From the NCBI GenBank assembly GCA_964406735.1, contig CAYOSU010000001.1:109924-173923 (forward strand): 64,000 bases of DNA, written 5' to 3'. A program made the translations under genes and the position numbers. Source of the DNA: an uncultured Clostridia bacterium (GTDB lineage: Bacteria; Bacillota; Clostridia; Christensenellales; CAMQZB01). The notes beneath the pieces are model-generated. The model did no database searches, was not told the origin of the DNA, and saw only the letters and a program-made list of their open reading frames with translations. Below, in pieces: positions 1 to 64,000 of the stretch. How positions within the stretch are numbered: the first letter of the stretch is position 1; each line of letters starts with the position of its first letter.

Positions 1-2
1 CC

Positions 3-389
3 TTGGGCGAGGATGCCGTCAAGGAATACGAAGAAGAGATGAGAACGATCGGCGGTTGGTACGCAAAGTGGCAGGAAAAGCTCGGCGGCAACAAGGAGTC
101 TTCTAACGAGGACGCAAGATTCGTTTTTCCCAACGCCGCAGAGACGAAGATGGTAATGACGATGAACGCAAGAGAATTGAGGCATTTCTTCTCGCTTCGT
201 TGCTGCAACAGAGCGCAGTGGGAGATAAGAGAGGTCGCTTGGCAGATGTTGAAGCTTTGCAAAGATGTCGCACCCGCACTTTTCTCGGGAGCAGGACCGT
301 CCTGCGTAAGCGGCAGATGCCAAGAGGGTGCAAAGACTTGCGGCAAGATGCTCGAAGTCAAGGAAAAATACGAGACGTTAAATAAATGA
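3..389 (+). CDS. thyX: Flavin-dependent thymidylate synthase ThyX, C-terminal part (5' end lies outside the window)
   Basis: The frame is open from the window edge. The translation contains the ThyX-type C-terminal block [41 protein letters not shown], and a TGA stop lies at 387-389. The family was recognised from memory. Confidence 0.7.
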
Positions 390-402
390 TTCGGAGATAC
401 AT

Positions 403-1125
403 ATGAAAATAGAAGGAAGAAACGCGATAACCGAAGCGTTAAGGTCGGGAAAGACGATAGATAAAGTGCTCGTGGCGGAGGGCAACACGGACGGCTCTGC
501 AAAGGTACTTTTTGCAAAATTAAAGGATGCCAAGATAAAGATACAGGTCTGCAAGAGGAACGTTCTCGATAAAGAGAGCGAAACAGGCAGACATCAGGGC
601 TTTATCGCTTATGCGACCGATTTCGTATATTCCGAGGTGTCGGAGATACTTGAAGCCGCTAGAGAGCGCAATGAAAGCCCATTTATAGTAGTTCTCGACA
701 GTCTTGAAGACCCCCATAACCTTGGAAGTATCATGAGATCTGCCGAGATATTCGGCGCCCACGGCATAATAATAGGCAAGCACCGCTCGGTCTCCGTCAA
801 CGACACCGTAATAAGGGTCTCTGAGGGCGCTTCCGAATACGTCAAGGTCGCAAGGGTAACCAATATCACAAATACGCTTGAAGAGCTCAAAAAAGAGGGG
901 CTTTGGGTAATAGGCGTAGATATGAAGGGCGAAGACATCAGAACGTCCGATATGACGGGCGGCATAGCGTTAGTCGTAGGTGGCGAGGGCAACGGAATTT
1001 CTCCGATCGTCAGAAAAGCGTGCGACAAGGTGGTATCTATTCCCATGCACGGCAAGATAAACTCGCTCAACGCATCCGTTGCCGCGGGAATTGCGCTTTA
1101 CGAGAGCGCAAAGGGCAGGTATTGA
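403..1125 (+). CDS. rlmB: TrmH/SpoU-family 23S rRNA 2'-O-methyltransferase (RlmB/YacO-like)
   Basis: 240 aa with SpoU methylase motifs LDSLEDPHNLGSIMRSAE, VVGGEGNGIS and IPMHGKINSLNASVAAGIALYE. An SD lies upstream of the ATG at 403. The stop overlaps the next start as ATGA. Confidence 0.8.
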   Translation: MKIEGRNAITEALRSGKTIDKVLVAEGNTDGSAKVLFAKLKDAKIKIQVCKRNVLDKESETGRHQGFIAYATDFVYSEVSEILEAARERNESPFIVVLDSLEDPHNLGSIMRSAEIFGAHGIIIGKHRSVSVNDTVIRVSEGASEYVKVARVTNITNTLEELKKEGLWVIGVDMKGEDIRTSDMTGGIALVVGGEGNGISPIVRKACDKVVSIPMHGKINSLNASVAAGIALYESAKGRY

Positions 1126-1694
1126 TGGACTACGGGAAGTACGGCGACAACGAGCTTGTAGCTTTATCCCGAACGGACGATACCGCTTTAGAGGAGCTTT
1201 TGATGCGCCATAAGGGCATGGTAAAAGCCCTTGCCAGGCGTTATTACGTCAACGGCGGCGACGTCGAGGATCTCATTTCCGAGGGTATGATAGGGCTTTG
1301 CAAGGCAGTACGCTCCTTTGAAGAGGGAAGCGGTGCAAGCTTTACGACGTATGCGTACCTGATAGTCAATCGAGACATGATAAACGCCGTAAAAAAACAT
1401 GCTTCGCAGAAGAACGAGCCACTCAATAATGCGTTGCCGATACGTGACGCAGAGATAGAGAGCGGTGGCGTAGATCCCGAAGAACCCGTACTTTTCGAAG
1501 ACGATAACAAGCGTCTTAACGAGAGGCTGAAAGCCATTCTCAGTTCGCTTGAATACGAGGTAATACTAAGCTATCTTGACGGCTTGTCATACTCAGAGAT
1601 AGCCGAAAAGCTCAAGGTGTCGCAAAAATCGGTAGATAACGCTCTTTCACGGGCGAAGAAAAAAATAGCAGAAAATTTAGGGGAGCAGGAATAA
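1125..1694 (+). CDS. sigH: Sporulation-type sigma factor SigH
   Basis: The internal Met at 1125 (MDYGKYGDNELVALSR...) overlaps the rlmB stop. The region 2 motif DVEDLISEGMIGLCKAVRSFEE and a region 4 HTH (SYSEIAEKLKVSQKSVDNALSRAKKKI) closely resemble Bacillus SigH. The rlmB-sigH adjacency is as in Bacillus. Confidence 0.8.
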   Translation: MDYGKYGDNELVALSRTDDTALEELLMRHKGMVKALARRYYVNGGDVEDLISEGMIGLCKAVRSFEEGSGASFTTYAYLIVNRDMINAVKKHASQKNEPLNNALPIRDAEIESGGVDPEEPVLFEDDNKRLNERLKAILSSLEYEVILSYLDGLSYSEIAEKLKVSQKSVDNALSRAKKKIAENLGEQE

Positions 1695-1695
1695 T

Positions 1696-3198
1696 ATGTC
1701 GTATCTTGCGTTATACAGAAAATATAGACCGACGGACTTTGATTCCGTTATCGGGCAGGAACATATAACCACCACCTTAAAAAATCAGATAAAGACGGGC
1801 AGGGCAGGACATGCGTACCTATTCACCGGAACACGCGGAACGGGCAAGACGACCGTTGCGAAGATATTTGCAAGAGCTGTCAACTGCCTTGATCCTATTG
1901 GCGGAAGCCCTTGCGGCAAATGCAAAATGTGTGAGATGCTGTCAAGACCCGAGGCAGTCGATATAATCGAGCTCGATGCTGCGTCAAACAACGGCGTTGA
2001 CGATTTGAGAAATCTTCTCGACAACGTAGCGTTCCAGCCTGCAGTAGGCAGATATAAGGTATATATCATCGACGAGGTCCATATGCTTTCGATAAACGCC
2101 TTCAATGCGCTGTTAAAAACGCTTGAAGAACCGCCAAAGCACGTTATATTCATTCTTGCGACGACCGAAGTGCAGAAGATCCCTGCGACCATACTTTCAA
2201 GGTGCATGCGCTTTGACTTCAAACTTATATCCACCGAGCGCATATACGAGAATATCAAGCGTATCTACGCCGAGATAGGCAAGGATGCGGAAGATGAAGC
2301 AATATATGCGATAGCAAAGGCAGGCGAGGGAAGTATGCGAGACGCACTCTCGATAGCCGATATGTGCATTGCCGTTACGGACGGAAAACTCACATACGAC
2401 AAGGTTTCTGAGACCGTAGGTAACTTATCGAGAGAGAGCCTGTTTGCTCTTTATAATAGCCTGATAAGCGGCGACGGCGCAGGTGTATTTGCGGCAGTAG
2501 GCGAGTTCGTAAAGCAAGGCAAGAATATTCCGATAGTCGCAAGAGACATCGCTTCGTTGTTCAGAGACCTGTTGTACGTGAAATATACGGGGAATGCTGA
2601 CGGATTGAAACTGCCGAGCGAGATAAAAGAGAAAATGGAAGAGCTTTCGGCGGCGGCAAGCACACAATACTTGCTCAGAGGTCTTGACGTGTTAAACGAG
2701 CTTGACGGCAAACTGAGGAGCAGCCTTTCGCAGAGAATACTTCTCGAGACTGCGCTTTTGAAGCTTGCCGACGTCAAGAACGATTTATCCGTATCTGCTC
2801 TCAATAGGCGTATTGCGATGCTTGAAAACGGCAAGGTAGTAGTTCCGCTCAAGCCCGTTCAGGAGAACGCTGAAAGCGAAAAGACGGAGCTTTCTCCGAG
2901 CGTTGTCAAGGCAAATATGATAGGCGAGCTTCGCCGTCAAGGCGAGAGAATAGCGTTTGCCGCAATGACCCACACTGAGTGCGAGGTAGACGATAAAAAG
3001 GTCAGGGTAATGTGCCAAAGTGCGGATTCTGCCAAGGTGTTGCGAGAAAAGAGTGAGCTTCTTTGCGGAGCAGTCAGGCGCATAGGTATAACGGAAGTTG
3101 AATTTGCGGTCAAGCAAAAAGAAGACACGAGTGAAGAACAAAAAAAAATAAATAAGGCGAAGGCTCTTTCGGGAGATATGCTTGAAATAAAGGAGTAA
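1696..3198 (+). CDS. dnaX: DNA polymerase III subunit gamma/tau
   Basis: 500 aa with Walker A GTRGTGKTT, Walker B IIDEVHML, the SRC motif ILSRCMRFDF and a zinc module CGKCKMC. Confidence 0.95.
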   Translation: MSYLALYRKYRPTDFDSVIGQEHITTTLKNQIKTGRAGHAYLFTGTRGTGKTTVAKIFARAVNCLDPIGGSPCGKCKMCEMLSRPEAVDIIELDAASNNGVDDLRNLLDNVAFQPAVGRYKVYIIDEVHMLSINAFNALLKTLEEPPKHVIFILATTEVQKIPATILSRCMRFDFKLISTERIYENIKRIYAEIGKDAEDEAIYAIAKAGEGSMRDALSIADMCIAVTDGKLTYDKVSETVGNLSRESLFALYNSLISGDGAGVFAAVGEFVKQGKNIPIVARDIASLFRDLLYVKYTGNADGLKLPSEIKEKMEELSAAASTQYLLRGLDVLNELDGKLRSSLSQRILLETALLKLADVKNDLSVSALNRRIAMLENGKVVVPLKPVQENAESEKTELSPSVVKANMIGELRRQGERIAFAAMTHTECEVDDKKVRVMCQSADSAKVLREKSELLCGAVRRIGITEVEFAVKQKEDTSEEQKKINKAKALSGDMLEIKE

Positions 3199-3203
3199 AG
3201 ACA

Positions 3204-3554
3204 ATGGGAAAAGGTTTTTCTAATTACAGAAAGCAGGTATTAGGCGGTGGCGGCGGAATGCCCAATATGCAGCAGCTCATGGAGCAGGCGCAGAAGATGC
3301 AGCAGGACCTTGAGGAAGCTAAAGCAAAGATAGCCGAGGCTGAGTTCGAGGGCACGAGCGGCGGCGACGCGGTAAAAGTAACGCTTTCGGGCGAGAAGAA
3401 GCTCGTTTCGCTTCAATTAAAACCCGAGATAGTCGATCCCGAAGACGTAGAGATGCTCGAAGATCTCATCATTGCGGCATATAACGACGCTTTTGATAAG
3501 GCAGAGAAATTCACGCAGGAGACTATGCCCAGCGGAACAGAGGGACTAATTTAA
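3204..3554 (+). CDS. ybaB: Nucleoid-associated protein YbaB/EbfC
   Basis: 116 aa, sitting in the conserved dnaX-ybaB-recR order, with the typical MQQLMEQAQKMQ N-terminus. Confidence 0.9.
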   Translation: MGKGFSNYRKQVLGGGGGMPNMQQLMEQAQKMQQDLEEAKAKIAEAEFEGTSGGDAVKVTLSGEKKLVSLQLKPEIVDPEDVEMLEDLIIAAYNDAFDKAEKFTQETMPSGTEGLI

Positions 3555-4144
3555 TGGAGAATTATCCAAAGGACATACAAAAGCTCATCAATGAGTTCAC
3601 CCGACTTCCGGGGGTAGGCAAACGCACGGCAACGAGGTATGCTTATAAGGTCATTGACATGACTGAGGATGAGGCGGAAAAGCTTGCAACGGCAATAATG
3701 AACGTCAAGCAAAACATAAGGTACTGCAAAGTGTGCGGCAATTTCACCGACAGCGACGAGTGCGAGATATGCAAACACCGCGATCATTCGGTGATCTGCG
3801 TCGTAAAAGAACCAAAAGATTTGGCTGCCATGGAAAGAACGGGAAGCTACAAAGGCGTGTACCACGTTTTGCACGGATGCATATCACCGCTTTATAACGT
3901 ATCACCCGACGATATACGCATAAGGGAGCTTCTTGCGAGAATAAACGATAAGACAAGCGAGGTAATAATTGCGCTCAACCCCGACGTAGAGGGAGATGCG
4001 ACCGCTATGTATATCGGCAGATTGCTAAAACCTCTCGGCGTAAAGGTATCGAGGCTTGCTCACGGTATTCCTATCGGTCAGGATATAGAGTTTGCCGACG
4101 AGGTTACCCTTTCAAGGGCAATGGCGGAGAGAAAGGAACTTTAA
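3554..4144 (+). CDS. recR: Recombination protein RecR
   Basis: 196 aa with HhH LPGVGKRTATR, a C4 zinc finger CKVCGNFTDSDECEIC, and a Toprim region. Confidence 0.95.
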   Translation: MENYPKDIQKLINEFTRLPGVGKRTATRYAYKVIDMTEDEAEKLATAIMNVKQNIRYCKVCGNFTDSDECEICKHRDHSVICVVKEPKDLAAMERTGSYKGVYHVLHGCISPLYNVSPDDIRIRELLARINDKTSEVIIALNPDVEGDATAMYIGRLLKPLGVKVSRLAHGIPIGQDIEFADEVTLSRAMAERKEL

Positions 4145-4145
4145 T

Positions 4146-4760
4146 ATGGGAAATATCGCAATAACGTACTTAGGGCATTCGTGCTTTGTCGTAGAAAAAG
4201 ACGGTTTCAGATTGTGTATTGACCCGTTCCATAACGTAAAAGGCTACAAGGATGTTTGCGTTGGAGTAAATAAAGTTCTTTGTACGCACGAGCACTTTGA
4301 CCATGCATATAGAGAGGGGTGTCTTGCGCTTTTGAATCTCGTCGAAGACCCGTTTGAAGTCAAAAAAATAACCGTTTCTCACGACGATAAAGGCGGTACG
4401 CTTCGCGGTATGAGTGACATAATAGTTATTCAAAGCGAGGGGATAAAGATAGCGCATTTCGGCGATATAGGCGTTATTCCAAGCGAAGAGGTGCTTAACC
4501 GTCTTGATGGACTTGATGTTGCGTTGGTGCCCGTCGGCGGCACTTATACCGTTGACGCAAACACGGCAAAATCGCTCGTTGAACGCATAAGCCCCAAAAT
4601 AACCGTTCCTATGCACTACAGATGGGGCGATAAGGGCTTTGACAATATCGCAACGCTCAGCGAGTTCACTTCACTTTTTGAAAAAGTAACGGACGACGGC
4701 GTGACAACGCTTGAGCTTCCGTCAAAAGAAAGCGGCATCGTCGTATTGACGCCGCAATAA
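4146..4760 (+). CDS. MBL-fold metallo-hydrolase
   Basis: The internal Met MGNIAITYLGHSCF lies just after the recR stop, and the metal motif THEHFDHAY is present. The track ORF beginning at 4092 overlaps recR. Confidence 0.7.
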   Translation: MGNIAITYLGHSCFVVEKDGFRLCIDPFHNVKGYKDVCVGVNKVLCTHEHFDHAYREGCLALLNLVEDPFEVKKITVSHDDKGGTLRGMSDIIVIQSEGIKIAHFGDIGVIPSEEVLNRLDGLDVALVPVGGTYTVDANTAKSLVERISPKITVPMHYRWGDKGFDNIATLSEFTSLFEKVTDDGVTTLELPSKESGIVVLTPQ

Positions 4761-4771
4761 AGAAAAAAATC

Positions 4772-4806
4772 AAACGCTTCGGACTTCGAAGCGTTTGTCT
4801 GTTTTT
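4772..4806. terminator. Bidirectional intrinsic terminator
   Basis: Hairpin AAACGCTTCG-GACTT-CGAAGCGTTT, flanked by an A-run upstream and T-rich sequence downstream, between convergent genes. Confidence 0.7.
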
Positions 4807-5158
4807 ACGAGATAGTGCTTGACGTATAAATAAGAGGAAGCCCGACTCTCACTTCGCCCGTTTGCTTGATAAGTATCTGGCAGTTGTACTGCCCAAAATC
4901 TTCGCAGATAAATTTATGAGAAAAAGGCGTAACGCCGTAAACGTACGTTTCACCCTCGACGACTTCACGGTATACTTCTTTGAACGCAAGGTGTTTCAGA
5001 CCGTCGATGCTGTCAAACGTTAAGCAAGCACCGTGTTTTGTGTTTGAAAGCACAATTCCGCCCGTTGCGTTTGCAACCAGATCGATTTCGATTACGGATA
5101 AAATTAAAAACGCAAAAATGCAAAACAGGGCGATAGCAATAAAAAAAGTTTTTCTCAT
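4805..5158 (-). CDS. Hypothetical small exported or membrane-anchored protein
   Basis: 117 aa with a hydrophobic N-terminus MRKTFFIAIALFCIFAFLILSV. No motif was recognised. Confidence 0.5.
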   Translation of the reverse strand: MRKTFFIAIALFCIFAFLILSVIEIDLVANATGGIVLSNTKHGACLTFDSIDGLKHLAFKEVYREVVEGETYVYGVTPFSHKFICEDFGQYNCQILIKQTGEVRVGLPLIYTSSTIS

Positions 5159-5287
5159 AGCTATGTTATTGCCCGAAAAAAGCTATTTATTCAAAAAAAT
5201 CATTTACTTGACGGCGTAATTGTGATAAAATATGTATGTCGATAATTGATCGTCAAAGCGAGCGAGCTTTGGCAAAGGAGAAATAAT

Positions 5288-5830
5288 ATGGCAAACGATA
5301 TACTCAAAGTAGATATTAAGGGTTTTGAAGCCGAGCTTCCTATCTTGCAGCTTCCTTCGGGGATCAAGATCGCATTTTTCAATCTTCACGGCGACCAAGA
5401 GCTTACTGAGCATTGCGGCAAGGAGCTTGCGAAATATATGTCTGACTGCGACGTTCTCATAACGGCTGAGTCCAAGGGATTGCAGCTTACGCACGTCGTT
5501 GCGAGAGAACTCGGACAGCGCTATTATGCCGTTGCAAGAAAGTCCAAAAAGCTCTATATGCAGGACGGCATCGAGATAACGATCAAGGCGTCCATAACGA
5601 CGGGCGCTATTCAAAAGCTCTATTTGTCAAAGCACGATACAGACCTTTTGAAGGGAAAGAAGGTTGGTATAGTAGACGACGTCGTTTCGACGGGCAACAG
5701 CCTTGAGGGACTTGAAGAGATTGTTCAGAAAGCAGGCGGCGTAATACAGAAAAAAGCGTTCGTTCTTGCAGAGGGCGATGCGGCATATAGAAAGGATATA
5801 ATCTATCTTGCAACAATTCCCCTTATGTAA
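5288..5830 (+). CDS. Phosphoribosyltransferase family protein (purine/adenine PRT-like)
   Basis: The start is preceded by AAAGGAG. The PRPP-binding loop KKVGIVDDVVSTGNSL is present. Confidence 0.7.
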   Translation: MANDILKVDIKGFEAELPILQLPSGIKIAFFNLHGDQELTEHCGKELAKYMSDCDVLITAESKGLQLTHVVARELGQRYYAVARKSKKLYMQDGIEITIKASITTGAIQKLYLSKHDTDLLKGKKVGIVDDVVSTGNSLEGLEEIVQKAGGVIQKKAFVLAEGDAAYRKDIIYLATIPLM

Positions 5831-5854
5831 ATGACAAAAGCATTATTAAAAACA

Positions 5855-5879
5855 AAAAGCTCGGACGTCCGAGCTTTTT
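5855..5879. terminator. Bidirectional intrinsic terminator
   Basis: Perfect hairpin AAAAGCTCGGA-CG-TCCGAGCTTTT between the convergent PRT and glgB genes. Confidence 0.8.
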
Positions 5880-5895
5880 CTTATATAACACAGAA

Positions 5896-7863
5896 TCAAT
5901 ACAGCTTAAATACGTTGAAAGTGCGGTTTGGAACGTAAAATTTCAAGCAGTTGCGCTCCTTTCTTATTTTGATGTGCCTCTCGTTTGGTGTAAGCCTACC
6001 GTGTCCGCAATATTTCTCGTCGTCTGAGGTAAAAATAAGCTTTGCATTCTTGCCGACGTTCTCAATGGCAAGATCGGTAAAGCTCTCCGTCGGGTTAAAC
6101 GAAACGATGAATAGTAAGTCGTTTTTAACGAACGCAATGATCTTTTTCTCGTCTGAAACGTACACTTGGCGGTCGTGTGTACCAAAAATATCGTGATTTT
6201 TGAGGATCTTGAGCAGATCCTTATTAAACTCGTTAAGACACGAGAATTTAAGATTTTCGTCTTTGCAAAGGTGCCATTGCCTCTTTGCGTACTTATAACT
6301 CCAACCATTGCCCTCACGAGGGAAGTCGATCCACTCGGGATGTCCGAACTCGTTGCCCATAAAGTTAAGGTACCCCTCACCACCAAGAGCCATAGTAATG
6401 CCGTAAATATTCTTATAAAGCGCAACGCCCCTTTCAACGGTGAGATCGTCGTCATTCTTTTGCATATGCCAATACATCTCCTTGTCGCACAAGCGGAAGA
6501 TGATCGTCTTGTCTCCGACGAGCGCTTGATCGTGGCATTCTGCGTAGCCGACGTTCTTTTCGTGCGGACGGCGAGTGGAAAGCTCCCAATAGATATGGTT
6601 CATGTTCCAGTCCTCGTCGCGGCATTCTTTGATAAGCTTGATCCAAAGGTCGGGTTCACCGAGAGCTAAACGGTAGTCAAAGCCTATACCGCCCTCGTTT
6701 ACGGGGATGCACATGCCGGGCATGGCCGACATATCCTCTGCAATGAGTATTGCATTGTCGTTAGTTGCCTTTGCGACGGATGTTGCAAGCTGAAGATAAT
6801 TTATTGCGTCAAGGTTAGTGGAGGGCGAGAAGTATTTTGAGTAGTTATCAAACGCCACGCCAAGACCGTAGTGCGTATATAGCATGCTCGTAACACCGTC
6901 AAAGCGGAATCCGTCGAAATGGAATTTATCGAGATAATATTTGACGTTAGAGAGCAAGAATTTCAAAGTGAAGTTCTTTGAATAATCAAACACCTTAGTG
7001 CCCCAGGCAGGGTGATCTCCCATAAAGAACATATCGTCCGTGCCGTCAAACATAGAAAGTCCCTCGTTGGTATTTCCCGATGCGTGAGAATGAACGATGT
7101 CAAGTAGCACTGCAATGCCTGCTTTATGTGCGCTGTCGATGAGCTTTCTGAGCTCGTCAGGCGTTCCGTAAAGCGACGACGGTGCGAAGAAGTTGGAGAC
7201 CTGATAGCCAAACGACGCATAGTACGGGTGCTCCATGATGCCCATAAGCTGAATAGCGGTATACCCGTCAGCCTTTATTTTCGGAAGCACGTTCTTGCGG
7301 AACTCTTCGTAAGTACCTATGCCGTCCGTTTCGGTTGCCATTCCGATATGCGCCTCGTAAATAACGAGATCTTTGCTCGGTGTAAAGGGCTTTTGCGAAA
7401 ATTTATACTTGCTGTCGAATATCTGCGCCGCCATATCGTAGTGATCGTCGCGCGTAACGTAGTCGGCGAACATCGGTATTTTAAGTTCGTCAAAGCTGTC
7501 TGCAACGACACGCACCTTGACCCTTGATCCGACGATATTTTGAGAAATATTTATCTCAAAAACACCGTCGCCGATAGGCGTAAGCTCGTGACTTGTTCTT
7601 GACCAGCCGTTAAAATCTCCGCATAGGAACAACTGCTTAGCGTTCGGTGCGTATTCACGGTAGATATAACCGTTACCTTCCCTGTGAAAGCCGAAATACT
7701 CGTGTGCGGAAGCGAAATTCAAAAGTAAGGCCGAAATATCTTTTCCATCCTTTGCCGATTCGCCAAAGAGCCGTTTTTCAAGTGCGAACAACCGATCCAT
7801 TCGGAGCTCGATATCCTTTTCGTAAGGCAATAAATAGTTGTCGTATTCTAATATTTTATACAT
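5896..7863 (-). CDS. glgB: 1,4-alpha-glucan branching enzyme (CBM48 + GH13)
   Basis: 655 aa with GH13 catalytic blocks LLDIVHSHAS, FDGFRFDGVTSM, LIAEDMS and YAECHDQ, plus an N-terminal CBM48-like GDFNGW. Confidence 0.9.
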   Translation of the reverse strand: MYKILEYDNYLLPYEKDIELRMDRLFALEKRLFGESAKDGKDISALLLNFASAHEYFGFHREGNGYIYREYAPNAKQLFLCGDFNGWSRTSHELTPIGDGVFEINISQNIVGSRVKVRVVADSFDELKIPMFADYVTRDDHYDMAAQIFDSKYKFSQKPFTPSKDLVIYEAHIGMATETDGIGTYEEFRKNVLPKIKADGYTAIQLMGIMEHPYYASFGYQVSNFFAPSSLYGTPDELRKLIDSAHKAGIAVLLDIVHSHASGNTNEGLSMFDGTDDMFFMGDHPAWGTKVFDYSKNFTLKFLLSNVKYYLDKFHFDGFRFDGVTSMLYTHYGLGVAFDNYSKYFSPSTNLDAINYLQLATSVAKATNDNAILIAEDMSAMPGMCIPVNEGGIGFDYRLALGEPDLWIKLIKECRDEDWNMNHIYWELSTRRPHEKNVGYAECHDQALVGDKTIIFRLCDKEMYWHMQKNDDDLTVERGVALYKNIYGITMALGGEGYLNFMGNEFGHPEWIDFPREGNGWSYKYAKRQWHLCKDENLKFSCLNEFNKDLLKILKNHDIFGTHDRQVYVSDEKKIIAFVKNDLLFIVSFNPTESFTDLAIENVGKNAKLIFTSDDEKYCGHGRLTPNERHIKIRKERNCLKFYVPNRTFNVFKLY

Positions 7864-8115
7864 AGCCGTTTAATTTTAAAAATAATGTGCTCGGTAGTCC
7901 AAGTAAGAATTTAATACTACTACATAAATATTGTATCAAAAATTGGCGGTTTGTCAATACTTTGTTTGAATTGAATTGTCGAAAGTTAAAGTCAATGCAC
8001 CAAAAAATAGTTTTCGCTATTGACAATACACTCAAAAGATAGTAAAATACATATACAGTCAAAATTGGATAGTCTGCAATTTTATGAAAAAGGTTCAGAC
8101 GAAACGGGAAATTAT

Positions 8116-8532
8116 ATGAATAAGAAAAGGGTAATACAAATAGCGATGATCGTATGTGCCGTATTACTGCTGTTGCTGCTTTTCGCAAATCTTTTCAAGA
8201 TATTCGGCGTTGAGCAAGCGCAAGGTTTTAGTACGACGAGAATACTTATATACGAATCTGCACTTCTGATGGTGTTGCTTTTCCTCGGACTTTTGCAATC
8301 GGGCGTAAAGGTGTTCGTTTTTAGGCATAGGAAAAAGCCGAGCGGAATTTCAGCTGAGTATCTTCAAGCGTTTATAGGAGAAAAAGTCGTTGCGACGACG
8401 TTTATAGAGGTCTTCAACGGAATATTGGTCGAGGTTGAGGGCGATTGGTTGAAAATAAAGGACGGCGACATGCGCCCGACGGTACATCTTTTGAGGTCGG
8501 ATATGCTTTTGTCGCTGACGGTCAAAAAATAA
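8116..8532 (+). CDS. Membrane protein with a C-terminal Sm-like small beta domain
   Basis: The internal Met MNKKRVIQIAMIVCAVLLLLLLF is followed by two hydrophobic segments. The C-terminal 55 aa are paralogous to the next gene. Confidence 0.55.
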   Translation: MNKKRVIQIAMIVCAVLLLLLLFANLFKIFGVEQAQGFSTTRILIYESALLMVLLFLGLLQSGVKVFVFRHRKKPSGISAEYLQAFIGEKVVATTFIEVFNGILVEVEGDWLKIKDGDMRPTVHLLRSDMLLSLTVKK

Positions 8533-8559
8533 GGAAAAGAGAATAAGGAGAGGAACAAA

Positions 8560-8748
8560 ATGGAACAGGTAAAGATGTTAAACGAGCTTATTGGCAAAAC
8601 GGTCAACGTATGGACGATAAATCAGTCCTTCAAGGGCGTTGTAGAGGCAGTCGAGGGTGAATGGATAAAGATAGTTGCCGAGACGAAGAAGAGAACGGAA
8701 TACGTTCTCAAAACGGATATGATTGCCTCGATAACCGTTCTTGGGTGA
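8560..8748 (+). CDS. Small cytoplasmic protein, paralogue of the C-terminal domain of the upstream gene
   Basis: 62 aa with a strong SD (AGGAGAGG). It shares the pattern LxxxIGxxVxxxTxxxxFxGxxxxVEGxWxKI...DMxxSxTV with the 8116-8532 protein. Confidence 0.6.
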   Translation: MEQVKMLNELIGKTVNVWTINQSFKGVVEAVEGEWIKIVAETKKRTEYVLKTDMIASITVLG

Positions 8749-8802
8749 TTAAAAGAAGAAAATAAAGCATAGCTAGATCAAAACGAAAATATTCAATAAG
8801 CC

Positions 8803-8832
8803 GAGCCGTAAAATTTACGACTCGTTTTTTTT
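8803..8832 (+). terminator. Intrinsic terminator
   Basis: GAGCCGTA-loop-TACGACTC (one mismatch) followed by T8. Confidence 0.6.
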
Positions 8833-9125
8833 GTTTAAATGCGGTGTTGAAAAGAGAGATCATATTTATCTATAAAGAGTTTTAAGCAGACGGTTTTGCG
8901 GCGGTTTAATTTTTGTTTGTTGTTTTGGGTACAATATAGAAAACAGCTTTGATAAATAGTGATTATCGACTATAAGGCTCAACTAACAGTAAAGCATGGT
9001 ATTACAAAAAGCGGTTATCGGTGTGTCATTAAAATATTGAGGTGTTATTTGCTAAAACGAACAAGATATTCCGAACTGCTGGTCGTTTTTAGCCGCACTG
9101 CTTTGATTAGTATCAACTAAAGCTC

Positions 9126-9164
9126 AATAAAAAACAAACCGCCTTTTCAGTAAAGGAAAGGCGG
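9126..9164 (-). terminator. Intrinsic terminator of degV
   Basis: CCGCCTTT / AAAGGCGG stem. On the minus strand it is followed by TTTGTTTTTTATT. Confidence 0.7.
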
Positions 9165-9198
9165 CTTGTTTATATAAAACAGTCGGGAAATAGCTAAA

Positions 9199-10077
9199 TT
9201 ATCTGTGGTCTCCAAGGCAGAATGCTGCGATAGTGCCGGGGCCTGAATGTGCGCCGATGACGGGGTCGATGTATTGGAACATAAATTCCTTGACCTTGAC
9301 TTTAGAGGCTATTCTGTCTGCAAGTATGTGTGCGTCGTCTATGCAATCTCCGTGTCCGATAATGACAAGTTGCTCTTCAGGATGCTGATCTTTTATTCTT
9401 TCGCAGATGTTGTCTGCGATCTCAAAGAGAGATTTCTTTCTGCCGATAACGTTTTTGATGCCAACGAGCTTGCCCTCGTCGTTCGTGAACATAAGGGGCT
9501 TGATCTTAGCCATATTAGCGATAATAAAGCTTGCCTTGCTCACTCTGCCGCCCTTAAAAAGCCAACGCAAGTCGTCGACGGAGAAATAATGGCAAACACG
9601 CATTTTATTGGATTCGGCCCATTCTGCGACCTCCTCCAACGATTTGCCCTCCAAACGCATCTTTGCGATGTACATAACGAAAAGTCCTTCGCCTATAGAG
9701 GCACAAAGCGAGTCGACAACGACGATCTTTCTATCGGGATACTTCGCTTGAAGCTCGTTTACCGCAGCCTTGCTGCACTCGTACGTCTGCGATAAAGCGG
9801 ACGAAAATGCGATATAAAGAACGTCGTTTCCCTTAACAAGTTCTTTTTCAAACTCTTCGACGAACGTTGCGGTGTTTATGCAGGAAGTAGAGATGTTTTT
9901 CTCTTCACGAAGAAGCTGATAGATCTTCTTATAGCCCTCTTCGTTGTTCAATTTTTCGGCGGAGACAGCCTCGCCGCCCTCGATGATCATCGTCATCGGG
10001 ATGACTTTAAGTTGAAATTCTTCGATCTTTTCCTTTGGAAGATTGCAGCACGAATCCGTAAAAAGTGCGTATGACAT
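9199..10077 (-). CDS. degV: DegV family fatty-acid-binding protein
   Basis: The start MSYALFTDSCCNLP is preceded by AGGAGCAATTATATA. The protein has DegV-like length and N-terminus, and contains SSALSQTY. Confidence 0.8.
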   Translation of the reverse strand: MSYALFTDSCCNLPKEKIEEFQLKVIPMTMIIEGGEAVSAEKLNNEEGYKKIYQLLREEKNISTSCINTATFVEEFEKELVKGNDVLYIAFSSALSQTYECSKAAVNELQAKYPDRKIVVVDSLCASIGEGLFVMYIAKMRLEGKSLEEVAEWAESNKMRVCHYFSVDDLRWLFKGGRVSKASFIIANMAKIKPLMFTNDEGKLVGIKNVIGRKKSLFEIADNICERIKDQHPEEQLVIIGHGDCIDDAHILADRIASKVKVKEFMFQYIDPVIGAHSGPGTIAAFCLGDHR

Positions 10078-10230
10078 TATATAATTGCTCCTAAAAGTGA
10101 AATTATTTCTGCGGCGAAACGTCGGCATTCAGAGTTGACTGTTATAAAGACTTAAAAAGCCTTGACCCTACGAGCGTTGAATGAAGTATCCTCATTCAGG
10201 CGTTGCCTTTCGTTCGCCCTTTGCGATTTT

Positions 10231-10260
10231 ATTCTATGCCCAAACGGGGGAAATAATCAA
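10231..10260 (-). promoter_or_regulatory. Putative sigma-A promoter of degV
   Basis: Minus strand TTGATT (10260-10255), an 18-nt spacer, then TAGAAT (10236-10231). Confidence 0.45.
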
Positions 10261-10281
10261 CCTACTCCGTAGCAAATGCGT

Positions 10282-10337
10282 TCTACTCAAAAAATCGGTC
10301 GAGTAGAGTTCTAGAAAACCGCTCTACTCAGAGTAGA
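10282..10337. promoter_or_regulatory. Array of TCTACTC / GAGTAGA inverted repeats (candidate operator)
   Basis: TCTACTC at 10282-10288 and 10323-10329; GAGTAGA at 10301-10307 and 10331-10337. The second pair is a perfect palindrome, TCTACTC-A-GAGTAGA. The array lies between two divergent -35 boxes. Confidence 0.5.
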
Positions 10338-10341
10338 ATGG

Positions 10342-10370
10342 TTGATTTTTGCCTGATTTTACTATATAAT
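10342..10370 (+). promoter_or_regulatory. Putative sigma-A promoter of the XRE-type regulator gene
   Basis: TTGATT (10342-10347), a 17-nt spacer, then TATAAT (10365-10370). Confidence 0.55.
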
Positions 10371-10506
10371 AGCCCTATAAAGCAGTCGGCGAACAGTTCG
10401 CCAAAACAAAAAGTTAAGTAAAAGCAGTTTACGAAAACCTTTGCCTTTTACAAGGGCTATTGCGAGATAGATCGCAATCAAAAAAACAGTTGCATGGAAA
10501 ATAGAA

Positions 10507-11133
10507 ATGCTTGAAGAAGATTTAAGAAAACGCGTTGCGGAAAATTTAACGCATTACAGAAAATTATCGGGACTTACGCAAGGTCAGCTTGCCGAGGCAC
10601 TCAACTATTCCGACAAATCCGTGTCAAAGTGGGAGCGAGGAGAGGGGCTCCCCGATCTTGTTGTAATGATGAAGCTTGCCGAGATATACAACATCTCGCT
10701 CAATGACCTCGTCGCCGATAAGCCCAAAAAGCGCATACCCGACATGCGCAGGCAAAAAATACTTATCACCTTGCTGTCGGTAGGAATCGTATGGCTCGTT
10801 GCGGTAACGCTGTTCGTATTACTGCCGCTGATATTCCCCGACTTCAAACGAGCGTACCTGTTTTACATATACGCAATACCTGTAACGGCGATAGTCGTGC
10901 TGGTGTTCTCAAGCGTATGGGGCAACAGAATAGTGTGGTTTGCATCGACGACGGTGCTATGCTGGGGAATAATACTCTCCGTTTATATCACCTTCATAGA
11001 ACAAAACATCTGGACTCTGTTTTTGATAGGAATTCCTATGCAAGCGCTCATCATCATGTGGTTTTTCTTCAGGAGCGTCTTCGTGCGCGTACGAGATAGG
11101 CTGAATAAGCTTGGAGAAAAGGAAGAAAAATAA
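10507..11133 (+). CDS. XRE-family HTH regulator fused to a C-terminal multi-pass membrane domain
   Basis: The N-terminal Cro/C1-type HTH is LTQGQLAEALNYSDKSVSKWERGEGLPD. About four hydrophobic helices follow. Confidence 0.75.
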   Translation: MLEEDLRKRVAENLTHYRKLSGLTQGQLAEALNYSDKSVSKWERGEGLPDLVVMMKLAEIYNISLNDLVADKPKKRIPDMRRQKILITLLSVGIVWLVAVTLFVLLPLIFPDFKRAYLFYIYAIPVTAIVVLVFSSVWGNRIVWFASTTVLCWGIILSVYITFIEQNIWTLFLIGIPMQALIIMWFFFRSVFVRVRDRLNKLGEKEEK

Positions 11134-11154
11134 CAATAAATTGCAACAAAAGAT

Positions 11155-11196
11155 AAACGCCTACGAGGCGGAAAAGCCGACGCAGGCGTTTTTTTA
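11155..11196 (+). terminator. Intrinsic terminator
   Basis: AAACGCCT ... AGGCGTTT stem followed by a T-run. Confidence 0.65.
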
Positions 11197-11290
11197 TTAA
11201 CTAAATTAATATCATAGGCGTCTATTGAAATATACGATGGTATCATTTTTTTTGAGCGGCGGTTTTAACGACCGCAAAAAAGTTTTTTGC

Positions 11291-11319
11291 AAAAATAAAA
11301 CCCGCCTTGTTCAGGCGGG
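11291..11319 (-). terminator. Intrinsic terminator of the candidate sRNA
   Basis: The minus strand reads CCCGCC-TGAACAA-GGCGGG followed by TTTTATTTTT. Confidence 0.75.
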
Positions 11320-11521
11320 GACTACGATTACCTATTCAGTTGTTTCGGCAAAGTCTTGAAAACTCAATTACTATTTGCAGAAACTCTTACTGCGACAATT
11401 TTTTCAAGCACCTTACCTACCGACAAAATGTTGCGTGTTCATCGGTGGATACCTCCTTGGAAAGTATTTAGTCCGTGCCCTTTCAGGCGATCTTATTTCA
11501 TCGGACCGTACCTCCTTGTTC
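11293..11521 (-). ncRNA. Candidate structured small RNA (~230 nt) of unrecognised class
   Basis: It is bounded by a near-consensus promoter and a clean terminator and has no plausible ORF. It contains a duplicated 22-nt module CAAGGAGGTA-N4-CCGATGAA and three hairpins. Confidence 0.45.
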
Positions 11522-11527
11522 ACTTAC

Positions 11528-11555
11528 AGTATAGCATAGATATTCAAAAAGTCAA
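11528..11555 (-). promoter_or_regulatory. Putative sigma-A promoter of the candidate sRNA
   Basis: Minus strand TTGACT (11555-11550), a 16-nt spacer, then TATACT (11533-11528). Confidence 0.55.
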
Positions 11556-11597
11556 TACCTTTTTTAAAATTCACATATTTATGCGAATTACTGTAGA

Positions 11598-12370
11598 TTA
11601 TTTTGTATAACCTATTATTTCTGTAGAAACAGTTTTTATGATTTCTTCAGGGATATCGGAAATTTTTATTGTGTATGATTTATTTAGGCGTGGATTAAAA
11701 ATGCCTAAGTATTTTATGTTATTAAATTCTTTGTATATAGAGTGCTTTCCCATTAAATAATAGATTAATAGTTGTAATGTGTGTTTGTTTGTTGGTGGGT
11801 TTTTAGATACTTTAATATCAAATAAAGTATCTTTAGATAAATAATCGCCGTCGCCTTTATCGATTACGGCTGTATAACCACCTTCAAAAGTGAACCCCGA
11901 TTTGATAATTGTTGTTGTATTTAAGAAGGCAACAGATCTATTAACCATTATTTTAATGTTTTCGATTGTTTCTTTGTTAAGTGTTATTAATGAGACTGGC
12001 ATAAAACTAGATACCCCTGCACGGTAACAGACATCAAAGCCTGAAAGTCTACACGCGCTGTCAATTGATATATCGTCTAAACCATTGATAGAAGTCAAAA
12101 GGTATAATACTTGGCTAAAATTAGGAATTGCATGTTCCATCAATGCGATTTTAGCCCCTTTAAGTGAGATGTCGAAAGCTTCTTCTACGGGTGTTCCTAA
12201 CATAAATCTTGTCAAATAGTCGACAGCCATTCCAACAATATTTGCAGTTGTAGATTCTTTTGGGGTTAATTCATATTCATCGAAAAACTGTTTTTCTAAT
12301 AATTGTTTGGGATTAATGTACCCCCCCTCGGTTGTTTGATTTGGTTAATTCTCTGAGTTACAGATGCCAT
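11598..12370 (-). pseudogene. RecB/Cas4-like PD-(D/E)xK nuclease gene interrupted by a frameshift at a G7 tract (phase-variable, recoded or decayed)
   Basis: GGAGG + ATG (12370) opens a 24-codon frame that ends just after the C7/G7 run at 12321-12327. The 210-aa track ORF continues in the -1 frame. Ordered motifs are GMAVDYL, IDKGDGDYL, LFDIKVSK and QLLIYY. The segment is visibly AT-rich. Confidence 0.6.
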
Positions 12371-12390
12371 AAATGTACCTCCAATTTATT

Positions 12391-13734
12391 TTATTTCCCA
12401 AGGCAGAGCTTGGAGAAAATCGTGTCGATGATATGTTCCGTTGCAGTCGTACCTGTTATTTCGCCGTACTTTTCCCAGGCGGTTCTTATATCGATAATAA
12501 GGCAGTCTGCCAGATTGTCTTCAATGCCTGAAAGTGCACTTTTGATAGCTGCCAACGCTTCTTGCAGAGCGATAAGCTGTCTTTTCGAGGATATGACTGC
12601 GCTTTCTGTCGAAAGCAGGTCTCCTGCACCAGAAAGAGAATAAAGCCGTTCCTTCAACTCGTCGATATGCTCGTTGTTTTTCGCCGATACGTTTACGACA
12701 TCATACGACTCAAATTTATCGCAAAGCTTGTCTTCGAGGTCGGTCTTATTTTTGACAACGATTACGTGCTTTTCATCGAGGCTTTTGAGTATCTCCTCGT
12801 CTTCGGGGGAAAGCTCCTCGCTAGAATCGAACACTGCAAGGACGATGTCGGCAGTTTCGAGCGTGTTTTTCGCAATATTTACACCTATCTTCTCAATGGT
12901 GTCCTCAGTCTCTCTTATTCCTGCGGTATCGAAGAAATTAAAGGTAATACCCTTGTAGTTGTATGACGAAGTAAGTACGTCTCTCGTCGTGCCTGCAATG
13001 TTGGTTACGATCGCTCTGTCAAAGCCCAAAATAGCGTTCAGAAGCGAGCTTTTGCCTACGTTTGGCTTTCCTACTATCGCTACCGATATTCCGTTTTTAA
13101 CGGCACTTCCAAGCGAATATGTCGATATGAGCCGTTTGAGAGTGTCCCTTTGGCTTTTCAGCGTGTCGGTAACTTCCGGTACGTTGACTGCCGGCATATC
13201 CTCTTCAGGGTAGTCGAACGACGCCTCTACGTACGCTATAACGGTCTCAAGCTCTTCCTGGAGCTTAGTCGTAACGGTAGCGATCTCACCCTTGAATTGC
13301 GAATATGCAAGCCTTTCTGCGGCGATCGATTCGGCGTTTATCATGTCTGCCATCCCCTCGACGCTCGTCAAGTCCATTTTGCCGTTCAAGAACGCACGGC
13401 GAGAGAACTCTCCGTTCGTTGCAAGCCTTGCGCCCTTTGAGATGCACTCCGAGAGTACGTTTTCGACGATAACTCTGCCGCCGTGGCATTGAAATTCCAC
13501 GACGTCCTCACCTGTAAAGCTTCTCGGCGCTTTGAAATAAACGCAAAGCGCTTTGTCTTTAAGCTCCGCCGTCGTTACCGTTCCAAGGTACATAACGTTC
13601 GGCTTTTTGTTCGTTTCTCTGCACGAGAAAATAGCGTCGGCGATGTCAAACGCTTTGTCTCCCGACAGTCTGACTATGCCTACCGCACCTAAGCCTTGCG
13701 GCGTTGAAATTGCTACTATCGTATCGTTTGTCAT
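12391..13734 (-). CDS. mnmE: tRNA modification GTPase MnmE
   Basis: 447 aa with G-domain motifs GKPNVGKSSLLN, DTAGIRET and NKTDL, and a C-terminal CLGK. Confidence 0.95.
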   Translation of the reverse strand: MTNDTIVAISTPQGLGAVGIVRLSGDKAFDIADAIFSCRETNKKPNVMYLGTVTTAELKDKALCVYFKAPRSFTGEDVVEFQCHGGRVIVENVLSECISKGARLATNGEFSRRAFLNGKMDLTSVEGMADMINAESIAAERLAYSQFKGEIATVTTKLQEELETVIAYVEASFDYPEEDMPAVNVPEVTDTLKSQRDTLKRLISTYSLGSAVKNGISVAIVGKPNVGKSSLLNAILGFDRAIVTNIAGTTRDVLTSSYNYKGITFNFFDTAGIRETEDTIEKIGVNIAKNTLETADIVLAVFDSSEELSPEDEEILKSLDEKHVIVVKNKTDLEDKLCDKFESYDVVNVSAKNNEHIDELKERLYSLSGAGDLLSTESAVISSKRQLIALQEALAAIKSALSGIEDNLADCLIIDIRTAWEKYGEITGTTATEHIIDTIFSKLCLGK

Positions 13735-13737
13735 GGT

Positions 13738-15597
13738 CTATCCTTTTAGATACAGCATCAAGACGGTAATATCCGCAGGAGAGACTCCCGAGATCCTTGA
13801 TGCCTGCCCGAGATTTGACGGACGTATTTTGTCAAGCTTTTGCCTTGCTTCAAGGCGAAGCCCAAGTATGCTGTGGTAATCTATATCGCTCGGTAAAACT
13901 TTGTCCTCGAGCTTTTTGGCCTTCTCGATCTCGAGCGCCTCTTTGGCGAGATAGCCGTCGTACTTAACGAGCGCCTGTGCTCTTTCGAGATTGAGCTTAG
14001 AGACGTTTTTGAGTATTCCAAATCGCTTTTGCAGTGCCTCTGCCGTAACGGACGGACGTTTAAGCAGGTTTTCAAACGTCGAACCGTTTTCTACGTCGCT
14101 TTCGCCGATTTCGCTAAGGTATTCGTTGACGAGCTTAGGCGAAACGCCCGTTTTCAGCTCTTTAAGCGCATCCTCGAGTTCTTTTTTGGAGGCGAGGAAC
14201 TTTTCCCACCTGTCATCTTTGACTAAGCCTACGCTTCTTCCTATCGGAGTAAGACGGAGGTCTGCGTTGTCTTGGCGAAGATTTAGCCTGTGCTCCGCTC
14301 TTGCCGTCATCATACGGTACGGCTCGTTCGTGCCCTTAGTAACGAGATCGTCGACTAAAACTCCGATATACGAGTTGTCGCGCGTCAAAATGATAGGTTC
14401 TTTGCCTTGAATTTTAAGCGTTGCGTTTATTCCGGCAAGAATCCCCTGTGCCGCCGCCTCTTCGTACCCGGAAGAGCCGTTTATCTGCCCTGCGGAGAAG
14501 ACTCCTTCAAGCACCTTTGATTCGAGCGTGAGCTTAAGATCCTGAGGATCGATGCAGTCGTATTCTATTGCGTACGCATATTTGACGATCTCGATATTCT
14601 CAAAGCCCTCTATCGAGCGGTACATCAGCTCTTGAACGTCCTTTGGCATAGAACTGCTCATGCCTTGAACGTAGATAAGATCGGAGTCCTTTGAAAGCGG
14701 TTCTAAGAATATCTGATGTCTGTCTCTTGCGGGGAATCTTACAACCTTGTCTTCGATCGACGGACAGTATCTCGGACCTACGCCTTTTATCATACCTGCG
14801 TAAAGTGGCGAGCGGTCGAGGTTTGCTCGAATTATCTCGTGCGTTTTTGTGTTTGTATAACCGAGATAGCAAGGTATTTGCTCGTCGAGATAAAAATCGT
14901 CCATAAATGAGAACGGAAGAACGCAACCGTCCCCGTCCTCACGAGAGAATTTCGAGTAGTCGATAGAGTCCTTTCTGACTCTGGCAGGCGTTCCCGTCTT
15001 AAATCGTCTTATGTTGAATCCTGCCTCTATGAGGCTGTTGGTAAGCTCGTCTGCGCCCGAAAAATCCGACGGACCGCCGATCCGTTTCTCGTCGCCTATT
15101 ATAGTCGAACTGTTGAGATATACTCCGCACGCAAGCACGACGCAAGAAGACTCGTATCGCTTGCCGCTTTTGACCTCAACGCCGTAGACTTTGCCGTCGT
15201 CGTATAATAACTTAGTAGCCTCGTCCTCGAAAACGGAAAGCCCCTCTGTGTGTTCGACGACGTATTGCATGCGTTCGTGATAAGCGTTCATGTCGGACTG
15301 CGCACGTAGCGACTGCACCGCCGCCCCTTTGCCACGGTTAAGCATTTTGATCTGGAGCATTGTGGCGTCTGCGTTTATTCCCATTTCTCCGCCGAGAGCG
15401 TCAATCTCTCTCACCAAGTGTCCCTTGCCCGTTCCTCCTATCGAGGGGTTACAGGGCATATATCCGATAGCCCTTTTATCAAGGACGAGAAGAAGAGTCT
15501 TAGCACCCATTCTTGCCGCGGCGAGAGCTGCTTCGCAGCCTGCGTGCCCCGCACCTATCACTATTATGTCGAATTTTTCGTCAAAAGCGTTTGTCAT
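13738..15597 (-). CDS. mnmG: tRNA uridine 5-carboxymethylaminomethyl modification enzyme MnmG (GidA)
   Basis: 619 aa with N-terminal FAD motif DIIVIGAGHAGCEAA, and GidA-like throughout. Confidence 0.95.
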   Translation of the reverse strand: MTNAFDEKFDIIVIGAGHAGCEAALAAARMGAKTLLLVLDKRAIGYMPCNPSIGGTGKGHLVREIDALGGEMGINADATMLQIKMLNRGKGAAVQSLRAQSDMNAYHERMQYVVEHTEGLSVFEDEATKLLYDDGKVYGVEVKSGKRYESSCVVLACGVYLNSSTIIGDEKRIGGPSDFSGADELTNSLIEAGFNIRRFKTGTPARVRKDSIDYSKFSREDGDGCVLPFSFMDDFYLDEQIPCYLGYTNTKTHEIIRANLDRSPLYAGMIKGVGPRYCPSIEDKVVRFPARDRHQIFLEPLSKDSDLIYVQGMSSSMPKDVQELMYRSIEGFENIEIVKYAYAIEYDCIDPQDLKLTLESKVLEGVFSAGQINGSSGYEEAAAQGILAGINATLKIQGKEPIILTRDNSYIGVLVDDLVTKGTNEPYRMMTARAEHRLNLRQDNADLRLTPIGRSVGLVKDDRWEKFLASKKELEDALKELKTGVSPKLVNEYLSEIGESDVENGSTFENLLKRPSVTAEALQKRFGILKNVSKLNLERAQALVKYDGYLAKEALEIEKAKKLEDKVLPSDIDYHSILGLRLEARQKLDKIRPSNLGQASRISGVSPADITVLMLYLKG

Positions 15598-15762
15598 ATT
15601 GCTAATTTTAGCACAAATTGCACAAAATGAAAAGGATATGAACGGTTTATCTCGTTTAAGAATAATTTTATTTAAAAGGAAAGGACGTGAAGTCGTGCGT
15701 TTATATCGATTGACAATAAAAAGCGAAAAGTGCTATAACAAAAATATAACGGAGGAAATATT

Positions 15763-16401
15763 ATGACAAGAAAAGAATTAAGAGAAAGAGCGAGAAAACA
15801 GCTCGACGGTAATTGGGGCGATCTGATACTTGCGAACCTCGTTTTTGCAATAATAACAAGCATAACGGAGTCCTTGTTGGTAGGAATCGTTCTCTACGGC
15901 TCGATGATGGTAGGCTTTGCGATATATAACGTCCGCTTCGTTCGCTTCGGTGAAAAGAAACTTGAAAGTCTGTTCTCAGGCTTTTCGGATTTTGGCTCGA
16001 CGTTCGTACTCGGACTTTTGCATCAGTTGTTCGTATTTCTTTGGTCGCTTTTGTTGGTAGTTCCGGGAATAATTATGAGCTACGCTTACTCTGCGTGCTA
16101 CTATATCAAGCAGGCGTGCCCCGAAATGGACGCTATGGACTGCCTGAATAAGTCCAAGGAGATAATGAAAGGGCACAAGTGGGAGCTTTTCGTGCTCGAA
16201 CTTTCCTTTATCGGCTGGGGAATACTTTGCATCTTCACGTTTGGTATAGGATATCTTTGGCTTGTGCCTTATATCAACGTAACCAAAGCAAACTATTTTG
16301 TTGACCTTCTCCGCAATGAGGGAATAATGGAAAACCCCGAAGAGAATAAGAATAGCGAGGACGAAATAGTAGTAGACCTTCCCGAGGGTGATAACGAATA
16401 A
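15763..16401 (+). CDS. DUF975-family integral membrane protein
   Basis: 212 aa with the typical N-terminus RERARKQLDGNWG followed by several TM segments. Confidence 0.65.
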   Translation: MTRKELRERARKQLDGNWGDLILANLVFAIITSITESLLVGIVLYGSMMVGFAIYNVRFVRFGEKKLESLFSGFSDFGSTFVLGLLHQLFVFLWSLLLVVPGIIMSYAYSACYYIKQACPEMDAMDCLNKSKEIMKGHKWELFVLELSFIGWGILCIFTFGIGYLWLVPYINVTKANYFVDLLRNEGIMENPEENKNSEDEIVVDLPEGDNE

Positions 16402-16415
16402 ATAAAGAAAAAATC

Positions 16416-16443
16416 AAAGCGGAGCGATTGCTTCGCTTTTTTT
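16416..16443 (+). terminator. Intrinsic terminator
   Basis: AAAGCGGAGC-GATT-GCTTCGCTTT followed by a T-run. Confidence 0.7.
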
Positions 16444-16498
16444 GCGCCCGAAACGGCTTTTCCGCATACTTTCAAATTGTCGTTAATAAAAATATACC

Positions 16499-17158
16499 GT
16501 GGCAAGAGGACGGATAAAAAAGGGAATAATAGCGGCATTCGTATGCGTTTTTGTGGTGGCTTTTTCAGCTATATATTACGCCCTCGTAATGCTTCCGATA
16601 ATACGCTCCGTCGCAACGTCAACGATAAGGTCGCTTGCAACGAGTGCGGTAAACAATGCTGTTTTTTATGCATTGACGGAGAAAACGGACTATAACGACC
16701 TCGTAACTGTGTATTCCGACAACTTCGGCAAGATAAATATGATAGCGGCAGACTCCGTCAAAATAAACGCTTTGGCACGTGAAACGAGCAAGTTCAGTCA
16801 GGATTATATAAACAAGATAGGAAGTGCAGGTATAGACGTCCCGATGGGCTCTCTTACGGGCTTTGAACTTATAGTTGGTCAAGGTCCGCTCGTACATTTC
16901 AAGACGGTGCCCGTAGGAACGGTCAACGCCGACTTTTATTCGGAGTTTACCTCATCGGGAATAAATCAGACGAGGCATAGGATATACATCGTCGTAGAGG
17001 CTACTATCGACGTGATATTGCCGATATACGACGAAAAAATAGTAACAAACACGCAGGTGCTCGTCTCCGAGAGCATCATCGTAGGCGAAGTCCCCGATAC
17101 CTATCTCAAATTAAACGGCGACGAAGCGTATGAATTGTTGCCAAATAGCTTGACTTGA
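16499..17158 (+). CDS. yunB: Sporulation protein YunB
   Basis: 219 aa with a GTG start and an N-terminal TM. The C-terminal block INQTRHRIYIVVEATIDVILP...VLVSESIIVGEVP resembles YunB. Confidence 0.7.
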   Translation: MARGRIKKGIIAAFVCVFVVAFSAIYYALVMLPIIRSVATSTIRSLATSAVNNAVFYALTEKTDYNDLVTVYSDNFGKINMIAADSVKINALARETSKFSQDYINKIGSAGIDVPMGSLTGFELIVGQGPLVHFKTVPVGTVNADFYSEFTSSGINQTRHRIYIVVEATIDVILPIYDEKIVTNTQVLVSESIIVGEVPDTYLKLNGDEAYELLPNSLT

Positions 17159-17184
17159 AAAGCGTAATTGATATAAAATGTACA

Positions 17185-17418
17185 CAAATAAAGGCTATGA
17201 CGAAGACAGACGGGAAATATAAGGCACACAGAGAGAGGGCGGCAGCTGAAAGGCCCTTTACCAAAAATTCCGTTGTTTCACTTCCGAGCTTCGCTCCGAA
17301 AGCAAAGTAGGCGGCGACGGGCATGCCCGTAATAGCGGAAAATAAGTCTGAGCGTTAGCTTGGAGAATATAGGTGGTACAGCGTAAACTTCGACGCCCTA
17401 TAAGCGACGGAGTTTTTT
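17185..17418 (+). promoter_or_regulatory. T-box riboswitch leader (Phe) controlling pheS-pheT
   Basis: The T-box sequence AGGTGGTACAGCG lies at 17371-17383, with an AGAGAG box near 17230. The terminator CTTCGACGC...GCGACGGAG + T6 ends at 17418. UUC codons are present in the stem I region. A putative promoter is TTGACT at 17150-17155 with TAAAAT at 17174-17179. Confidence 0.85.
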
Positions 17419-17437
17419 ATTATTTTAAGGAGCTTTT

Positions 17438-18457
17438 ATGAAAGAGAGAATCAAACAGCTTATCGACGAATGCGTCGAAAAGGTCAATTCCAGCGACGAC
17501 CTCAGATCAATAGGAGAGATAAGGGTCAAATTCCTTGGAAAGAGCGGATATATATCCGAACTTATGAAGTCCTTGAAGGACTGCTCGCCCGAAGAGCGTC
17601 CTACGATGGGAAAAGTCATCAACGACTGCAGAAACAGCATTACGGAAGCAATATCTTCCCGCGAAGCGGCTATCAAGGCAAAGGTAAAGGAGAAAAAGCT
17701 CCAGTCCGAGCAGATTGATATAACGCTTCCCGCAAAGAGCGAGGAGATAGGTGCTCTTCACCCCTTGACGATAGTCAAGAACGAGATAATAAACGCCTTC
17801 ACAGGGCTTGGATTCTCCGTTACGGAAGGTCCTGAAATAGACACCGACTGGAACACCTTCCAAGCACTCAATATTCCCAAGGACCACCCTGCCCGTGATA
17901 TGCAGGATACGTTCTACATTTCCGACAACGTAGTATTGCGTCCGCATACAAGCCCTGCTCAAATAAGGGCTATGGAAGTAACAAAGCCCCCTATCAAGAT
18001 CCTTTGTCCGGGCAGAGTATATAGAGCGGACGACGATGCGACCCATTCGCCGATGTTCCATCAGATAGAGGGACTCGTCATCGACGAGGGCATCACCCTT
18101 TGCGACTTAAAGGGCATTTTGGACGAGTTCGTGCAGACGGTATTTTCAAAGGACTGCAAGACTCGCTTCCGCCCGTCCTATTTCCCGTTCACAGAACCGA
18201 GCGTAGAGGTCGATATGTCGTGCATGAACTGCGGCGGCAAGGGCTGTAACCTTTGCAAGGGCACGGGCTGGATAGAGATACTCGGCTCGGGCGTAGTCAA
18301 CAGAAACGTTTTGATAAACTGCGGCATCGATCCTGATAAATATACGGGCTTTGCGTTCGGTCTTGGAATCGAACGTATCGCAATGATAAAATACGGCATA
18401 CCCGACATCAGACTCTTCTACGAGAATGACGTCAGATTTTTGAAGCAGTTCAAATAA
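17438..18457 (+). CDS. pheS: Phenylalanine--tRNA ligase alpha subunit
   Basis: 339 aa with class II motifs including FRPSYFPFTEPS and GFAFGLGIERIAM. Confidence 0.97.
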   Translation: MKERIKQLIDECVEKVNSSDDLRSIGEIRVKFLGKSGYISELMKSLKDCSPEERPTMGKVINDCRNSITEAISSREAAIKAKVKEKKLQSEQIDITLPAKSEEIGALHPLTIVKNEIINAFTGLGFSVTEGPEIDTDWNTFQALNIPKDHPARDMQDTFYISDNVVLRPHTSPAQIRAMEVTKPPIKILCPGRVYRADDDATHSPMFHQIEGLVIDEGITLCDLKGILDEFVQTVFSKDCKTRFRPSYFPFTEPSVEVDMSCMNCGGKGCNLCKGTGWIEILGSGVVNRNVLINCGIDPDKYTGFAFGLGIERIAMIKYGIPDIRLFYENDVRFLKQFK

Positions 18458-18472
18458 GAGGAGGTAAAGGAC

Positions 18473-20875
18473 ATGTTATTACCGCTCAGTTGGTTAAAAG
18501 AATACGTAGACGTCAAGGTCTCTCCCGAGGAGCTTGCAACAAAGCTTTTGTCGGTAGGCTTCGAGGTCGAGGGAATAGAATATAAGGGCAAGGATATAAG
18601 TGGCGTAGTCGTCGGCAGAATAGAAAAGGTTGAAAAGCACGAGAACTCCGATCACTTGCAGACCTGTCAGGTAAACGTCGGCGAGGAAAACGGTGGCGTA
18701 GTACAGATAGTAACGGGCGCAAGCAACATCTTCGAGGGTGCGCTTATTCCTGCAGCTCTCGTCGGTGCAAAGCTTCCCGGCGGCATCAAGATAGAAAAAG
18801 CAAAGCTTCGTGGCGTACCGTCGTTCGGAATGATGTGCTCAGGCGGAGAACTCAAGGTCTCCGAGGCAGAGTACGAGGGCGCAGGTGTCAACGGGATACT
18901 CATTTTGAAGGACGATGCGAAAATAGGTCAGGACATCAAGGAATATTTGGGCCTTGACGACGTAATTTTCGACATTTCCGTAACGGCGAACAGACCCGAT
19001 TGCCAGTCAATACTCGGAATGGCAAGAGAGGTTGCTGCTGTATTGGGAGAAAAGGTAAAATATCCCGACTTCACTTATGAAGAGGATAAAAAGTCCTCGA
19101 TAAAGGACTACCTGACGGTCGAAGTGGAAAACTCCGTCGTATGCCCGAAATACGTTTCCAAGGTGGTTGACGATGTCAAGTTCGTTGAAACGCCTAAGTG
19201 GATGAAAAAGAGGCTTGCACTCGTAGGCCACAACTCGATAGACATAATCGTAGACATCACGAATTACGTTCTGGTCGAGATGGGACAGCCCATGCACGCA
19301 TTCGACGTAGCAAACCTTGAGGACAGAAAGATAGTTGTCCGCAACGCAAGGGCGGGCGAAACGCTCAAACTTTTGAACGAACAGGAAGTCGAGCTCAACG
19401 ACAGTGTGCTCGTTATCGCAGACGGCAAAAAGCCCGTTGCGATAGCAGGTATAATGGGCGGCGAGCATAGCGGAATAAACGCCGAGACGAAGACCATTGC
19501 GTTCGAGAGTGCGAAGTTTCTTCGTGACGTAGTAAGAAAAACGTCGAAGAGCCTTGGAGTATTCTCTGATTCGTCGTCGAGATTCCAAAAGGGCGTTGAC
19601 GTATACACCGTAGATTTGGCAATGAAGCGTGCGCTTCATTTGATAACGGAAACGGGCGCAGGAAGAATTATCGGTCTTGACTACGATATCAAGCGTGAAA
19701 ACGCTATGAATAAGACCTTGACGTGCAACGTGACGGATATAAACAAGGTCCTTGGTATAGATATTCCCGAAGAAGAGATAATCAAGATACTCGAAGCGTT
19801 GGAATTCGGTTGCTCGGTAAAAGACGGCGTTTTGACATGCAAAGTGCCCTCGTATAGAGAGGACGTAGACAACTTCACCGACCTTGCTGAGGAAGTAATA
19901 AGGTACTATGGCTATCAGCATATCACGGGCACGATGATGCCGACGGCAAAGATAACGCACGGCGGATATTCGCACAAGCAGGCTCTTCTTAACGAGATAA
20001 AATACGCTCTCGTCAAAAAGGGCTATTACGAGGCTATCACATACTCGTTCACGACGCCGAAGATGCTTGCAAACCTTTCACTTCTCGACAAGCCTAAGCT
20101 CAACGATCCCGTCAAGATACTTAACCCTCTCGGCGAAGATGTCAGCATCATGAGAACGTCGTTAACGCACAGCATGCTCGAAGTGTTAGCAAATAACTAT
20201 AAGAAGAGCAACGACGAGGCAAAGATATTTGAAGTCGCAAATATATACGTCAAGTCCGACGATATAAACGCCGAGCTTCCCGTAGAGATACCTACCCTTT
20301 GCGTAGGCGAATACGGCGAGAAGTCCGATTTCTACACAATTAAAGGTGCGCTCGACGCATTGTTTGGCGCAGTAGGCAAGGAATATGAGCTCGTTCGCTC
20401 TGAAAGAGAGTTCTTGCATCCCGGTCGCAGTGCAGACGTATACGTTGACGGCAAGAATTTGGGATATTTGGGCGAAGTTCACCCTGATATAACGGAAAAG
20501 TACGGCACCCCCGCAAGAGCGCTCGTAATGGAGATATCCCTTCCTTATCTTATTGATAGCAATGCGGAAGAGATCAAGTTCTCCGCATTCAGTAGGTTCC
20601 AGCCTGCCGAGAGAGACCTTGCTGTCATCGTAAACGACGATGTTCCGATGAAAGCGGTCCTCGATATAATAAAAGAGAGTGCAGGCAAGCTTTTGACCGA
20701 TGTCAAGCTGTTCGACGTATATCAGGGCGAGCAGGTAGGCTTCAACAAAAAGAGCCTTGCGTTCAGACTCAGATTTGCGCTCCTTGACAAGACCTTGACT
20801 GATAAAGAGATCGAGGCTGTCATGGACAAGATAATAAATAATATTGAAGACAAGGTCGGAGGAAAACTCAGATAA
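18473..20875 (+). CDS. pheT: Phenylalanine--tRNA ligase beta subunit
   Basis: 800 aa directly after pheS, with the N-terminal tRNA-binding domain LSWLKEYV. Confidence 0.97.
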   Translation: MLLPLSWLKEYVDVKVSPEELATKLLSVGFEVEGIEYKGKDISGVVVGRIEKVEKHENSDHLQTCQVNVGEENGGVVQIVTGASNIFEGALIPAALVGAKLPGGIKIEKAKLRGVPSFGMMCSGGELKVSEAEYEGAGVNGILILKDDAKIGQDIKEYLGLDDVIFDISVTANRPDCQSILGMAREVAAVLGEKVKYPDFTYEEDKKSSIKDYLTVEVENSVVCPKYVSKVVDDVKFVETPKWMKKRLALVGHNSIDIIVDITNYVLVEMGQPMHAFDVANLEDRKIVVRNARAGETLKLLNEQEVELNDSVLVIADGKKPVAIAGIMGGEHSGINAETKTIAFESAKFLRDVVRKTSKSLGVFSDSSSRFQKGVDVYTVDLAMKRALHLITETGAGRIIGLDYDIKRENAMNKTLTCNVTDINKVLGIDIPEEEIIKILEALEFGCSVKDGVLTCKVPSYREDVDNFTDLAEEVIRYYGYQHITGTMMPTAKITHGGYSHKQALLNEIKYALVKKGYYEAITYSFTTPKMLANLSLLDKPKLNDPVKILNPLGEDVSIMRTSLTHSMLEVLANNYKKSNDEAKIFEVANIYVKSDDINAELPVEIPTLCVGEYGEKSDFYTIKGALDALFGAVGKEYELVRSEREFLHPGRSADVYVDGKNLGYLGEVHPDITEKYGTPARALVMEISLPYLIDSNAEEIKFSAFSRFQPAERDLAVIVNDDVPMKAVLDIIKESAGKLLTDVKLFDVYQGEQVGFNKKSLAFRLRFALLDKTLTDKEIEAVMDKIINNIEDKVGGKLR

Positions 20876-23058
20876 AAGTTCCCGAAATATTAGCGCCTGT
20901 TGGCAATTATGCGATGCTAAAAGCAGCCGCAGCCGCAGGTGCCGACGCAGTATATTTAGGCTTAGACCGCTTTAATGCGAGGAGCAAGGCGGAAAATTTC
21001 AACGATGATTTTTTCCGCACTGCTTTGTCGTATTGCCATTTGAGGGATATAAAGGTATACGTTACCTTCAACACCTTGATAAAAGAAAGCGAATTCGACG
21101 AGGCGACACGCTCCGTCGATTTTGTCGTAGAAAGCGGTGCTGACGGGATAATAGTTCAGGATTTTGGAATAATGCGTTACGTCGCAACGACTTACCCTGA
21201 TTTTCCGCTCCACGTTTCGACGCAGGCAGGAGTATGTACGAAAGAGACGGCGGAAATGATGAGAGATTTTGGCGCAAAGCGAGTGGTGCTTTCTCGAGAA
21301 ACATCGCTTGACGAGGTCGAGAGGATAGCCAATGAGTGCGACGTAGAGCTTGAATACTTCGTGCAGGGCGCATTATGTGTATGCTTTTCGGGCAACTGCT
21401 ATATGAGCTCCATAATAGACGGAAACAGCGGCAACAGAGGCCGTTGCGCTCAGGTGTGCCGCAAAAAGGCGACACTGTGTATAGATGGCAGGCGCATAAA
21501 GGGCTATAACCTCTCGACTAAGGACACGATGCTCCTTTGCGAGGTCGAAAGACTTGTTAAGGCAGGCGTCAAAAGCTTCAAGATAGAGGGCAGAATGCGA
21601 AGCCCTGAGTACGTTTACTATGCGGTAAGAGCGTATAAACTTGCGGTTTCGGGAGAATCGGTTCCCGAAGAGATACTTCAAGGACTCAGAACTTCGTTCA
21701 ACCGAGGAGACTACTCTACGGCGTATATAAGCGGTAGACGGTCGAAGGTAATATACAACGAGATAAACTCCAATATAGGCATAAAAATAGGTGAGATCGC
21801 AAAAATTTGCGGCAGAAAGGCGATCGTCAGGAGCGATCACGAGCCGACCGTCGGCGATGGCTTCAAGGTGCTCCGCAATGGCGAAGAGGTGGGCGGCGGA
21901 CGGTACTTAAAGTCCGATGGGAGGACGAAAGAGGGCTTCACTTTATCGATAGACGGCTTGAAGGTCGGCGACGAGGTAAGGCTCAATTACTCCGAAAGCG
22001 CAAGCGAATTCGTCAAGACGCTCGATAAAAAAGTTCCCGTTGCGATGGAATATAAGGTTACCAAGGATATTGTCGAGATAAAGGCTTCGTGCAACGGGAT
22101 CGAGTTTAGCTATCAAAGTGAAATGCTCCCCGAATACGCAAGATCACGCCCGCTTGAAAGGGAGGAACTTGAGAAACAGCTCAAAAAATGCGGTGAGACG
22201 GACTTTATTGTCGAAAATATCGACGGCGCGCTTGACGACGGACTGTTCTTGATAAAGAGCGACTTAAACGAGATAAGGCGCAGATTCTTCGATGAGCTTA
22301 AAGAAAGAGTCTTAAAAAAAGCAACGCCGAAATACGCTAGAATGCCCTTTTCGGGCGTAAAAACGAGAGAATACGCCGTTCATTCCTGCGTTATAGTGAA
22401 CGAAAAAGTAAAGTACGACTTTGACGCTGACGCAATAGTATTCCATCCCGAGGACTATTCCAAGGCGTGTGAAATAAATTGCGAGGGTATGTACCTTTAT
22501 GTTCCCTGCTACCTTGATAAGTCGGACGAGAAAATGCTCGACGAAGTTCTTTCAACGCACCGTTTCAAGGGCTGTTACGCAGACGGAACGGCGGCAGTCG
22601 CATACGCAAGGTCTCGCAAAACACCGTATATTCTGGGCGTTTGCTGTAACCTTACAAATTACGCCGCACTCGAACTTTTCCCCGACGCAGAGGGCTTTGT
22701 AAGCTCAAAAGAGCTTAATAAAAGTGAGCTTTTGCACGGCGGAATGACGCTTTCAAAGGGCGATTTTGTCAATATGACTTTCGTGCATTGCCCAATAATA
22801 AACTCAAACGCCGGGAACTGCTCGAAATGTCCGTTCAAAAACGGAAGAGTCAGCTATGAGGACGAGGCAGGTAGAGTATTTCTGCTGTATAAGAGTAAGT
22901 TAGCAGGATGTCTGTTCTACCTTATGAACAACAAAAAAATAAAGGTAGACGGCGTTTCCGAATATCTTTACGACTACTCCTTCATTTATGGAGACGTAGA
23001 AAAGGAGCTGCGTGATAGCAGCTCCAATAAGGGACATTATAATAAAGGTATCACTTAG
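20872..23058 (+). CDS. Peptidase U32 family protein (long form); proposed AUA start
   Basis: The family-typical N-terminus (I/M)KVPEILAPVGNYAMLKAAAAAGADAVYLG begins 14 codons upstream of the first ATG (20914). There is no ATG, GTG or TTG between the in-frame stop (20845-20847) and 20914. GGAGG at 20858-20862 lies 9 nt before ATA at 20872. Confidence 0.8.
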   Translation: MKVPEILAPVGNYAMLKAAAAAGADAVYLGLDRFNARSKAENFNDDFFRTALSYCHLRDIKVYVTFNTLIKESEFDEATRSVDFVVESGADGIIVQDFGIMRYVATTYPDFPLHVSTQAGVCTKETAEMMRDFGAKRVVLSRETSLDEVERIANECDVELEYFVQGALCVCFSGNCYMSSIIDGNSGNRGRCAQVCRKKATLCIDGRRIKGYNLSTKDTMLLCEVERLVKAGVKSFKIEGRMRSPEYVYYAVRAYKLAVSGESVPEEILQGLRTSFNRGDYSTAYISGRRSKVIYNEINSNIGIKIGEIAKICGRKAIVRSDHEPTVGDGFKVLRNGEEVGGGRYLKSDGRTKEGFTLSIDGLKVGDEVRLNYSESASEFVKTLDKKVPVAMEYKVTKDIVEIKASCNGIEFSYQSEMLPEYARSRPLEREELEKQLKKCGETDFIVENIDGALDDGLFLIKSDLNEIRRRFFDELKERVLKKATPKYARMPFSGVKTREYAVHSCVIVNEKVKYDFDADAIVFHPEDYSKACEINCEGMYLYVPCYLDKSDEKMLDEVLSTHRFKGCYADGTAAVAYARSRKTPYILGVCCNLTNYAALELFPDAEGFVSSKELNKSELLHGGMTLSKGDFVNMTFVHCPIINSNAGNCSKCPFKNGRVSYEDEAGRVFLLYKSKLAGCLFYLMNNKKIKVDGVSEYLYDYSFIYGDVEKELRDSSSNKGHYNKGIT

Positions 23059-23059
23059 C

Positions 23060-23833
23060 TTACGCACCTTCGAGCAAAAGCTTGTCCGCAATAAGTGCGA
23101 TAAACTCACCGTTCGTAGGCCTGTCAAGGCTGGAATAGATGTTTATTCCCAGAAAGTGGTTTAGGTTTTCCAACCTCCCTCTGTTCCAAGCAGACGAAAT
23201 AGCGTGTCGCATAGAACGCTCGACCTTACTTGCGGTGGAATCAAAACGCTCTGCCACTTGCGGATAAATGACTTTTGTGATATGATTTATTGAAAGAGGG
23301 TTTTTGATAGCAATCTTAACACCCTCCCGAAGATAAGCATAGCCGCTTATGTTTGGCGCAATGCCGATCGATATGAATATCGACGAGATCTTTTCGTCAA
23401 GAATAAGCTCGTCCTCCGACAGAGCGGCAAAAGGCGACTTTAGTGAATCTTGATCGGTAAAAGGTCGTTGCTTCCCCGAAAGCGTCAGTGCGGCGTTGCC
23501 GAAGACAACGAAGTAGCGGTCGTAGCTTGTCGGGTATACGATGTGATCGATGACGTTGTTTGCTGACCGCAAATAACTTTCGCAACGCTCCTCGCTTTTG
23601 GAACAGACGATGACGGATTTTTGAGACGGGATCGCCCTTATGAAGTGCAAAACACGCAAAAGGTCTTCTGTAAAGTCTACGTCGATGACGATAAGATCTG
23701 CATCTGCGATAACGGTGTTGGCGACGTCGAGATCGCTTGCGATGCAAAGAGTGTGGGATTGAAAGGCGTTTTCAAAGACAGACTTAACGTCTTCTCTCAA
23801 AAGGCCGTTACTTGTAATTAAACAAGCTCTCAT
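23060..23833 (-). CDS. Spo0A-type transcription factor with a degenerate receiver domain
   Basis: The C-terminal 110 aa align closely with the Spo0A DNA-binding domain (GYAYLREGV..ITKVIYPQVAERFDSTASKVERSMRHAISSAWNRG...PTNGEFIALIADKL). The N-terminal receiver-like fold lacks the DD pair and the conserved Lys. Confidence 0.8.
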   Translation of the reverse strand: MRACLITSNGLLREDVKSVFENAFQSHTLCIASDLDVANTVIADADLIVIDVDFTEDLLRVLHFIRAIPSQKSVIVCSKSEERCESYLRSANNVIDHIVYPTSYDRYFVVFGNAALTLSGKQRPFTDQDSLKSPFAALSEDELILDEKISSIFISIGIAPNISGYAYLREGVKIAIKNPLSINHITKVIYPQVAERFDSTASKVERSMRHAISSAWNRGRLENLNHFLGINIYSSLDRPTNGEFIALIADKLLLEGA

Positions 23834-24025
23834 TTTCTTTTCTCCTTCCTATATATTTTTTTGCCTAATTTGTTTAGGCTTGAATAGAATTATATATTAC
23901 AAATTCTTAAAAATAAACACTAAAACAAAAATTTTTGTACAAATTTTGCTGAATAGTATAAATTTTTTAAAAAATCGGCAAATTTTTACAAATCTGTTGA
24001 CAAAATCAGTCGTTTTTGGTGGGAT

Positions 24026-26431
24026 ATGATCGGACAAAAAATACTAAACAACCTTGAATACGATAAAATAATAGCAAATATCGACAGGAATCTCATTCTT
24101 TCAATGTCGAAAGATAGATTAAAAAATACTTTCCCTGCCGAAGAGCTGGAAGAGGCGTTGAGGCTTCAGGCGTTGACTCGTGAAGCAGAGCGTGTGATGT
24201 ACTACTATCAGCGTGCGCCGCTTGAAAATTTCGACGACTGCGAGGACGTCATTGCGAGAGCGTCAAAACTTTCAACGCTTAGCTTCGGAGATCTCAAACG
24301 AGTAGGTCATCTTCTCAAAAGTGCGAGGATATTTGCCGCAACGCTTGCCGATATTCCCGACGAGGAATTACCACTTATCAAGGGGTATGTGAGACGTCTT
24401 TATGATAACAAGGCGTTCGAGACGTCGATAGACGAAACGTTTATCTCCGACGAGGAGATAGCCGATACTGCGTCTGCAGACCTTTATACGATACGAAAAA
24501 AGATCAGAAAGACCAACACGGAGATAAAGGACCGCTTAAACGGGTTGATACGCAACCGCGAGATGCAAAAGTATTTGCAGGATACCATCGTAACCTCCCG
24601 TGAGGGACGCTTCGTCGTTCCCGTAAAGTCCGACTGCAAGGGAAAGGTAAGCGGACTTATCCACGACTATTCTGCGACTGGCTCTACAATATACGTCGAG
24701 CCTATAGAGATAGTCGAGATAAACAACGAGCTCAGAATGCTGTACCTCGACGAAAAAGCCGAGATAGAGCGGATAATGCAGGAGTTCACGAGAAAGGTCT
24801 CCCTTATGAGCGATGCGCTGTACGTTGATCAGGATACTCTCGTCGATATGGATATACTTTTTGCAAAGGTAAGCTACGGTAAAGCGTGCAAAGGAGTCAT
24901 TCCAAAGCTTTTGACTGACGGTAGCTTCGATATCAGACGAGGAAGACACCCGCTCCTTAACGGTGTAGAGGTCGTTCCGGTAAGCGTTGCGCTTCAAAAG
25001 AAAAAGAATTATATATTGATAAGCGGCCCTAATACGGGCGGAAAGACCGTAACCATGAAGATGGTCGGACTTTTTGCGCTGATGGCGATGAGCGGAATGT
25101 ACATCCCTGCCGACGAAGGCTCTGAGGTGTCGTTTTACGATAACGTCTTCTCGGATATAGGCGACGAGCAAAGCATTGAGCAGAATTTGAGTACTTTCTC
25201 TTCTCATATAGCGACGCTAAAGACAATAATAGACAACGTAACGTCAAACTCTCTTGTTCTTCTGGACGAGATAGGCGGCGGCACAGATCCCGAGGAGGGT
25301 GCGGCGCTTGCTCTTGCGGTTTTAGAGTACCTTATTGAAAAGGACAGCAAGGGTATAATAACCACCCATTACAGCGAGTTGAAGGAGTATTCCTATTCGA
25401 CGGATAAGATATTGAACGCCTCGATGGAGTTCGATATGGCGACGCTTTCTCCAACGTATAAGCTGAACGTCGGCGTTCCGGGGAGCTCCAAAGCGCTTGA
25501 AATAGCGATGCGACTTGGCGTTGACGGCAGAATAATTGCTGCGGCAAGGGATAAGATAAGCCCGCAGAAAAAGGCGTTTGACGAGATAATAGCCTCGTGC
25601 GAAAAGGAAAGGTTAGAAGCCGAGACCTTAAAAAACCGCTACGAGAAGCTGACCAGAGAGGCTGAGGAGCGTATTGCGGTATTAAACAGCGAAAAAGATA
25701 AGCTCTTAAAGGAAAGGGAGAACGCAACGAGACTTGCCAAGATAGAGGCAAAGCGAATAATCTCCGACGCTACCGACGAAGCGGAAGAGCTCGTTTCAAA
25801 GATAAAAGAGATATATAATAAGGAAGACGAGGTAGATGGCAAGGACGTTATAGAGGCAAGCAAGCTCAAAAACAAGCTCGGCAATATCCTCGACGAGGAT
25901 GCCGATACGGATAATAGCGAGGCGTTCAAGCCATTTGACCTGAAAAAAGCAAAGGTCGGCGACAAGGTATTCGTCAAGTCCCTCAATTCCCTTTGCGAGA
26001 TATCGGAGATAAAAAAGGGCGAAATAACGGTTATTTTAGGCTCTATGAAGTTCAAGGCAAAGAGCGGCGATATTCTTACCGTAAGCCCAAAATACGTCGG
26101 CTTATACGCAAAGAGTGAAGAAAAGCCCGACAAGAAAAAGCTTGTCAAAAAAACGGACGGTGCAAAAATGAACCTTCGCTCCGACGTTAAAGCGGAGATA
26201 AATATCTTGGGGCTTAGGGTTCACGAAGCAAAGCAAGAGGTCGAACGCTTTATCGACAAGGCGCGCTTAGGCGGACTTTCCGAGGTAAAAATAATACACG
26301 GAGTGGGAACTCTCGCTCTCAAAAAAGCAGTAGAAGAAACGCTGCGCTCAAACAAAGCTGTTAAGTCCTTCAGAGGCGGACAGTTCGGTGAGGGCGATCT
26401 TGGCGTAACGATAGTGGAGCTGAAAAAATGA
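24026..26431 (+). CDS. mutS2: Endonuclease MutS2
   Basis: 801 aa with Walker A GPNTGGKT, the MutS domain V, and a C-terminal Smr domain (IIHGVGTLALKKAV). Confidence 0.95.
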   Translation: MIGQKILNNLEYDKIIANIDRNLILSMSKDRLKNTFPAEELEEALRLQALTREAERVMYYYQRAPLENFDDCEDVIARASKLSTLSFGDLKRVGHLLKSARIFAATLADIPDEELPLIKGYVRRLYDNKAFETSIDETFISDEEIADTASADLYTIRKKIRKTNTEIKDRLNGLIRNREMQKYLQDTIVTSREGRFVVPVKSDCKGKVSGLIHDYSATGSTIYVEPIEIVEINNELRMLYLDEKAEIERIMQEFTRKVSLMSDALYVDQDTLVDMDILFAKVSYGKACKGVIPKLLTDGSFDIRRGRHPLLNGVEVVPVSVALQKKKNYILISGPNTGGKTVTMKMVGLFALMAMSGMYIPADEGSEVSFYDNVFSDIGDEQSIEQNLSTFSSHIATLKTIIDNVTSNSLVLLDEIGGGTDPEEGAALALAVLEYLIEKDSKGIITTHYSELKEYSYSTDKILNASMEFDMATLSPTYKLNVGVPGSSKALEIAMRLGVDGRIIAAARDKISPQKKAFDEIIASCEKERLEAETLKNRYEKLTREAEERIAVLNSEKDKLLKERENATRLAKIEAKRIISDATDEAEELVSKIKEIYNKEDEVDGKDVIEASKLKNKLGNILDEDADTDNSEAFKPFDLKKAKVGDKVFVKSLNSLCEISEIKKGEITVILGSMKFKAKSGDILTVSPKYVGLYAKSEEKPDKKKLVKKTDGAKMNLRSDVKAEINILGLRVHEAKQEVERFIDKARLGGLSEVKIIHGVGTLALKKAVEETLRSNKAVKSFRGGQFGEGDLGVTIVELKK

Positions 26432-27564
26432 TATATCTTGACAATGCCGCAACGACAAAAATATGCGACGAGGCGCTTTCAGCGTTCGAGAAGTATTACA
26501 AGGAAGAGTATTACAATCCTTCTGCGGTATACGGCGGCGCAATAAAGGTAAAAAGCGAGGTGGAAAGGGCGAGGGAAACGATAGCCTCTGCGCTCAGAGT
26601 TCCTGCCGACAACGTATTTTTCACGGCGAGCGGCTCAGAGGGCGACAATATGGCGATATTCGGCTCGGTCGGCAGTGTAAAGGCTGCCGGAAGAGTTATT
26701 TGCTCGGAGTGCGAGCATCCTGCCGTATATAACGCATTTTTGGCGTTGAAGAGCAAAGGCTACGACGTCGAGACAGTGCCTTGCGAGCATAACGGCACTG
26801 TGAACGTAAAGGCGTTTGAAGAGCTGATCGCAGACGGCAAGACGACGTTTGCCTCGATAATGCACGTCAACAATGAGACGGGCGGTGTGAACGATATAAT
26901 AAAGCTTGCGAAAAAGCTCAAGGAGAAGAACCCCGATGCGGTATTCCACTCCGATGGCGTGCAGGCGTTCATGAAAGTGTTGGTACCGCTGAAAAACAGC
27001 GAGGTAGACCTGTATTCGTTCAGCGCACATAAGATAAACGGCCCTAAGGGTGTAGGCGGAATATATGTCAAAAAGCCCAATAGACTTTCACCGCTTGTTT
27101 ATGGCGGCGGACAAGAAAAGGGGCTGAGGTCGGGAACAGAGAATACGGCAGGAATAATTGCTTTTGCGGCGGCGTGCGAGAAATGGCGCGAGTGCAGAAA
27201 GATGTATCTTGACCGCTTTACGGCGTATAGGGAGATAGTGGTAAATGCGCTTTCAGGGATTTCCGATATAACCTATAATACGGAACTAGAACTGTCCTCT
27301 CCTCATATAATAAGCCTCAACGTAGGCGGAGTAAAGGGCGAGGTGCTCCTTCATATGCTTGAAGAAAAGGGCATATATCTTGGCAGAGGCTCTGCCTGCT
27401 CGACGAAGAACGCATCCCCTCGTGCGCTCAAAGCGCTTGATGTAACGGGTGAGGGAACTGTGAGAATAAGCTTTGGAATATACAACACCGAAGAAGAGAT
27501 AAAATATTTTGCAAACGAGCTTGTCGAAGCTATCAAAAAGCTCAGAAGCATCATGAGAGGATAA
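26428..27564 (+). CDS. Cysteine desulfurase (class V aminotransferase, NifS/NifZ-like, paired with thiI)
   Basis: 378 aa with the PLP lysine motif SFSAHKINGPKG and a GSACS active-site loop. A 4-nt overlap with mutS2 is followed directly by thiI, as in the Bacillus nifZ-thiI pair. Confidence 0.85.
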   Translation: MIYLDNAATTKICDEALSAFEKYYKEEYYNPSAVYGGAIKVKSEVERARETIASALRVPADNVFFTASGSEGDNMAIFGSVGSVKAAGRVICSECEHPAVYNAFLALKSKGYDVETVPCEHNGTVNVKAFEELIADGKTTFASIMHVNNETGGVNDIIKLAKKLKEKNPDAVFHSDGVQAFMKVLVPLKNSEVDLYSFSAHKINGPKGVGGIYVKKPNRLSPLVYGGGQEKGLRSGTENTAGIIAFAAACEKWRECRKMYLDRFTAYREIVVNALSGISDITYNTELELSSPHIISLNVGGVKGEVLLHMLEEKGIYLGRGSACSTKNASPRALKALDVTGEGTVRISFGIYNTEEEIKYFANELVEAIKKLRSIMRG

Positions 27565-27567
27565 AGT

Positions 27568-28719
27568 ATGGAAAAAACGATAATCGTCCGCTATGCGGAG
27601 ATATACCTTAAAGGCAAAAATATAGCCTTTTTTGAGTCGAAATTATTGGAAAATATCAGAAAAGCACTTAACGGAATAGAGTGCAACGTAAAAGCGTCGA
27701 GGTGCAGATATATCGTCAGCGACTTCGATGAGTTTGACGAGGAAGAGATAATCGAGAGACTTCAAAAGGTCTTCGGCATACATTCCCTCAGCTCATGCGT
27801 CGTAGTAAAAAGCGACATCGAGCTTATAGGCAAGACGGCTGCCGAAATAGTCGATTTCACCGGCACTTTCAAGGTAGAGACCAACCGAGCGGACAAGAAG
27901 TTCCCGATGAAGTCCTACGAGGTATCGGCAACGGTCGGCGGCTACGTTTTAGAAAAGCACCCTGACCTTAAAGTAGACGTCAAGCACCCTCAGCATGTCA
28001 TCAACGTAGATATGAGGGAGAACGGCAAGACGTTTATATACGAAAAGGTAATATATTGCGCAGGCGGACTTCCGACGGGATGCTCTGGTAGCGGTGCGCT
28101 TATGCTGTCGGGTGGAATAGATAGTCCCGTCGCAGGCTATATGATAGGGAAGCGAGGTATGACCATACACGGCGTTTATTTCCATAGCTACCCGTATACC
28201 GGTGATCTTGCGAAAGAAAAGGTCAAAAAGCTTGCAGGAATACTCAACGGCTATACGCAAAACTTCGTGCTATATGTCGTTCCGTTCACAAAGATTCAGG
28301 AAGCCATCCACGAAAAGTGCCCTGAAGAACTGATGATAACGCTCATGCGCCGCTTTATGATGAGAATAACGGAAAAGCTCGCAAGAAAGAACAGGGATAT
28401 GTGCATAATAACGGGCGAGAGCTTAGGTCAGGTCGCAAGTCAGACCGTTGAGTCTATAACGGTAACCAATGAAGTAGTAGAAATGCCGGTTTTTCGTCCG
28501 CTTATTGGTATGGACAAGATAGAGATAATCGACGTTGCCAAAAAGATAGGCACGTTTGAGACGTCAAATCTTCCGTATGAGGACTGCTGTACGGTATTTT
28601 TACCCGACCATCCCGTGATAAAGCCCAAAAAAGAGGTCGTATATGCGGCGGAGCAGAACTTAGATATCGATGCGCTCGTAGACGAAGCAGTCGCAAACGT
28701 GGAAAAAATAACGTATTAA
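27568..28719 (+). CDS. thiI: tRNA 4-thiouridine synthase ThiI
   Basis: 383 aa with an N-terminal ferredoxin-like/THUMP region and the PP-loop LSGGIDSPVA. Confidence 0.9.
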   Translation: MEKTIIVRYAEIYLKGKNIAFFESKLLENIRKALNGIECNVKASRCRYIVSDFDEFDEEEIIERLQKVFGIHSLSSCVVVKSDIELIGKTAAEIVDFTGTFKVETNRADKKFPMKSYEVSATVGGYVLEKHPDLKVDVKHPQHVINVDMRENGKTFIYEKVIYCAGGLPTGCSGSGALMLSGGIDSPVAGYMIGKRGMTIHGVYFHSYPYTGDLAKEKVKKLAGILNGYTQNFVLYVVPFTKIQEAIHEKCPEELMITLMRRFMMRITEKLARKNRDMCIITGESLGQVASQTVESITVTNEVVEMPVFRPLIGMDKIEIIDVAKKIGTFETSNLPYEDCCTVFLPDHPVIKPKKEVVYAAEQNLDIDALVDEAVANVEKITY

Positions 28720-28737
28720 AGAAGAATATATGGAAGA

Positions 28738-28764
28738 CCGACGAGGAAACTTGTCGGTTTTTTA
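28738..28764 (+). terminator. Intrinsic terminator
   Basis: ACCGAC-loop-GTCGGT followed by T6. Confidence 0.7.
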
Positions 28765-28894
28765 GTTTCCCAACGTACTTTTTGTCGAAAAACACAGATT
28801 ACCGCAAGATTAACATAATGTATTTGCTATCGATGAAAATTTATGCTATTATAATCTCACGCGTCAAAAACAGATATATTTTACGGAGGTGGAT

Positions 28895-29896
28895 ATGAAA
28901 CTACTTTCAGTTGCAGTTCCGTGCTATAATTCCGCGGCGTATATGGAAAACTGCATAAAAAGTCTTTTAACAGGCGGCGACGAGATAGAGATAATAATAG
29001 TCAACGACGGTTCAAAGGACGATACGGGCGCGATCGCAGAGGGGTATAGAGAGAGGTTCCCCGATACGATCAAGGTAATACATCAAGAAAACAAGGGTCA
29101 TGGCGGTGCGATAAATTCGGCGATCGCCGCAGCAACGGGTAAATATTTCAAGGTGGTGGATTCGGACGATACCGTGAACTCGGAAACGCTTCAGATCGTT
29201 TTGAAAAAGCTGAGAGAAAACGAGCTTGACATGCTCGTTACGAATTATAAATACACACACGAAGATCCGAACGACGACGTAGTGATAAGCTACCGCCGCC
29301 CTTTGCCTTGCAATAGGGTAATAGGCTGGAGGAGCGTCAGATACTTCTCGATCGAGCAGTACTTTACCATTCATTCCGTGCTTTTCAGGACGGAATGTAT
29401 CAGGAAGAGCGGCCTCGTTCTTCCCGAACACGTTTTTTACGAGGACAACGTATTCGTATACGCTGTAATTCCCTATGTCAAAAAGCTGATGTTCATCAAC
29501 AAGGTGCTTTATAATTACACGATTGGAAGAGAGGGACAGTCCGTTCAGGAAGATATCATCGTCAAGAGGTACAAGCACCAGATCCTTGCATCGCAGACGA
29601 TATTCACGATGTATCGCTTAGACGATATAAAGGAGAAAAAGCAAAGGCAGTATATGTACCATACCTGCGTTATGCTTTTGCTCATCGCAACGGTCTTTGC
29701 TCGCCTGAATAGAACGGAGGAGTCCGAAGCAGACGTCAAGGCAATGTGGAAAGCGTGCTACGATTTCGATCCGCCAAAGGCAGAGAGAATAAAGAAATAT
29801 TCCCTCGCGGCGTTCGTCAACTTTGACGGACAAGTAGGTCGTGAGTTCGCAATAAAGCTTTACCGCCTTGCACAGAAAGTCGTGAGGTTCAACTAA
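28895..29896 (+). CDS. Glycosyltransferase family 2
   Basis: The ATG at 28895 lies 5 nt after GGAGG. Motifs are VAVPCYNSAAYMENCI, NDGSKDDT and VDSDD. Confidence 0.8.
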   Translation: MKLLSVAVPCYNSAAYMENCIKSLLTGGDEIEIIIVNDGSKDDTGAIAEGYRERFPDTIKVIHQENKGHGGAINSAIAAATGKYFKVVDSDDTVNSETLQIVLKKLRENELDMLVTNYKYTHEDPNDDVVISYRRPLPCNRVIGWRSVRYFSIEQYFTIHSVLFRTECIRKSGLVLPEHVFYEDNVFVYAVIPYVKKLMFINKVLYNYTIGREGQSVQEDIIVKRYKHQILASQTIFTMYRLDDIKEKKQRQYMYHTCVMLLLIATVFARLNRTEESEADVKAMWKACYDFDPPKAERIKKYSLAAFVNFDGQVGREFAIKLYRLAQKVVRFN

Positions 29897-30996
29897 TGAG
29901 ATACGATTACCTTATTGTCGGTGCAGGTCTTTTCGGTGCGATAGTAGCAAGAGAGCTTACCGATAGCGGCAAAAAGTGCCTTGTCATCGATAGGCGCTAT
30001 CATATCGGCGGCAATGTGTATACCGAAAAGGTCGATGGCGTAAACGTTCATAAATACGGAGCGCATATTTTCCACACTTCGGATAAGAGAGTTTTCGACT
30101 ACGTTTCACGCTATTGCGATATGACCCCTTATCACCATGAGGTCTTGGCAAACTATTGCGGCAAGATGTATCATTTGCCGTTTAATATGACTACGTTTTC
30201 CGAGATGTGGGGAGTAACTACGCCAAAGGAAGCCGAAAGCATAATAAAACAACAGCGTGAGGAGCTTTGCGGAAAAGAGCCCGAGAACCTCGAAGAGCAG
30301 GCGATAACGCTCGTTGGCAGAGATATATACGAAAAGCTCGTCAAGGGCTACACCGAAAAGCAGTGGGGCAAGGATTGCAGGGAGCTACCGCCATTTATTA
30401 TCAAACGTTTGCCGGTGAGATACGAATACAACAACGACTATTTCAACGATCCCTTCGAGGCTATGCCCAAAGACGGCTATACCGAGATGTTCAATAGGCT
30501 TCTTGACGGAATAGAGGTAAGGCTTAACGCAGATTTCAAGGAACTGAAAGAAAGCGGCAAAGTCGAGTACGACAAGGTGATATATACGGGTGCGATCGAT
30601 GAATATTACGACTTTTGCTTGGGAAAACTCGAGTATAGAACGGTTCGCTTCGATACTAAGGTGGTAGATTCTGAAAGCTATCAGGAGGCGGCGGTAGTAA
30701 ATTATACATCGAGAGATGTTCCTTATACGAGGATAATCGAGCATAGGAAGTTTGACGGCAACGGCAAGGACAAAACTGTCGTGTCGTTCGAGTATTCTAA
30801 GAGCTTTGAGGAGGGCGACGAGCCGTATTATCCCGTGAACGACGAGAAAAACAATGCGCTGTACGAAAAATATAAGGAGCTTTCTGAAAAGGATGGCAAC
30901 GTAATTTTCGGCGGCAGGCTCGGAGAATATAAGTATTACGATATGGATAAGGTAGTTGCGTCTGCGCTCAAGCTTTGCGACGAACTTAAAAAATAA
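29896..30996 (+). CDS. glf: UDP-galactopyranose mutase
   Basis: 366 aa with FAD motif YLIVGAGLFGA and HKYGAHIFHT. The start overlaps the GT2 stop. Confidence 0.9.
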   Translation: MRYDYLIVGAGLFGAIVARELTDSGKKCLVIDRRYHIGGNVYTEKVDGVNVHKYGAHIFHTSDKRVFDYVSRYCDMTPYHHEVLANYCGKMYHLPFNMTTFSEMWGVTTPKEAESIIKQQREELCGKEPENLEEQAITLVGRDIYEKLVKGYTEKQWGKDCRELPPFIIKRLPVRYEYNNDYFNDPFEAMPKDGYTEMFNRLLDGIEVRLNADFKELKESGKVEYDKVIYTGAIDEYYDFCLGKLEYRTVRFDTKVVDSESYQEAAVVNYTSRDVPYTRIIEHRKFDGNGKDKTVVSFEYSKSFEEGDEPYYPVNDEKNNALYEKYKELSEKDGNVIFGGRLGEYKYYDMDKVVASALKLCDELKK

Positions 30997-31119
30997 AGCC
31001 AAATAAAAATAGTATGCGGAAAGGCGAGAGTCTTTCCGCTTTTCGTTGCGGCTTTTTATTGACTAAAATCACTTCGTTTAGTAAAATATAGGTAAATATC
31101 AAAAGAATTAGGATCAAAA

Positions 31120-33009
31120 ATGCTTTTCAACATCGACAATGGACGGTTTTATTTTGAGGATATGCTCATTTTGTCTGACATAAGCGTTTCGCTTGCGGAC
31201 GACGACAGAGTGGGATTGATAGGGGAGAACGGATCGGGGAAAACGACGCTCCTCAATATCCTCATGGGAAAATACGAGCTTGACGATGGCACGCTGTCCA
31301 AAAAACGGGGAATGACGGTCGGCTACTTGGAACAGAATTCTACGTTCGAGTCCGACAAAACCGTTATAGAGGAAATGCGCTTGTGCTTTGCCGATATCCT
31401 GCGTCTTGAAGAGCGTATGCGCGAGATAGAGACTATTCTTCCCAAGGTCGAGGTTGACGGTATAGAGTACCGCCGCCTGACAAACGAGTATTCCGAGGCA
31501 AAAAAACGCTTCGAGGGTCTTGACGGTTACAACGTAGACGTCAAGATAAAGACCGTTCTCAACGGAATGGGCTTTTTGGGACAGTACGATAGAGTATGCT
31601 CGACCTTTTCGGGCGGTGAAAAGACGAGACTTGCGCTTTCAAGGCTTCTTTTGAAAAACCCAGAGCTTCTGATACTCGACGAACCGACGAACCACCTTGA
31701 TTTTTCAACCCTTTATTGGCTCGAAGATTATCTTGCGACCTATAAGGGAGCGATATTGACGGTTTCGCACGACAGGTCGTTCTTAGATAAGGTTACGGAA
31801 AAGACGTGGGAACTTAAAAATACGAAGCTCACGGTATGGCGTGGGAATTATACGAAATATAAGCAGCTCAAGGACGAGTGGATCGCCTCGACGAAAAAGG
31901 AGTACGAAAAACAGCAGGTACAGATAGCCGATATGAAAGACTACGTTGCGAGAAATCTCGTGCGTGCAACCACGGCGAAATCTGCGCTCAGCAGAGTAAA
32001 AAAGCTTGAGTCGATGGAGATCATTGAGAAGCCCGACGAGAGAGTGTCAACACCGACGTTCGTGTTTGAAAAGGCGATAGACCCGACCAAAGAGGTAGTG
32101 AAGATAAACGGTCTTGACCTGTCGGCAGGTGAAAAAAAGCTTATTCACGGCGGAGAAATGCTCGTTTTGCGCGGCGAAAAGGTCGGCATAATAGGAGAGA
32201 ACGGCGCAGGCAAATCAACGCTTTTGAAGCGTATTTTGTCGTCGTTCGGGACGTACGAGGACGTCATAACGTTCGGCAAGAACGTCTCCATATCATACTA
32301 CGATCAGGAAAACGTCAACTTGAACTTCGAAGCGAGCGTTCGGGGCGAGATGTGGGATAAGTTCCCCCGAAGCACCGAATATGACATAAGGCGTGCGCTC
32401 GGCAGGATGCTCTTTACAGACGAGGATATGGGAAAGAAGATCTCGTCGCTTTCGGGCGGAGAGAGGGCAAAGCTCGGGTTCGCCGAGATGATGATGAAAA
32501 AGTCAAATCTTTTGATACTCGATGAGCCGACTAACCATATAGACCTTGCCGCACGGGAAAGCTTAGAGGATGCGCTTAAAAATTTTGACGGCACGGTCAT
32601 ATTCGTGTCGCACGACAGATATTTTTTGGAAAGCGTAGCCGACAAGCTGTATGCGATAGAAAACGGCGAGCTTTGCGAATATAAAATGAAATTTTCTGCC
32701 TATATGACGCAGAAAAAGAGCGTAGAAAAGGCGGAAGATGCGTCGCTTGAAGCTAGAACCAAGGAGAAAAAACAGGGCAATTATCGCGATTCAAAGGCTC
32801 GCAGCGAGGAAGTAAAGCGCAAGAACGCCTTAAAGACAGTAGAAGAGGAGATCGCAATGCTTGAAGAAAGGCAGAGCGAGCTGTCAAACGAGATGCAACG
32901 CCCCGACGTTGCGAGTGATTACACAAAACTCAAACCCGTTTTGGACGAAACGGAGAAAAATAAACAAAGGCTTGACGAGCTTTACGAGCTGTGGGAGAGC
33001 CTGTCATAA
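31120..33009 (+). CDS. ABC-F family ATPase (two ATP-binding cassettes, no membrane domain)
   Basis: 629 aa with two Walker A motifs (GENGSGKTT, GENGAGKST), two LSGGE signatures, and a charged C-terminal coiled-coil tail. Confidence 0.85.
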   Translation: MLFNIDNGRFYFEDMLILSDISVSLADDDRVGLIGENGSGKTTLLNILMGKYELDDGTLSKKRGMTVGYLEQNSTFESDKTVIEEMRLCFADILRLEERMREIETILPKVEVDGIEYRRLTNEYSEAKKRFEGLDGYNVDVKIKTVLNGMGFLGQYDRVCSTFSGGEKTRLALSRLLLKNPELLILDEPTNHLDFSTLYWLEDYLATYKGAILTVSHDRSFLDKVTEKTWELKNTKLTVWRGNYTKYKQLKDEWIASTKKEYEKQQVQIADMKDYVARNLVRATTAKSALSRVKKLESMEIIEKPDERVSTPTFVFEKAIDPTKEVVKINGLDLSAGEKKLIHGGEMLVLRGEKVGIIGENGAGKSTLLKRILSSFGTYEDVITFGKNVSISYYDQENVNLNFEASVRGEMWDKFPRSTEYDIRRALGRMLFTDEDMGKKISSLSGGERAKLGFAEMMMKKSNLLILDEPTNHIDLAARESLEDALKNFDGTVIFVSHDRYFLESVADKLYAIENGELCEYKMKFSAYMTQKKSVEKAEDASLEARTKEKKQGNYRDSKARSEEVKRKNALKTVEEEIAMLEERQSELSNEMQRPDVASDYTKLKPVLDETEKNKQRLDELYELWESLS

Positions 33010-33023
33010 GAAAGGAGAAGAAT

Positions 33024-33971
33024 ATGAAAGATCTGTACGTAGGAATTGACCTTGGCGGTACGTTTATCAAGTGTGGTATAGTTACCAAAGAGGGTGAAGT
33101 GTTGATAAAAGGTCAGACCCCGACCGAGGTGGAAAAAGGCTTGGACGGCGTTTTAGCGAATATCGTCGGCATAATGAGAAAACAGCTTGGCGAGATAGAT
33201 CGCAGTGAGGAAGACGTTGTTGCGATGGGATTCGGAGTTCCCGGAATCGTTGACGAGGATTTTACCGTCATCGAGGCAACGAACCTTGGCTGGCATAGCG
33301 AGAATGTCGTAGAGAGAATGAAGACGCTTACGTCCGTTCCCGTGAAATTAGGCAACGACGCAGACGTAGCGGCGCTTGGCGAAGTAAAATTCGGCGTGGC
33401 GAAGGGTATGAAGTCTGCGTTCATGATAACGCTCGGCACGGGAGTAGGTAGCGGCATCATAATAAACGGCAAAATATTCAGCGGCAACCACGGTTGCGGA
33501 GGCGAAATAGGGCACACCGTGCTCCATAAAGACGGCGAGCAGTGCAACTGCGGACAAAAGGGCTGCGTAGAAGCATACCTTTCGGCTACAGCACTCAAAA
33601 AGTTTGCACAAAGAGCTATGAACGACAACCCCGACACCAAGCTTTGGGAAAGAGCGAAGAGCGTTGACGAAGTGACAGCAAAGGACGTTCTTGACCTTTC
33701 AGAAGAGGATGAGACGTGCAAAAAGCTCACCTGCGACTATATTGAAAATCTGTTCGACCTTTGCCTTAATTTGGCGAACGGATTTAGACCAGAAGCGATC
33801 ATTTTAGGCGGCGGCGTATCCCTTGCGGGCGAAAAGCTCACGAAGCCCTTGCAGGCAAAGCTCGACGACAAGATATTTGCAAAGGCTCATACGCCCAAAG
33901 TTAAGATACTTTCGGCAAAGCTCGGCAACGACGCGGGATTCGTCGGAGCGGCGAGCCTTTGTATAGAATAA
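33024..33971 (+). CDS. glcK: ROK-family glucokinase
   Basis: The start MKDLYVGIDLGGT follows AAAGGAG. The ROK zinc motif GHTVLHKDGEQCNCGQKGCVEAY is present. Confidence 0.75.
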   Translation: MKDLYVGIDLGGTFIKCGIVTKEGEVLIKGQTPTEVEKGLDGVLANIVGIMRKQLGEIDRSEEDVVAMGFGVPGIVDEDFTVIEATNLGWHSENVVERMKTLTSVPVKLGNDADVAALGEVKFGVAKGMKSAFMITLGTGVGSGIIINGKIFSGNHGCGGEIGHTVLHKDGEQCNCGQKGCVEAYLSATALKKFAQRAMNDNPDTKLWERAKSVDEVTAKDVLDLSEEDETCKKLTCDYIENLFDLCLNLANGFRPEAIILGGGVSLAGEKLTKPLQAKLDDKIFAKAHTPKVKILSAKLGNDAGFVGAASLCIE

Positions 33972-33981
33972 ATAAAAACAC

Positions 33982-34007
33982 AAAACGGCTTTTTACGAGC
34001 CGTTTTT
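33982..34007 (+). terminator. Intrinsic terminator
   Basis: AAAACGGCT-loop-AGCCGTTTT followed by T-rich sequence. Confidence 0.8.
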
Positions 34008-34074
34008 GTTTGCTTTACGCACTATTTAGGAGTAAAATATTAAAGAAAGAAAGTTTTGGAGTAAATAAAGATCG

Positions 34075-35487
34075 ATGAGCGGAGAGAAATTATTCAATTT
34101 AATAATAAACCCCGAAAAGGTGTTGAAAGGCAGAGCGCTCGGCGAAGTACCGTCTTCTCGTGAGATAGTGGGGAATACCGTCAAAATGGCGTGGCCGACG
34201 GTCGTAGACAGCTTTTTGTCTGCGATAGTCTCATTTGTCGATATGGCGATGGTGTCTGAGCTCGGCACGACGGCAATATCTGCGATAGGTCTTACAACTC
34301 AGCCCCGCTTTATCATGCTTGCATTTTTCCTTTCCCTCAACGTTGCGGTAACCGCAGTCGTTGCAAGGCGCTTTGGACAGGGAGACAGAGAAAGTGCGAA
34401 CGCTTGCCTGCATCAAGTGCTGTCGATAGGTCTTGTTATGGGTATAGTGCTTTCGCTTTTAAGCATCCGCTACGCCGAGTGGTTCGTGACGCTTGCAGGC
34501 GCAAAAGAAGATACGGTCGCTGACGCAACGTTATACTTTCAGACGATAATGACCGCATTTTTGTTCAGCGGCTTAACCTTAACGATAAACGCCGCCCAGC
34601 GAGGTGTGGGAAAAACCCGCATAAGCATGTGGACCAACCTTGTCTCGAACGGAGTCAATATAGTGTTCAACTACCTGCTTATCGAGGGACACTTCGGCTT
34701 CCCGAGGCTTGAAGTATACGGAGCGGCGCTCGCTTCTGCGATAGGTATGTGCGTCGGCTTTGTCGTAGCGGTCATATCGCTTCTTCGCAGGAACGGCTAT
34801 TTGAGGTTAAAAGTCTCAAAGCTTTTCCACTTCACCAAAGCAACGATGTCTGCACTTGGAAAGGTATGGTGGAGCGCGGCAGTCGAACAGCTCTTTTTGA
34901 GGATTGGCTTTTTCATCTTTGCGGCGATAGTGGCAAACCTCGGAACGGATACCTTTGCGATACATAACGTCGGTATGAACATAATGACACTGTCCTTTGC
35001 ACTCGGCGACGGACTTTCCGTTGCGGCAAGTGCACTCATCGGTCAAAACCTCGGAAGAGGCAGAAGCGACCTTTCAGAGGTATACGGAAAAACGTGCAGA
35101 CGCATAGGTCTTATCTTCTCGATAATACTTATTATAATCTTCGTTACGCTCGGCGACCAGATATTCGGTATATTCATAAAAGAACGCCCCGACTTAGCGG
35201 ATCAAGGCTCCGTCATAATGGACTTTGCCGCCGTAATAACCGCATTGCAGATAGCTTCCGTAATATATACGGGCGCACTGAGAGGCGCAGGCGACGTCAG
35301 GTTCGTTGCCATACTTATGATGGTGTGCGTTGCGATAATCCGTCCGACTCTTGCATATGTATTCGGCTTCGTATTGGACTGGGGCTTATACGGCATTTGG
35401 GGAACGTTCTTGCTCGATCAGGCGCTTAGGTGTATACTTTCGATGATTCGTTTCAATAAGGGCAAGTGGAAGACCATAAAGGTATGA
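34075..35487 (+). CDS. MATE family efflux transporter
   Basis: 470 aa with about 12 predicted TM helices and a typical MATE N-terminus (W P x x x x x x L x x x V D x x M V). Confidence 0.8.
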   Translation: MSGEKLFNLIINPEKVLKGRALGEVPSSREIVGNTVKMAWPTVVDSFLSAIVSFVDMAMVSELGTTAISAIGLTTQPRFIMLAFFLSLNVAVTAVVARRFGQGDRESANACLHQVLSIGLVMGIVLSLLSIRYAEWFVTLAGAKEDTVADATLYFQTIMTAFLFSGLTLTINAAQRGVGKTRISMWTNLVSNGVNIVFNYLLIEGHFGFPRLEVYGAALASAIGMCVGFVVAVISLLRRNGYLRLKVSKLFHFTKATMSALGKVWWSAAVEQLFLRIGFFIFAAIVANLGTDTFAIHNVGMNIMTLSFALGDGLSVAASALIGQNLGRGRSDLSEVYGKTCRRIGLIFSIILIIIFVTLGDQIFGIFIKERPDLADQGSVIMDFAAVITALQIASVIYTGALRGAGDVRFVAILMMVCVAIIRPTLAYVFGFVLDWGLYGIWGTFLLDQALRCILSMIRFNKGKWKTIKV

Positions 35488-35537
35488 CACAAATCCGTTT
35501 TTATAAGACACAATAGCTAAATAACAAACTACGAAAG

Positions 35538-35571
35538 CGCACTCTTTCAGGGAATGAGAGAGTGCGTTTTT
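35538..35571 (+). terminator. Intrinsic terminator
   Basis: CGCACTCT ... AGAGTGCG followed by a T-run. Confidence 0.7.
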
Positions 35572-35695
35572 ATTATTCAAATAGTTCCAAAAATAGCGAT
35601 TTGAGAAATAATAAGGTTTTTTATGAATTTGTTCACAAAAGCCAAACAAATTGATAAATTTTACCGATTTTGGCCTACAATTTTTGATTAACCTA

Positions 35696-35724
35696 TTTAC
35701 AAAAGGATAAAAATAAGGTAGAAT
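35696..35724 (+). promoter_or_regulatory. Putative sigma-A promoter of the rnf operon
   Basis: TTTACA, a 17-nt spacer, then TAGAAT. Confidence 0.5.
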
Positions 35725-35755
35725 GAAATGGAGCAAGTGCAGGAGGTAAGCAACG

Positions 35756-37042
35756 TTGTCTCAAAAAGGAAACACCTTCAGGAGGGGAATACACCCTCCC
35801 GATAAGAAAGAATTGACCAAAGATCTGCCCGTTTGCGTAATGCCCGAAACGAGCGATTATTACGTTTCGATGTCGGCGCATATAGGCGCTCCCGCAACGT
35901 GCATAGTCGCAGTCGGCGACGTAGTAAAAGAAGGTCAGCTTATTGCCGAAAACAAGGCAAGGCTTGGCTCAAACGTTTTTTCTCCCGTAGCAGGAGTAGT
36001 CGTCGGAATAGAGAAGAGAAAAACGGCAAACGGCGGTAAAGCCGAAACGATACACATAAAAGCCGAGGGCGAAGGAAAGGTAACACTTCCTCCTATTGGA
36101 GAGATAACCAAGGACAGTATCCTTAGGCGCATAGAAGAAGCAGGCATCGTCGGACTTGGCGGAGCAGGCTTCCCCGCTCACTTCAAGGATAAGCCGAGAA
36201 CGCCGTGCGATGCACTGCTTATTAACGGTGCAGAGTGCGAGCCGTACTTGACGTGCGACGATAGACTCATGGTCGAGTACGCAGACAAGGTTGCCAAGGG
36301 CATAAAGTACCTTGAAACAGCGGTCGGAGCTACGAAGGTAGTCGTTGGAATAGAGGACAATAAGCCCGAAGCCATCGAAAAGATGAGAGCACAGGGCTTA
36401 GAGGTCGTCGTACTTCCGAAAAAATATCCGCAAGGCGCAGAGAAGATGCTCGTATACGCCTGCCTTAACAGGGTGGTTCCTGCAGGCGGACTTCCGTCCG
36501 ATGTTGGCGTAGTCGTCCACAACGTAGCGACTGCATACGCTGTCTATGACGCTGTGGAAAACGGCGAGCCGCTTTATAAGCGAATCGTAACGGTAAGCGG
36601 CAAGGGCGTTGAAAGACCTTGCAATATGTGGGTCAGGAACGGAACGCTTCACGAGGATATACTTAAATATTGCGGCATAAAGGACGAGACCGTAGCCCTT
36701 ATTTCGGGCGGCCCGATGATGGGACACGCCTTAGAGGGAATGACGGCGTCTACGACGAAAGCGGAGTCAGGTATACTTGCTCTCACCGAGGACGAGGTAG
36801 ATATATTCGAGCCTACGCATTGCATTTTCTGCGGAAGCTGTGCAAGGGCGTGCCCGATGTCGTTGATGCCGATGTATATTGATTTCTACGCTCACGCAAG
36901 AAAGACGGATGAAGCGATAAAATATGGCGCACTCAATTGTATGGAATGCGGCTCGTGCGCATACGTATGCCCTGCGGAACGCCCGATAGTGCAGAGTGTA
37001 AGACTTGTAAAAATTAAAGCGAGGGAGGAAAATAAAAAATGA
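35756..37042 (+). CDS. rnfC: Rnf electron transport complex subunit C
   Basis: TTG start 9 nt after AGGAGG. Motifs are GLGGAGFP and two 4Fe-4S clusters, CIFCGSCARACP and CMECGSCAYVCP. Confidence 0.92.
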   Translation: MSQKGNTFRRGIHPPDKKELTKDLPVCVMPETSDYYVSMSAHIGAPATCIVAVGDVVKEGQLIAENKARLGSNVFSPVAGVVVGIEKRKTANGGKAETIHIKAEGEGKVTLPPIGEITKDSILRRIEEAGIVGLGGAGFPAHFKDKPRTPCDALLINGAECEPYLTCDDRLMVEYADKVAKGIKYLETAVGATKVVVGIEDNKPEAIEKMRAQGLEVVVLPKKYPQGAEKMLVYACLNRVVPAGGLPSDVGVVVHNVATAYAVYDAVENGEPLYKRIVTVSGKGVERPCNMWVRNGTLHEDILKYCGIKDETVALISGGPMMGHALEGMTASTTKAESGILALTEDEVDIFEPTHCIFCGSCARACPMSLMPMYIDFYAHARKTDEAIKYGALNCMECGSCAYVCPAERPIVQSVRLVKIKAREENKK

Positions 37043-38058
37043 AACTTGAATATTCAGGCTCCCCTCATATAAAAAACAAACGCACGACGAAAGGCATAAT
37101 GCTCGACGTTTGCATATCGCTTATCCCTGCGATAGTCGCTTCCGTCGTATACTTCGGCGCAAGATCGCTTGCCATAATAGCAATTTCTGCGATAGCGTGC
37201 GTACTTTCGGAGTTCGTATATAAATTAGCCGTCAAAAAGGACGTCGCTACGATATTAAAGGAGTTCGACTTCACGAGCCTTGTTACGGGAATATTACTTG
37301 GATTAAATATGCCTCCCATCGAGCTTTCGACGGGCTGGTATATACCGCTTATTTCAGGCATATTTGCGATAGTAGTAGTCAAGATGCTGTTCGGCGGAAC
37401 GGGCTGCAATATAGTCAATCCCGCGATCGCAGGCAGAGTATTTGCGCTTATGAGCTTCACAATGGTGATGACTCAAAGCTATTCTCTTCCCAATATCGAA
37501 GCGCTTGGCGGTGCGGTAACGGGCGCAAGCGTAACGACTGGCGCAACTCCGCTGACCGAGATGTTGAATACGGGAACTTTAGAGGGGCTTTCCAAGCTCA
37601 ATATGACCAGCCTTGACCTTTTGCTCGGAACGGGCGTTGCGGGATGCATAGGCGAGACCTGCAAAATAGCGTTAATATTTGGTGGAATATACCTTTGCGT
37701 AAGAGGTGTGTTAAATCCTCTTTATCCGCTGATATACGTCGCCGTAACGGGACTTTTTACCGTCGCATTGAATGGCTTTGACTTCACGACGTTCATTCCG
37801 TCGATACTCTCCGGCGGACTCATCTTAGGTGCAATATTCATGGCGACAGACTACGTAACCACCCCGACGAGCTTTATTGGCAACGTAGTCTACTTCGTGC
37901 TGTTGGGACTTATTACGGCAGGGCTCAGGTTTGCGTGCAAGATGGAGGTAGTCTCTTTTGCGATACTTCTTTGCAATCTCGTCGTTCCCTTGATCGACAA
38001 GTTCATTTATCCAAGACCGTTTGGCTTTGTAAAAAAAGATAAGGGAGGAAAGGCGTAA
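37039..38058 (+). CDS. rnfD: Rnf complex subunit D
   Basis: 339-aa polytopic membrane protein of the NqrB/RnfD family, with the GATPL motif. It overlaps rnfC by 4 nt. Confidence 0.9.
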   Translation: MKLEYSGSPHIKNKRTTKGIMLDVCISLIPAIVASVVYFGARSLAIIAISAIACVLSEFVYKLAVKKDVATILKEFDFTSLVTGILLGLNMPPIELSTGWYIPLISGIFAIVVVKMLFGGTGCNIVNPAIAGRVFALMSFTMVMTQSYSLPNIEALGGAVTGASVTTGATPLTEMLNTGTLEGLSKLNMTSLDLLLGTGVAGCIGETCKIALIFGGIYLCVRGVLNPLYPLIYVAVTGLFTVALNGFDFTTFIPSILSGGLILGAIFMATDYVTTPTSFIGNVVYFVLLGLITAGLRFACKMEVVSFAILLCNLVVPLIDKFIYPRPFGFVKKDKGGKA

Positions 38059-38588
38059 TGAAAGGCAACAAAAATTCTTCCTTGAATTGCATCGTTGTTC
38101 TCTTCGTGATAGCGGTGGTGTGTGTTGCACTGCTTGGCATGCTCAACGATCTTCTTTACGTTCCGCCAGATATGTCCGTTTTCAATAAGGCGGCAAGCGG
38201 CTCCTACGAGGAGATTGCGGTCGAAAGCATATCCCTTTCCTACGGCAAAGTAGAAGTGGCTGTTGACGGCACGCTCGATAGCGGCGAAAAAGTCCTCGGC
38301 TTATACGTTACGGGTAACAAGTCGGGGAAATCGGATAGCTTCTCACTCGCAGTAATAATCAGGAGAGCAGATAATAAAATCGTCGGCATATACGAGATAA
38401 CGGACGGCTCGACGGGCGGCTACGCTTGGGATGAGAGCAAGTTGAGTGCGGCGATAGACACTGACATAACCTCGTCCGATTATCTTGCGATGGACGGACT
38501 TGTACAGACGGGCACGACCAATTCGTCAAGCGCCGTCAAGAATGCGATAATGACTGCTGCAGAGTATTATGCGGCGATAAATAAATAA
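38058..38588 (+). CDS. rnfG: Rnf complex subunit G
   Basis: 176 aa with a single N-terminal TM, in the expected position within the rnfCDGEAB order. Confidence 0.8.
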   Translation: MKGNKNSSLNCIVVLFVIAVVCVALLGMLNDLLYVPPDMSVFNKAASGSYEEIAVESISLSYGKVEVAVDGTLDSGEKVLGLYVTGNKSGKSDSFSLAVIIRRADNKIVGIYEITDGSTGGYAWDESKLSAAIDTDITSSDYLAMDGLVQTGTTNSSSAVKNAIMTAAEYYAAINK

Positions 38589-38601
38589 AGGAGGGAGACT
38601 G

Positions 38602-39255
38602 ATGAAAGCAAAAGACGTAATGCTTAACGGGCTTATAAGGCAAAACCCCGTATTAAGGCTCGTGCTCGGAACTTGCTCCGTGTTGGCACTCTCTTCTAAG
38701 GCGATAAACGGCATCGGCATGGGTGTTGCGGTAACCTTCGTTCTTATCATGAGCAACATGATAATCTCGCTCCTTAGGAATATAATTCCCGACAGAGTAA
38801 GGATACCGGCGTTCATCATGGTCATTGCGACATTCGTAACGATAGTCAAGATGTTGCTTAATTACTTGGCAGTCCAGAGCGAGTTATTCTTAGAAATATA
38901 TAACGCAATGGGCGTGTTCCTGCCGCTTATCGTAGTAAACTGCATCATACTTGCAAGAGCAGAGAGCTTTGCAAGCCAGAACGGCGTCCTTATTTCCGCA
39001 TTGGACGGACTTTTCATGGGACTTGGCTATACGCTCGTTTTGACGCTTATGGGCATTATACGAGAGTTTTTGGGCTATGGTAGCGTGTTCGGCTTAAAGA
39101 TATGGGACTTCTCGATAGGCTTTTTCTCGACAAACGCAGGTGCGTTCTTAACTTACGGCTTGTTCATCGGAATATTCGGTTACGTCGTAACGAAGATAGA
39201 GAAAAACAACGAGATAAAGCTGAGAAAACAGAAAGACGCAAAGGAGGAGAAATAA
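38602..39255 (+). CDS. rnfE: Rnf complex subunit E
   Basis: 217 aa, NqrD/RnfE-like (LVLGTCSVLA, NCIILARAE). Confidence 0.9.
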   Translation: MKAKDVMLNGLIRQNPVLRLVLGTCSVLALSSKAINGIGMGVAVTFVLIMSNMIISLLRNIIPDRVRIPAFIMVIATFVTIVKMLLNYLAVQSELFLEIYNAMGVFLPLIVVNCIILARAESFASQNGVLISALDGLFMGLGYTLVLTLMGIIREFLGYGSVFGLKIWDFSIGFFSTNAGAFLTYGLFIGIFGYVVTKIEKNNEIKLRKQKDAKEEK

Positions 39256-39843
39256 ATGACGTTCGCTTCAATAATTGCGCTGTTCGTCGCAGGATTGTTC
39301 GTCAATAACTACATCGTCGTTCAGTTCCTCGGTATCTGCCCGTTCTTGGGGCTTTCCAAAAAGATAGACTCGGCGCTCGGCATGGGCGTTGCGGTAACCT
39401 TCGTTATGGTAATAACATCGCTCGTTACCTATCCGATATATAATTATATAATGGTCCCTCTCGGGATAGAGTACCTTGAGATAATCGTATTTATCTTCGT
39501 TATTGCGGCGTTGGTACAGATACTTGAGATGGTAATAAAAAAGATAAGCCCCTCGCTTTATACGACAATGGGTGTATACCTCCCCCTGATAACGACAAAC
39601 TGTGCTATCTTGGGCGTTGCGGAGCTTAACTTAACGTCCTCGCTCGTAACGGGCGTTGCGGGAGCGTTCTTCAACGGACTGTTCTCGGGACTTGGCTTTA
39701 CTCTCGCAATAGTGCTTTTAGCAGGACTTCGCGAAAAGGTAGATAATCTTCCCGTTGCGAAGAGCTTAAAGGGCTTTCCCATAACGATGGTAGTTGCGTG
39801 CCTTATGGCGATGGCGTTTTACGTTTTCTCGTTCATAGCGTAA
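39256..39843 (+). CDS. rnfA: Rnf complex subunit A
   Basis: 195 aa, NqrE/RnfA-like (LGICPFLG, TTNCAILG). Confidence 0.9.
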   Translation: MTFASIIALFVAGLFVNNYIVVQFLGICPFLGLSKKIDSALGMGVAVTFVMVITSLVTYPIYNYIMVPLGIEYLEIIVFIFVIAALVQILEMVIKKISPSLYTTMGVYLPLITTNCAILGVAELNLTSSLVTGVAGAFFNGLFSGLGFTLAIVLLAGLREKVDNLPVAKSLKGFPITMVVACLMAMAFYVFSFIA

Positions 39844-39853
39844 GGAGGAAAAT

Positions 39854-40681
39854 ATGCAGGTATTAATGAGAGAAATATCCTGGGGCAGCATTGGTCTTGC
39901 CGTTGCGATAATGGCGGTTTTAGCACTGCTTTTCGCCGTTATAATAGTGGTCGTGGCAAAGTATATGACCGTTGACGACGATAACGAAAAGCTGTCCGAT
40001 GTCAGGAATTTATTGGCAGGCGCAAACTGCGGCGGATGCGGAAAGGCAGGCTGTGACGATTTCGCAAGGGCACTTTGCGAAGGATGCGCTGATCTTTCGA
40101 TGTGTAATCCCACCTCGAATGCAAATAAGGAGAAGATCGCTGAGATATTGCAGATAGATTTTGCGGCAGGCGGAGATAAAATAGCCGTCGTTGAGTGCGT
40201 CGGCGGAAACGAGTGCATCGACAAGTTCGATTACCACGGCTTTGGCGACTGCGTCAACCAGAATATGCTGGCCGGCGGCAGAAAAATGTGCGAAACGGGC
40301 TGTATGGGTAGCGGAACGTGCGTTTCGACTTGCCCCGAAAAGGCACTGTATCTCAAAAACGGCAGAGCGGTCGCGGATAAGTATTTGTGCGTAGCGTGCG
40401 GTGCGTGCGTAGCCTCGTGCCCTAAAAAGCTTATAAAGCTCATCCCTTCAAACGCCAAGGTATATATCGGATGCTCGTCTCATTGCAGAGGCAAGGACGT
40501 CATGGAGGTATGCAAAAAGGGTTGTATCGGTTGCGGACTTTGCGCAAAGAACTGCTCTGAGGGGGCGATAACCATGGTCGATAACCTTCCCGTTATCGAC
40601 TACGAAAAATGCAACGGCTGTAAGACGTGCGTTGCGAGGTGCCCGAGAAAGTGCATCGTTGACAGAGATGTTCAAATATAG
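39854..40681 (+). CDS. rnfB: Rnf complex subunit B (polyferredoxin)
   Basis: 275 aa with an N-terminal TM, CGGCGKAGC, and several CxxCxxCxxxCP ferredoxin motifs. Confidence 0.9.
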   Translation: MQVLMREISWGSIGLAVAIMAVLALLFAVIIVVVAKYMTVDDDNEKLSDVRNLLAGANCGGCGKAGCDDFARALCEGCADLSMCNPTSNANKEKIAEILQIDFAAGGDKIAVVECVGGNECIDKFDYHGFGDCVNQNMLAGGRKMCETGCMGSGTCVSTCPEKALYLKNGRAVADKYLCVACGACVASCPKKLIKLIPSNAKVYIGCSSHCRGKDVMEVCKKGCIGCGLCAKNCSEGAITMVDNLPVIDYEKCNGCKTCVARCPRKCIVDRDVQI

Positions 40682-40688
40682 TATAATT

Positions 40689-40715
40689 TGCCCGAAGATA
40701 TCTTCGGGCATTTTT
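40689..40715 (+). terminator. Intrinsic terminator of the rnf operon
   Basis: TGCCCGAAGA-TA-TCTTCGGGCA followed by T5. Confidence 0.85.
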
Positions 40716-40735
40716 AATACTAATAAGAGGCGAAA

Positions 40736-40936
40736 ATGGAAAAAGCAAAGATAGACAGAATAAACGAGCTTGCAAGAAAGAAAAGATCGTGTGTACTTAC
40801 GGACGAGGAGACGAAAGAGCAAGCAGAGCTTAGAAAAGAGTATATAAAGGAGTGGAGAAAGGGCGTTGAACAAACGCTCGACAATACTTATATCGTAGAC
40901 AAGGACGGCAACAAGAGAAAGCTTGAAAAGAAATAG
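40736..40936 (+). CDS. DUF896 (UPF0291, YnzC-like) small protein
   Basis: 66 aa with IDRINELARKKR...LTDEETKEQAELRKEYI typical of the family. Confidence 0.7.
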   Translation: MEKAKIDRINELARKKRSCVLTDEETKEQAELRKEYIKEWRKGVEQTLDNTYIVDKDGNKRKLEKK

Positions 40937-40959
40937 AGCGTTCAATAAGAGGTAAAAAT

Positions 40960-41913
40960 ATGAACTTAAAGGAACTAAAGATAAAAAAGGTGAGAAAAGG
41001 CACCGTTGCGTACTACGTATTAAGCGTACTCGTTGCGGCTGCGCTTCTTGCGGTGGTATTCTTCCGCAAGGCGATATTTCTCCCTGAGTCGATATTTTAT
41101 ACGCTGTACGATAAAGAAATGGCTGACGAGATGCTCGTCATTTTGATCAAAACGGGCGTGGTTCTGGTCGTTGTTCACGGCTTATGCTCGATAGCAAAGC
41201 TTCTCACTGTGGTAGGCGCAAGAACTAACGACAACAAGAAAAAGACGTGGCTGTACCTTCTCGGCAGTGTAGTGAAATATCTCAGCATCATCGTTGGCGT
41301 TTTGACGTTCTTAGGGATAGTCGGCGTAGATACGACCGCTCTCGTTACGGGCGCAGGAGTGCTTACTCTTATCGTCGGTCTCGGCTGTCAATCACTTGTT
41401 TCCGATATAGTCGCAGGGATGTTCATCATGCTCGAGGGTAACTTCGAGATAGGCGATATAATAGTTGTCGACGGCTTCAGAGGCACGGTCCAACAGATAG
41501 GTCTCAGAACAACGAGCATTATGGACGGGCTTGGCAACGTCAAGACGATAAACAACAGCCACTTGGTAGATGTAATCAACAATTCTCGTGCGCTTTCCGT
41601 TGCGGCGTGCGTCATAGGCATAGAGTACGGCGAGAGTATCGAGCGTGTCGAAAAGGCGATAAACGACGGCTTAGAGGGTATTAAAGAGAGGATCCCTACG
41701 ATAGTCGAAGGACCTACCTATCAGGGCGTATACGAGCTCGGTGCGTCGAGCGTCAATATAAAGGTAGTTGCGAAGTGCAAGGAATCGGACAGATACTCTA
41801 CCGAGCTTGCTCTCAACCGCGAAATGAAGCTTTTGTTTGATAGGAACGGAATAAATATACCGTATAATCAGGTGGTCGTAAGCTATAAGGAAGAAGAGAA
41901 TGGACGCAAATAA
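40960..41913 (+). CDS. mscS: Small-conductance mechanosensitive channel (MscS family)
   Basis: 317 aa with three N-terminal TM segments, then the MscS beta-domain GDIIVVDGFRGTVQQIGLRTTSI. Confidence 0.8.
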   Translation: MNLKELKIKKVRKGTVAYYVLSVLVAAALLAVVFFRKAIFLPESIFYTLYDKEMADEMLVILIKTGVVLVVVHGLCSIAKLLTVVGARTNDNKKKTWLYLLGSVVKYLSIIVGVLTFLGIVGVDTTALVTGAGVLTLIVGLGCQSLVSDIVAGMFIMLEGNFEIGDIIVVDGFRGTVQQIGLRTTSIMDGLGNVKTINNSHLVDVINNSRALSVAACVIGIEYGESIERVEKAINDGLEGIKERIPTIVEGPTYQGVYELGASSVNIKVVAKCKESDRYSTELALNREMKLLFDRNGINIPYNQVVVSYKEEENGRK

Positions 41914-42877
41914 AAACGGCTCGGTCGTAAGAATAGACCTAAGAACGCTTGGACTTGGCAAAAGCAAAAGAGTCGGAACGGAGATTAAGCTAAATAAAAC
42001 TTTTTCGTGGGGCGATAACGATTGGACCGTCCCATCGGCGTTTATGTTCTCAAAAGGAATCGTTTTGGACGTTTTTGCCAAAATAGACAGCGATGTAGCC
42101 AAGAAATTTGTAGAAAAATGGGAATGGTTGGAGTCGTCTGAGGAAGCAACTGAAGAAGATATAAGAAAAGCGCAAAGAGAAAATCCCTTTGCGTTCGATT
42201 TTGATTGCGAACTGATATTAAACGGCGTTGCGTTGAGTCAAAATGTGTCGATAGGCGACGTTTTGGTCGGATTCAAAGAAAACGGCGATTCTGAGGAACT
42301 CATCGAACTGTTGACCAAATACGGCATTCCAAGGAATGAAAGCTATATATTCCGTAGAATAAGCTTTTTATACGCAACAAATAGAAAGCCTGGCATCAAA
42401 AACATTAGCCTCAAGCTTTCGCAACGTCCGATAAACTTTGAAAGCGACGGCTTTTGCGTAAGAAAAGCAGGCGACAGAGTAGAAATTGTTGACCCGCATA
42501 CGGGAGAAAGATACGCTTTAACAGCGATAGCCGTAGAAAACGAGCGAATGATCATGAATTGCGAGGACGGAATGAAAATGCCGCCGTACGTAACTCATAT
42601 GTCGTATGCCGTTTTCCCTGAAATACCTGAAAGCCAATGCCGCATAGTAGACGTCAGACAAAGTGACGCAGTGAAGTTTGGTGAAGATGACGCTTGCGGA
42701 GCGATAGGTATCATCGGCGGCGCTGACGGGCCTACGGCGATATTCATCGGTGCAAAAGACAGACCTGAATTCAGGGTGGCTTTCTCTGCAATGACCTATG
42801 AGCCGCAGGAGACCGTAACATGGAAGGCGATATTCAGCCACAAGACTCTTCCCGATATAGAGATGACTTTGGTGTAA
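41900..42877 (+). CDS. Hypothetical protein (no motif recognised)
   Basis: 325 aa. The ATG overlaps the end of mscS by 14 nt, and codon usage resembles the neighbours. Confidence 0.55.
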   Translation: MDANKNGSVVRIDLRTLGLGKSKRVGTEIKLNKTFSWGDNDWTVPSAFMFSKGIVLDVFAKIDSDVAKKFVEKWEWLESSEEATEEDIRKAQRENPFAFDFDCELILNGVALSQNVSIGDVLVGFKENGDSEELIELLTKYGIPRNESYIFRRISFLYATNRKPGIKNISLKLSQRPINFESDGFCVRKAGDRVEIVDPHTGERYALTAIAVENERMIMNCEDGMKMPPYVTHMSYAVFPEIPESQCRIVDVRQSDAVKFGEDDACGAIGIIGGADGPTAIFIGAKDRPEFRVAFSAMTYEPQETVTWKAIFSHKTLPDIEMTLV

Positions 42878-42890
42878 AAGGCGGTAGAGT

Positions 42891-43283
42891 ATGGAAATAA
42901 AAAATATCAGACCGCACCACTTGATGTGCATAGAGTTCTTCGTCGGAAAGGGGTATAGCGACGAGTTCACGGCGAATATGCACAAGGTGATAAAATATCT
43001 TACGACAGACCCTCTTTTGACCGTAACAGCTAAGGCGGACGGCATATGCACAAAATGCCCTAATATGATTGACGGAGCGTGTAAAACGCGCGATAAGGTC
43101 GATAGATACGATAAAGCGGTATTAGAATCTATCGGGGCTTTAGACGGAGATAGAGAAAAATATACCGAGCTTCGAAAAAAGGTTCGGGAAAAGATAATAT
43201 ATAGCGGCAAACGAGAAAGTATATGCGGCGATTGCGAGTGGAGCGAGCTTTGTAAAATAAAACCTTGCGATAAAACCGATTAA
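42891..43283 (+). CDS. DUF1284-family Cys-rich protein
   Basis: 130 aa with N-terminal RPHHLMCIEFFVGKGYS and the Cys motifs CTKCPN...C and CGDCEWSELC. Confidence 0.65.
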   Translation: MEIKNIRPHHLMCIEFFVGKGYSDEFTANMHKVIKYLTTDPLLTVTAKADGICTKCPNMIDGACKTRDKVDRYDKAVLESIGALDGDREKYTELRKKVREKIIYSGKRESICGDCEWSELCKIKPCDKTD

Positions 43284-43331
43284 AGCGATAAAACTTGTTG
43301 CTATGAGCCTATCAAAACATAATGATAAAAT

Positions 43332-43363
43332 AAAAAGGATAACGAACAATCGTTATCCTTTTT
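43332..43363. terminator. Bidirectional intrinsic terminator
   Basis: AAAAAGGATAACG-AACAAT-CGTTATCCTTTTT between convergent genes. Confidence 0.85.
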
Positions 43364-43375
43364 ATTTTTCAAATT

Positions 43376-43648
43376 TTATTCCTTAGCCGCTTCCTCTTCG
43401 TACGCTCTAAGTATCAACGCTTTGAGACTTTCTCTCGTTTCGGTGTTGATAGGATGTGCGATGTCCTTATACTCGCCGTCCGAGGTCTTTCTCGACGGCA
43501 TAGCGATAAAGCAACCGTCCGTGCCTTCGATGATCTTGATGTCGTGAACGACGAAGCTGTCGTCGATAGTGATAGAAGCGACTGCTTTGAGCTTGCTGTC
43601 GTCTTTCTTGACTGTACGGATCCTGATATCAGTGATGTTCATTCCCAT
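43376..43648 (-). CDS. spoVG: Septation/sporulation regulator SpoVG
   Basis: The translation [51 protein letters not shown] is the SpoVG fold signature. The start was chosen after AAGGGG. Confidence 0.9.
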
Positions 43649-43840
43649 AGTATAACCCCTTATCATATAAGTATACTTAAATAATACACCAGATTTTTTC
43701 TCATTTCAATACTTTTCGAAAAAAAAGTCTGGTAAAAGTGTAAAAAATATAGCGAAAATGCTGTTATATAAGGCAAGATATACGCTTTTGGCCCCATTTT
43801 CGTCATTCACGCAATACTTTTCAATGGCATATAATTTTTT

Positions 43841-45205
43841 ATGACGCAAAATGAGAATAAAAAGTCGATACATTTCGTAGGAATAGGTGGCGAGAGTATG
43901 TCTGCACTTGCAAAATATGCAAAAAGTGCGGGATACACCGTATCGGGATCGGATAAATGCCGCTCGCAAAACATAAAAAACCTAAAAAGGCTTGGCATAA
44001 AAGTCAACGTGCCGCACGAAGAAAGCGCAGTGCTGGGCAAAGACTTGGTGATAAAAAGCCTTGCGGTGTCGGACGATAACGCAGAGATAATAAGGGCAAA
44101 GCTGTTAGCCATTCCCGTCTTGACTCGAGGCGAGTTTTTGGGTGTTATTTCCAAACGCCATAAATATACTGTAGCCGTAGCAGGAAGCCACGGCAAGAGT
44201 ACGACTGCGGCGATGACGGCAAAGCTACTGCTTGACTTCGGACTTGACCCTGCCGTTCATATCGGCGCAGATTTCCCGTATATAGGCGGCAATGTCAGAT
44301 ACTCCGAAAGCCCATATTTTATCACCGAGGCGTGCGAATATAAGAAAGCATTCCTCTCCCTTTCACCGTTCATCACCGTAATAACGGGCATGGAGCTTGA
44401 CCACCCGGACTGCTATAAAAATGCCGATGAGCTGTACGCTGCGTATAAAGCGTTGGCAGAAAATACTAGGGGGATAGTATTGATTTCGCCGCTTGATAAG
44501 GGGAAAATTTGCGTCAAAAACGCCGTAACGGTGGGCGTCGATAAGTCGTCTTATTACGGCGCAGAAAATTTGAGCGGAAACGACGGCAAATTCAGCTTCG
44601 ATTTCAGACGTGAGGGGAAAATAGTCGGAGGGGTATTGCTAAGCTGCCTTGGCGTTATGAGCGTAAAGAACGCACTGTTTGCGCTTGCTGTATCTGATAT
44701 CGTCGGAGTACCTTTTTCATGCGCAAAACGGGCGATAGAGGGCTTTAACGGCATAACACGGCGGCAAGAAAGGCTGTTTGACGGCAAATATACCGTCTAC
44801 ACCGATTATTCTCACCACCCGACGCAGATAAAGAATATCGCATCGTGCTTTGCTAAAAGGAACGGACGGCTCATCGGCGTCTTTCAGCCGCATACGTATT
44901 CGAGAACGAAGGCGTATATGTCGGATTTTGTCGATAGCTTTGAGCTTTTTGATAAGATATATCTTCTGCCTACCTTTGCCGCACGGGAAGTGTACGACGA
45001 AGAAGGCTCTTCAAAAAGGCTTTTTGAGGAGATAAAAAACCGCAATAAGGAGTATGTTTTTGAAAATAGGATAATAGATCGCCTTTTGTCTGAACTTGCC
45101 GAAAACGACGTAGTGCTTTTTATGGGCGCAGGTGATATAGATAAACTCGCACAGGATTTTGCCAAAATCTTGAATAAATACGTTGCAAAAAGCGAGCGTT
45201 TGTGA
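43841..45205 (+). CDS. murC: UDP-N-acetylmuramate--L-alanine ligase
   Basis: 454 aa with HFVGIGGESMSALA and the ATP site AGSHGKSTT. Confidence 0.9.
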   Translation: MTQNENKKSIHFVGIGGESMSALAKYAKSAGYTVSGSDKCRSQNIKNLKRLGIKVNVPHEESAVLGKDLVIKSLAVSDDNAEIIRAKLLAIPVLTRGEFLGVISKRHKYTVAVAGSHGKSTTAAMTAKLLLDFGLDPAVHIGADFPYIGGNVRYSESPYFITEACEYKKAFLSLSPFITVITGMELDHPDCYKNADELYAAYKALAENTRGIVLISPLDKGKICVKNAVTVGVDKSSYYGAENLSGNDGKFSFDFRREGKIVGGVLLSCLGVMSVKNALFALAVSDIVGVPFSCAKRAIEGFNGITRRQERLFDGKYTVYTDYSHHPTQIKNIASCFAKRNGRLIGVFQPHTYSRTKAYMSDFVDSFELFDKIYLLPTFAAREVYDEEGSSKRLFEEIKNRNKEYVFENRIIDRLLSELAENDVVLFMGAGDIDKLAQDFAKILNKYVAKSERL

Positions 45206-45226
45206 TACACTTATAAAGTATTAAAT

Positions 45227-45301
45227 GCGAAAGTCGCAAAGTGGTATTGCAGCAGCTTCCCAAGCTGCCTCCCGCGGGTTCGATTCCCGTCTTTCGCTCC
45301 A
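45227..45301 (+). tRNA. tRNA-Gly (anticodon CCC), CCA encoded
   Basis: A hand-folded cloverleaf. The acceptor is GCGAAAG/CTTTCGC, the D arm GCAA-AGTGGTA-TTGC, and the anticodon arm GCAGC-TTCCCAA-GCTGC. The T arm is GCGGG-TTCGATT-CCCGT, followed by discriminator U and CCA. G1:C72, C2:G71, G3:C70 and U73 fit Gly identity. Confidence 0.9.
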
Positions 45302-45307
45302 AATGAT

Positions 45308-45331
45308 AAAAACGCCCGCTGGGCGTTTTTT
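45308..45331 (+). terminator. Intrinsic terminator after tRNA-Gly
   Basis: AAAAACGCCC-GCT-GGGCGTTTTT, a perfect 10-bp stem with a T-run. Confidence 0.8.
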
Positions 45332-45658
45332 CATTTTCGGCGAAAGACGGGAGAGGAAGAATCATACTTCAGTATCTTCGAAGAAAACGCCTTGGCGTTT
45401 TCCACGAGCCGCAGGCGAGTATTCCCGTCATAATAGCCCGCTGGGCGTTTTTTCATTTTCGGCTAAAGACGGGGAGAGGAAGAATCATACTTCAGTATCT
45501 TCGAAGAAAACGCCTTGGCGTTTTCCACGAGCCGCAGGCGAGTATTCCCGTCATAATAGCCCGCTGGGCGTTTTTTCATTTTCGGCTAAAGACGGGGAGA
45601 GGAAGAATCATACTTCAGTATCTTCGAAGAAAACGCCTTGGCGTTTTCCACGAGCCGC
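45314..45658 (+). repeat. Tandem direct repeat, 122/123-nt unit x 2.8 copies
   Basis: Copies lie at 45314-45435, 45436-45558 and 45559-45658 (truncated). Copies 2 and 3 are identical. Copy 1 differs by one G/T substitution and a 1-nt G indel. Confidence 0.95.
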
Positions 45659-46006
45659 CCTAAAAGTACGAAAACTCCCTGATGGGAGTCTTCGCATGGA
45701 TTCGAGAATCCGCCGTAGCGGATATGAGCAGCGGCATAAAAGCGATAAGCCGACTGTCATTCAAAAGTTGGGCATTCAAGAAGAATGTATATTTATTTTA
45801 ACATAAAGTCGAAAAATGTCAACTTTTTTCACGATAGTTTTCAAAAATAATTTATCAAATTATGAAAGTTTTTTAGCGACTGTCCAATATAATTCCCGCC
45901 TCGGCTAAAAATTGTCGAGTTGTGGACGTATTAATACCGCTTTTATTTGATAACATTTCCAAGTTGCATTAAAATAATTAAACAAAAATCGAATTTCATC
46001 TCATTT

Positions 46007-46036
46007 TCTTGCAAAAAATATTATTTTTCTGCAAGA
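46007..46036. promoter_or_regulatory. Imperfect 30-bp palindrome upstream of an extended -10 (TGCTATAAT, 46053-46061)
   Basis: TCTTGCAAAAAATATTATTTTTCTGCAAGA has arms TCTTGCA/TGCAAGA plus A/T runs. It lies over the -35 position of the SGNH gene promoter. Confidence 0.35.
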
Positions 46037-46089
46037 AAGTGTACTATATTTGTGCTATAATATTTCAAACTAGCGAAGGAGATAATAAT

Positions 46090-46872
46090 ATGCCTTGGTG
46101 GGGGATCGTGCTGATAGTAATCGGCAGTATAATCGGATTTTTGTTTTTATTCAGCTTTTTGACCTTTGCTTATTTCAAGATAAAAGGTTCAGGCGTATTC
46201 AAAAAGGGCAACGCAAAGGAATATTACGTTGAGAATACTGAAAGCGTAAAGTCAACTCTTACGGGCAAGACCTTTTACTTCCTCGGTTCTTCCGTAACCT
46301 ACGGAGCGGCGTCGGGCGGCGAAGCTATGGCAGAGTTTATTGCCAAAAAGCACGGCGCAGTCTGCGTTAAAGAAGCTATAAGCGGCACAACTTTTTCAAG
46401 ACAGAAAAAGAATTCGTATATCGATCGCGTGCATAATTTCGATACGACGAAAAAGCCCGATGCGTTCATATGCCAGCTTTCAACTAACGATGCGACGATG
46501 GCGGCTCTTCCCGAGACTAACCGTCACCATATAACGCTCGGCGAGATAACGGATAAGAAAGACGGCTTCGATGAATATACGACTTTCGGCGCAATGGAGG
46601 CTATCATCAAATACGTCAAGGATACTTGGGGCTGCCCGATATACTTCTATACGGGAAGCTATTATCCGTCCAAAACGTACGAGCAGATGAACGAGGCGTT
46701 GAAGACTCTTAAAGATAAGTGTGGAATAAATATCATCGACCTATATTACGACAAGGAGTTCAACAATATCGACAAGGAACTTTACAAGTTCTATATGAAC
46801 GACAAGATACATCCCACTCGTGCAGGCTACAAGCTTTGGTGGCTCAAAAAGTTCGAGGATGCCTTGAAGTAA
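46090..46872 (+). CDS. Membrane-anchored SGNH/GDSL-type hydrolase
   Basis: The start MPWWGIVLIVIGSIIGFLFLF follows GAAGGAG. Block I is FLGSSVTYG and block V is DKIHPTRAGY. Confidence 0.65.
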   Translation: MPWWGIVLIVIGSIIGFLFLFSFLTFAYFKIKGSGVFKKGNAKEYYVENTESVKSTLTGKTFYFLGSSVTYGAASGGEAMAEFIAKKHGAVCVKEAISGTTFSRQKKNSYIDRVHNFDTTKKPDAFICQLSTNDATMAALPETNRHHITLGEITDKKDGFDEYTTFGAMEAIIKYVKDTWGCPIYFYTGSYYPSKTYEQMNEALKTLKDKCGINIIDLYYDKEFNNIDKELYKFYMNDKIHPTRAGYKLWWLKKFEDALK

Positions 46873-46893
46873 AATTTTAATAAAAACGCAATG

Positions 46894-46920
46894 CGAGTCG
46901 GCTAAAAGCCGACTCGTTTT
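46894..46920 (+). terminator. Intrinsic terminator
   Basis: CGAGTCGGC-TAAAA-GCCGACTCG followed by TTTT. Confidence 0.8.
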
Positions 46921-47050
46921 CATTAACCTATTGAAAAGACGTAATAGATGTGATATGATACTATAAAAGGTTTGCTCTTTGCTTGTTAAATACAGCGGAG
47001 CACAAAGCCGCTATAACAAGTTGGCTTTTGCGTATCGGATAAGGAAATAT

Positions 47051-47917
47051 ATGTATAACAGATCGGACGAAACTAAATATGCTTTGAAAGCGAGAATTTT
47101 CTCAGCCGTTACGCTCGTAGGCTCGTTCGGTGTTGCGGTTGCGCTTATTTTGTCCGAGCTGATATTTGCAGAAATTTACGAGCTTTCGGAATGTCCGCTT
47201 TGGTATCGCATATTTTTGTACGTTTCCCTTGCGGTGTCGCTTGTAGGTACAGTCGGTTGTGCCGTGTTTAAGAAGACAAGGGATTATGAGCTTCAACGCA
47301 TATACCAAAAGGAGCAAGCGCTATCGATGACGCTTATGACTATAGGGCTTGTTATGATGCTCGTAGCTGCGTTTATAGAGGAGGAAAGCCGATATCTCGA
47401 CCTTGTAATATGTGTCGGCGGTGGTGTTGAGGCGATAGGTATGTTCTCGTTTTTCGGTGTCGCCATTGGCTTAGCAAGGAGCAAACGCAAGGTGCATTCA
47501 TACGTAGAGCTTATAACGGAGCTTTGCGATAAAAATCCCTTTTACGACTGCAAGCTCGCACCTCCCGCAACCGAAGAGGAACTGAAACGCTTAGAAAGAT
47601 ATTTGGGCGATACCGTTCCCGTAGACCTGCTTCGCTTTTATAACGAGGCAAACGGCGACGGATGTCTTATACTCGACATCGAAACGGCAATAAAGGAGAC
47701 CGAGCGATTAAGAAGTGAAGCAAGCGAGAATAGACCTTACCTCAAAGAGGCGTTTTGCTTTGCGAAAAACGACGTCGGCGATTATTTTTGCTACGTAGGA
47801 ATTGATGGACGCATTAAAAGCAGTGTGGTTTACGGAATAACGCACGATACGTTTGAGATATTCCCGATAGTACCATCGTTAACGGAACTTATATACGGCT
47901 ATTACGGGGAAGAATAG
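47051..47917 (+). CDS. Membrane protein with a C-terminal SMI1/KNR4 (SUKH) domain
   Basis: About four TM helices are followed by APPATEEELKRLERYLGDTVPVDLLRFYNEANGDG, which is typical of SMI1/KNR4. The start is uncertain: ATG 47051 after AAGGAAA, or TTG 46979. Confidence 0.55.
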   Translation: MYNRSDETKYALKARIFSAVTLVGSFGVAVALILSELIFAEIYELSECPLWYRIFLYVSLAVSLVGTVGCAVFKKTRDYELQRIYQKEQALSMTLMTIGLVMMLVAAFIEEESRYLDLVICVGGGVEAIGMFSFFGVAIGLARSKRKVHSYVELITELCDKNPFYDCKLAPPATEEELKRLERYLGDTVPVDLLRFYNEANGDGCLILDIETAIKETERLRSEASENRPYLKEAFCFAKNDVGDYFCYVGIDGRIKSSVVYGITHDTFEIFPIVPSLTELIYGYYGEE

Positions 47918-47939
47918 TATAGTAAAACAGTATATAAAA

Positions 47940-47968
47940 ACGAGACGACTTGATCTGTCGTCTCGTTT
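47940..47968. terminator. Bidirectional intrinsic terminator
   Basis: ACGAGACGAC-TTGATCT-GTCGTCTCGT flanked by A- and T-runs. Confidence 0.8.
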
Positions 47969-47986
47969 CGTATTTTGTTGATGAAA

Positions 47987-48907
47987 TTAAGCGTTCAATT
48001 TAGAAAGCTCTACTGCGATACTGCTTGCAAGGCGTGCGTTGTTATAAACGAGCTCGATGTTGGAGTGCAAGCTCTCTCCGCCTGTGAGCTTTTGTATCTT
48101 GTCAAGGAGGAAGGGTGTGATGTTCTTGCCCTTAACGCCCTTTTCTTCCGCTTCCTTAACGGCGTCTTCGATATTCTTGTTGATGTAGTCCTTATCCATA
48201 GAGAACTCTTCGGGGATAGGGTTGGTTACGAGCATACCGCTTTTCAAACCGATCTTCTCTTTGCAATAGAACGCAGCGGCGATCTCCTCAGGGGTGTCGA
48301 GGCGATAGTCGACCTTAAAGTCGCTGCTTCTCGTATAGAACGCAGGAAGCTCGTTTGTGCCGTAGCCGACTACCGCAACGCCTCTCGTTTCGAGGCATTC
48401 GAGCGTAAGTCCCAAGTCAAGTATGGACTTTGCGCCTGCGCAAACGACCATAACGGGTGTCTGTGCAAGCTCGTCGAGGTCTGCGGAGATGTCCATCGTC
48501 TTTTCTGCACCTCTGTGTACGCCGCCGATGCCGCCCGTTGCGAACACCTTAACGCCTGCAAGAGCTGCGATATACATCGTTGCCGCAACGGTGGTTGCGC
48601 CGTCAGCCTTTTTAGCTACGACGAACGGGATATCCCTTCTCGATACCTTGGCAACGTCAAGTCCGCCTTTTCCGAGACGCTCTATATCTTCATGCGAGCA
48701 ACCGACCGTCAACATACCGCCGATGATAGCGATAGTTGCGGGAATAGCGCCGCTTTTTCTTACGACTTCTTCGACCTTAAGTGCCGTTTCGACATTCTGC
48801 GGATAGGGCATACCGTGTGAAATAATGGTCGACTCCAATGCTACGACGGGCTTGTTTTCCGCTAAAGCCTTAGCGACCTCGTCAGATACTCTCAAAAATT
48901 TATTCAT
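47987..48907 (-). CDS. psuG: Pseudouridine-5'-phosphate glycosidase
   Basis: The start MNKFLRVSDEVAKALAENKPVVALESTIISHGMPYPQN is 6 nt after AAGGAGA, and the protein is YeiN-like throughout. The ATG overlaps the psuK stop as ATGA. Confidence 0.9.
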   Translation of the reverse strand: MNKFLRVSDEVAKALAENKPVVALESTIISHGMPYPQNVETALKVEEVVRKSGAIPATIAIIGGMLTVGCSHEDIERLGKGGLDVAKVSRRDIPFVVAKKADGATTVAATMYIAALAGVKVFATGGIGGVHRGAEKTMDISADLDELAQTPVMVVCAGAKSILDLGLTLECLETRGVAVVGYGTNELPAFYTRSSDFKVDYRLDTPEEIAAAFYCKEKIGLKSGMLVTNPIPEEFSMDKDYINKNIEDAVKEAEEKGVKGKNITPFLLDKIQKLTGGESLHSNIELVYNNARLASSIAVELSKLNA

Positions 48908-49821
48908 AAACATTCTCCTTTTAGAATTTTTTCTACGTTTTTTCTCGTTACCTTGTCGGAAACGGTTTTTGCATCGCTTACCGTTATGGATGCAACGGCC
49001 GATGCGAAGCGCACTCTCTCGGGAAGCGAAAGCCCCTCGCAATAGCTTGCGATAAGCCCTGCCAGGAAGGAATCTCCTGCACCCGTCGTGCTTACGGGCG
49101 TTGACTTGAAAGCAGGCTCTTTGCCAAATACTGAGCCACTGCTGTAATAAGCCCCCTTGTCACCAAGCGTTATAAAGACCTCTTCCACTCCTTTTTCGTG
49201 GATAACGGCGGCGGCACGCTTTATGTCGTCTTCGCCTTCAATTTTGATGCCCGACAGGATCTCTGCCTCGTAAACGTTAGGCTTCAACGCCTTTATGTTG
49301 TGGAGCTTGTCTACGATAAGCTCTGTCTTTTTGGCAGATACCGTATCGATAAAAAGCGGCACGGTAACGTTTTCTTGCAGGTATCCGAGGCAATTAGGGA
49401 TGTTGGTATCCGCAACTACGCAGGTTGCGTTGTTGATAACATCGAGCTTCTCGGAAAGATATTGCGGCGTAAGCCTGTCGAGAACGTCCATGTCGGAAAG
49501 TCCTATAAACATGTCGTTCGAGATGTCGTTGAGGCACATGTATACCGACGAGCGTTCATCATCGAGTGTCAGCGAGTGCGATATGTCGATACCGAGTGCT
49601 TCGAGCGATCTTTTAAGTCCGTCGGCGAAGCTGTCTCCGCCAAACGCCGTAATGAAAACGACGTTGTGCCCAAGCCTGCGGAGATTTTCTGTGATGTTTC
49701 TCGCGACTCCTCCGTAGGTTATCTTCATATGTCCGGGATTGCTGTCGAACGTTTTGAGTTTAGCCTTTGGCGTGCCAATAATATCTATGTTAGCTCCGCC
49801 TATGACGCATACGTATCCCAT
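48904..49821 (-). CDS. psuK: PfkB-family carbohydrate kinase, probable pseudouridine kinase
   Basis: The start is MGYVCVIGGANIDI, with the C-terminal PfkB motif TTGAGDSFLAG. It is coupled to psuG. Confidence 0.75.
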   Translation of the reverse strand: MGYVCVIGGANIDIIGTPKAKLKTFDSNPGHMKITYGGVARNITENLRRLGHNVVFITAFGGDSFADGLKRSLEALGIDISHSLTLDDERSSVYMCLNDISNDMFIGLSDMDVLDRLTPQYLSEKLDVINNATCVVADTNIPNCLGYLQENVTVPLFIDTVSAKKTELIVDKLHNIKALKPNVYEAEILSGIKIEGEDDIKRAAAVIHEKGVEEVFITLGDKGAYYSSGSVFGKEPAFKSTPVSTTGAGDSFLAGLIASYCEGLSLPERVRFASAVASITVSDAKTVSDKVTRKNVEKILKGECL

Positions 49822-49852
49822 TAGTAATACTCCCGATAAGTGATATATCGGT

Positions 49853-49881
49853 ATTATAGCAGATATTTTCGCAGTTGGCAA
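49853..49881 (-). promoter_or_regulatory. Putative sigma-A promoter of psuK-psuG
   Basis: Minus strand TTGCCA, a 17-nt spacer, then TATAAT. Confidence 0.55.
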
Positions 49882-49945
49882 TGTAAATTCCGCCAATCGC
49901 TATCCTATTTTATTATTACCTATATATAATAATGATATATATAGC

Positions 49946-50641
49946 TTAAAGGACTGCGCATGCGATAAAGCCCGAAAGAAACCCTATTGAGGTAAAAAGC
50001 AGCGAGTTTTCCGTCTTTGCGTTCTGACTACCTTGCGGAAGTATCTCCGAGAAGGTAACGAAGGTCATACTGCCTGCCGCAAGAGATAGACACGAGCAAA
50101 TAAATACGGGCGACGAGAGTGAGAGAAACTGTCCTACGACGCCGCCAAGCGCCGTAGGCGCACCTGCAAGTGCGGAAAGAAGCAGCGCGTAGCCGCAAGA
50201 TCTTCCGCTTTGTAGAATAGGGAGTGAAAGCGCAAGTCCCTCGGGGATGTTGTGTATAGCGATCAAAACAGCGATTGTAAGTCCTATCGCCGCTACCTCA
50301 CCGCCACCGATGGCAAGCCCTTCCGGGAAGTTGTGAATAGCTATTGCGAGGAATACGAGCATACTGCTCTGTGTTTTCCTGCTTTTACCCTCAAAGAGAA
50401 TGTTTGCGAATATAACTACGATAACGCCGGCAACGAATGAGAGAACGATGTTTATAAGGCTTCCCTGCAAAAGAGCTTCGGGGATAAGCTCGAACGATAC
50501 GATGGCGAGCATAAATCCGCCTGCAAAAAGAGAGGATATGGCGGCAAGGCGACCTGACTTTCTCACAAAAAGGGCTATTATGCCTCCGAGAAGCGTTCCG
50601 ATAACGCCGGCGGCGGTAGATATCAAAAGAACTTTCAGCAT
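49946..50641 (-). CDS. ZIP family metal (zinc) transporter
   Basis: The start is MLKVLLISTAAGVIGTLLGG. The motifs AIAIHNFPEGLAIG and LIAIHNIPEGLALS are typical of ZupT-like proteins. Confidence 0.8.
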   Translation of the reverse strand: MLKVLLISTAAGVIGTLLGGIIALFVRKSGRLAAISSLFAGGFMLAIVSFELIPEALLQGSLINIVLSFVAGVIVVIFANILFEGKSRKTQSSMLVFLAIAIHNFPEGLAIGGGEVAAIGLTIAVLIAIHNIPEGLALSLPILQSGRSCGYALLLSALAGAPTALGGVVGQFLSLSSPVFICSCLSLAAGSMTFVTFSEILPQGSQNAKTENSLLFTSIGFLSGFIACAVL

Positions 50642-50718
50642 AATAAAATATACTTGCGAAAAAGGCGGGGTAGAATTGAAAAACACCATATTTTTAGCGA
50701 AAAAACAACTAAAAAGTG

Positions 50719-50747
50719 TTGACATATTTGCTTTTCTTTGTTAAAAT
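50719..50747 (+). promoter_or_regulatory. Putative sigma-A promoter of rpmG-secE-nusG
   Basis: TTGACA, a 17-nt spacer, then TAAAAT. Confidence 0.6.
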
Positions 50748-50823
50748 ACTTAAGCACTCTCAGAAGAGGGTGTTCTTTTTACGATGCAAAAAATGTAAAA
50801 ATGTCAACTTGGAGGATATATTT

Positions 50824-50973
50824 ATGAGAACAAAAATCACGCTTGCATGCACGGAGTGCAAACAGAGAAACTACGACACGACGAAGAATAAGAAAAACAC
50901 TCCCGACAGGATCGAGATCAGCAAATACTGCAGATTCTGCAAGAAGCACACTGTTCACAAAGAATCCAAATAA
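50824..50973 (+). CDS. rpmG: 50S ribosomal protein L33 (zinc-ribbon form)
   Basis: 49 aa, [17 protein letters not shown]...[12 protein letters not shown], following GGAGG. Confidence 0.95.
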
Positions 50974-50984
50974 GGTATACGCAA

Positions 50985-51329
50985 ATGGCTAAGAACAAAG
51001 AAGTAGAAAACGTCGGAGCTCAGCAGGTAGACAATACCGAGCTCGTTTCTCTCGAGGCTAAGGCAAAAGGCAAAAAGGCAGTAGCTGAGGAGAAAGCAGA
51101 CGCAAAAGAAGCCGCAAAGGCAAAAAAGACCAAAAAGGTCGCAACGAACAAGAAAACTCTCGGTCAGAAGATCAAAGAGATCTTTTCCGAGCTCAAAAAA
51201 GTATCGTGGCCTTCTTTCACAAAGGTATTGAAGCAGACGGGCGTAGTAATTGCGGTCGTAGTGTTCTTCCTTATCGTTATCGGCGTAGCGGATACCGCCC
51301 TTGCGTGGCTTTTTAACTTATTAGTATAA
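50985..51329 (+). CDS. secE: Preprotein translocase subunit SecE with a long Lys/Ala-rich N-terminal extension
   Basis: The C-terminal 55 aa (IFSELKKVSWPSFTKVLKQTGVVIAVVVFFLIVIG) are SecE-like. It sits between rpmG and nusG. Confidence 0.85.
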   Translation: MAKNKEVENVGAQQVDNTELVSLEAKAKGKKAVAEEKADAKEAAKAKKTKKVATNKKTLGQKIKEIFSELKKVSWPSFTKVLKQTGVVIAVVVFFLIVIGVADTALAWLFNLLV

Positions 51330-51865
51330 TGGCAGAAAAGACGGAAGCAAAATGGTACGTTCTCCATACGTTCTCGGGCTACGAGGCTATGGTAAAGGAC
51401 AGTCTGGAAAAGTTAATTGAAAATAACAATCTCCAAGAATACATTTTTGATATCCAGATACCTATGGAAGAAACGATAGAGGAGAAAGCGAACGGCAAGA
51501 AAAAGGTCGTTTTGAGAAAGCTTATCCCCTGCTACGTTTTCGTAAAGATAGCGTACACCAACGACTTGTGGTTCTTGATTACGAACACGAGAGGCGTTAC
51601 GGGCTTCGTAGGTCCGGGAGGAAGACCTCTTCCTTTGACGGAGGATGAAGTAAAGCGTATGCGCCTTGAAAGACCCAAGGCTGAGGATGTTAAAGTCAGC
51701 GTCGGCGACGAGATCAAGGTCGTTGATGGTGCACTTAACGGATTTGCGGGCTTTGTTACCGAAGTTAACAACACGACTAACAAAGTAAGAGCAAAGGTAT
51801 CGATGTTTGGCAGAGATACCGAAGTAGACCTCGACTTCGAACAAATAGAGGTATTGAATGCGTAA
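51329..51865 (+). CDS. nusG: Transcription termination/antitermination factor NusG
   Basis: 178 aa with the NGN domain WYVLHTFSGYE and a KOW motif near the C-terminus. Confidence 0.95.
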   Translation: MAEKTEAKWYVLHTFSGYEAMVKDSLEKLIENNNLQEYIFDIQIPMEETIEEKANGKKKVVLRKLIPCYVFVKIAYTNDLWFLITNTRGVTGFVGPGGRPLPLTEDEVKRMRLERPKAEDVKVSVGDEIKVVDGALNGFAGFVTEVNNTTNKVRAKVSMFGRDTEVDLDFEQIEVLNA

Positions 51866-51970
51866 AGGTCAAACGGTGAGAAATCCGTTTGCGGCGCTGC
51901 GAAAGCAGAGCTAAATATGTTGGGAGACTTTGCAGAGCAAAGTCGCTAATAACCACAGGAGGAATTTATT

Positions 51971-52396
51971 ATGGCAAAGAAAGTTACAGCAGTTGTCAAA
52001 TTACAATTGCCGGCAGGCAAGGCAACCCCGGGTCCTCCGGTAGGTTCGACCTTGGGACCTCACGGAATCAACATTCCCGGTTTCACGAAAGACTTCAACG
52101 CAAGAACTGCAGATAAAGCAGGTCTTATCATTCCTGTAATCATCACGATCTATCAGGACAGATCTTTCACGTTCGAACTCAAAACGCCCCCTGCACCTGT
52201 TCTTATCAAGAAGGCATGCGGAATCGAAAGTGGATCCGCTAAGCCCAACAAGGACAAAGTTGCAAAGATCACAGACGCACAGGTAGAAGAGATCGCTAAG
52301 ACGAAGATGGCAGACCTCAATGCAGCTTCTTTGGAGGCAGCAAAGAGCATGATCGCCGGAACCGCTCGCAGCATGGGCGTCGTAGTAGAAGGTTAA
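51971..52396 (+). CDS. rplK: 50S ribosomal protein L11
   Basis: 141 aa, [25 protein letters not shown]. Confidence 0.97.
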
Positions 52397-52410
52397 GGAG
52401 GTACTTTTAG

Positions 52411-53100
52411 ATGAAACACGGAAAGAAATATGTAGAAAGTGCCAAATTGATCGAAAAGAAGGCATATGATCAGTCCGAAGCTATCAAGACCGTCATCGAC
52501 AGCGCAAAAGCTAACTTCGATGAGACGATCGAACTTCACGTAAACCTCGGCGTAGATCCCCGTCATGCGGATCAGCAGGTTCGTGGCGTTGTCGTTCTTC
52601 CGAACGGAACAGGTAAGACCGTAAGAGTTTTGGTTATCGCTAAGGGCGAAAAGGCAGATATCGCGAAGGCTGCAGGTGCGGATTTCGTAGGTGCAGAAGA
52701 AGTTATCGCAAAGATCCAGAACGAAGGATGGTTCGGCTTTGACGTATGTATCACGACTCCCGACATGATGGGTCTCGTTGGCCGTATCGGTAAGCTTCTC
52801 GGTCCTAAGGGACTTATGCCTAACCCGAAGTCCGGTACCGTTACTCCTGACGTAGCGAAGGCTGTTGCCGACGTTAAAGCAGGTAAGGTCGAGTACAGAC
52901 TTGACAAGCAGGCGATCATTCACTGCCCCATCGGAAAGAAGTCTTTCGGCGCAGAAAAGATCGAAGAGAACTTCAACGCACTTATGGGTGCTATCGTCAA
53001 GGCTAAACCCGCTGCTGCAAAGGGAACGTACATCAAGAACGTTACGCTTGCAACGACCATGGGCCCTGGCGTAAAGGTAAACTTCAAATACGGAGTTTAA
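52411..53100 (+). CDS. rplA: 50S ribosomal protein L1
   Basis: 229 aa, with [24 protein letters not shown]. Confidence 0.97.
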
Positions 53101-53124
53101 TTTAACTTAAAAATAAAATACTTG

Positions 53125-53270
53125 AAAATAAGCCAAAGACAGCAAGTTGCGCAAAGCAGTAACGTTTCTTAACGCTTGCCGAGGCTATAAGAGTAAACAA
53201 AGGATTTCCTTAAATACCCTTGTAGGCAAAGGCTTATGAGGGTATTTTTATTTAGGGCAATGCCCGAAAA
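53125..53270 (+). promoter_or_regulatory. Probable ribosomal protein L10 leader (autoregulatory attenuator of rplJ-rplL)
   Basis: A 188-nt structured gap lies before rplJ. The terminator-like hairpin AAATACCCT...AGGGTATTT + TTT sits at 53212-53249, followed by GGGCA-A-TGCCC. Its position matches the Firmicute L10 leader. Confidence 0.5.
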
Positions 53271-53288
53271 TATATAAAGGAGGACACT

Positions 53289-53798
53289 ATGTCAGAAGCA
53301 ATCATCAATGCAAAACGCGGCGAGGTCGAGGCTATTAAGGAAAAGATCCAGAACGCCAAGGCTGTCGTACTCGTAGACTACAAGGGCTTGACAGTTGATC
53401 AGGATACCAAGCTTCGTACGGCTATCCGTAAGGCAGGAGTTGAATATAAGGTTTTGAAGAATACTTATGTTCGTCGTGCTTTCGATGAGCTTGGAATTAC
53501 GGCTTTCGACGAGGCTTTGAACGGACCTACGGCTGTTGCTTTCGGAAACGAAGACGAAGCAACGACCTGCAAGATCGTTTACGATCAGGCAAAAGCTTTG
53601 AACGATAAGTTCAACATCAAGTGCGGTCTCGTTGGCGGAGAGTTTGCAGACGCAAATGAGATCGAAGTTCTCGCTAAGCTTCCTTCGAAGCAGGAGCTTA
53701 TTGCAAAGCTCATGGCGACGATCAACGCTCCCGTTCAGTACGTCGTATACGCTCTCAACGCGATCAAAGAGAAAGAAGAAGAAAACGCAAACGCTTAA
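53289..53798 (+). CDS. rplJ: 50S ribosomal protein L10
   Basis: 169 aa in the expected position, following AAAGGAGG. Confidence 0.95.
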   Translation: MSEAIINAKRGEVEAIKEKIQNAKAVVLVDYKGLTVDQDTKLRTAIRKAGVEYKVLKNTYVRRAFDELGITAFDEALNGPTAVAFGNEDEATTCKIVYDQAKALNDKFNIKCGLVGGEFADANEIEVLAKLPSKQELIAKLMATINAPVQYVVYALNAIKEKEEENANA

Positions 53799-53849
53799 TA
53801 AGTTAAGCAAAAATTTTAGAAATTATCAAAAAATCGGAGGATAATAAAA

Positions 53850-54224
53850 ATGGCAGACCTTAAGAAAATTGTTGATGAAATTAAGGAATTGAAGGTTACA
53901 GAAGTTGCTGAGCTTATTAAGCTCATGGAAGAAGAGTTCGGCGTATCTGCTGCTCCCGTAGCAGTTGCTGGCGCTGCAGTTGCTGGTGGCGCTGCTGCTC
54001 CCGCTGAAGAAGAGAAGACTGAGTTCAACGTTAAGCTCAAAGATATCGGCGGCAACAAGATCGCTGTCATCAAGGCTGTTCGTGAGATAACCGGTCTCGG
54101 ACTCGTTGACGCTAAGAACCTCGTTGAGGGTCTCGGCACTGTTAAGGAAGCTCTTCCCAAGGCTGAAGCTGAAGCTGTTGTTGCTAAGCTCAAAGAGGCT
54201 GGCGCAGAAGCTGTTATGGACTAA
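53850..54224 (+). CDS. rplL: 50S ribosomal protein L7/L12
   Basis: 124 aa with an Ala-rich hinge and the C-terminal domain [24 protein letters not shown]. Confidence 0.97.
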
Positions 54225-54252
54225 TTCCTACAGAAAACTTTTTCAAAGATCA

Positions 54253-54286
54253 AAAGACCTTGCAAATACCGCAAGGTCTTTTTTTA
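54253..54286. terminator. Bidirectional intrinsic terminator
   Basis: AAAGACCTTGC-AAATACC-GCAAGGTCTTT followed by a T-run. Confidence 0.85.
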
Positions 54287-54318
54287 TGCAAATTTCGTCT
54301 TGGTTTATCTTGAAAGAG

Positions 54319-54846
54319 TCATTTCTTTTTCATTACGTCGTTTTTGAGAACTACGAGGTTTTCGGCAAGCTTTTCGTACGGCAAAGCGCAGTTGGTTTTG
54401 AGCCAATCCTCGATAATCCCTGAGAATCCGTAAAGCAAGAATGAATACCGTAGCTTTCTTTCGGGCGGAAGTGAATCGGTCTTGTAATAGCTTGCGAAGA
54501 ATTTGTATATACGGGGAAGTAACCTGCTCCCCGAGCTTTCGCCGAAAAGCAGTAGGCATTTTTCCTTGTTTGCGTCCAATAGCTTGAGCACGTTAAAAAC
54601 CGCTTCGTTTATGTCTTTTGACTGTACGATAGCCGCCTTCGTGATGTCGTCGAACATCTCCGTCTCGATAGACTCCAAAAGGTCGTATTGGTTGTCGTAG
54701 TAGCGATAAAACGTCGCTCGGTTTATCTCTGCGAGCTTGCAGATGTCTGTAACGGTAATGTCCACGACGTTGCGGTCTTGCAATAACTTGAAAAACGCGT
54801 CGTTAATGACCGATTTAGTGTATTTTATTCTGTTATCCAATCCCAT
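54319..54846 (-). CDS. TetR/AcrR family transcriptional regulator
   Basis: 175 aa with the N-terminal HTH ITVTDICKLAEINRATFYRYYDNQYDLL. Confidence 0.85.
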   Translation of the reverse strand: MGLDNRIKYTKSVINDAFFKLLQDRNVVDITVTDICKLAEINRATFYRYYDNQYDLLESIETEMFDDITKAAIVQSKDINEAVFNVLKLLDANKEKCLLLFGESSGSRLLPRIYKFFASYYKTDSLPPERKLRYSFLLYGFSGIIEDWLKTNCALPYEKLAENLVVLKNDVMKKK

Positions 54847-54995
54847 AACGCTCCTTGTGCAACGGATTTGCGAAAATCGTTTAACATTTTTCGTTGTGTT
54901 TTTAATCGTTGCTCGCTTTTTGCCTATATTATACTATAATAAAACCGAATTAGCAACAGTTGTTGAACAAATTTCTTTTGTTGAAGAGGTTTCAG

Positions 54996-55505
54996 GTGGA
55001 CGATATAATTTCAAGCTATTCTTTATCGCCGTGGGAGTATGCGCTTGCAATATTTTTGTATGCGGCGTATCTGTGCTTCGTCATGTTCGGAGGACTCAAA
55101 AAGAGACGAGTCAAGCCAATAAAATACGCTATACTTGCCGCATTGATGCTGTACGGCGTGATAGAACTGTTCGACGGCTATCACGGTGATGCATCGTGGG
55201 TAAATTTCATCTTCGTGACCCTGCTTGCGGTCGGTAAGGGAATATTCATGGGCAAGAAGAAGATGGTTGAATATATCGACGGCAAGTATTATATCCACCA
55301 CGACAAGAAGTATATAATATGGTGGGCGATACTGTTCGTCGCAAAGCTTATAGTTTCAAATATCTTCAAGACAGTCTTTGATGGCGATGTGACCCTGTGG
55401 CAGACGGTATATTACTTAGCGCTATACTACGTCGCAAGAACGGTTGCGGTGTACGCATTTAACCCCTGCCTGTATAGGAAACAGCGCAAGGAACATCAGA
55501 AATAA
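54996..55505 (+). CDS. Small multi-pass membrane protein (possibly DUF1453/CcdC-like), divergent from the TetR gene
   Basis: It has four hydrophobic segments. A GTG at 54996 follows GAAGAGG; the TTG at 54960 is the alternative start. The family call is tentative. Confidence 0.5.
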   Translation: MDDIISSYSLSPWEYALAIFLYAAYLCFVMFGGLKKRRVKPIKYAILAALMLYGVIELFDGYHGDASWVNFIFVTLLAVGKGIFMGKKKMVEYIDGKYYIHHDKKYIIWWAILFVAKLIVSNIFKTVFDGDVTLWQTVYYLALYYVARTVAVYAFNPCLYRKQRKEHQK

Positions 55506-55563
55506 AAGTAAAGCAACAAAAAAAGAGGGAAGCGGTCTTGTTTCCCTCATAATTTTTATAATG

Positions 55564-56559
55564 TCAACCGAGCTTATAGCCTCTGAACGATCTTAAGGAG
55601 AATGGCAGTAGCCCTGCTCCGTACTTTTTCGCGCCTGCCTCGAAGCCTACCAAGACCATACCGTTCTCGTAGTCGAGATCCTCGCTCATATGAGGCATCG
55701 TAACAACACTTTCAAGCGTGTTTGAGTCAAGGAAATATAGAGGTACTTTTTCTCCGTTATACTCCGTATATTGTGAAGTTTCGCTATCGCTTAGGTCGTA
55801 GATATAAAGGTGAGAGTTCTTCAGCCCTGCGGAGGTCGAAAGCACGCATTTGCCGCTTGAGGTAACACAAAAGCCCTGTACGATGTCACGAACGGAAAGT
55901 GCAACGACGGGCTTTTCTGTATCAACGCCAAAGGGCTTTGAGTCGTCTCGCAAATAACCGTAGATCATCGCACTGTGGTTTTCTCCATCCGTTGCGACGA
56001 AGTGATTTTCATCACGGGTCTTATAGCTGTCGCCGTTTGCGTATTCACCTATCCAAAAAAGCTCTTCGTCCGAGAAAGTGAACGATGCATTGACGCCGAC
56101 GTCAAAATATCCGTCGAAAGCGACCGTATCGCCACTTGTTGCGTTTTTGATAACGTCCGTCGTCAAATGGAACGCCTTTTTCTGATTGCTTATCCAGACG
56201 TGCTCGCCTGACGTAGAAATGCCTCCTGCGTGCCCCGTATAAGACTCGCCGTTTTCCCTTTGAAGCTCGAGAGATTTAACGCTCCCGTCCTTTTCGATAA
56301 CGTAAATTCTTGACGGAGAGTCGGAGAAATACCCGCAGCAAAGGTATGCGTCAAGCGTTTCCGAATAACAAAGCCCTTGCGGAATAAACCCCTCCGAAAG
56401 CCCCGGGATGTTACCGAGTTTTTCTGAATTGCCCATAAAATCGGAATAAAATATCGGCGTCGAGTAACAAAGAAGTGTGTATAGCAATAAGAACGCAACG
56501 ATTGCGATAAGCACCGACAAAACGACCCTTTTCGGGCTTCGTATCTTTTTAGAGGACAT
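55564..56559 (-). CDS. Hypothetical membrane-anchored extracytoplasmic protein
   Basis: 331 aa with the N-terminal anchor VVLSVLIAIVAFLLLYTLL and a beta-rich remainder. No motif was recognised. Confidence 0.55.
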   Translation of the reverse strand: MSSKKIRSPKRVVLSVLIAIVAFLLLYTLLCYSTPIFYSDFMGNSEKLGNIPGLSEGFIPQGLCYSETLDAYLCCGYFSDSPSRIYVIEKDGSVKSLELQRENGESYTGHAGGISTSGEHVWISNQKKAFHLTTDVIKNATSGDTVAFDGYFDVGVNASFTFSDEELFWIGEYANGDSYKTRDENHFVATDGENHSAMIYGYLRDDSKPFGVDTEKPVVALSVRDIVQGFCVTSSGKCVLSTSAGLKNSHLYIYDLSDSETSQYTEYNGEKVPLYFLDSNTLESVVTMPHMSEDLDYENGMVLVGFEAGAKKYGAGLLPFSLRSFRGYKLG

Positions 56560-56753
56560 AAGCTCTCCTTTTTCGCATTTATACGCTAATTTTACTATCG
56601 ATGAAGCCTTTTGTCAATAATGGTATACAGACTTTTGACAAAAACCGACGGAATCACATTATTCAATTTACCGTTGAGTTACTTTAACGAACTAAATAAT
56701 CGTTGACAAAGGTGAGGTGCTGTTGTATAATTACAAAAAATAGGAGGACAACT

Positions 56754-58445
56754 ATGGAAAACGTAATGAAAGTAAAGGATTTCCCTTATGAAAGAGCTGA
56801 TGCCGAGGTCGTAAAGAAAGCGGCGGCGGATTTTCAGGGGACGGCAAAAACGGCAACCAACGCAAAGGCTATTGCGGACGCATATAGAAAGCTGATAGAT
56901 GAGACGGAGAAGTATTTCACTATGAGCTCGCTTGCTTATACGAGATATACTCTCAATACGCACGACGAGTTTTATTTGGCAGAGCAAGAGTATTACGACG
57001 AAGTAAACCCCGTTTTGAGCGTTCTTTTGACGGAAGCTGGCAATACGCTTTTGGATAGCCCGTTCAGAGAGGAGCTTAAGGGAATGTTTCCCGAGACGCT
57101 CTTTATGAACCTCGAATGCTCGAGAAAGGCTACGAGCGAAAAGACTATTGCCGAGGAACAGGAAGAAAACACTATCATAACGGAGTACTCACAGCTCATG
57201 TCGCAGATAGCGGTAGACTGGAACGGCGAGAAGAAGACGATAAGCTACGTCCGTGGATTTATGGAGGACGGCGACAGAGAGGTAAGAAGAAAAGCCGCAG
57301 AGGCTATCGGTCTTGCCCTTCAGGGTGAAAAAGAGAAGCTCGACGACATCTACGACCGTTTGGTCAAGGTTCGTACAAAAATGGCGCAGAAGATGGGATA
57401 CAAGAACTTTGTCGAGCTCGGATATTATCGCATGGGCAGAATAGACTACGACGAAGCTATGGTAAAGACGTTCAGAAACAACGTTCTTTCCGACATCGTT
57501 CCCGTCGTATGCAAGCTAAAAGAGCAGATAAAGGAAAATCTCGGCATCGACAAGTTCATGTTCTACGATAACGACGTCATCGACGGCGGAGATCCTCGTC
57601 CTTATCCCGACGCGGAGGGCATACTCAAGGCGGCTCAGAAGATGTACCACGAAATGGAGCCGTCGATCGGCGAGTTCATGGACAGAATGCTTGCCGCAGA
57701 GGCGTTCGATACGCTTGCTCGTGACGGAAAGTGGGGCGGCGGTTATGCTACTACCTTCGAGAGCTTCAAACAGCCCTTTATCTTGGCAAACTTCAACGGT
57801 TCGTCGGGTGATATAGACGTCGTAACGCACGAGTTCGGACATACGATAGCTATGGACTACGCATTGAAGAGCGACGATAAAACGGTCGGTATCGGTTCGT
57901 CGGAGACTGCGGAAACGCACAGCATGAGCATGGAGTTTTTGAGCTGGCCTTATATGGACAAGTTTTTCAAAGACCCTGCATTATATGAATACAAGCACTT
58001 AGCGTCCTCGCTCTCGTTCATACCTTACGGCGTTATCGTCGACGAGTTCCAGCATATCGTATACGAAAACCCCGATATGACTCCTGCAGAGAGAGACGAA
58101 GCCTACTTGGCGCTCGAGAAAAAGTACCGCCCGTACCTCTCGTTCGAGGGAATACCTTACTTGGAGCTTGGTACGAGATGGCAGTACCAGATGCACATTT
58201 ATGAGTCTCCTTTCTACTATATAGACTACTGCCTTGCGCAGGTAGTTGCGCTCGAATTCCTCGTTCTCTCGAGAAAGGACTACAAGAAAGCGCTCGAAAC
58301 GTATATTGCGCACGCAAAACGCGGCGGCAAGTTCGCATTCAGAAAGCTCGTAGAGATGACGGGACTCAAGTCTCCGTTTGAAGAGGGCTCGCTCAAAGAG
58401 ATAGCCGACGAGTGCATCAACATCTTGGCAGAGCTCAAAAAATAA
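56754..58445 (+). CDS. pepF: M3B-family oligoendopeptidase (PepF-like)
   Basis: The start MENVMKVKDF follows AGGAGG. The zinc motif HEFGH is present. Confidence 0.8.
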   Translation: MENVMKVKDFPYERADAEVVKKAAADFQGTAKTATNAKAIADAYRKLIDETEKYFTMSSLAYTRYTLNTHDEFYLAEQEYYDEVNPVLSVLLTEAGNTLLDSPFREELKGMFPETLFMNLECSRKATSEKTIAEEQEENTIITEYSQLMSQIAVDWNGEKKTISYVRGFMEDGDREVRRKAAEAIGLALQGEKEKLDDIYDRLVKVRTKMAQKMGYKNFVELGYYRMGRIDYDEAMVKTFRNNVLSDIVPVVCKLKEQIKENLGIDKFMFYDNDVIDGGDPRPYPDAEGILKAAQKMYHEMEPSIGEFMDRMLAAEAFDTLARDGKWGGGYATTFESFKQPFILANFNGSSGDIDVVTHEFGHTIAMDYALKSDDKTVGIGSSETAETHSMSMEFLSWPYMDKFFKDPALYEYKHLASSLSFIPYGVIVDEFQHIVYENPDMTPAERDEAYLALEKKYRPYLSFEGIPYLELGTRWQYQMHIYESPFYYIDYCLAQVVALEFLVLSRKDYKKALETYIAHAKRGGKFAFRKLVEMTGLKSPFEEGSLKEIADECINILAELKK

Positions 58446-58572
58446 TGCAAAACACCCGATCTGCAACCGATAGTTGTCAAACTTCCACCCAAAATAGGTG
58501 GACTGGAAGATTTTGCAACGCTAAAATAAAAGCGTTGATAAGGTTCAAATACGCCTTAAAAGGAGAAATAAA

Positions 58573-59910
58573 ATGATAAAATTCAAAGAGGGCTTTTACG
58601 CCGACGTTCGCACGGAGGACAGAAGCCGTACGATCATTCAATACGTTGACGGCGTATTGAGAGAAATAAAGACTCGAAACGAGGTCAGAGCGTTTTTGAG
58701 AGTATACGACGGCAAGCTGTGGTATTACGCCGCAGTTACCGACGTTGCGCATATTCAGAATACGCTTGACGAACTTTATGAGGCGGCAACATTCAATCCC
58801 GAAATACTTGGCGACCCCATAGTACGCCGTTTTGAGCGCAATAAAGCGTGTGAATTCTGCTTTAAGGACAAGTCGGTAAGGAATATTCCGCTCGAGCAAA
58901 AGAACGCTCAGCTTCTCAAATATCTTCCCATTTTGTCTGAGGATAAGTGTATGACAGTCCCAACGGCTTCGTACGTGGACAGAAACAGCGTATTCACCTT
59001 CAAGTCCTCGCTCGGCGCAGACGTCGAGTATGATTACCAGACTTGCGGTATCATGCTCTCCTGTAACATGGTCGAGGGTGATAAGAAGTTTACGGGAAGC
59101 TGGCAGAACGGCGAAACGGAGTTTGAAAAGCTCGTCGGATTAGAGGATAAGATCCGCGCGGCGATGCAGGAATCGGCAACGTTTATGAGAACCTCAGTCC
59201 CCGTAACGGCAGGCGACTATCCCGTAGTGCTTTCGCCGCAAGCGGCAGGTGTATTTGCGCACGAGTCGTTTGGGCATAAGTCTGAGTCCGACTTCATGCT
59301 TTCCGACGAGAGTATGAAAGACGAGTGGCAACTCGGCAAGACGGTAGGATCTCCCATACTTTCGATCGCTGAATGCGGCGAGTATATCGGAAGTGGCTAC
59401 GTTCCTTACGACGACGAGGGGACGAAGGCTCGCAAGAACTACCTTATCAAGAACGGCGTTTTGGCGGGCAGACTTCACAACGCAATGACGGCGGCGGCAC
59501 TTGATGAAGGATTGACGGGCAATGCAAGAGCTATAGACTGCACGTTCGAGCCTATCGTCCGTATGACTAACACCTATATCGAGGGCGGCGACCTTACGTT
59601 CGACGAACTCATCGCACCCATCAAGAAGGGCTATTTCATAAAGGCAATAAGCCACGGTAGCGGCATGAGCACTTTCACGATCGCTCCAACCCTTGCATAT
59701 GAGATAGTGGACGGCAAGCTCGGTGCTCCCACGCAGATAAGCGTCATAACGGGCAACGTTTTCGAGACGTTAGGACTCGTTGACGGACTTACCAAGGATG
59801 TAGAGATGCTTTCGTTCGTAGGCGGCGGCTGTGGCAAGATGGAACAATCCGGTCTTCCCGTAGGCTTCGGCGGCCCGTACGTTCGCGTTTCCAAAATGAG
59901 AGTTCAGTGA
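58573..59910 (+). CDS. tldD: TldD-type metalloprotease subunit
   Basis: 445 aa, TldD/PmbA fold, with the HExxxH motif (FAHESFGHKSE). Confidence 0.8.
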   Translation: MIKFKEGFYADVRTEDRSRTIIQYVDGVLREIKTRNEVRAFLRVYDGKLWYYAAVTDVAHIQNTLDELYEAATFNPEILGDPIVRRFERNKACEFCFKDKSVRNIPLEQKNAQLLKYLPILSEDKCMTVPTASYVDRNSVFTFKSSLGADVEYDYQTCGIMLSCNMVEGDKKFTGSWQNGETEFEKLVGLEDKIRAAMQESATFMRTSVPVTAGDYPVVLSPQAAGVFAHESFGHKSESDFMLSDESMKDEWQLGKTVGSPILSIAECGEYIGSGYVPYDDEGTKARKNYLIKNGVLAGRLHNAMTAAALDEGLTGNARAIDCTFEPIVRMTNTYIEGGDLTFDELIAPIKKGYFIKAISHGSGMSTFTIAPTLAYEIVDGKLGAPTQISVITGNVFETLGLVDGLTKDVEMLSFVGGGCGKMEQSGLPVGFGGPYVRVSKMRVQ

Positions 59911-59919
59911 GGTGGGAAT

Positions 59920-61140
59920 ATGGATAAAGAGTATTTAATAAGCAAAGAGAGCTCTGTAACGCTCAATATAACGGCAGGCAAGATAGACAGCTACCGCAAA
60001 AAAGAGGAAACGACGAGCACTGTAAGAGTGTATAAAGACGGCAAGATAGGCATTGCCGGCGCATTAGGCTTGGTCGACGAAAAGACGCTCACTGCGCAGG
60101 CGGAGAAAGCTCTTGCAAACGGAATTCCGTACGTATCGGCACTCGACGGCGAGTTGAATATCGAGGTGCACAACGAGAAAGATATAATCTCTACAAAAGA
60201 CTTCGTTCCCGAAATGCAGAACTTCCTTGATAGAGTGGGCGAGGCTTGCCCTCGCTTTGCGATAAGCAACAAGATATACTTAAACGAGAGTTGCTATGAG
60301 TATAATAACTCCAACGGTAGGCGTTTGGCGTGCTCCGACAATAAGCTCGGGGTCGAGCTTTTGTTTCAGGCGAGAGGCTCGGGCAACCTGATGGACTGCT
60401 TCTACGGCTGGGAGGGTAAAAAATTCGATCCCGACAAATCTGTCGAGGATTGCAAAGCCTTCCACGATGCATATTTCAACGAGGTTGATATCGAGCCCGG
60501 TGAGTGGACGATAGTTAGCTCCCCGTTCGATGTATTCGGAACGTTTTTGAGGAACTTTATCGGCGAGATGTATGTGTCGGGCTCTTCACTCGTAAGCGGC
60601 AAGCTCGGCGAAAAGGTGTTCGCAGATAACCTCACGATCTCATGCGATATGAATCCCGCGACCCACTTGTGCACACAGTTCTTTGACGACGAGGGACAGG
60701 TCGCCGACGATTTCAGACCTACTATAATAGAAAACGGCGTTTTGAAGGGCGTTTTAACGACCAAAAACACCGCAAAACTCTTCGGTCTGCCCGTTTCTAA
60801 GACGTCTGCAGCGGCGTACGACGGAGTACCGCAAAACGGCTTCAGAGGGCTTTACGTAAGACCTACGCATGACACGCTTGCGGAGTTGGCGAAAGGCAAA
60901 GCAATTTACTTGTGCTTTGCGAGCGGTGGCGATACGACTCCCGACGGACACTTCGCAACCCCCGTTCAGACGGCGTTCCTCATCGAGGACGGCAAGCTGG
61001 TCGGTAGGATCCCAGAAGTCAATATAAGCGGCGACTTCTTTGATATGCTCGGGAAAAATTATATCGGCACAGTTCAGGGTAACCCGTATCAGTCCGAAAC
61101 AGACCAACTTATGGCGGTCAGAATGACCTTGACTAAATAA
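59920..61140 (+). CDS. pmbA: TldE/PmbA-type partner subunit (no HExxxH)
   Basis: 406 aa, a paralogue of the upstream gene that lacks the metal motif. It starts 9 nt downstream of tldD. Confidence 0.7.
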   Translation: MDKEYLISKESSVTLNITAGKIDSYRKKEETTSTVRVYKDGKIGIAGALGLVDEKTLTAQAEKALANGIPYVSALDGELNIEVHNEKDIISTKDFVPEMQNFLDRVGEACPRFAISNKIYLNESCYEYNNSNGRRLACSDNKLGVELLFQARGSGNLMDCFYGWEGKKFDPDKSVEDCKAFHDAYFNEVDIEPGEWTIVSSPFDVFGTFLRNFIGEMYVSGSSLVSGKLGEKVFADNLTISCDMNPATHLCTQFFDDEGQVADDFRPTIIENGVLKGVLTTKNTAKLFGLPVSKTSAAAYDGVPQNGFRGLYVRPTHDTLAELAKGKAIYLCFASGGDTTPDGHFATPVQTAFLIEDGKLVGRIPEVNISGDFFDMLGKNYIGTVQGNPYQSETDQLMAVRMTLTK

Positions 61141-61155
61141 AAACCTAAAACGTTA

Positions 61156-61181
61156 AAGAGCGAGATTCCCTCGCTCTTTTT
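61156..61181 (+). terminator. Intrinsic terminator
   Basis: AGAGCGA-loop-TCGCTCT followed by a T-run. Confidence 0.75.
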
Positions 61182-61714
61182 ATTATAAAATGTCAGCCAA
61201 ACCCGTAGGTGGTGGTTTACTGCTGCTGAAAACCTAACTATTCTTGATAATTCTGCTTTACTAACTGCTCCACTCGCTGCTCGCCGAATCTAAAGCTCGA
61301 CTGATACTATTTTAAAATCCCGTACAGCATTACACGCCACTCGCCCAACATATTGTGCTTGAGTACGGCTTTCCGTTGCTTATTTTGTTACATCGACGTG
61401 TTTTATGTATAAACTGTGCATAAATACACATTTTTATGCATAAAAAATACGTCGCATTTTTCGTATTCTTCACCTAAAAATTCCGACTTTTTCCCAAAAC
61501 TCCACGTTTTTGCAGGAGAAATAGTCGTTTTCTTGAATAATTCCGTCCAAAAAATCACACAATTCTTTATCGAGCAAAAGTGAAAACTTCCGCTTAAACA
61601 CTTGTAAAACCCCATTTTCGTTAACATTTGCAAACTATTTTTGTCAATTGTGGGATTTTTGCGTGAGAAAATCAAAAAAAAGCAAAATTTTTCCGTAAAA
61701 CTGCGAGAAATCAC

Positions 61715-61743
61715 TTTACACAATTAAATCGATGATGTATAAT
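61715..61743 (+). promoter_or_regulatory. Putative sigma-A promoter of the solute-binding protein gene
   Basis: TTTACA, a 17-nt spacer, then TATAAT. Confidence 0.55.
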
Positions 61744-61823
61744 ATTTGCATTATCAATAAGTGGTTTTTGCGGAAAGGCGATTGGCTTTTCGACGGAAAC
61801 TGCAAAATGGAGGAAAAGAAAAA

Positions 61824-64000
61824 ATGAAAAAAGCAAAGATCATAGTTGCTTTGGTTTTGTGCTTAGTTATGGCGCTTGGTTCATTTGCTGCTTGTCAGAA
61901 AGAAGACAGTAAAGAGCAGGTAACATATAACACCACAACTTCGGTAATGCCGAGCAACTGGAACGAGTTCACTTATGCGGACAACAACGATACGCAGATC
62001 ATGAGCTACATTGCTTCTTCTTTCTTCGAGTATGACTACAAATTCGAAGACGGCAAGAAATACAATGCTGACGGAACTGTAAATGCAGACGCGATTATCG
62101 ACGGCGCATTCTCCGTAAACTACTCTGCAGCTACGAAGCTTGAAGACGTAACCTCTTCCGTTGACGCAAAGTGGGGCTATACCGATGCTCAGAAGGCAGA
62201 GGGCGGCTATGCTTGGAAGATCACTCTCCGTGATGACCTCAAGTGGGATGACGGAACGAAGATCAAAGCTGAAGACTTCGAGTATTCTATGAAGCAGTTG
62301 CTCGATCCTGAATTCTTGAACTTCAGAGCAAATACTTATTATGACACTCTCAAGATCAAGAACTCCAGAGGCTACTACTTCCAGAATCAGGAAAGAACTT
62401 ATGAGACCGTAGGAAGCCTTAAATATAAGACGAATGCTGCTGCTCTTGCTGCCGGCGAAACGCTTTATATCGATGTGTATGAATTCTATGGCGCAAAAGG
62501 CTATGTTGACGCTGAAGGCAACTCTTGCCCTCAGTGGGTAGCTTACAACGATGAGACCGTTTACGATACTGCAGAAGCTTGGGCTGCAGGCGAAGCAGAA
62601 GATGCTTTCTCCGGAAAAGATCTTTGGGATTATTATTTTGCTCCTGATGCACCTGCAGGATATGGTGCTTATGTAGAAGTTGACGCGCAGTATGAAGGTT
62701 GGCTCTCTATCGGCGTTGAAAATACCGTTCGTGACGTAGATTGGGAGAACGTTGGTATCTACGCTATTCCTAAGGAAAACGCTATCGTTCTTTGCTTGGA
62801 TAAAGCTTTCGCATTGCTTACGGAAGACGGTGATCTTTCCGTTTGGGCTGGTTATTATTTGAGTAGTCTTCCCCTCGTTAACGAGAAAAAATACGAAGCT
62901 TCGAAGACGGCTCCTGCAGCAGGCGCAACGCTTTGGACTTCTAATTACAACTCCTCTCTCGACACGACCTCTTCTTGGGGCCCCTACAAGCTCACCGAGT
63001 TCGAGGCAGGTTCTCACTACGTACTTGAAAAGAACGAGAACTGGTACGGCTGGGATATGGAAGAGTATAAAGATCAGTACAACGTAGAAACGGTTTATTG
63101 CCGTAAGGTAGAAGAGTTTGCTACCAAGTGGATGGGCTTCTTGAACGGAACCTATGACGACGCTTCCTTGCAGACTGAAAACATCGCTGATTATGCAAAC
63201 TCCAAGTACGTTTATTATAGCTCTACCGGTACAGGAACTTATGCTATGCATCTTTACAGCAATCTTCCTGTTTTGAAGAGTAGCGGCAATAATAACGGAA
63301 TTCTTTCCATTCTGGAATTCAGACAGGCATTGAATCTTGGACTTAACAGAACTGATATAGTTGACAAAATTTGGCCCGGCACCTCTATTCCTTGCTTCGG
63401 TCTTGTTAACTCTGCTTACTACTATGATATCGAGAATTCTACGACTCTTGAAGACGGTGGTAGATATCGTAATACTACTATTGCAAAAGAAGGTATCCTT
63501 CGTGCTTACGGATATACTCAGGGTGCAGACGGAAAGTGGTCTTCCGGCGATTTGACCGGTCTTTCTTTGGAAGAGGCTTATGATTCTCTTACCGGTTACA
63601 ATCCTACTCTTGCAAAACAAAGGATGCAAGAAGCTGTAGATATCCTTTTGGCAGATCCTGAGTATTACGGATATGATGCAAGCAAGAATATCACAATAAT
63701 CTACGGTTCTTCTTCTGATACCGACAAGCAGAGATTCCGTTGTGATTACCTTCAGGGAATTATAGACGATCTTACAAAGGGTACTGCTCTTGAAGATAAG
63801 ATAGATCTCGTATTCGACGCATCTGCTGGTGCTCAGTGGGCAGAAGCGTTCCGCGCAGGCGATACGCAAATAGGTCTTGGCTACGGAATGTCCGGCGCTG
63901 CTTTCGACCCGTTCGATTTAGTTGGCGCATTCGTTGATCCTGATGAAGATCTCAACTACCATCAGTATTGGAACACGCCTGCTATCGATCTTACTATCAC
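61824..64000 (+). CDS. ABC transporter substrate-binding lipoprotein, family 5 (oligopeptide/nickel type), 3' end outside the window
   Basis: This gene is absent from the ORF track because it has no stop in the window. The ATG follows GGAGGAAAAGAAAAA. The signal peptide and lipobox read MKKAKIIVALVLCLVMALGSFAAC. The frame gave sensible protein at five points checked by hand (61824, 62340, 62751, 63000, 63840). Family-5 style blocks include KWDDGTKIKAEDFEYSMKQLLDP and YVLEKNENWYGW. Confidence 0.85.
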   Translation, partial: MKKAKIIVALVLCLVMALGSFAACQKEDSKEQVTYNTTTSVMPSNWNEFTYADNNDTQIMSYIASSFFEYDYKFEDGKKYNADGTVNADAIIDGAFSVNYSAATKLEDVTSSVDAKWGYTDAQKAEGGYAWKITLRDDLKWDDGTKIKAEDFEYSMKQLLDPEFLNFRANTYYDTLKIKNSRGYYFQNQERTYETVGSLKYKTNAAALAAGETLYIDVYEFYGAKGYVDAEGNSCPQWVAYNDETVYDTAEAWAAGEAEDAFSGKDLWDYYFAPDAPAGYGAYVEVDAQYEGWLSIGVENTVRDVDWENVGIYAIPKENAIVLCLDKAFALLTEDGDLSVWAGYYLSSLPLVNEKKYEASKTAPAAGATLWTSNYNSSLDTTSSWGPYKLTEFEAGSHYVLEKNENWYGWDMEEYKDQYNVETVYCRKVEEFATKWMGFLNGTYDDASLQTENIADYANSKYVYYSSTGTGTYAMHLYSNLPVLKSSGNNNGILSILEFRQALNLGLNRTDIVDKIWPGTSIPCFGLVNSAYYYDIENSTTLEDGGRYRNTTIAKEGILRAYGYTQGADGKWSSGDLTGLSLEEAYDSLTGYNPTLAKQRMQEAVDILLADPEYYGYDASKNITIIYGSSSDTDKQRFRCDYLQGIIDDLTKGTALEDKIDLVFDASAGAQWAEAFRAGDTQIGLGYGMSGAAFDPFDLVGAFVDPDEDLNYHQYWNTPAIDLTI

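What the first reader, a model, noticed from the sequence alone, without database searches (positions are those of the whole stretch)
11598..12382. AT-rich islet after mnmE: RecB/Cas4-like nuclease gene split exactly at a G7 homopolymer
About 1.1 kb between the mnmE stop (12391) and the convergent XRE gene is visibly AT-rich. Hand counts of single 60-nt lines give roughly 28% GC at 11641-11700, against roughly 48% inside mnmE at 12601-12660. The ORF track shows only a 210-aa piece starting at Met 12230, which has no convincing SD. A far better start lies 140 nt upstream: GGAGG (12382-12378), then ATG (12370-12368). That frame (MASVTQRINQIKQPRGG) enters a run of seven G (C7 on the plus strand, 12321-12327) and stops 9 codons later (TAG 12298-12296). 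The frame of the 210-aa ORF is open from 12344 downward. So one extra G (8 rather than 7), or a -1 ribosomal slip on the heptamer G GGG GGU, joins both parts into a 258-aa protein. That protein carries the ordered motifs of RecB/Cas4-type PD-(D/E)xK nucleases: GMAVDYL, IDKGDGDYL, LFDIKVSK (D-x-K) and QLLIYY (QxxxY). I saw no other G/C homopolymer of this length in the window. A foreign-looking nuclease gated by a homopolymer is what phase-variable defence or restriction genes look like. The alternatives are recoding, recent decay, or a sequencing error.
Basis: partly seen in the sequence, partly recalled or inferred. Interest (0 to 1): 0.6.

Follow-up and report, generated by a model that had tools for sequence, protein, structure and literature searches.

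The report
Frameshifted foreign nuclease gene after mnmE
A small foreign gene for a RecB/Cas4-like nuclease (an untested phage-defence candidate family) sits just after mnmE and is broken by a missing G in a run of Gs; every sampled strain carries the broken form, so it is most likely a young dead gene, not an on/off switch.

Summary
On the minus strand, GGAGG and ATG (12370) open a frame that enters a G7 run (12327-12321) and stops at 12298-12296. One extra G restores a 257-aa protein. That protein matches PADLOC candidate family PDC-S61 end to end (E=1e-106). The frameshift lies inside the family's near-invariant QPRGGY motif. The model (pLDDT 90) resembles Cas4/RecB/Dna2-type PD-(D/E)xK nucleases but lacks their iron-sulfur cysteines.

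Islet-free relatives show an 805-nt single-gene cassette (11587-12391) replacing 46 nt. It begins at the mnmE stop codon and has no promoter of its own.

Sequencing error is very unlikely. Four independent read-set assemblies carry the break: G7 in three (one a distinct strain) and G6 in a more diverged strain. No in-frame allele (G8 or G5) and no close intact homologue exists in about 15 billion proteins.

Long G runs are not a family trait. Run lengths in 56 homologues fit neutral codon usage. No frameshift-stimulating RNA structure follows the tract.

Best reading: a recently acquired defence-candidate nuclease gene, inactivated by slippage in an accidental G8 run and inherited broken (about 0.6). 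True phase variation remains possible (about 0.2). The case is ordinary but well documented.

The parts
11587..12391 (.). Foreign single-gene cassette ('islet'), 805 nt at about 33% GC. It replaces 46 nt of spacer found in islet-free relatives. It starts at the third base of the mnmE stop codon (TAA here, TAG in empty sites) and ends just before the core sequence TCGCATAAATATGTG.
   Evidence: Alignment of occupied and empty sites (A3). Empty sites were found through the identical XRE protein and in deeper relatives. GC content.
11598..12370 (-). Pseudogene of a PDC-S61-family RecB/Cas4-like PD-(D/E)xK nuclease. It reads as 257 aa if the G run is 8.
   Evidence: PADLOC PDC-S61 E=1e-106, residues 1-256 against profile 1-251 of 253. 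2,461 homologues, typically 250-259 aa, cover 99% of the restored query. AF2 model pLDDT 90, pTM 0.88. Fold hits.
12378..12382 (-). Shine-Dalgarno GGAGG, 7 nt upstream of the ATG. Only 20 nt separate the mnmE stop from the ATG, and there is no promoter or terminator between them.
   Evidence: Sequence. The promoter/terminator scan finds nothing between 12391 and 12370.
12296..12370 (-). 5' fragment: 24 codons (MASVTQRINQIKQPRGGTLIPNNY) followed by TAG. The first 17 residues are the family's conserved N-terminus.
   Evidence: Translation and family alignment A1.
12321..12327 (-). G7 homopolymer within the codons for the conserved R-G-G (AGG GGG GG-). This is the site of the frameshift. It is G7 in the window and three Logan contigs, and G6 in a fourth.
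   Evidence: Q13, P14, G17 and Y18 are invariant, and R15 and G16 are at least 90% conserved.
11598..12320 (-). 3' part of the gene in the shifted frame (residues 18-257 of the restored protein). Gene callers report only the 210-aa ORF from ATG 12230.
   Evidence: The exact 210-aa product P0001 is on 5 contigs.
11760..11855 (-). Catalytic core motifs, all intact: G173-D174-G175-D176 (motif II), D185-x-K187 (motif III) and Q200xxxY204 (QxxxY).
   Evidence: These are invariant columns in A1. The region matches the PADLOC RT-associated PD-(D/E)xK model at 8.8e-14 and Cas4 weakly at 0.049.
12391..13734 (-). mnmE (447 aa), the upstream core gene. The cassette abuts its stop codon and is probably co-transcribed with mnmG-mnmE.
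   Evidence: ORF list, Pfam annotation of the same gene on Logan contigs, and no terminator before 11319-11301 on this strand.

Best explanation
An 805-nt single-gene cassette was acquired by one sub-lineage of an uncultured Clostridia bacterium. It landed directly behind the mnmE stop codon, where it has a Shine-Dalgarno site but no promoter, so it would be transcribed by read-through from mnmG-mnmE (inferred).

The gene encodes a stand-alone RecB/Cas4-like PD-(D/E)xK nuclease of PADLOC family PDC-S61. That family is a phage-defence candidate identified by genomic association and has not been tested experimentally.

In this lineage the conserved R-G-G of the N-terminal QPRGGY motif was encoded as AGG-GGG-GGG. 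This is a G8 run that arose through ordinary codon choice. Replication slippage removed one G (G8 to G7). That truncates the protein after 24 codons and leaves the catalytic part without a start signal.

The broken allele was then inherited by all sampled strains. One strain lost a further G (G6). The locus is therefore a young pseudogene. The rest of the reading frame and all catalytic residues are still intact only because too little time has passed.

Shown: gene identity, fold, cassette borders, tract lengths in five assemblies, and the absence of long tracts in homologues. Inferred: the ancestral G8, co-transcription, loss of function, and a defence role for the intact protein.
For: - Identity: PDC-S61 matches at E=1e-106 over the full length. 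The N-terminus is conserved, and QPRGGY is near-invariant.
- Fold: pLDDT 90. The best PDB matches are ACE1/Cas4-family, Dna2, AdnAB, RecB, MGME1 and Exo5. The best viral matches are RecB-family and Cas4 exonucleases.
- Acquisition: relatives with the identical XRE protein and ~95-96% DNA identity in the flanking regions have 46 nt in place of the cassette. Deeper relatives (87%, 85%, 80% MnmE identity) also lack it.
- The break is real and inherited: G7 in the window and in contigs from SRR14160765 and SRR14160763 (100% identical over 15.9-20.6 kb). G7 also in SRR14160743 (18 SNPs in 15.9 kb). G6 in SRR22923250 (65 SNPs in 20.6 kb). The most parsimonious history is a G7 ancestor followed by one further contraction.
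- No in-frame allele: the best full-length hit in the 15-billion-protein collection is 57% identical, and the 210-aa fragment is alone in its cluster.
- The tract is accidental: at this motif, 56 R-G-G homologues show run lengths 2-8 with counts 34/5/8/6/2/1/0. Family codon usage predicts 32/5.3/10/5.3/0.9/1.5/0.3.
- G/C runs are the local indel hotspots: 2 of 6 G/C runs of 5 or more differ between strains, against 1 of 117 A/T runs (Fisher p=0.006).
- Mild excess divergence: 7 of 78 columns that are at least 90% conserved are changed, against a family median of 2. This is the second highest of 80 sequences.
Against: - The remainder of the ORF (240 codons at ~33% GC) has no stop codon or second frameshift, and the catalytic residues are intact. 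That is also what a maintained, switchable gene would look like. At 0.1-0.3% strain divergence only about 2.5 substitutions are expected in the islet, so this does not discriminate.
- The tract is the only difference within the islet between strains, and it is a single step from the in-frame length. Reversion is therefore mechanistically easy.
- Only five assemblies from two apparent run series (by accession numbering) were available, and only consensus sequences. Minority G8 sub-populations would be invisible.
- The family is found partly in defence and mobile contexts, a gene class in which homopolymer switching is common (background knowledge).
Confidence: 0.6

Rival explanations
1. Phase-variable (contingency) defence gene. 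The G tract switches reversibly between in-frame (G8, ON) and out-of-frame (G7/G6, OFF) lengths by slipped-strand mispairing. All sampled populations happen to be predominantly OFF, for example because the nuclease is costly when no phage is present.
For: Tract length differs between near-identical strains, G7 versus G6, while the rest of the islet is 100% identical. G/C runs are the indel-prone sites in this genome. The ORF is otherwise intact, with all catalytic residues. The family is a PADLOC defence candidate, and some homologues sit beside type I methyltransferases, KilA-N/PDC-S22, integrases and KAP/AAA_5 NTPases.
Against: - None of the 5 copies is ON, and G6 is two steps from ON.
- G7 is unchanged across strains separated by 18 SNPs in 15.9 kb, so switching is not fast.
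- No close intact allele exists in about 15 billion proteins.
- Long tracts are not enriched or conserved at this motif in 80 homologues, and the distribution fits neutral codon usage.
- A tract of 7-8 G is at the short end of characterised contingency tracts (background knowledge).
Confidence: 0.2
2. Recoding. The G7 allele still yields some full-length nuclease, either by -1 ribosomal frameshifting on G GGG GGU or by transcriptional slippage adding a G. The split would then be a low-level expression control.
For: A -1 slip on G_GGG_GGU gives exactly the family consensus ...QPRGGYINPK... (sequence). The heptamer has the X XXY YYZ form.
Against: - No stable RNA structure lies 3' of the tract: MFE is -15.9 against -19.4 +/- 3.2 for shuffles, z=+1.1.
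- The tract length is not conserved. The G6 allele in SRR22923250 cannot be corrected by a -1 slip.
- No homologue uses a split gene at this site; all 80 retained loci read through in frame.
- The G-only heptamer is not among the efficient bacterial slippery sites as far as I know (background knowledge, not tested).
Confidence: 0.08
3. The 210-aa ORF from ATG 12230 is itself the functional product: an N-terminally truncated nuclease.
For: It contains D51 and all the core motifs. It is the ORF that gene callers report.
Against: There is no Shine-Dalgarno site before ATG 12230. It lacks 47 residues, including the near-invariant SVTxRIxxIKQPRGGY block, D31, E39 and a modelled beta-strand at residues 25-28. 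Almost all of the 120 best homologues cover 99-100% of the restored 257-aa query, so they start at the upstream Met; the exceptions are the 210-aa fragment itself and one hit at 93%.
Confidence: 0.05
4. Sequencing or assembly error: the true tract is G8 and the gene is intact.
For: Homopolymers are error-prone. The two indels nearest the islet between the window and SRR22923250 are both in G/C runs, with the Logan contig shorter by one each time.
Against: G7 is reproduced in three separate Logan assemblies from three runs plus the deposited assembly. Two of those assemblies are 100% identical to the window over 15.9-20.6 kb, including all A/T runs. No assembly gives G8. The variant tract (G6) comes with 65 SNPs, so it belongs to a different strain and is not noise.
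Confidence: 0.03

Closest known systems
PADLOC phage-defence candidate PDC-S61 (single-gene candidate, PADLOC-DB v2.0.0)
   Same: The full-length HMM match is E=1e-106. Length (~250 aa), motifs and single-gene organisation are the same. There are 2,461 relatives, mainly in Bacillota, with some in Actinomycetota, Mycoplasmatota and methanogenic archaea.
   Different: This copy is frameshifted. It is one of the most divergent members: the nearest relative is 58% identical, against a family median nearest-neighbour identity of 78%. The family has no demonstrated function. The only paper mentioning it lists it as a PADLOC hit in S. thermophilus ST55 and gives no functional result for it (PMC11514479).
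Cas4-family / RecB-like PD-(D/E)xK nucleases (CRISPR Cas4, solo-Cas4, ACE1, AddB/AdnAB/RecB nuclease domains, Dna2, Exo5, MGME1)
   Same: Same fold: the best PDB hits are ACE1 9iac at E=8.7e-4, Dna2, AdnAB, RecBCD, MGME1 and Exo5, and viral RecB/Cas4 exonucleases score down to 1.5e-5. The motif order is the same: D ... D-x-K ... QxxxY. The N-terminal S-x-T...QPRGGY block sits where these enzymes have a motif I recall as 'CPRxxY'. That comparison is from memory and was not tested.
   Different: The Cas4 'iron staple' is absent. Cas4-family proteins have one N-terminal and three C-terminal cysteines that hold a 4Fe-4S cluster (PMC12094033). Here there are only two cysteines (C107, C115), and the N-terminal position is Gln. 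There is no Pfam or NCBIfam match. The gene is not next to cas, Argonaute or helicase genes in the window. TM-scores are modest (0.35-0.59).
Homopolymer-driven phase variation of restriction-modification and other contingency genes (poly-G/C tracts in Campylobacter, Helicobacter, Neisseria, Haemophilus; background knowledge)
   Same: A G/C homopolymer lies near the 5' end of a defence-type gene. Tract length is polymorphic between strains, and one step restores the frame.
   Different: No ON allele was observed. The tract is short (6-7). It is not conserved or enriched in homologues. The OFF length is stably inherited across diverged strains.
Programmed -1 frameshifting / transcriptional slippage genes (dnaX, IS3-family transposases; background knowledge)
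   Same: A heptamer of X XXY YYZ form whose -1 slip yields the conserved protein sequence.
   Different: There is no downstream stimulatory structure, the site is not conserved in length between strains, and intact homologues are encoded in a single frame.

Membership tests
PADLOC PDC-S61 | Significant full-length match to the PDLC05052 profile | tested here: met
   E=1.1e-106, 354 bits, residues 1-256 against profile 1-251 of 253, using the +1G-restored sequence.
PADLOC PDC-S61 | Intact, expressible single ORF | tested here: not met
   The frame is broken at the G7 run (G6 in one strain) in all 5 known copies.
PADLOC PDC-S61 | Anti-phage activity | not testable with these tools
   The family is a candidate by association only. 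No functional test was found (PMC11514479).
PD-(D/E)xK nuclease superfamily, RecB/Cas4-like branch | Catalytic D ... (D/E)-x-K plus QxxxY motifs, conserved and in order | tested here: met
   D174, D185, K187, Q200 and Y204 are invariant in a 20-sequence alignment and present in the window gene.
PD-(D/E)xK nuclease superfamily, RecB/Cas4-like branch | Restriction-endonuclease-like alpha/beta core fold resembling RecB/Cas4 nucleases | tested here: met
Cas4 family sensu stricto | Four conserved cysteines (one N-terminal, three C-terminal) coordinating a 4Fe-4S 'iron staple' (PMC12094033) | tested here: not met
   There are only two Cys in the protein (C107, C115), and only C107 is invariant. The N-terminal position is Gln13, and there are no C-terminal Cys.
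Cas4 family sensu stricto | Sequence-profile match to Cas4 models | tested here: not met
   PADLOC Cas4 scores only E=0.049 over 57 residues. Pfam and NCBIfam give no match.
Phase-variable contingency locus | Tract-length polymorphism that includes both in-frame (ON) and out-of-frame (OFF) alleles | tested here: not met
   Lengths observed are 7, 7, 7, 7 and 6. No G8 or G5 allele appears in any assembly or in the protein collection.
Phase-variable contingency locus | Tract longer or more conserved than expected from coding constraints | tested here: not met
   Homologue run lengths fit the codon-usage expectation, and 34 of 56 R-G-G homologues have runs of 2. One G7 in 64 kb compares with 1.83 expected.
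Phase-variable contingency locus | Within-population length heterogeneity and a high switching rate | not testable with these tools
   This needs raw reads or culture; only consensus contigs were available.
Programmed -1 ribosomal frameshift site | Slippery heptamer giving the correct product | tested here: met
   G GGG GGU; a -1 slip yields QPRGGYINPK, which equals the family consensus.
Programmed -1 ribosomal frameshift site | Downstream stimulatory structure and evolutionary conservation of the site | tested here: not met
   The fold z-score is +1.1. The tract is G6 in another strain. Homologues are unsplit.

The most novel reading that the evidence does not exclude
The G tract is a working contingency switch. 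On this reading an uncultured Clostridia bacterium keeps a stand-alone, iron-sulfur-free Cas4/RecB-like nuclease (PDC-S61). The gene is transcriptionally hitch-hiked onto the mnmG-mnmE operon and is toggled by G7/G8 slippage. The sampled populations would be mostly OFF because the nuclease is costly. This would be the first functional handle on PDC-S61 and an example of homopolymer phase variation of a single-gene nuclease defence in Clostridia.
Probability: 0.15. Interest if true: 0.5.

Novelty: new member of a known kind. Interest (0 to 1): 0.22.

Why it matters
As it stands this is an ordinary event: a horizontally acquired accessory gene killed by slippage in a homopolymer that arose from codon choice.

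Its value is mostly practical:
- It shows that the '210-aa hypothetical protein' called in public assemblies is the tail of a 257-aa PDC-S61 nuclease.
- It gives clean insertion borders for a minimal 805-nt defence-candidate cassette with no mobility genes. This suggests such single genes move by homologous replacement between relatives.
- It characterises PDC-S61 as a Cas4/RecB-like nuclease that has lost the iron-sulfur 'staple'.

If read-level data revealed G8 sub-populations, the locus would become a simple natural ON/OFF system for testing whether PDC-S61 really defends against phages.

Tried and rejected
- Pfam, NCBIfam and PDB sequence searches with the restored protein gave nothing. 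A family-profile search of PDB sequences gave only weak uS13 hits (E=0.1) to residues 73-124, possibly a helix-hairpin-helix-like segment, which I did not pursue. PHROGs gave one weak family of unknown function.
- An exact-match scan of JGI metagenome contigs for the tract flank found no further copies. The GTDB species-representative scan returned only distant homologues (58% identity or less), not the window's own species.
- The first look-up of the 210-aa fragment with 3-kb flanks showed only one contig. Repeating it with 10-kb flanks exposed four.
- Exact cluster look-ups gave no organism names. The MnmE homologue search places the host only as an uncultured Clostridia/Bacillota lineage.
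- I considered a classical type II R-M nuclease. I rejected it because the cassette contains no methyltransferase and homologues have no conserved partner (7 type I MTases among 146 neighbours).
- I considered whether the downstream promoter/terminator element belongs to the islet. I rejected this because it is core DNA, present in all islet-free relatives.
- The Rfam hit to icaR 3'UTR at 11020-11195 (29 bits against a gathering score of 369) is noise.
Full report
**1. The observation**

- The mnmE stop is at 12393-12391.
- GGAGG is at 12382-12378 and ATG at 12370-12368.
- A run of seven G occupies 12327-12321.
- TAG at 12298-12296 follows 24 codons (MASVTQRINQIKQPRGGTLIPNNY*).
- The frame of the 210-aa ORF (11598-12230) is open upstream to 12344.

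GC is 32.6% across 11598-12382, against 47.9% in mnmE and 45.9% for the window.

This is the only G/C run of 7 or more in the window. That is not unusual: dinucleotide-preserving shuffles contain 1.83 +/- 1.69 such runs, and 75 of 100 have at least one.

**2. What the gene is**

The restored protein has no Pfam, NCBIfam or PDB-sequence match. It matches PADLOC's phage-defence candidate PDC-S61 from end to end: E=1.1e-106, residues 1-256 on profile positions 1-251 of 253. There is a secondary match of residues 130-244 to an RT-associated PD-(D/E)xK model (8.8e-14) and a weak match to Cas4 (0.049).

A search of about 5.8 billion clustered proteins found 2,461 relatives. They are typically 250-259 aa and cover 99% of the restored query. 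In an alignment of 20 of them, the N-terminal block SVTxRIxxIKQPRGGY is among the best-conserved segments: Q13, P14, G17 and Y18 are invariant, and R15 and G16 are at least 90% conserved. The upstream 47 codons therefore belong to the gene, and the frameshift lies inside a conserved motif.

An AlphaFold2 model built on that alignment is confident (pLDDT 90, pTM 0.88). The Foldseek results were:
- **PDB:** the top matches all belong to one group: the Argonaute-associated Cas4-family enzyme ACE1 (E=8.7e-4), Dna2, AdnAB, RecBCD, MGME1, Exo5, RecE and Cas4.
- **Viral models:** 13 matches at E of 1e-3 or better, all RecB-family or Cas4-family exonucleases or helicase-nuclease fusions.

The fold call 'RecB/Cas4-like PD-(D/E)xK nuclease' is supported. 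The protein is not a Cas4-family member in the strict sense. That family is defined by one N-terminal and three C-terminal cysteines holding a 4Fe-4S 'iron staple' (PMC12094033). This protein has only two cysteines (C107, C115), and Gln occupies the N-terminal position.

**3. What the islet is**

The exact XRE protein of the window occurs on contigs from four other read sets (L004-L007). Their flanking DNA is about 95-96% identical to the window, and they have no gene between XRE and mnmE. Aligning occupied and empty sites gives these borders:
- The foreign segment is window 11587-12391 (805 nt).
- It begins at the last base of the mnmE stop codon (TAA here, TAG in empty sites).
- It ends 11 nt after the nuclease stop codon.
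- It replaces 46 nt of unrelated spacer.

The segment contains only a Shine-Dalgarno site, the gene and a few flanking bases. I saw no integrase, inverted repeats or target duplication. This points to exchange by homologous recombination through the conserved flanks (inference).

Deeper relatives of the host (MnmE 87%, 85% and 80% identical; L103-L107) also lack any gene there. The cassette is therefore a gain in one sub-lineage.

No promoter or terminator lies between mnmE and the ATG, and the first terminator on that strand is at 11319-11301. The gene would be transcribed by read-through from mnmG-mnmE (inference).

The host is an uncultured Clostridia/Bacillota organism. The nearest named MnmE is 58% identical, and a spore gene, yunB, lies nearby.

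**4. Is the break real, and does the tract vary?**

The exact 210-aa fragment is recorded on five contigs. With wider flanks, four independent Logan assemblies became readable. The tract lengths are:

| Source | Divergence from the window | Tract |
|---|---|---|
| Window | (reference) | G7 |
| SRR14160765 | 100% identical over 20.6 kb | G7 |
| SRR14160763 | 100% identical over 15.9 kb | G7 |
| SRR14160743 | 18 SNPs in 15.9 kb | G7 |
| SRR22923250 | 65 SNPs and 3 indels in 20.6 kb | G6 |

Within the islet, the tract is the only difference between the window and the SRR22923250 contig.

All three indels between that strain and the window lie in homopolymers: A7/A6 at 4763, G5/G4 at 10246 and C7/C6 at 12321. 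Two of the six G/C runs of 5 or more vary, against one of 117 A/T runs (Fisher p=0.006).

No assembly has G8 or G5. The protein collection holds no intact close relative: the next best hit is 57% identical, and the fragment is alone in its cluster.

Three conclusions follow:
- The frameshift is not an assembly artefact.
- The tract is mutable on the time-scale of strain divergence.
- The out-of-frame state is inherited. The simplest history is an already broken G7 ancestor with one further contraction to G6.

**5. Is the tract a designed switch?**

I fetched 80 homologous loci from GTDB species representatives and read the codons of the QP(R)GGY motif. The G-run there is 2 nt in 51 loci, 3 in 10, 4 in 10, 5 in 6, 6 in 2 and 7 in one (L039, AGG GGG GGA, in frame). 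It is never 8.

For the 56 loci with R-G-G, the counts for lengths 2-8 are 34/5/8/6/2/1/0. The Arg and Gly codon frequencies of the family's own genes predict 32/5.3/10/5.3/0.9/1.5/0.3. Long runs are neither enriched nor conserved. An AGG-GGG-GGG ancestor is simply the roughly 0.5% tail of neutral codon choice in a family with thousands of members.

The window's protein also departs from the consensus at 7 of 78 columns that are at least 90% conserved. The family median is 2, and this is the second highest of 80 sequences. The changes are mostly conservative, plus G153-P154 to T-T. This hints at relaxed constraint or simply a divergent lineage.

**6. Recoding**

A -1 slip on G GGG GGU would give exactly the consensus ...QPRGGYINPK.... 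Against this:
- The 116 nt around and after the tract fold no better than shuffles (-15.9 against -19.4 +/- 3.2 kcal/mol, z=+1.1).
- The G6 allele cannot be rescued by a -1 slip.
- No homologue is split at this site.

I rate programmed recoding as unlikely.

**7. Context of the family**

I scanned the nearest neighbours (146 ORFs) of the 80 homologues in one batch. No partner gene is conserved. A minority are defence or mobile-element genes: 7 type I methyltransferases (HsdM), 6 KilA-N proteins (which equal PADLOC PDC-S22), plus integrases, NikA, DEAD helicases and KAP and AAA_5 NTPases.

Some homologues are 340-409 aa and carry an extra HTH_17 (excisionase-type) domain. Eleven loci are on IMG/VR viral contigs.

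The only paper mentioning PDC-S61 lists it as a PADLOC hit in Streptococcus thermophilus ST55 and gives no functional result for it (PMC11514479). 'Defence nuclease' is therefore a reasonable but unproven functional label.

**8. Verdict**

Its favoured biological reading, a homopolymer-gated phase-variable defence gene, is not supported by the data available. Every known copy is OFF, one copy is two steps from ON, the OFF allele is stably inherited, and the tract is an accident of codon usage, not a family feature.

| Reading | Probability |
|---|---|
| Young pseudogene | ~0.6 |
| Reversible switching with OFF predominating | ~0.2 |
| Recoding (-1 frameshift or transcriptional slippage) | ~0.08 |
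| The 210-aa truncated protein is the functional product | ~0.05 |
| Sequencing or assembly error | ~0.03 |

Reversible switching cannot be excluded without read-level data. The finding is ordinary. It is a new, broken member of a catalogued candidate family.

**9. Seen in passing**

Immediately downstream of the islet, in core DNA, lies a strongly conserved element of about 230-240 nt:
- It has a near-consensus promoter (TTGACT-16 nt-TATACT with an extended TG, 11555-11528) and a strong terminator (11319-11301).
- It has no Rfam match.
- It shows one variant in about 285 nt between strains whose flanks differ by about 5%.
- It is retained downstream of mnmE in relatives at 89%, 86% and 76% identity, even where the next gene changes.
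- It folds better than 198 of 200 shuffles (z=-2.87).
- Six of 58 consensus pairs show compensatory changes in a five-sequence alignment.
- It contains two copies of AGGAGGUAnnnnCCGAUGAA (a perfect SD plus AUG) heading mini-ORFs (MK*, MNTQHFVGR*).

This is a candidate new small RNA or micro-peptide locus. It may be more interesting than the pseudogene itself.

Noticed in passing
window 11297-11555, minus strand: A conserved element of about 230-240 nt in core DNA between the islet and the convergent XRE gene. It has a near-consensus promoter (TTGACT-16 nt-TATACT with TG), a strong terminator and no Rfam match. It contains two copies of AGGAGGUAnnnnCCGAUGAA heading mini-ORFs MK* and MNTQHFVGR*. 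It is nearly invariant between strains whose flanks differ by ~5%. It is kept downstream of mnmE in relatives at 89/86/76% identity even where the next gene differs. Fold z=-2.87, and 6 of 58 consensus pairs are compensatory. It is a candidate new sRNA or micro-peptide locus.
   Followed up: partly
window 10242-10246 (intergenic, between degV at 9199-10128 and XRE at 10507-11133): A second polymorphic G run: G5 in the window and G4 in the SRR22923250 contig. Together with the G7/G6 tract, 2 of 6 G/C runs of 5 or more vary between these strains, against 1 of 117 A/T runs (p=0.006). This suggests G/C-run-specific slippage, or a G-specific sequencing bias in that one run.
   Followed up: partly
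window 1637-4773 and 19324-19522 (compared with L099): The 65 SNPs between the window and the SRR22923250 strain are strongly clustered: 49 fall within 3.1 kb and 10 within 0.2 kb. This looks like imported recombination tracts, not clock-like divergence.
   Followed up: no
window 12391-12393 compared with L103:4345-4400, L106:4345-4420, L107:4345-4420: In deeper relatives mnmE is followed by its own GC-hairpin terminator. The window lineage and its islet-free sisters (L004-L007) lack that hairpin, so mnmG-mnmE transcription probably runs on into the cassette and the sRNA-like element.
   Followed up: no
homologue loci L018:1865-3740, L020:5193-7074, L036:5193-6789, L050:5178-7047: A subset of homologues has a 268-273-aa ORF immediately upstream; it overlaps the nuclease ORF by 14 nt in three loci and is separated by 1 nt in L050. 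Three of the four (not L036) are long forms (348-362 aa), probably with a C-terminal HTH_17 domain. Six of the 146 neighbours are KilA-N proteins, which equal PADLOC PDC-S22. This may be a two-gene variant of the system. I did not verify which ORFs gave the KilA-N hits.
   Followed up: no
restored protein residues 73-124 (window ~12155-12000, minus strand): The family profile weakly resembles the helix-hairpin-helix region of ribosomal protein uS13 (E=0.1-0.6) across the conserved GLDDxSIxNACKLVGYDVCFRAG segment. This may be a nucleic-acid-binding insert in the nuclease.
   Followed up: no
L048:3610-4245: Another family member (Lachnospiraceae MAG UBA9414) has only a 211-aa ORF and the most deviations at conserved columns (12 of 78). 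It is probably an independent decayed copy.
   Followed up: no
window 12148-12175, minus strand: A promoter-like site (TCGACA-16 nt-TAAAAT, 10 of 12 matches) lies inside the nuclease gene. The number of such sites in the region is no more than in shuffles, so it is probably chance.
   Followed up: no
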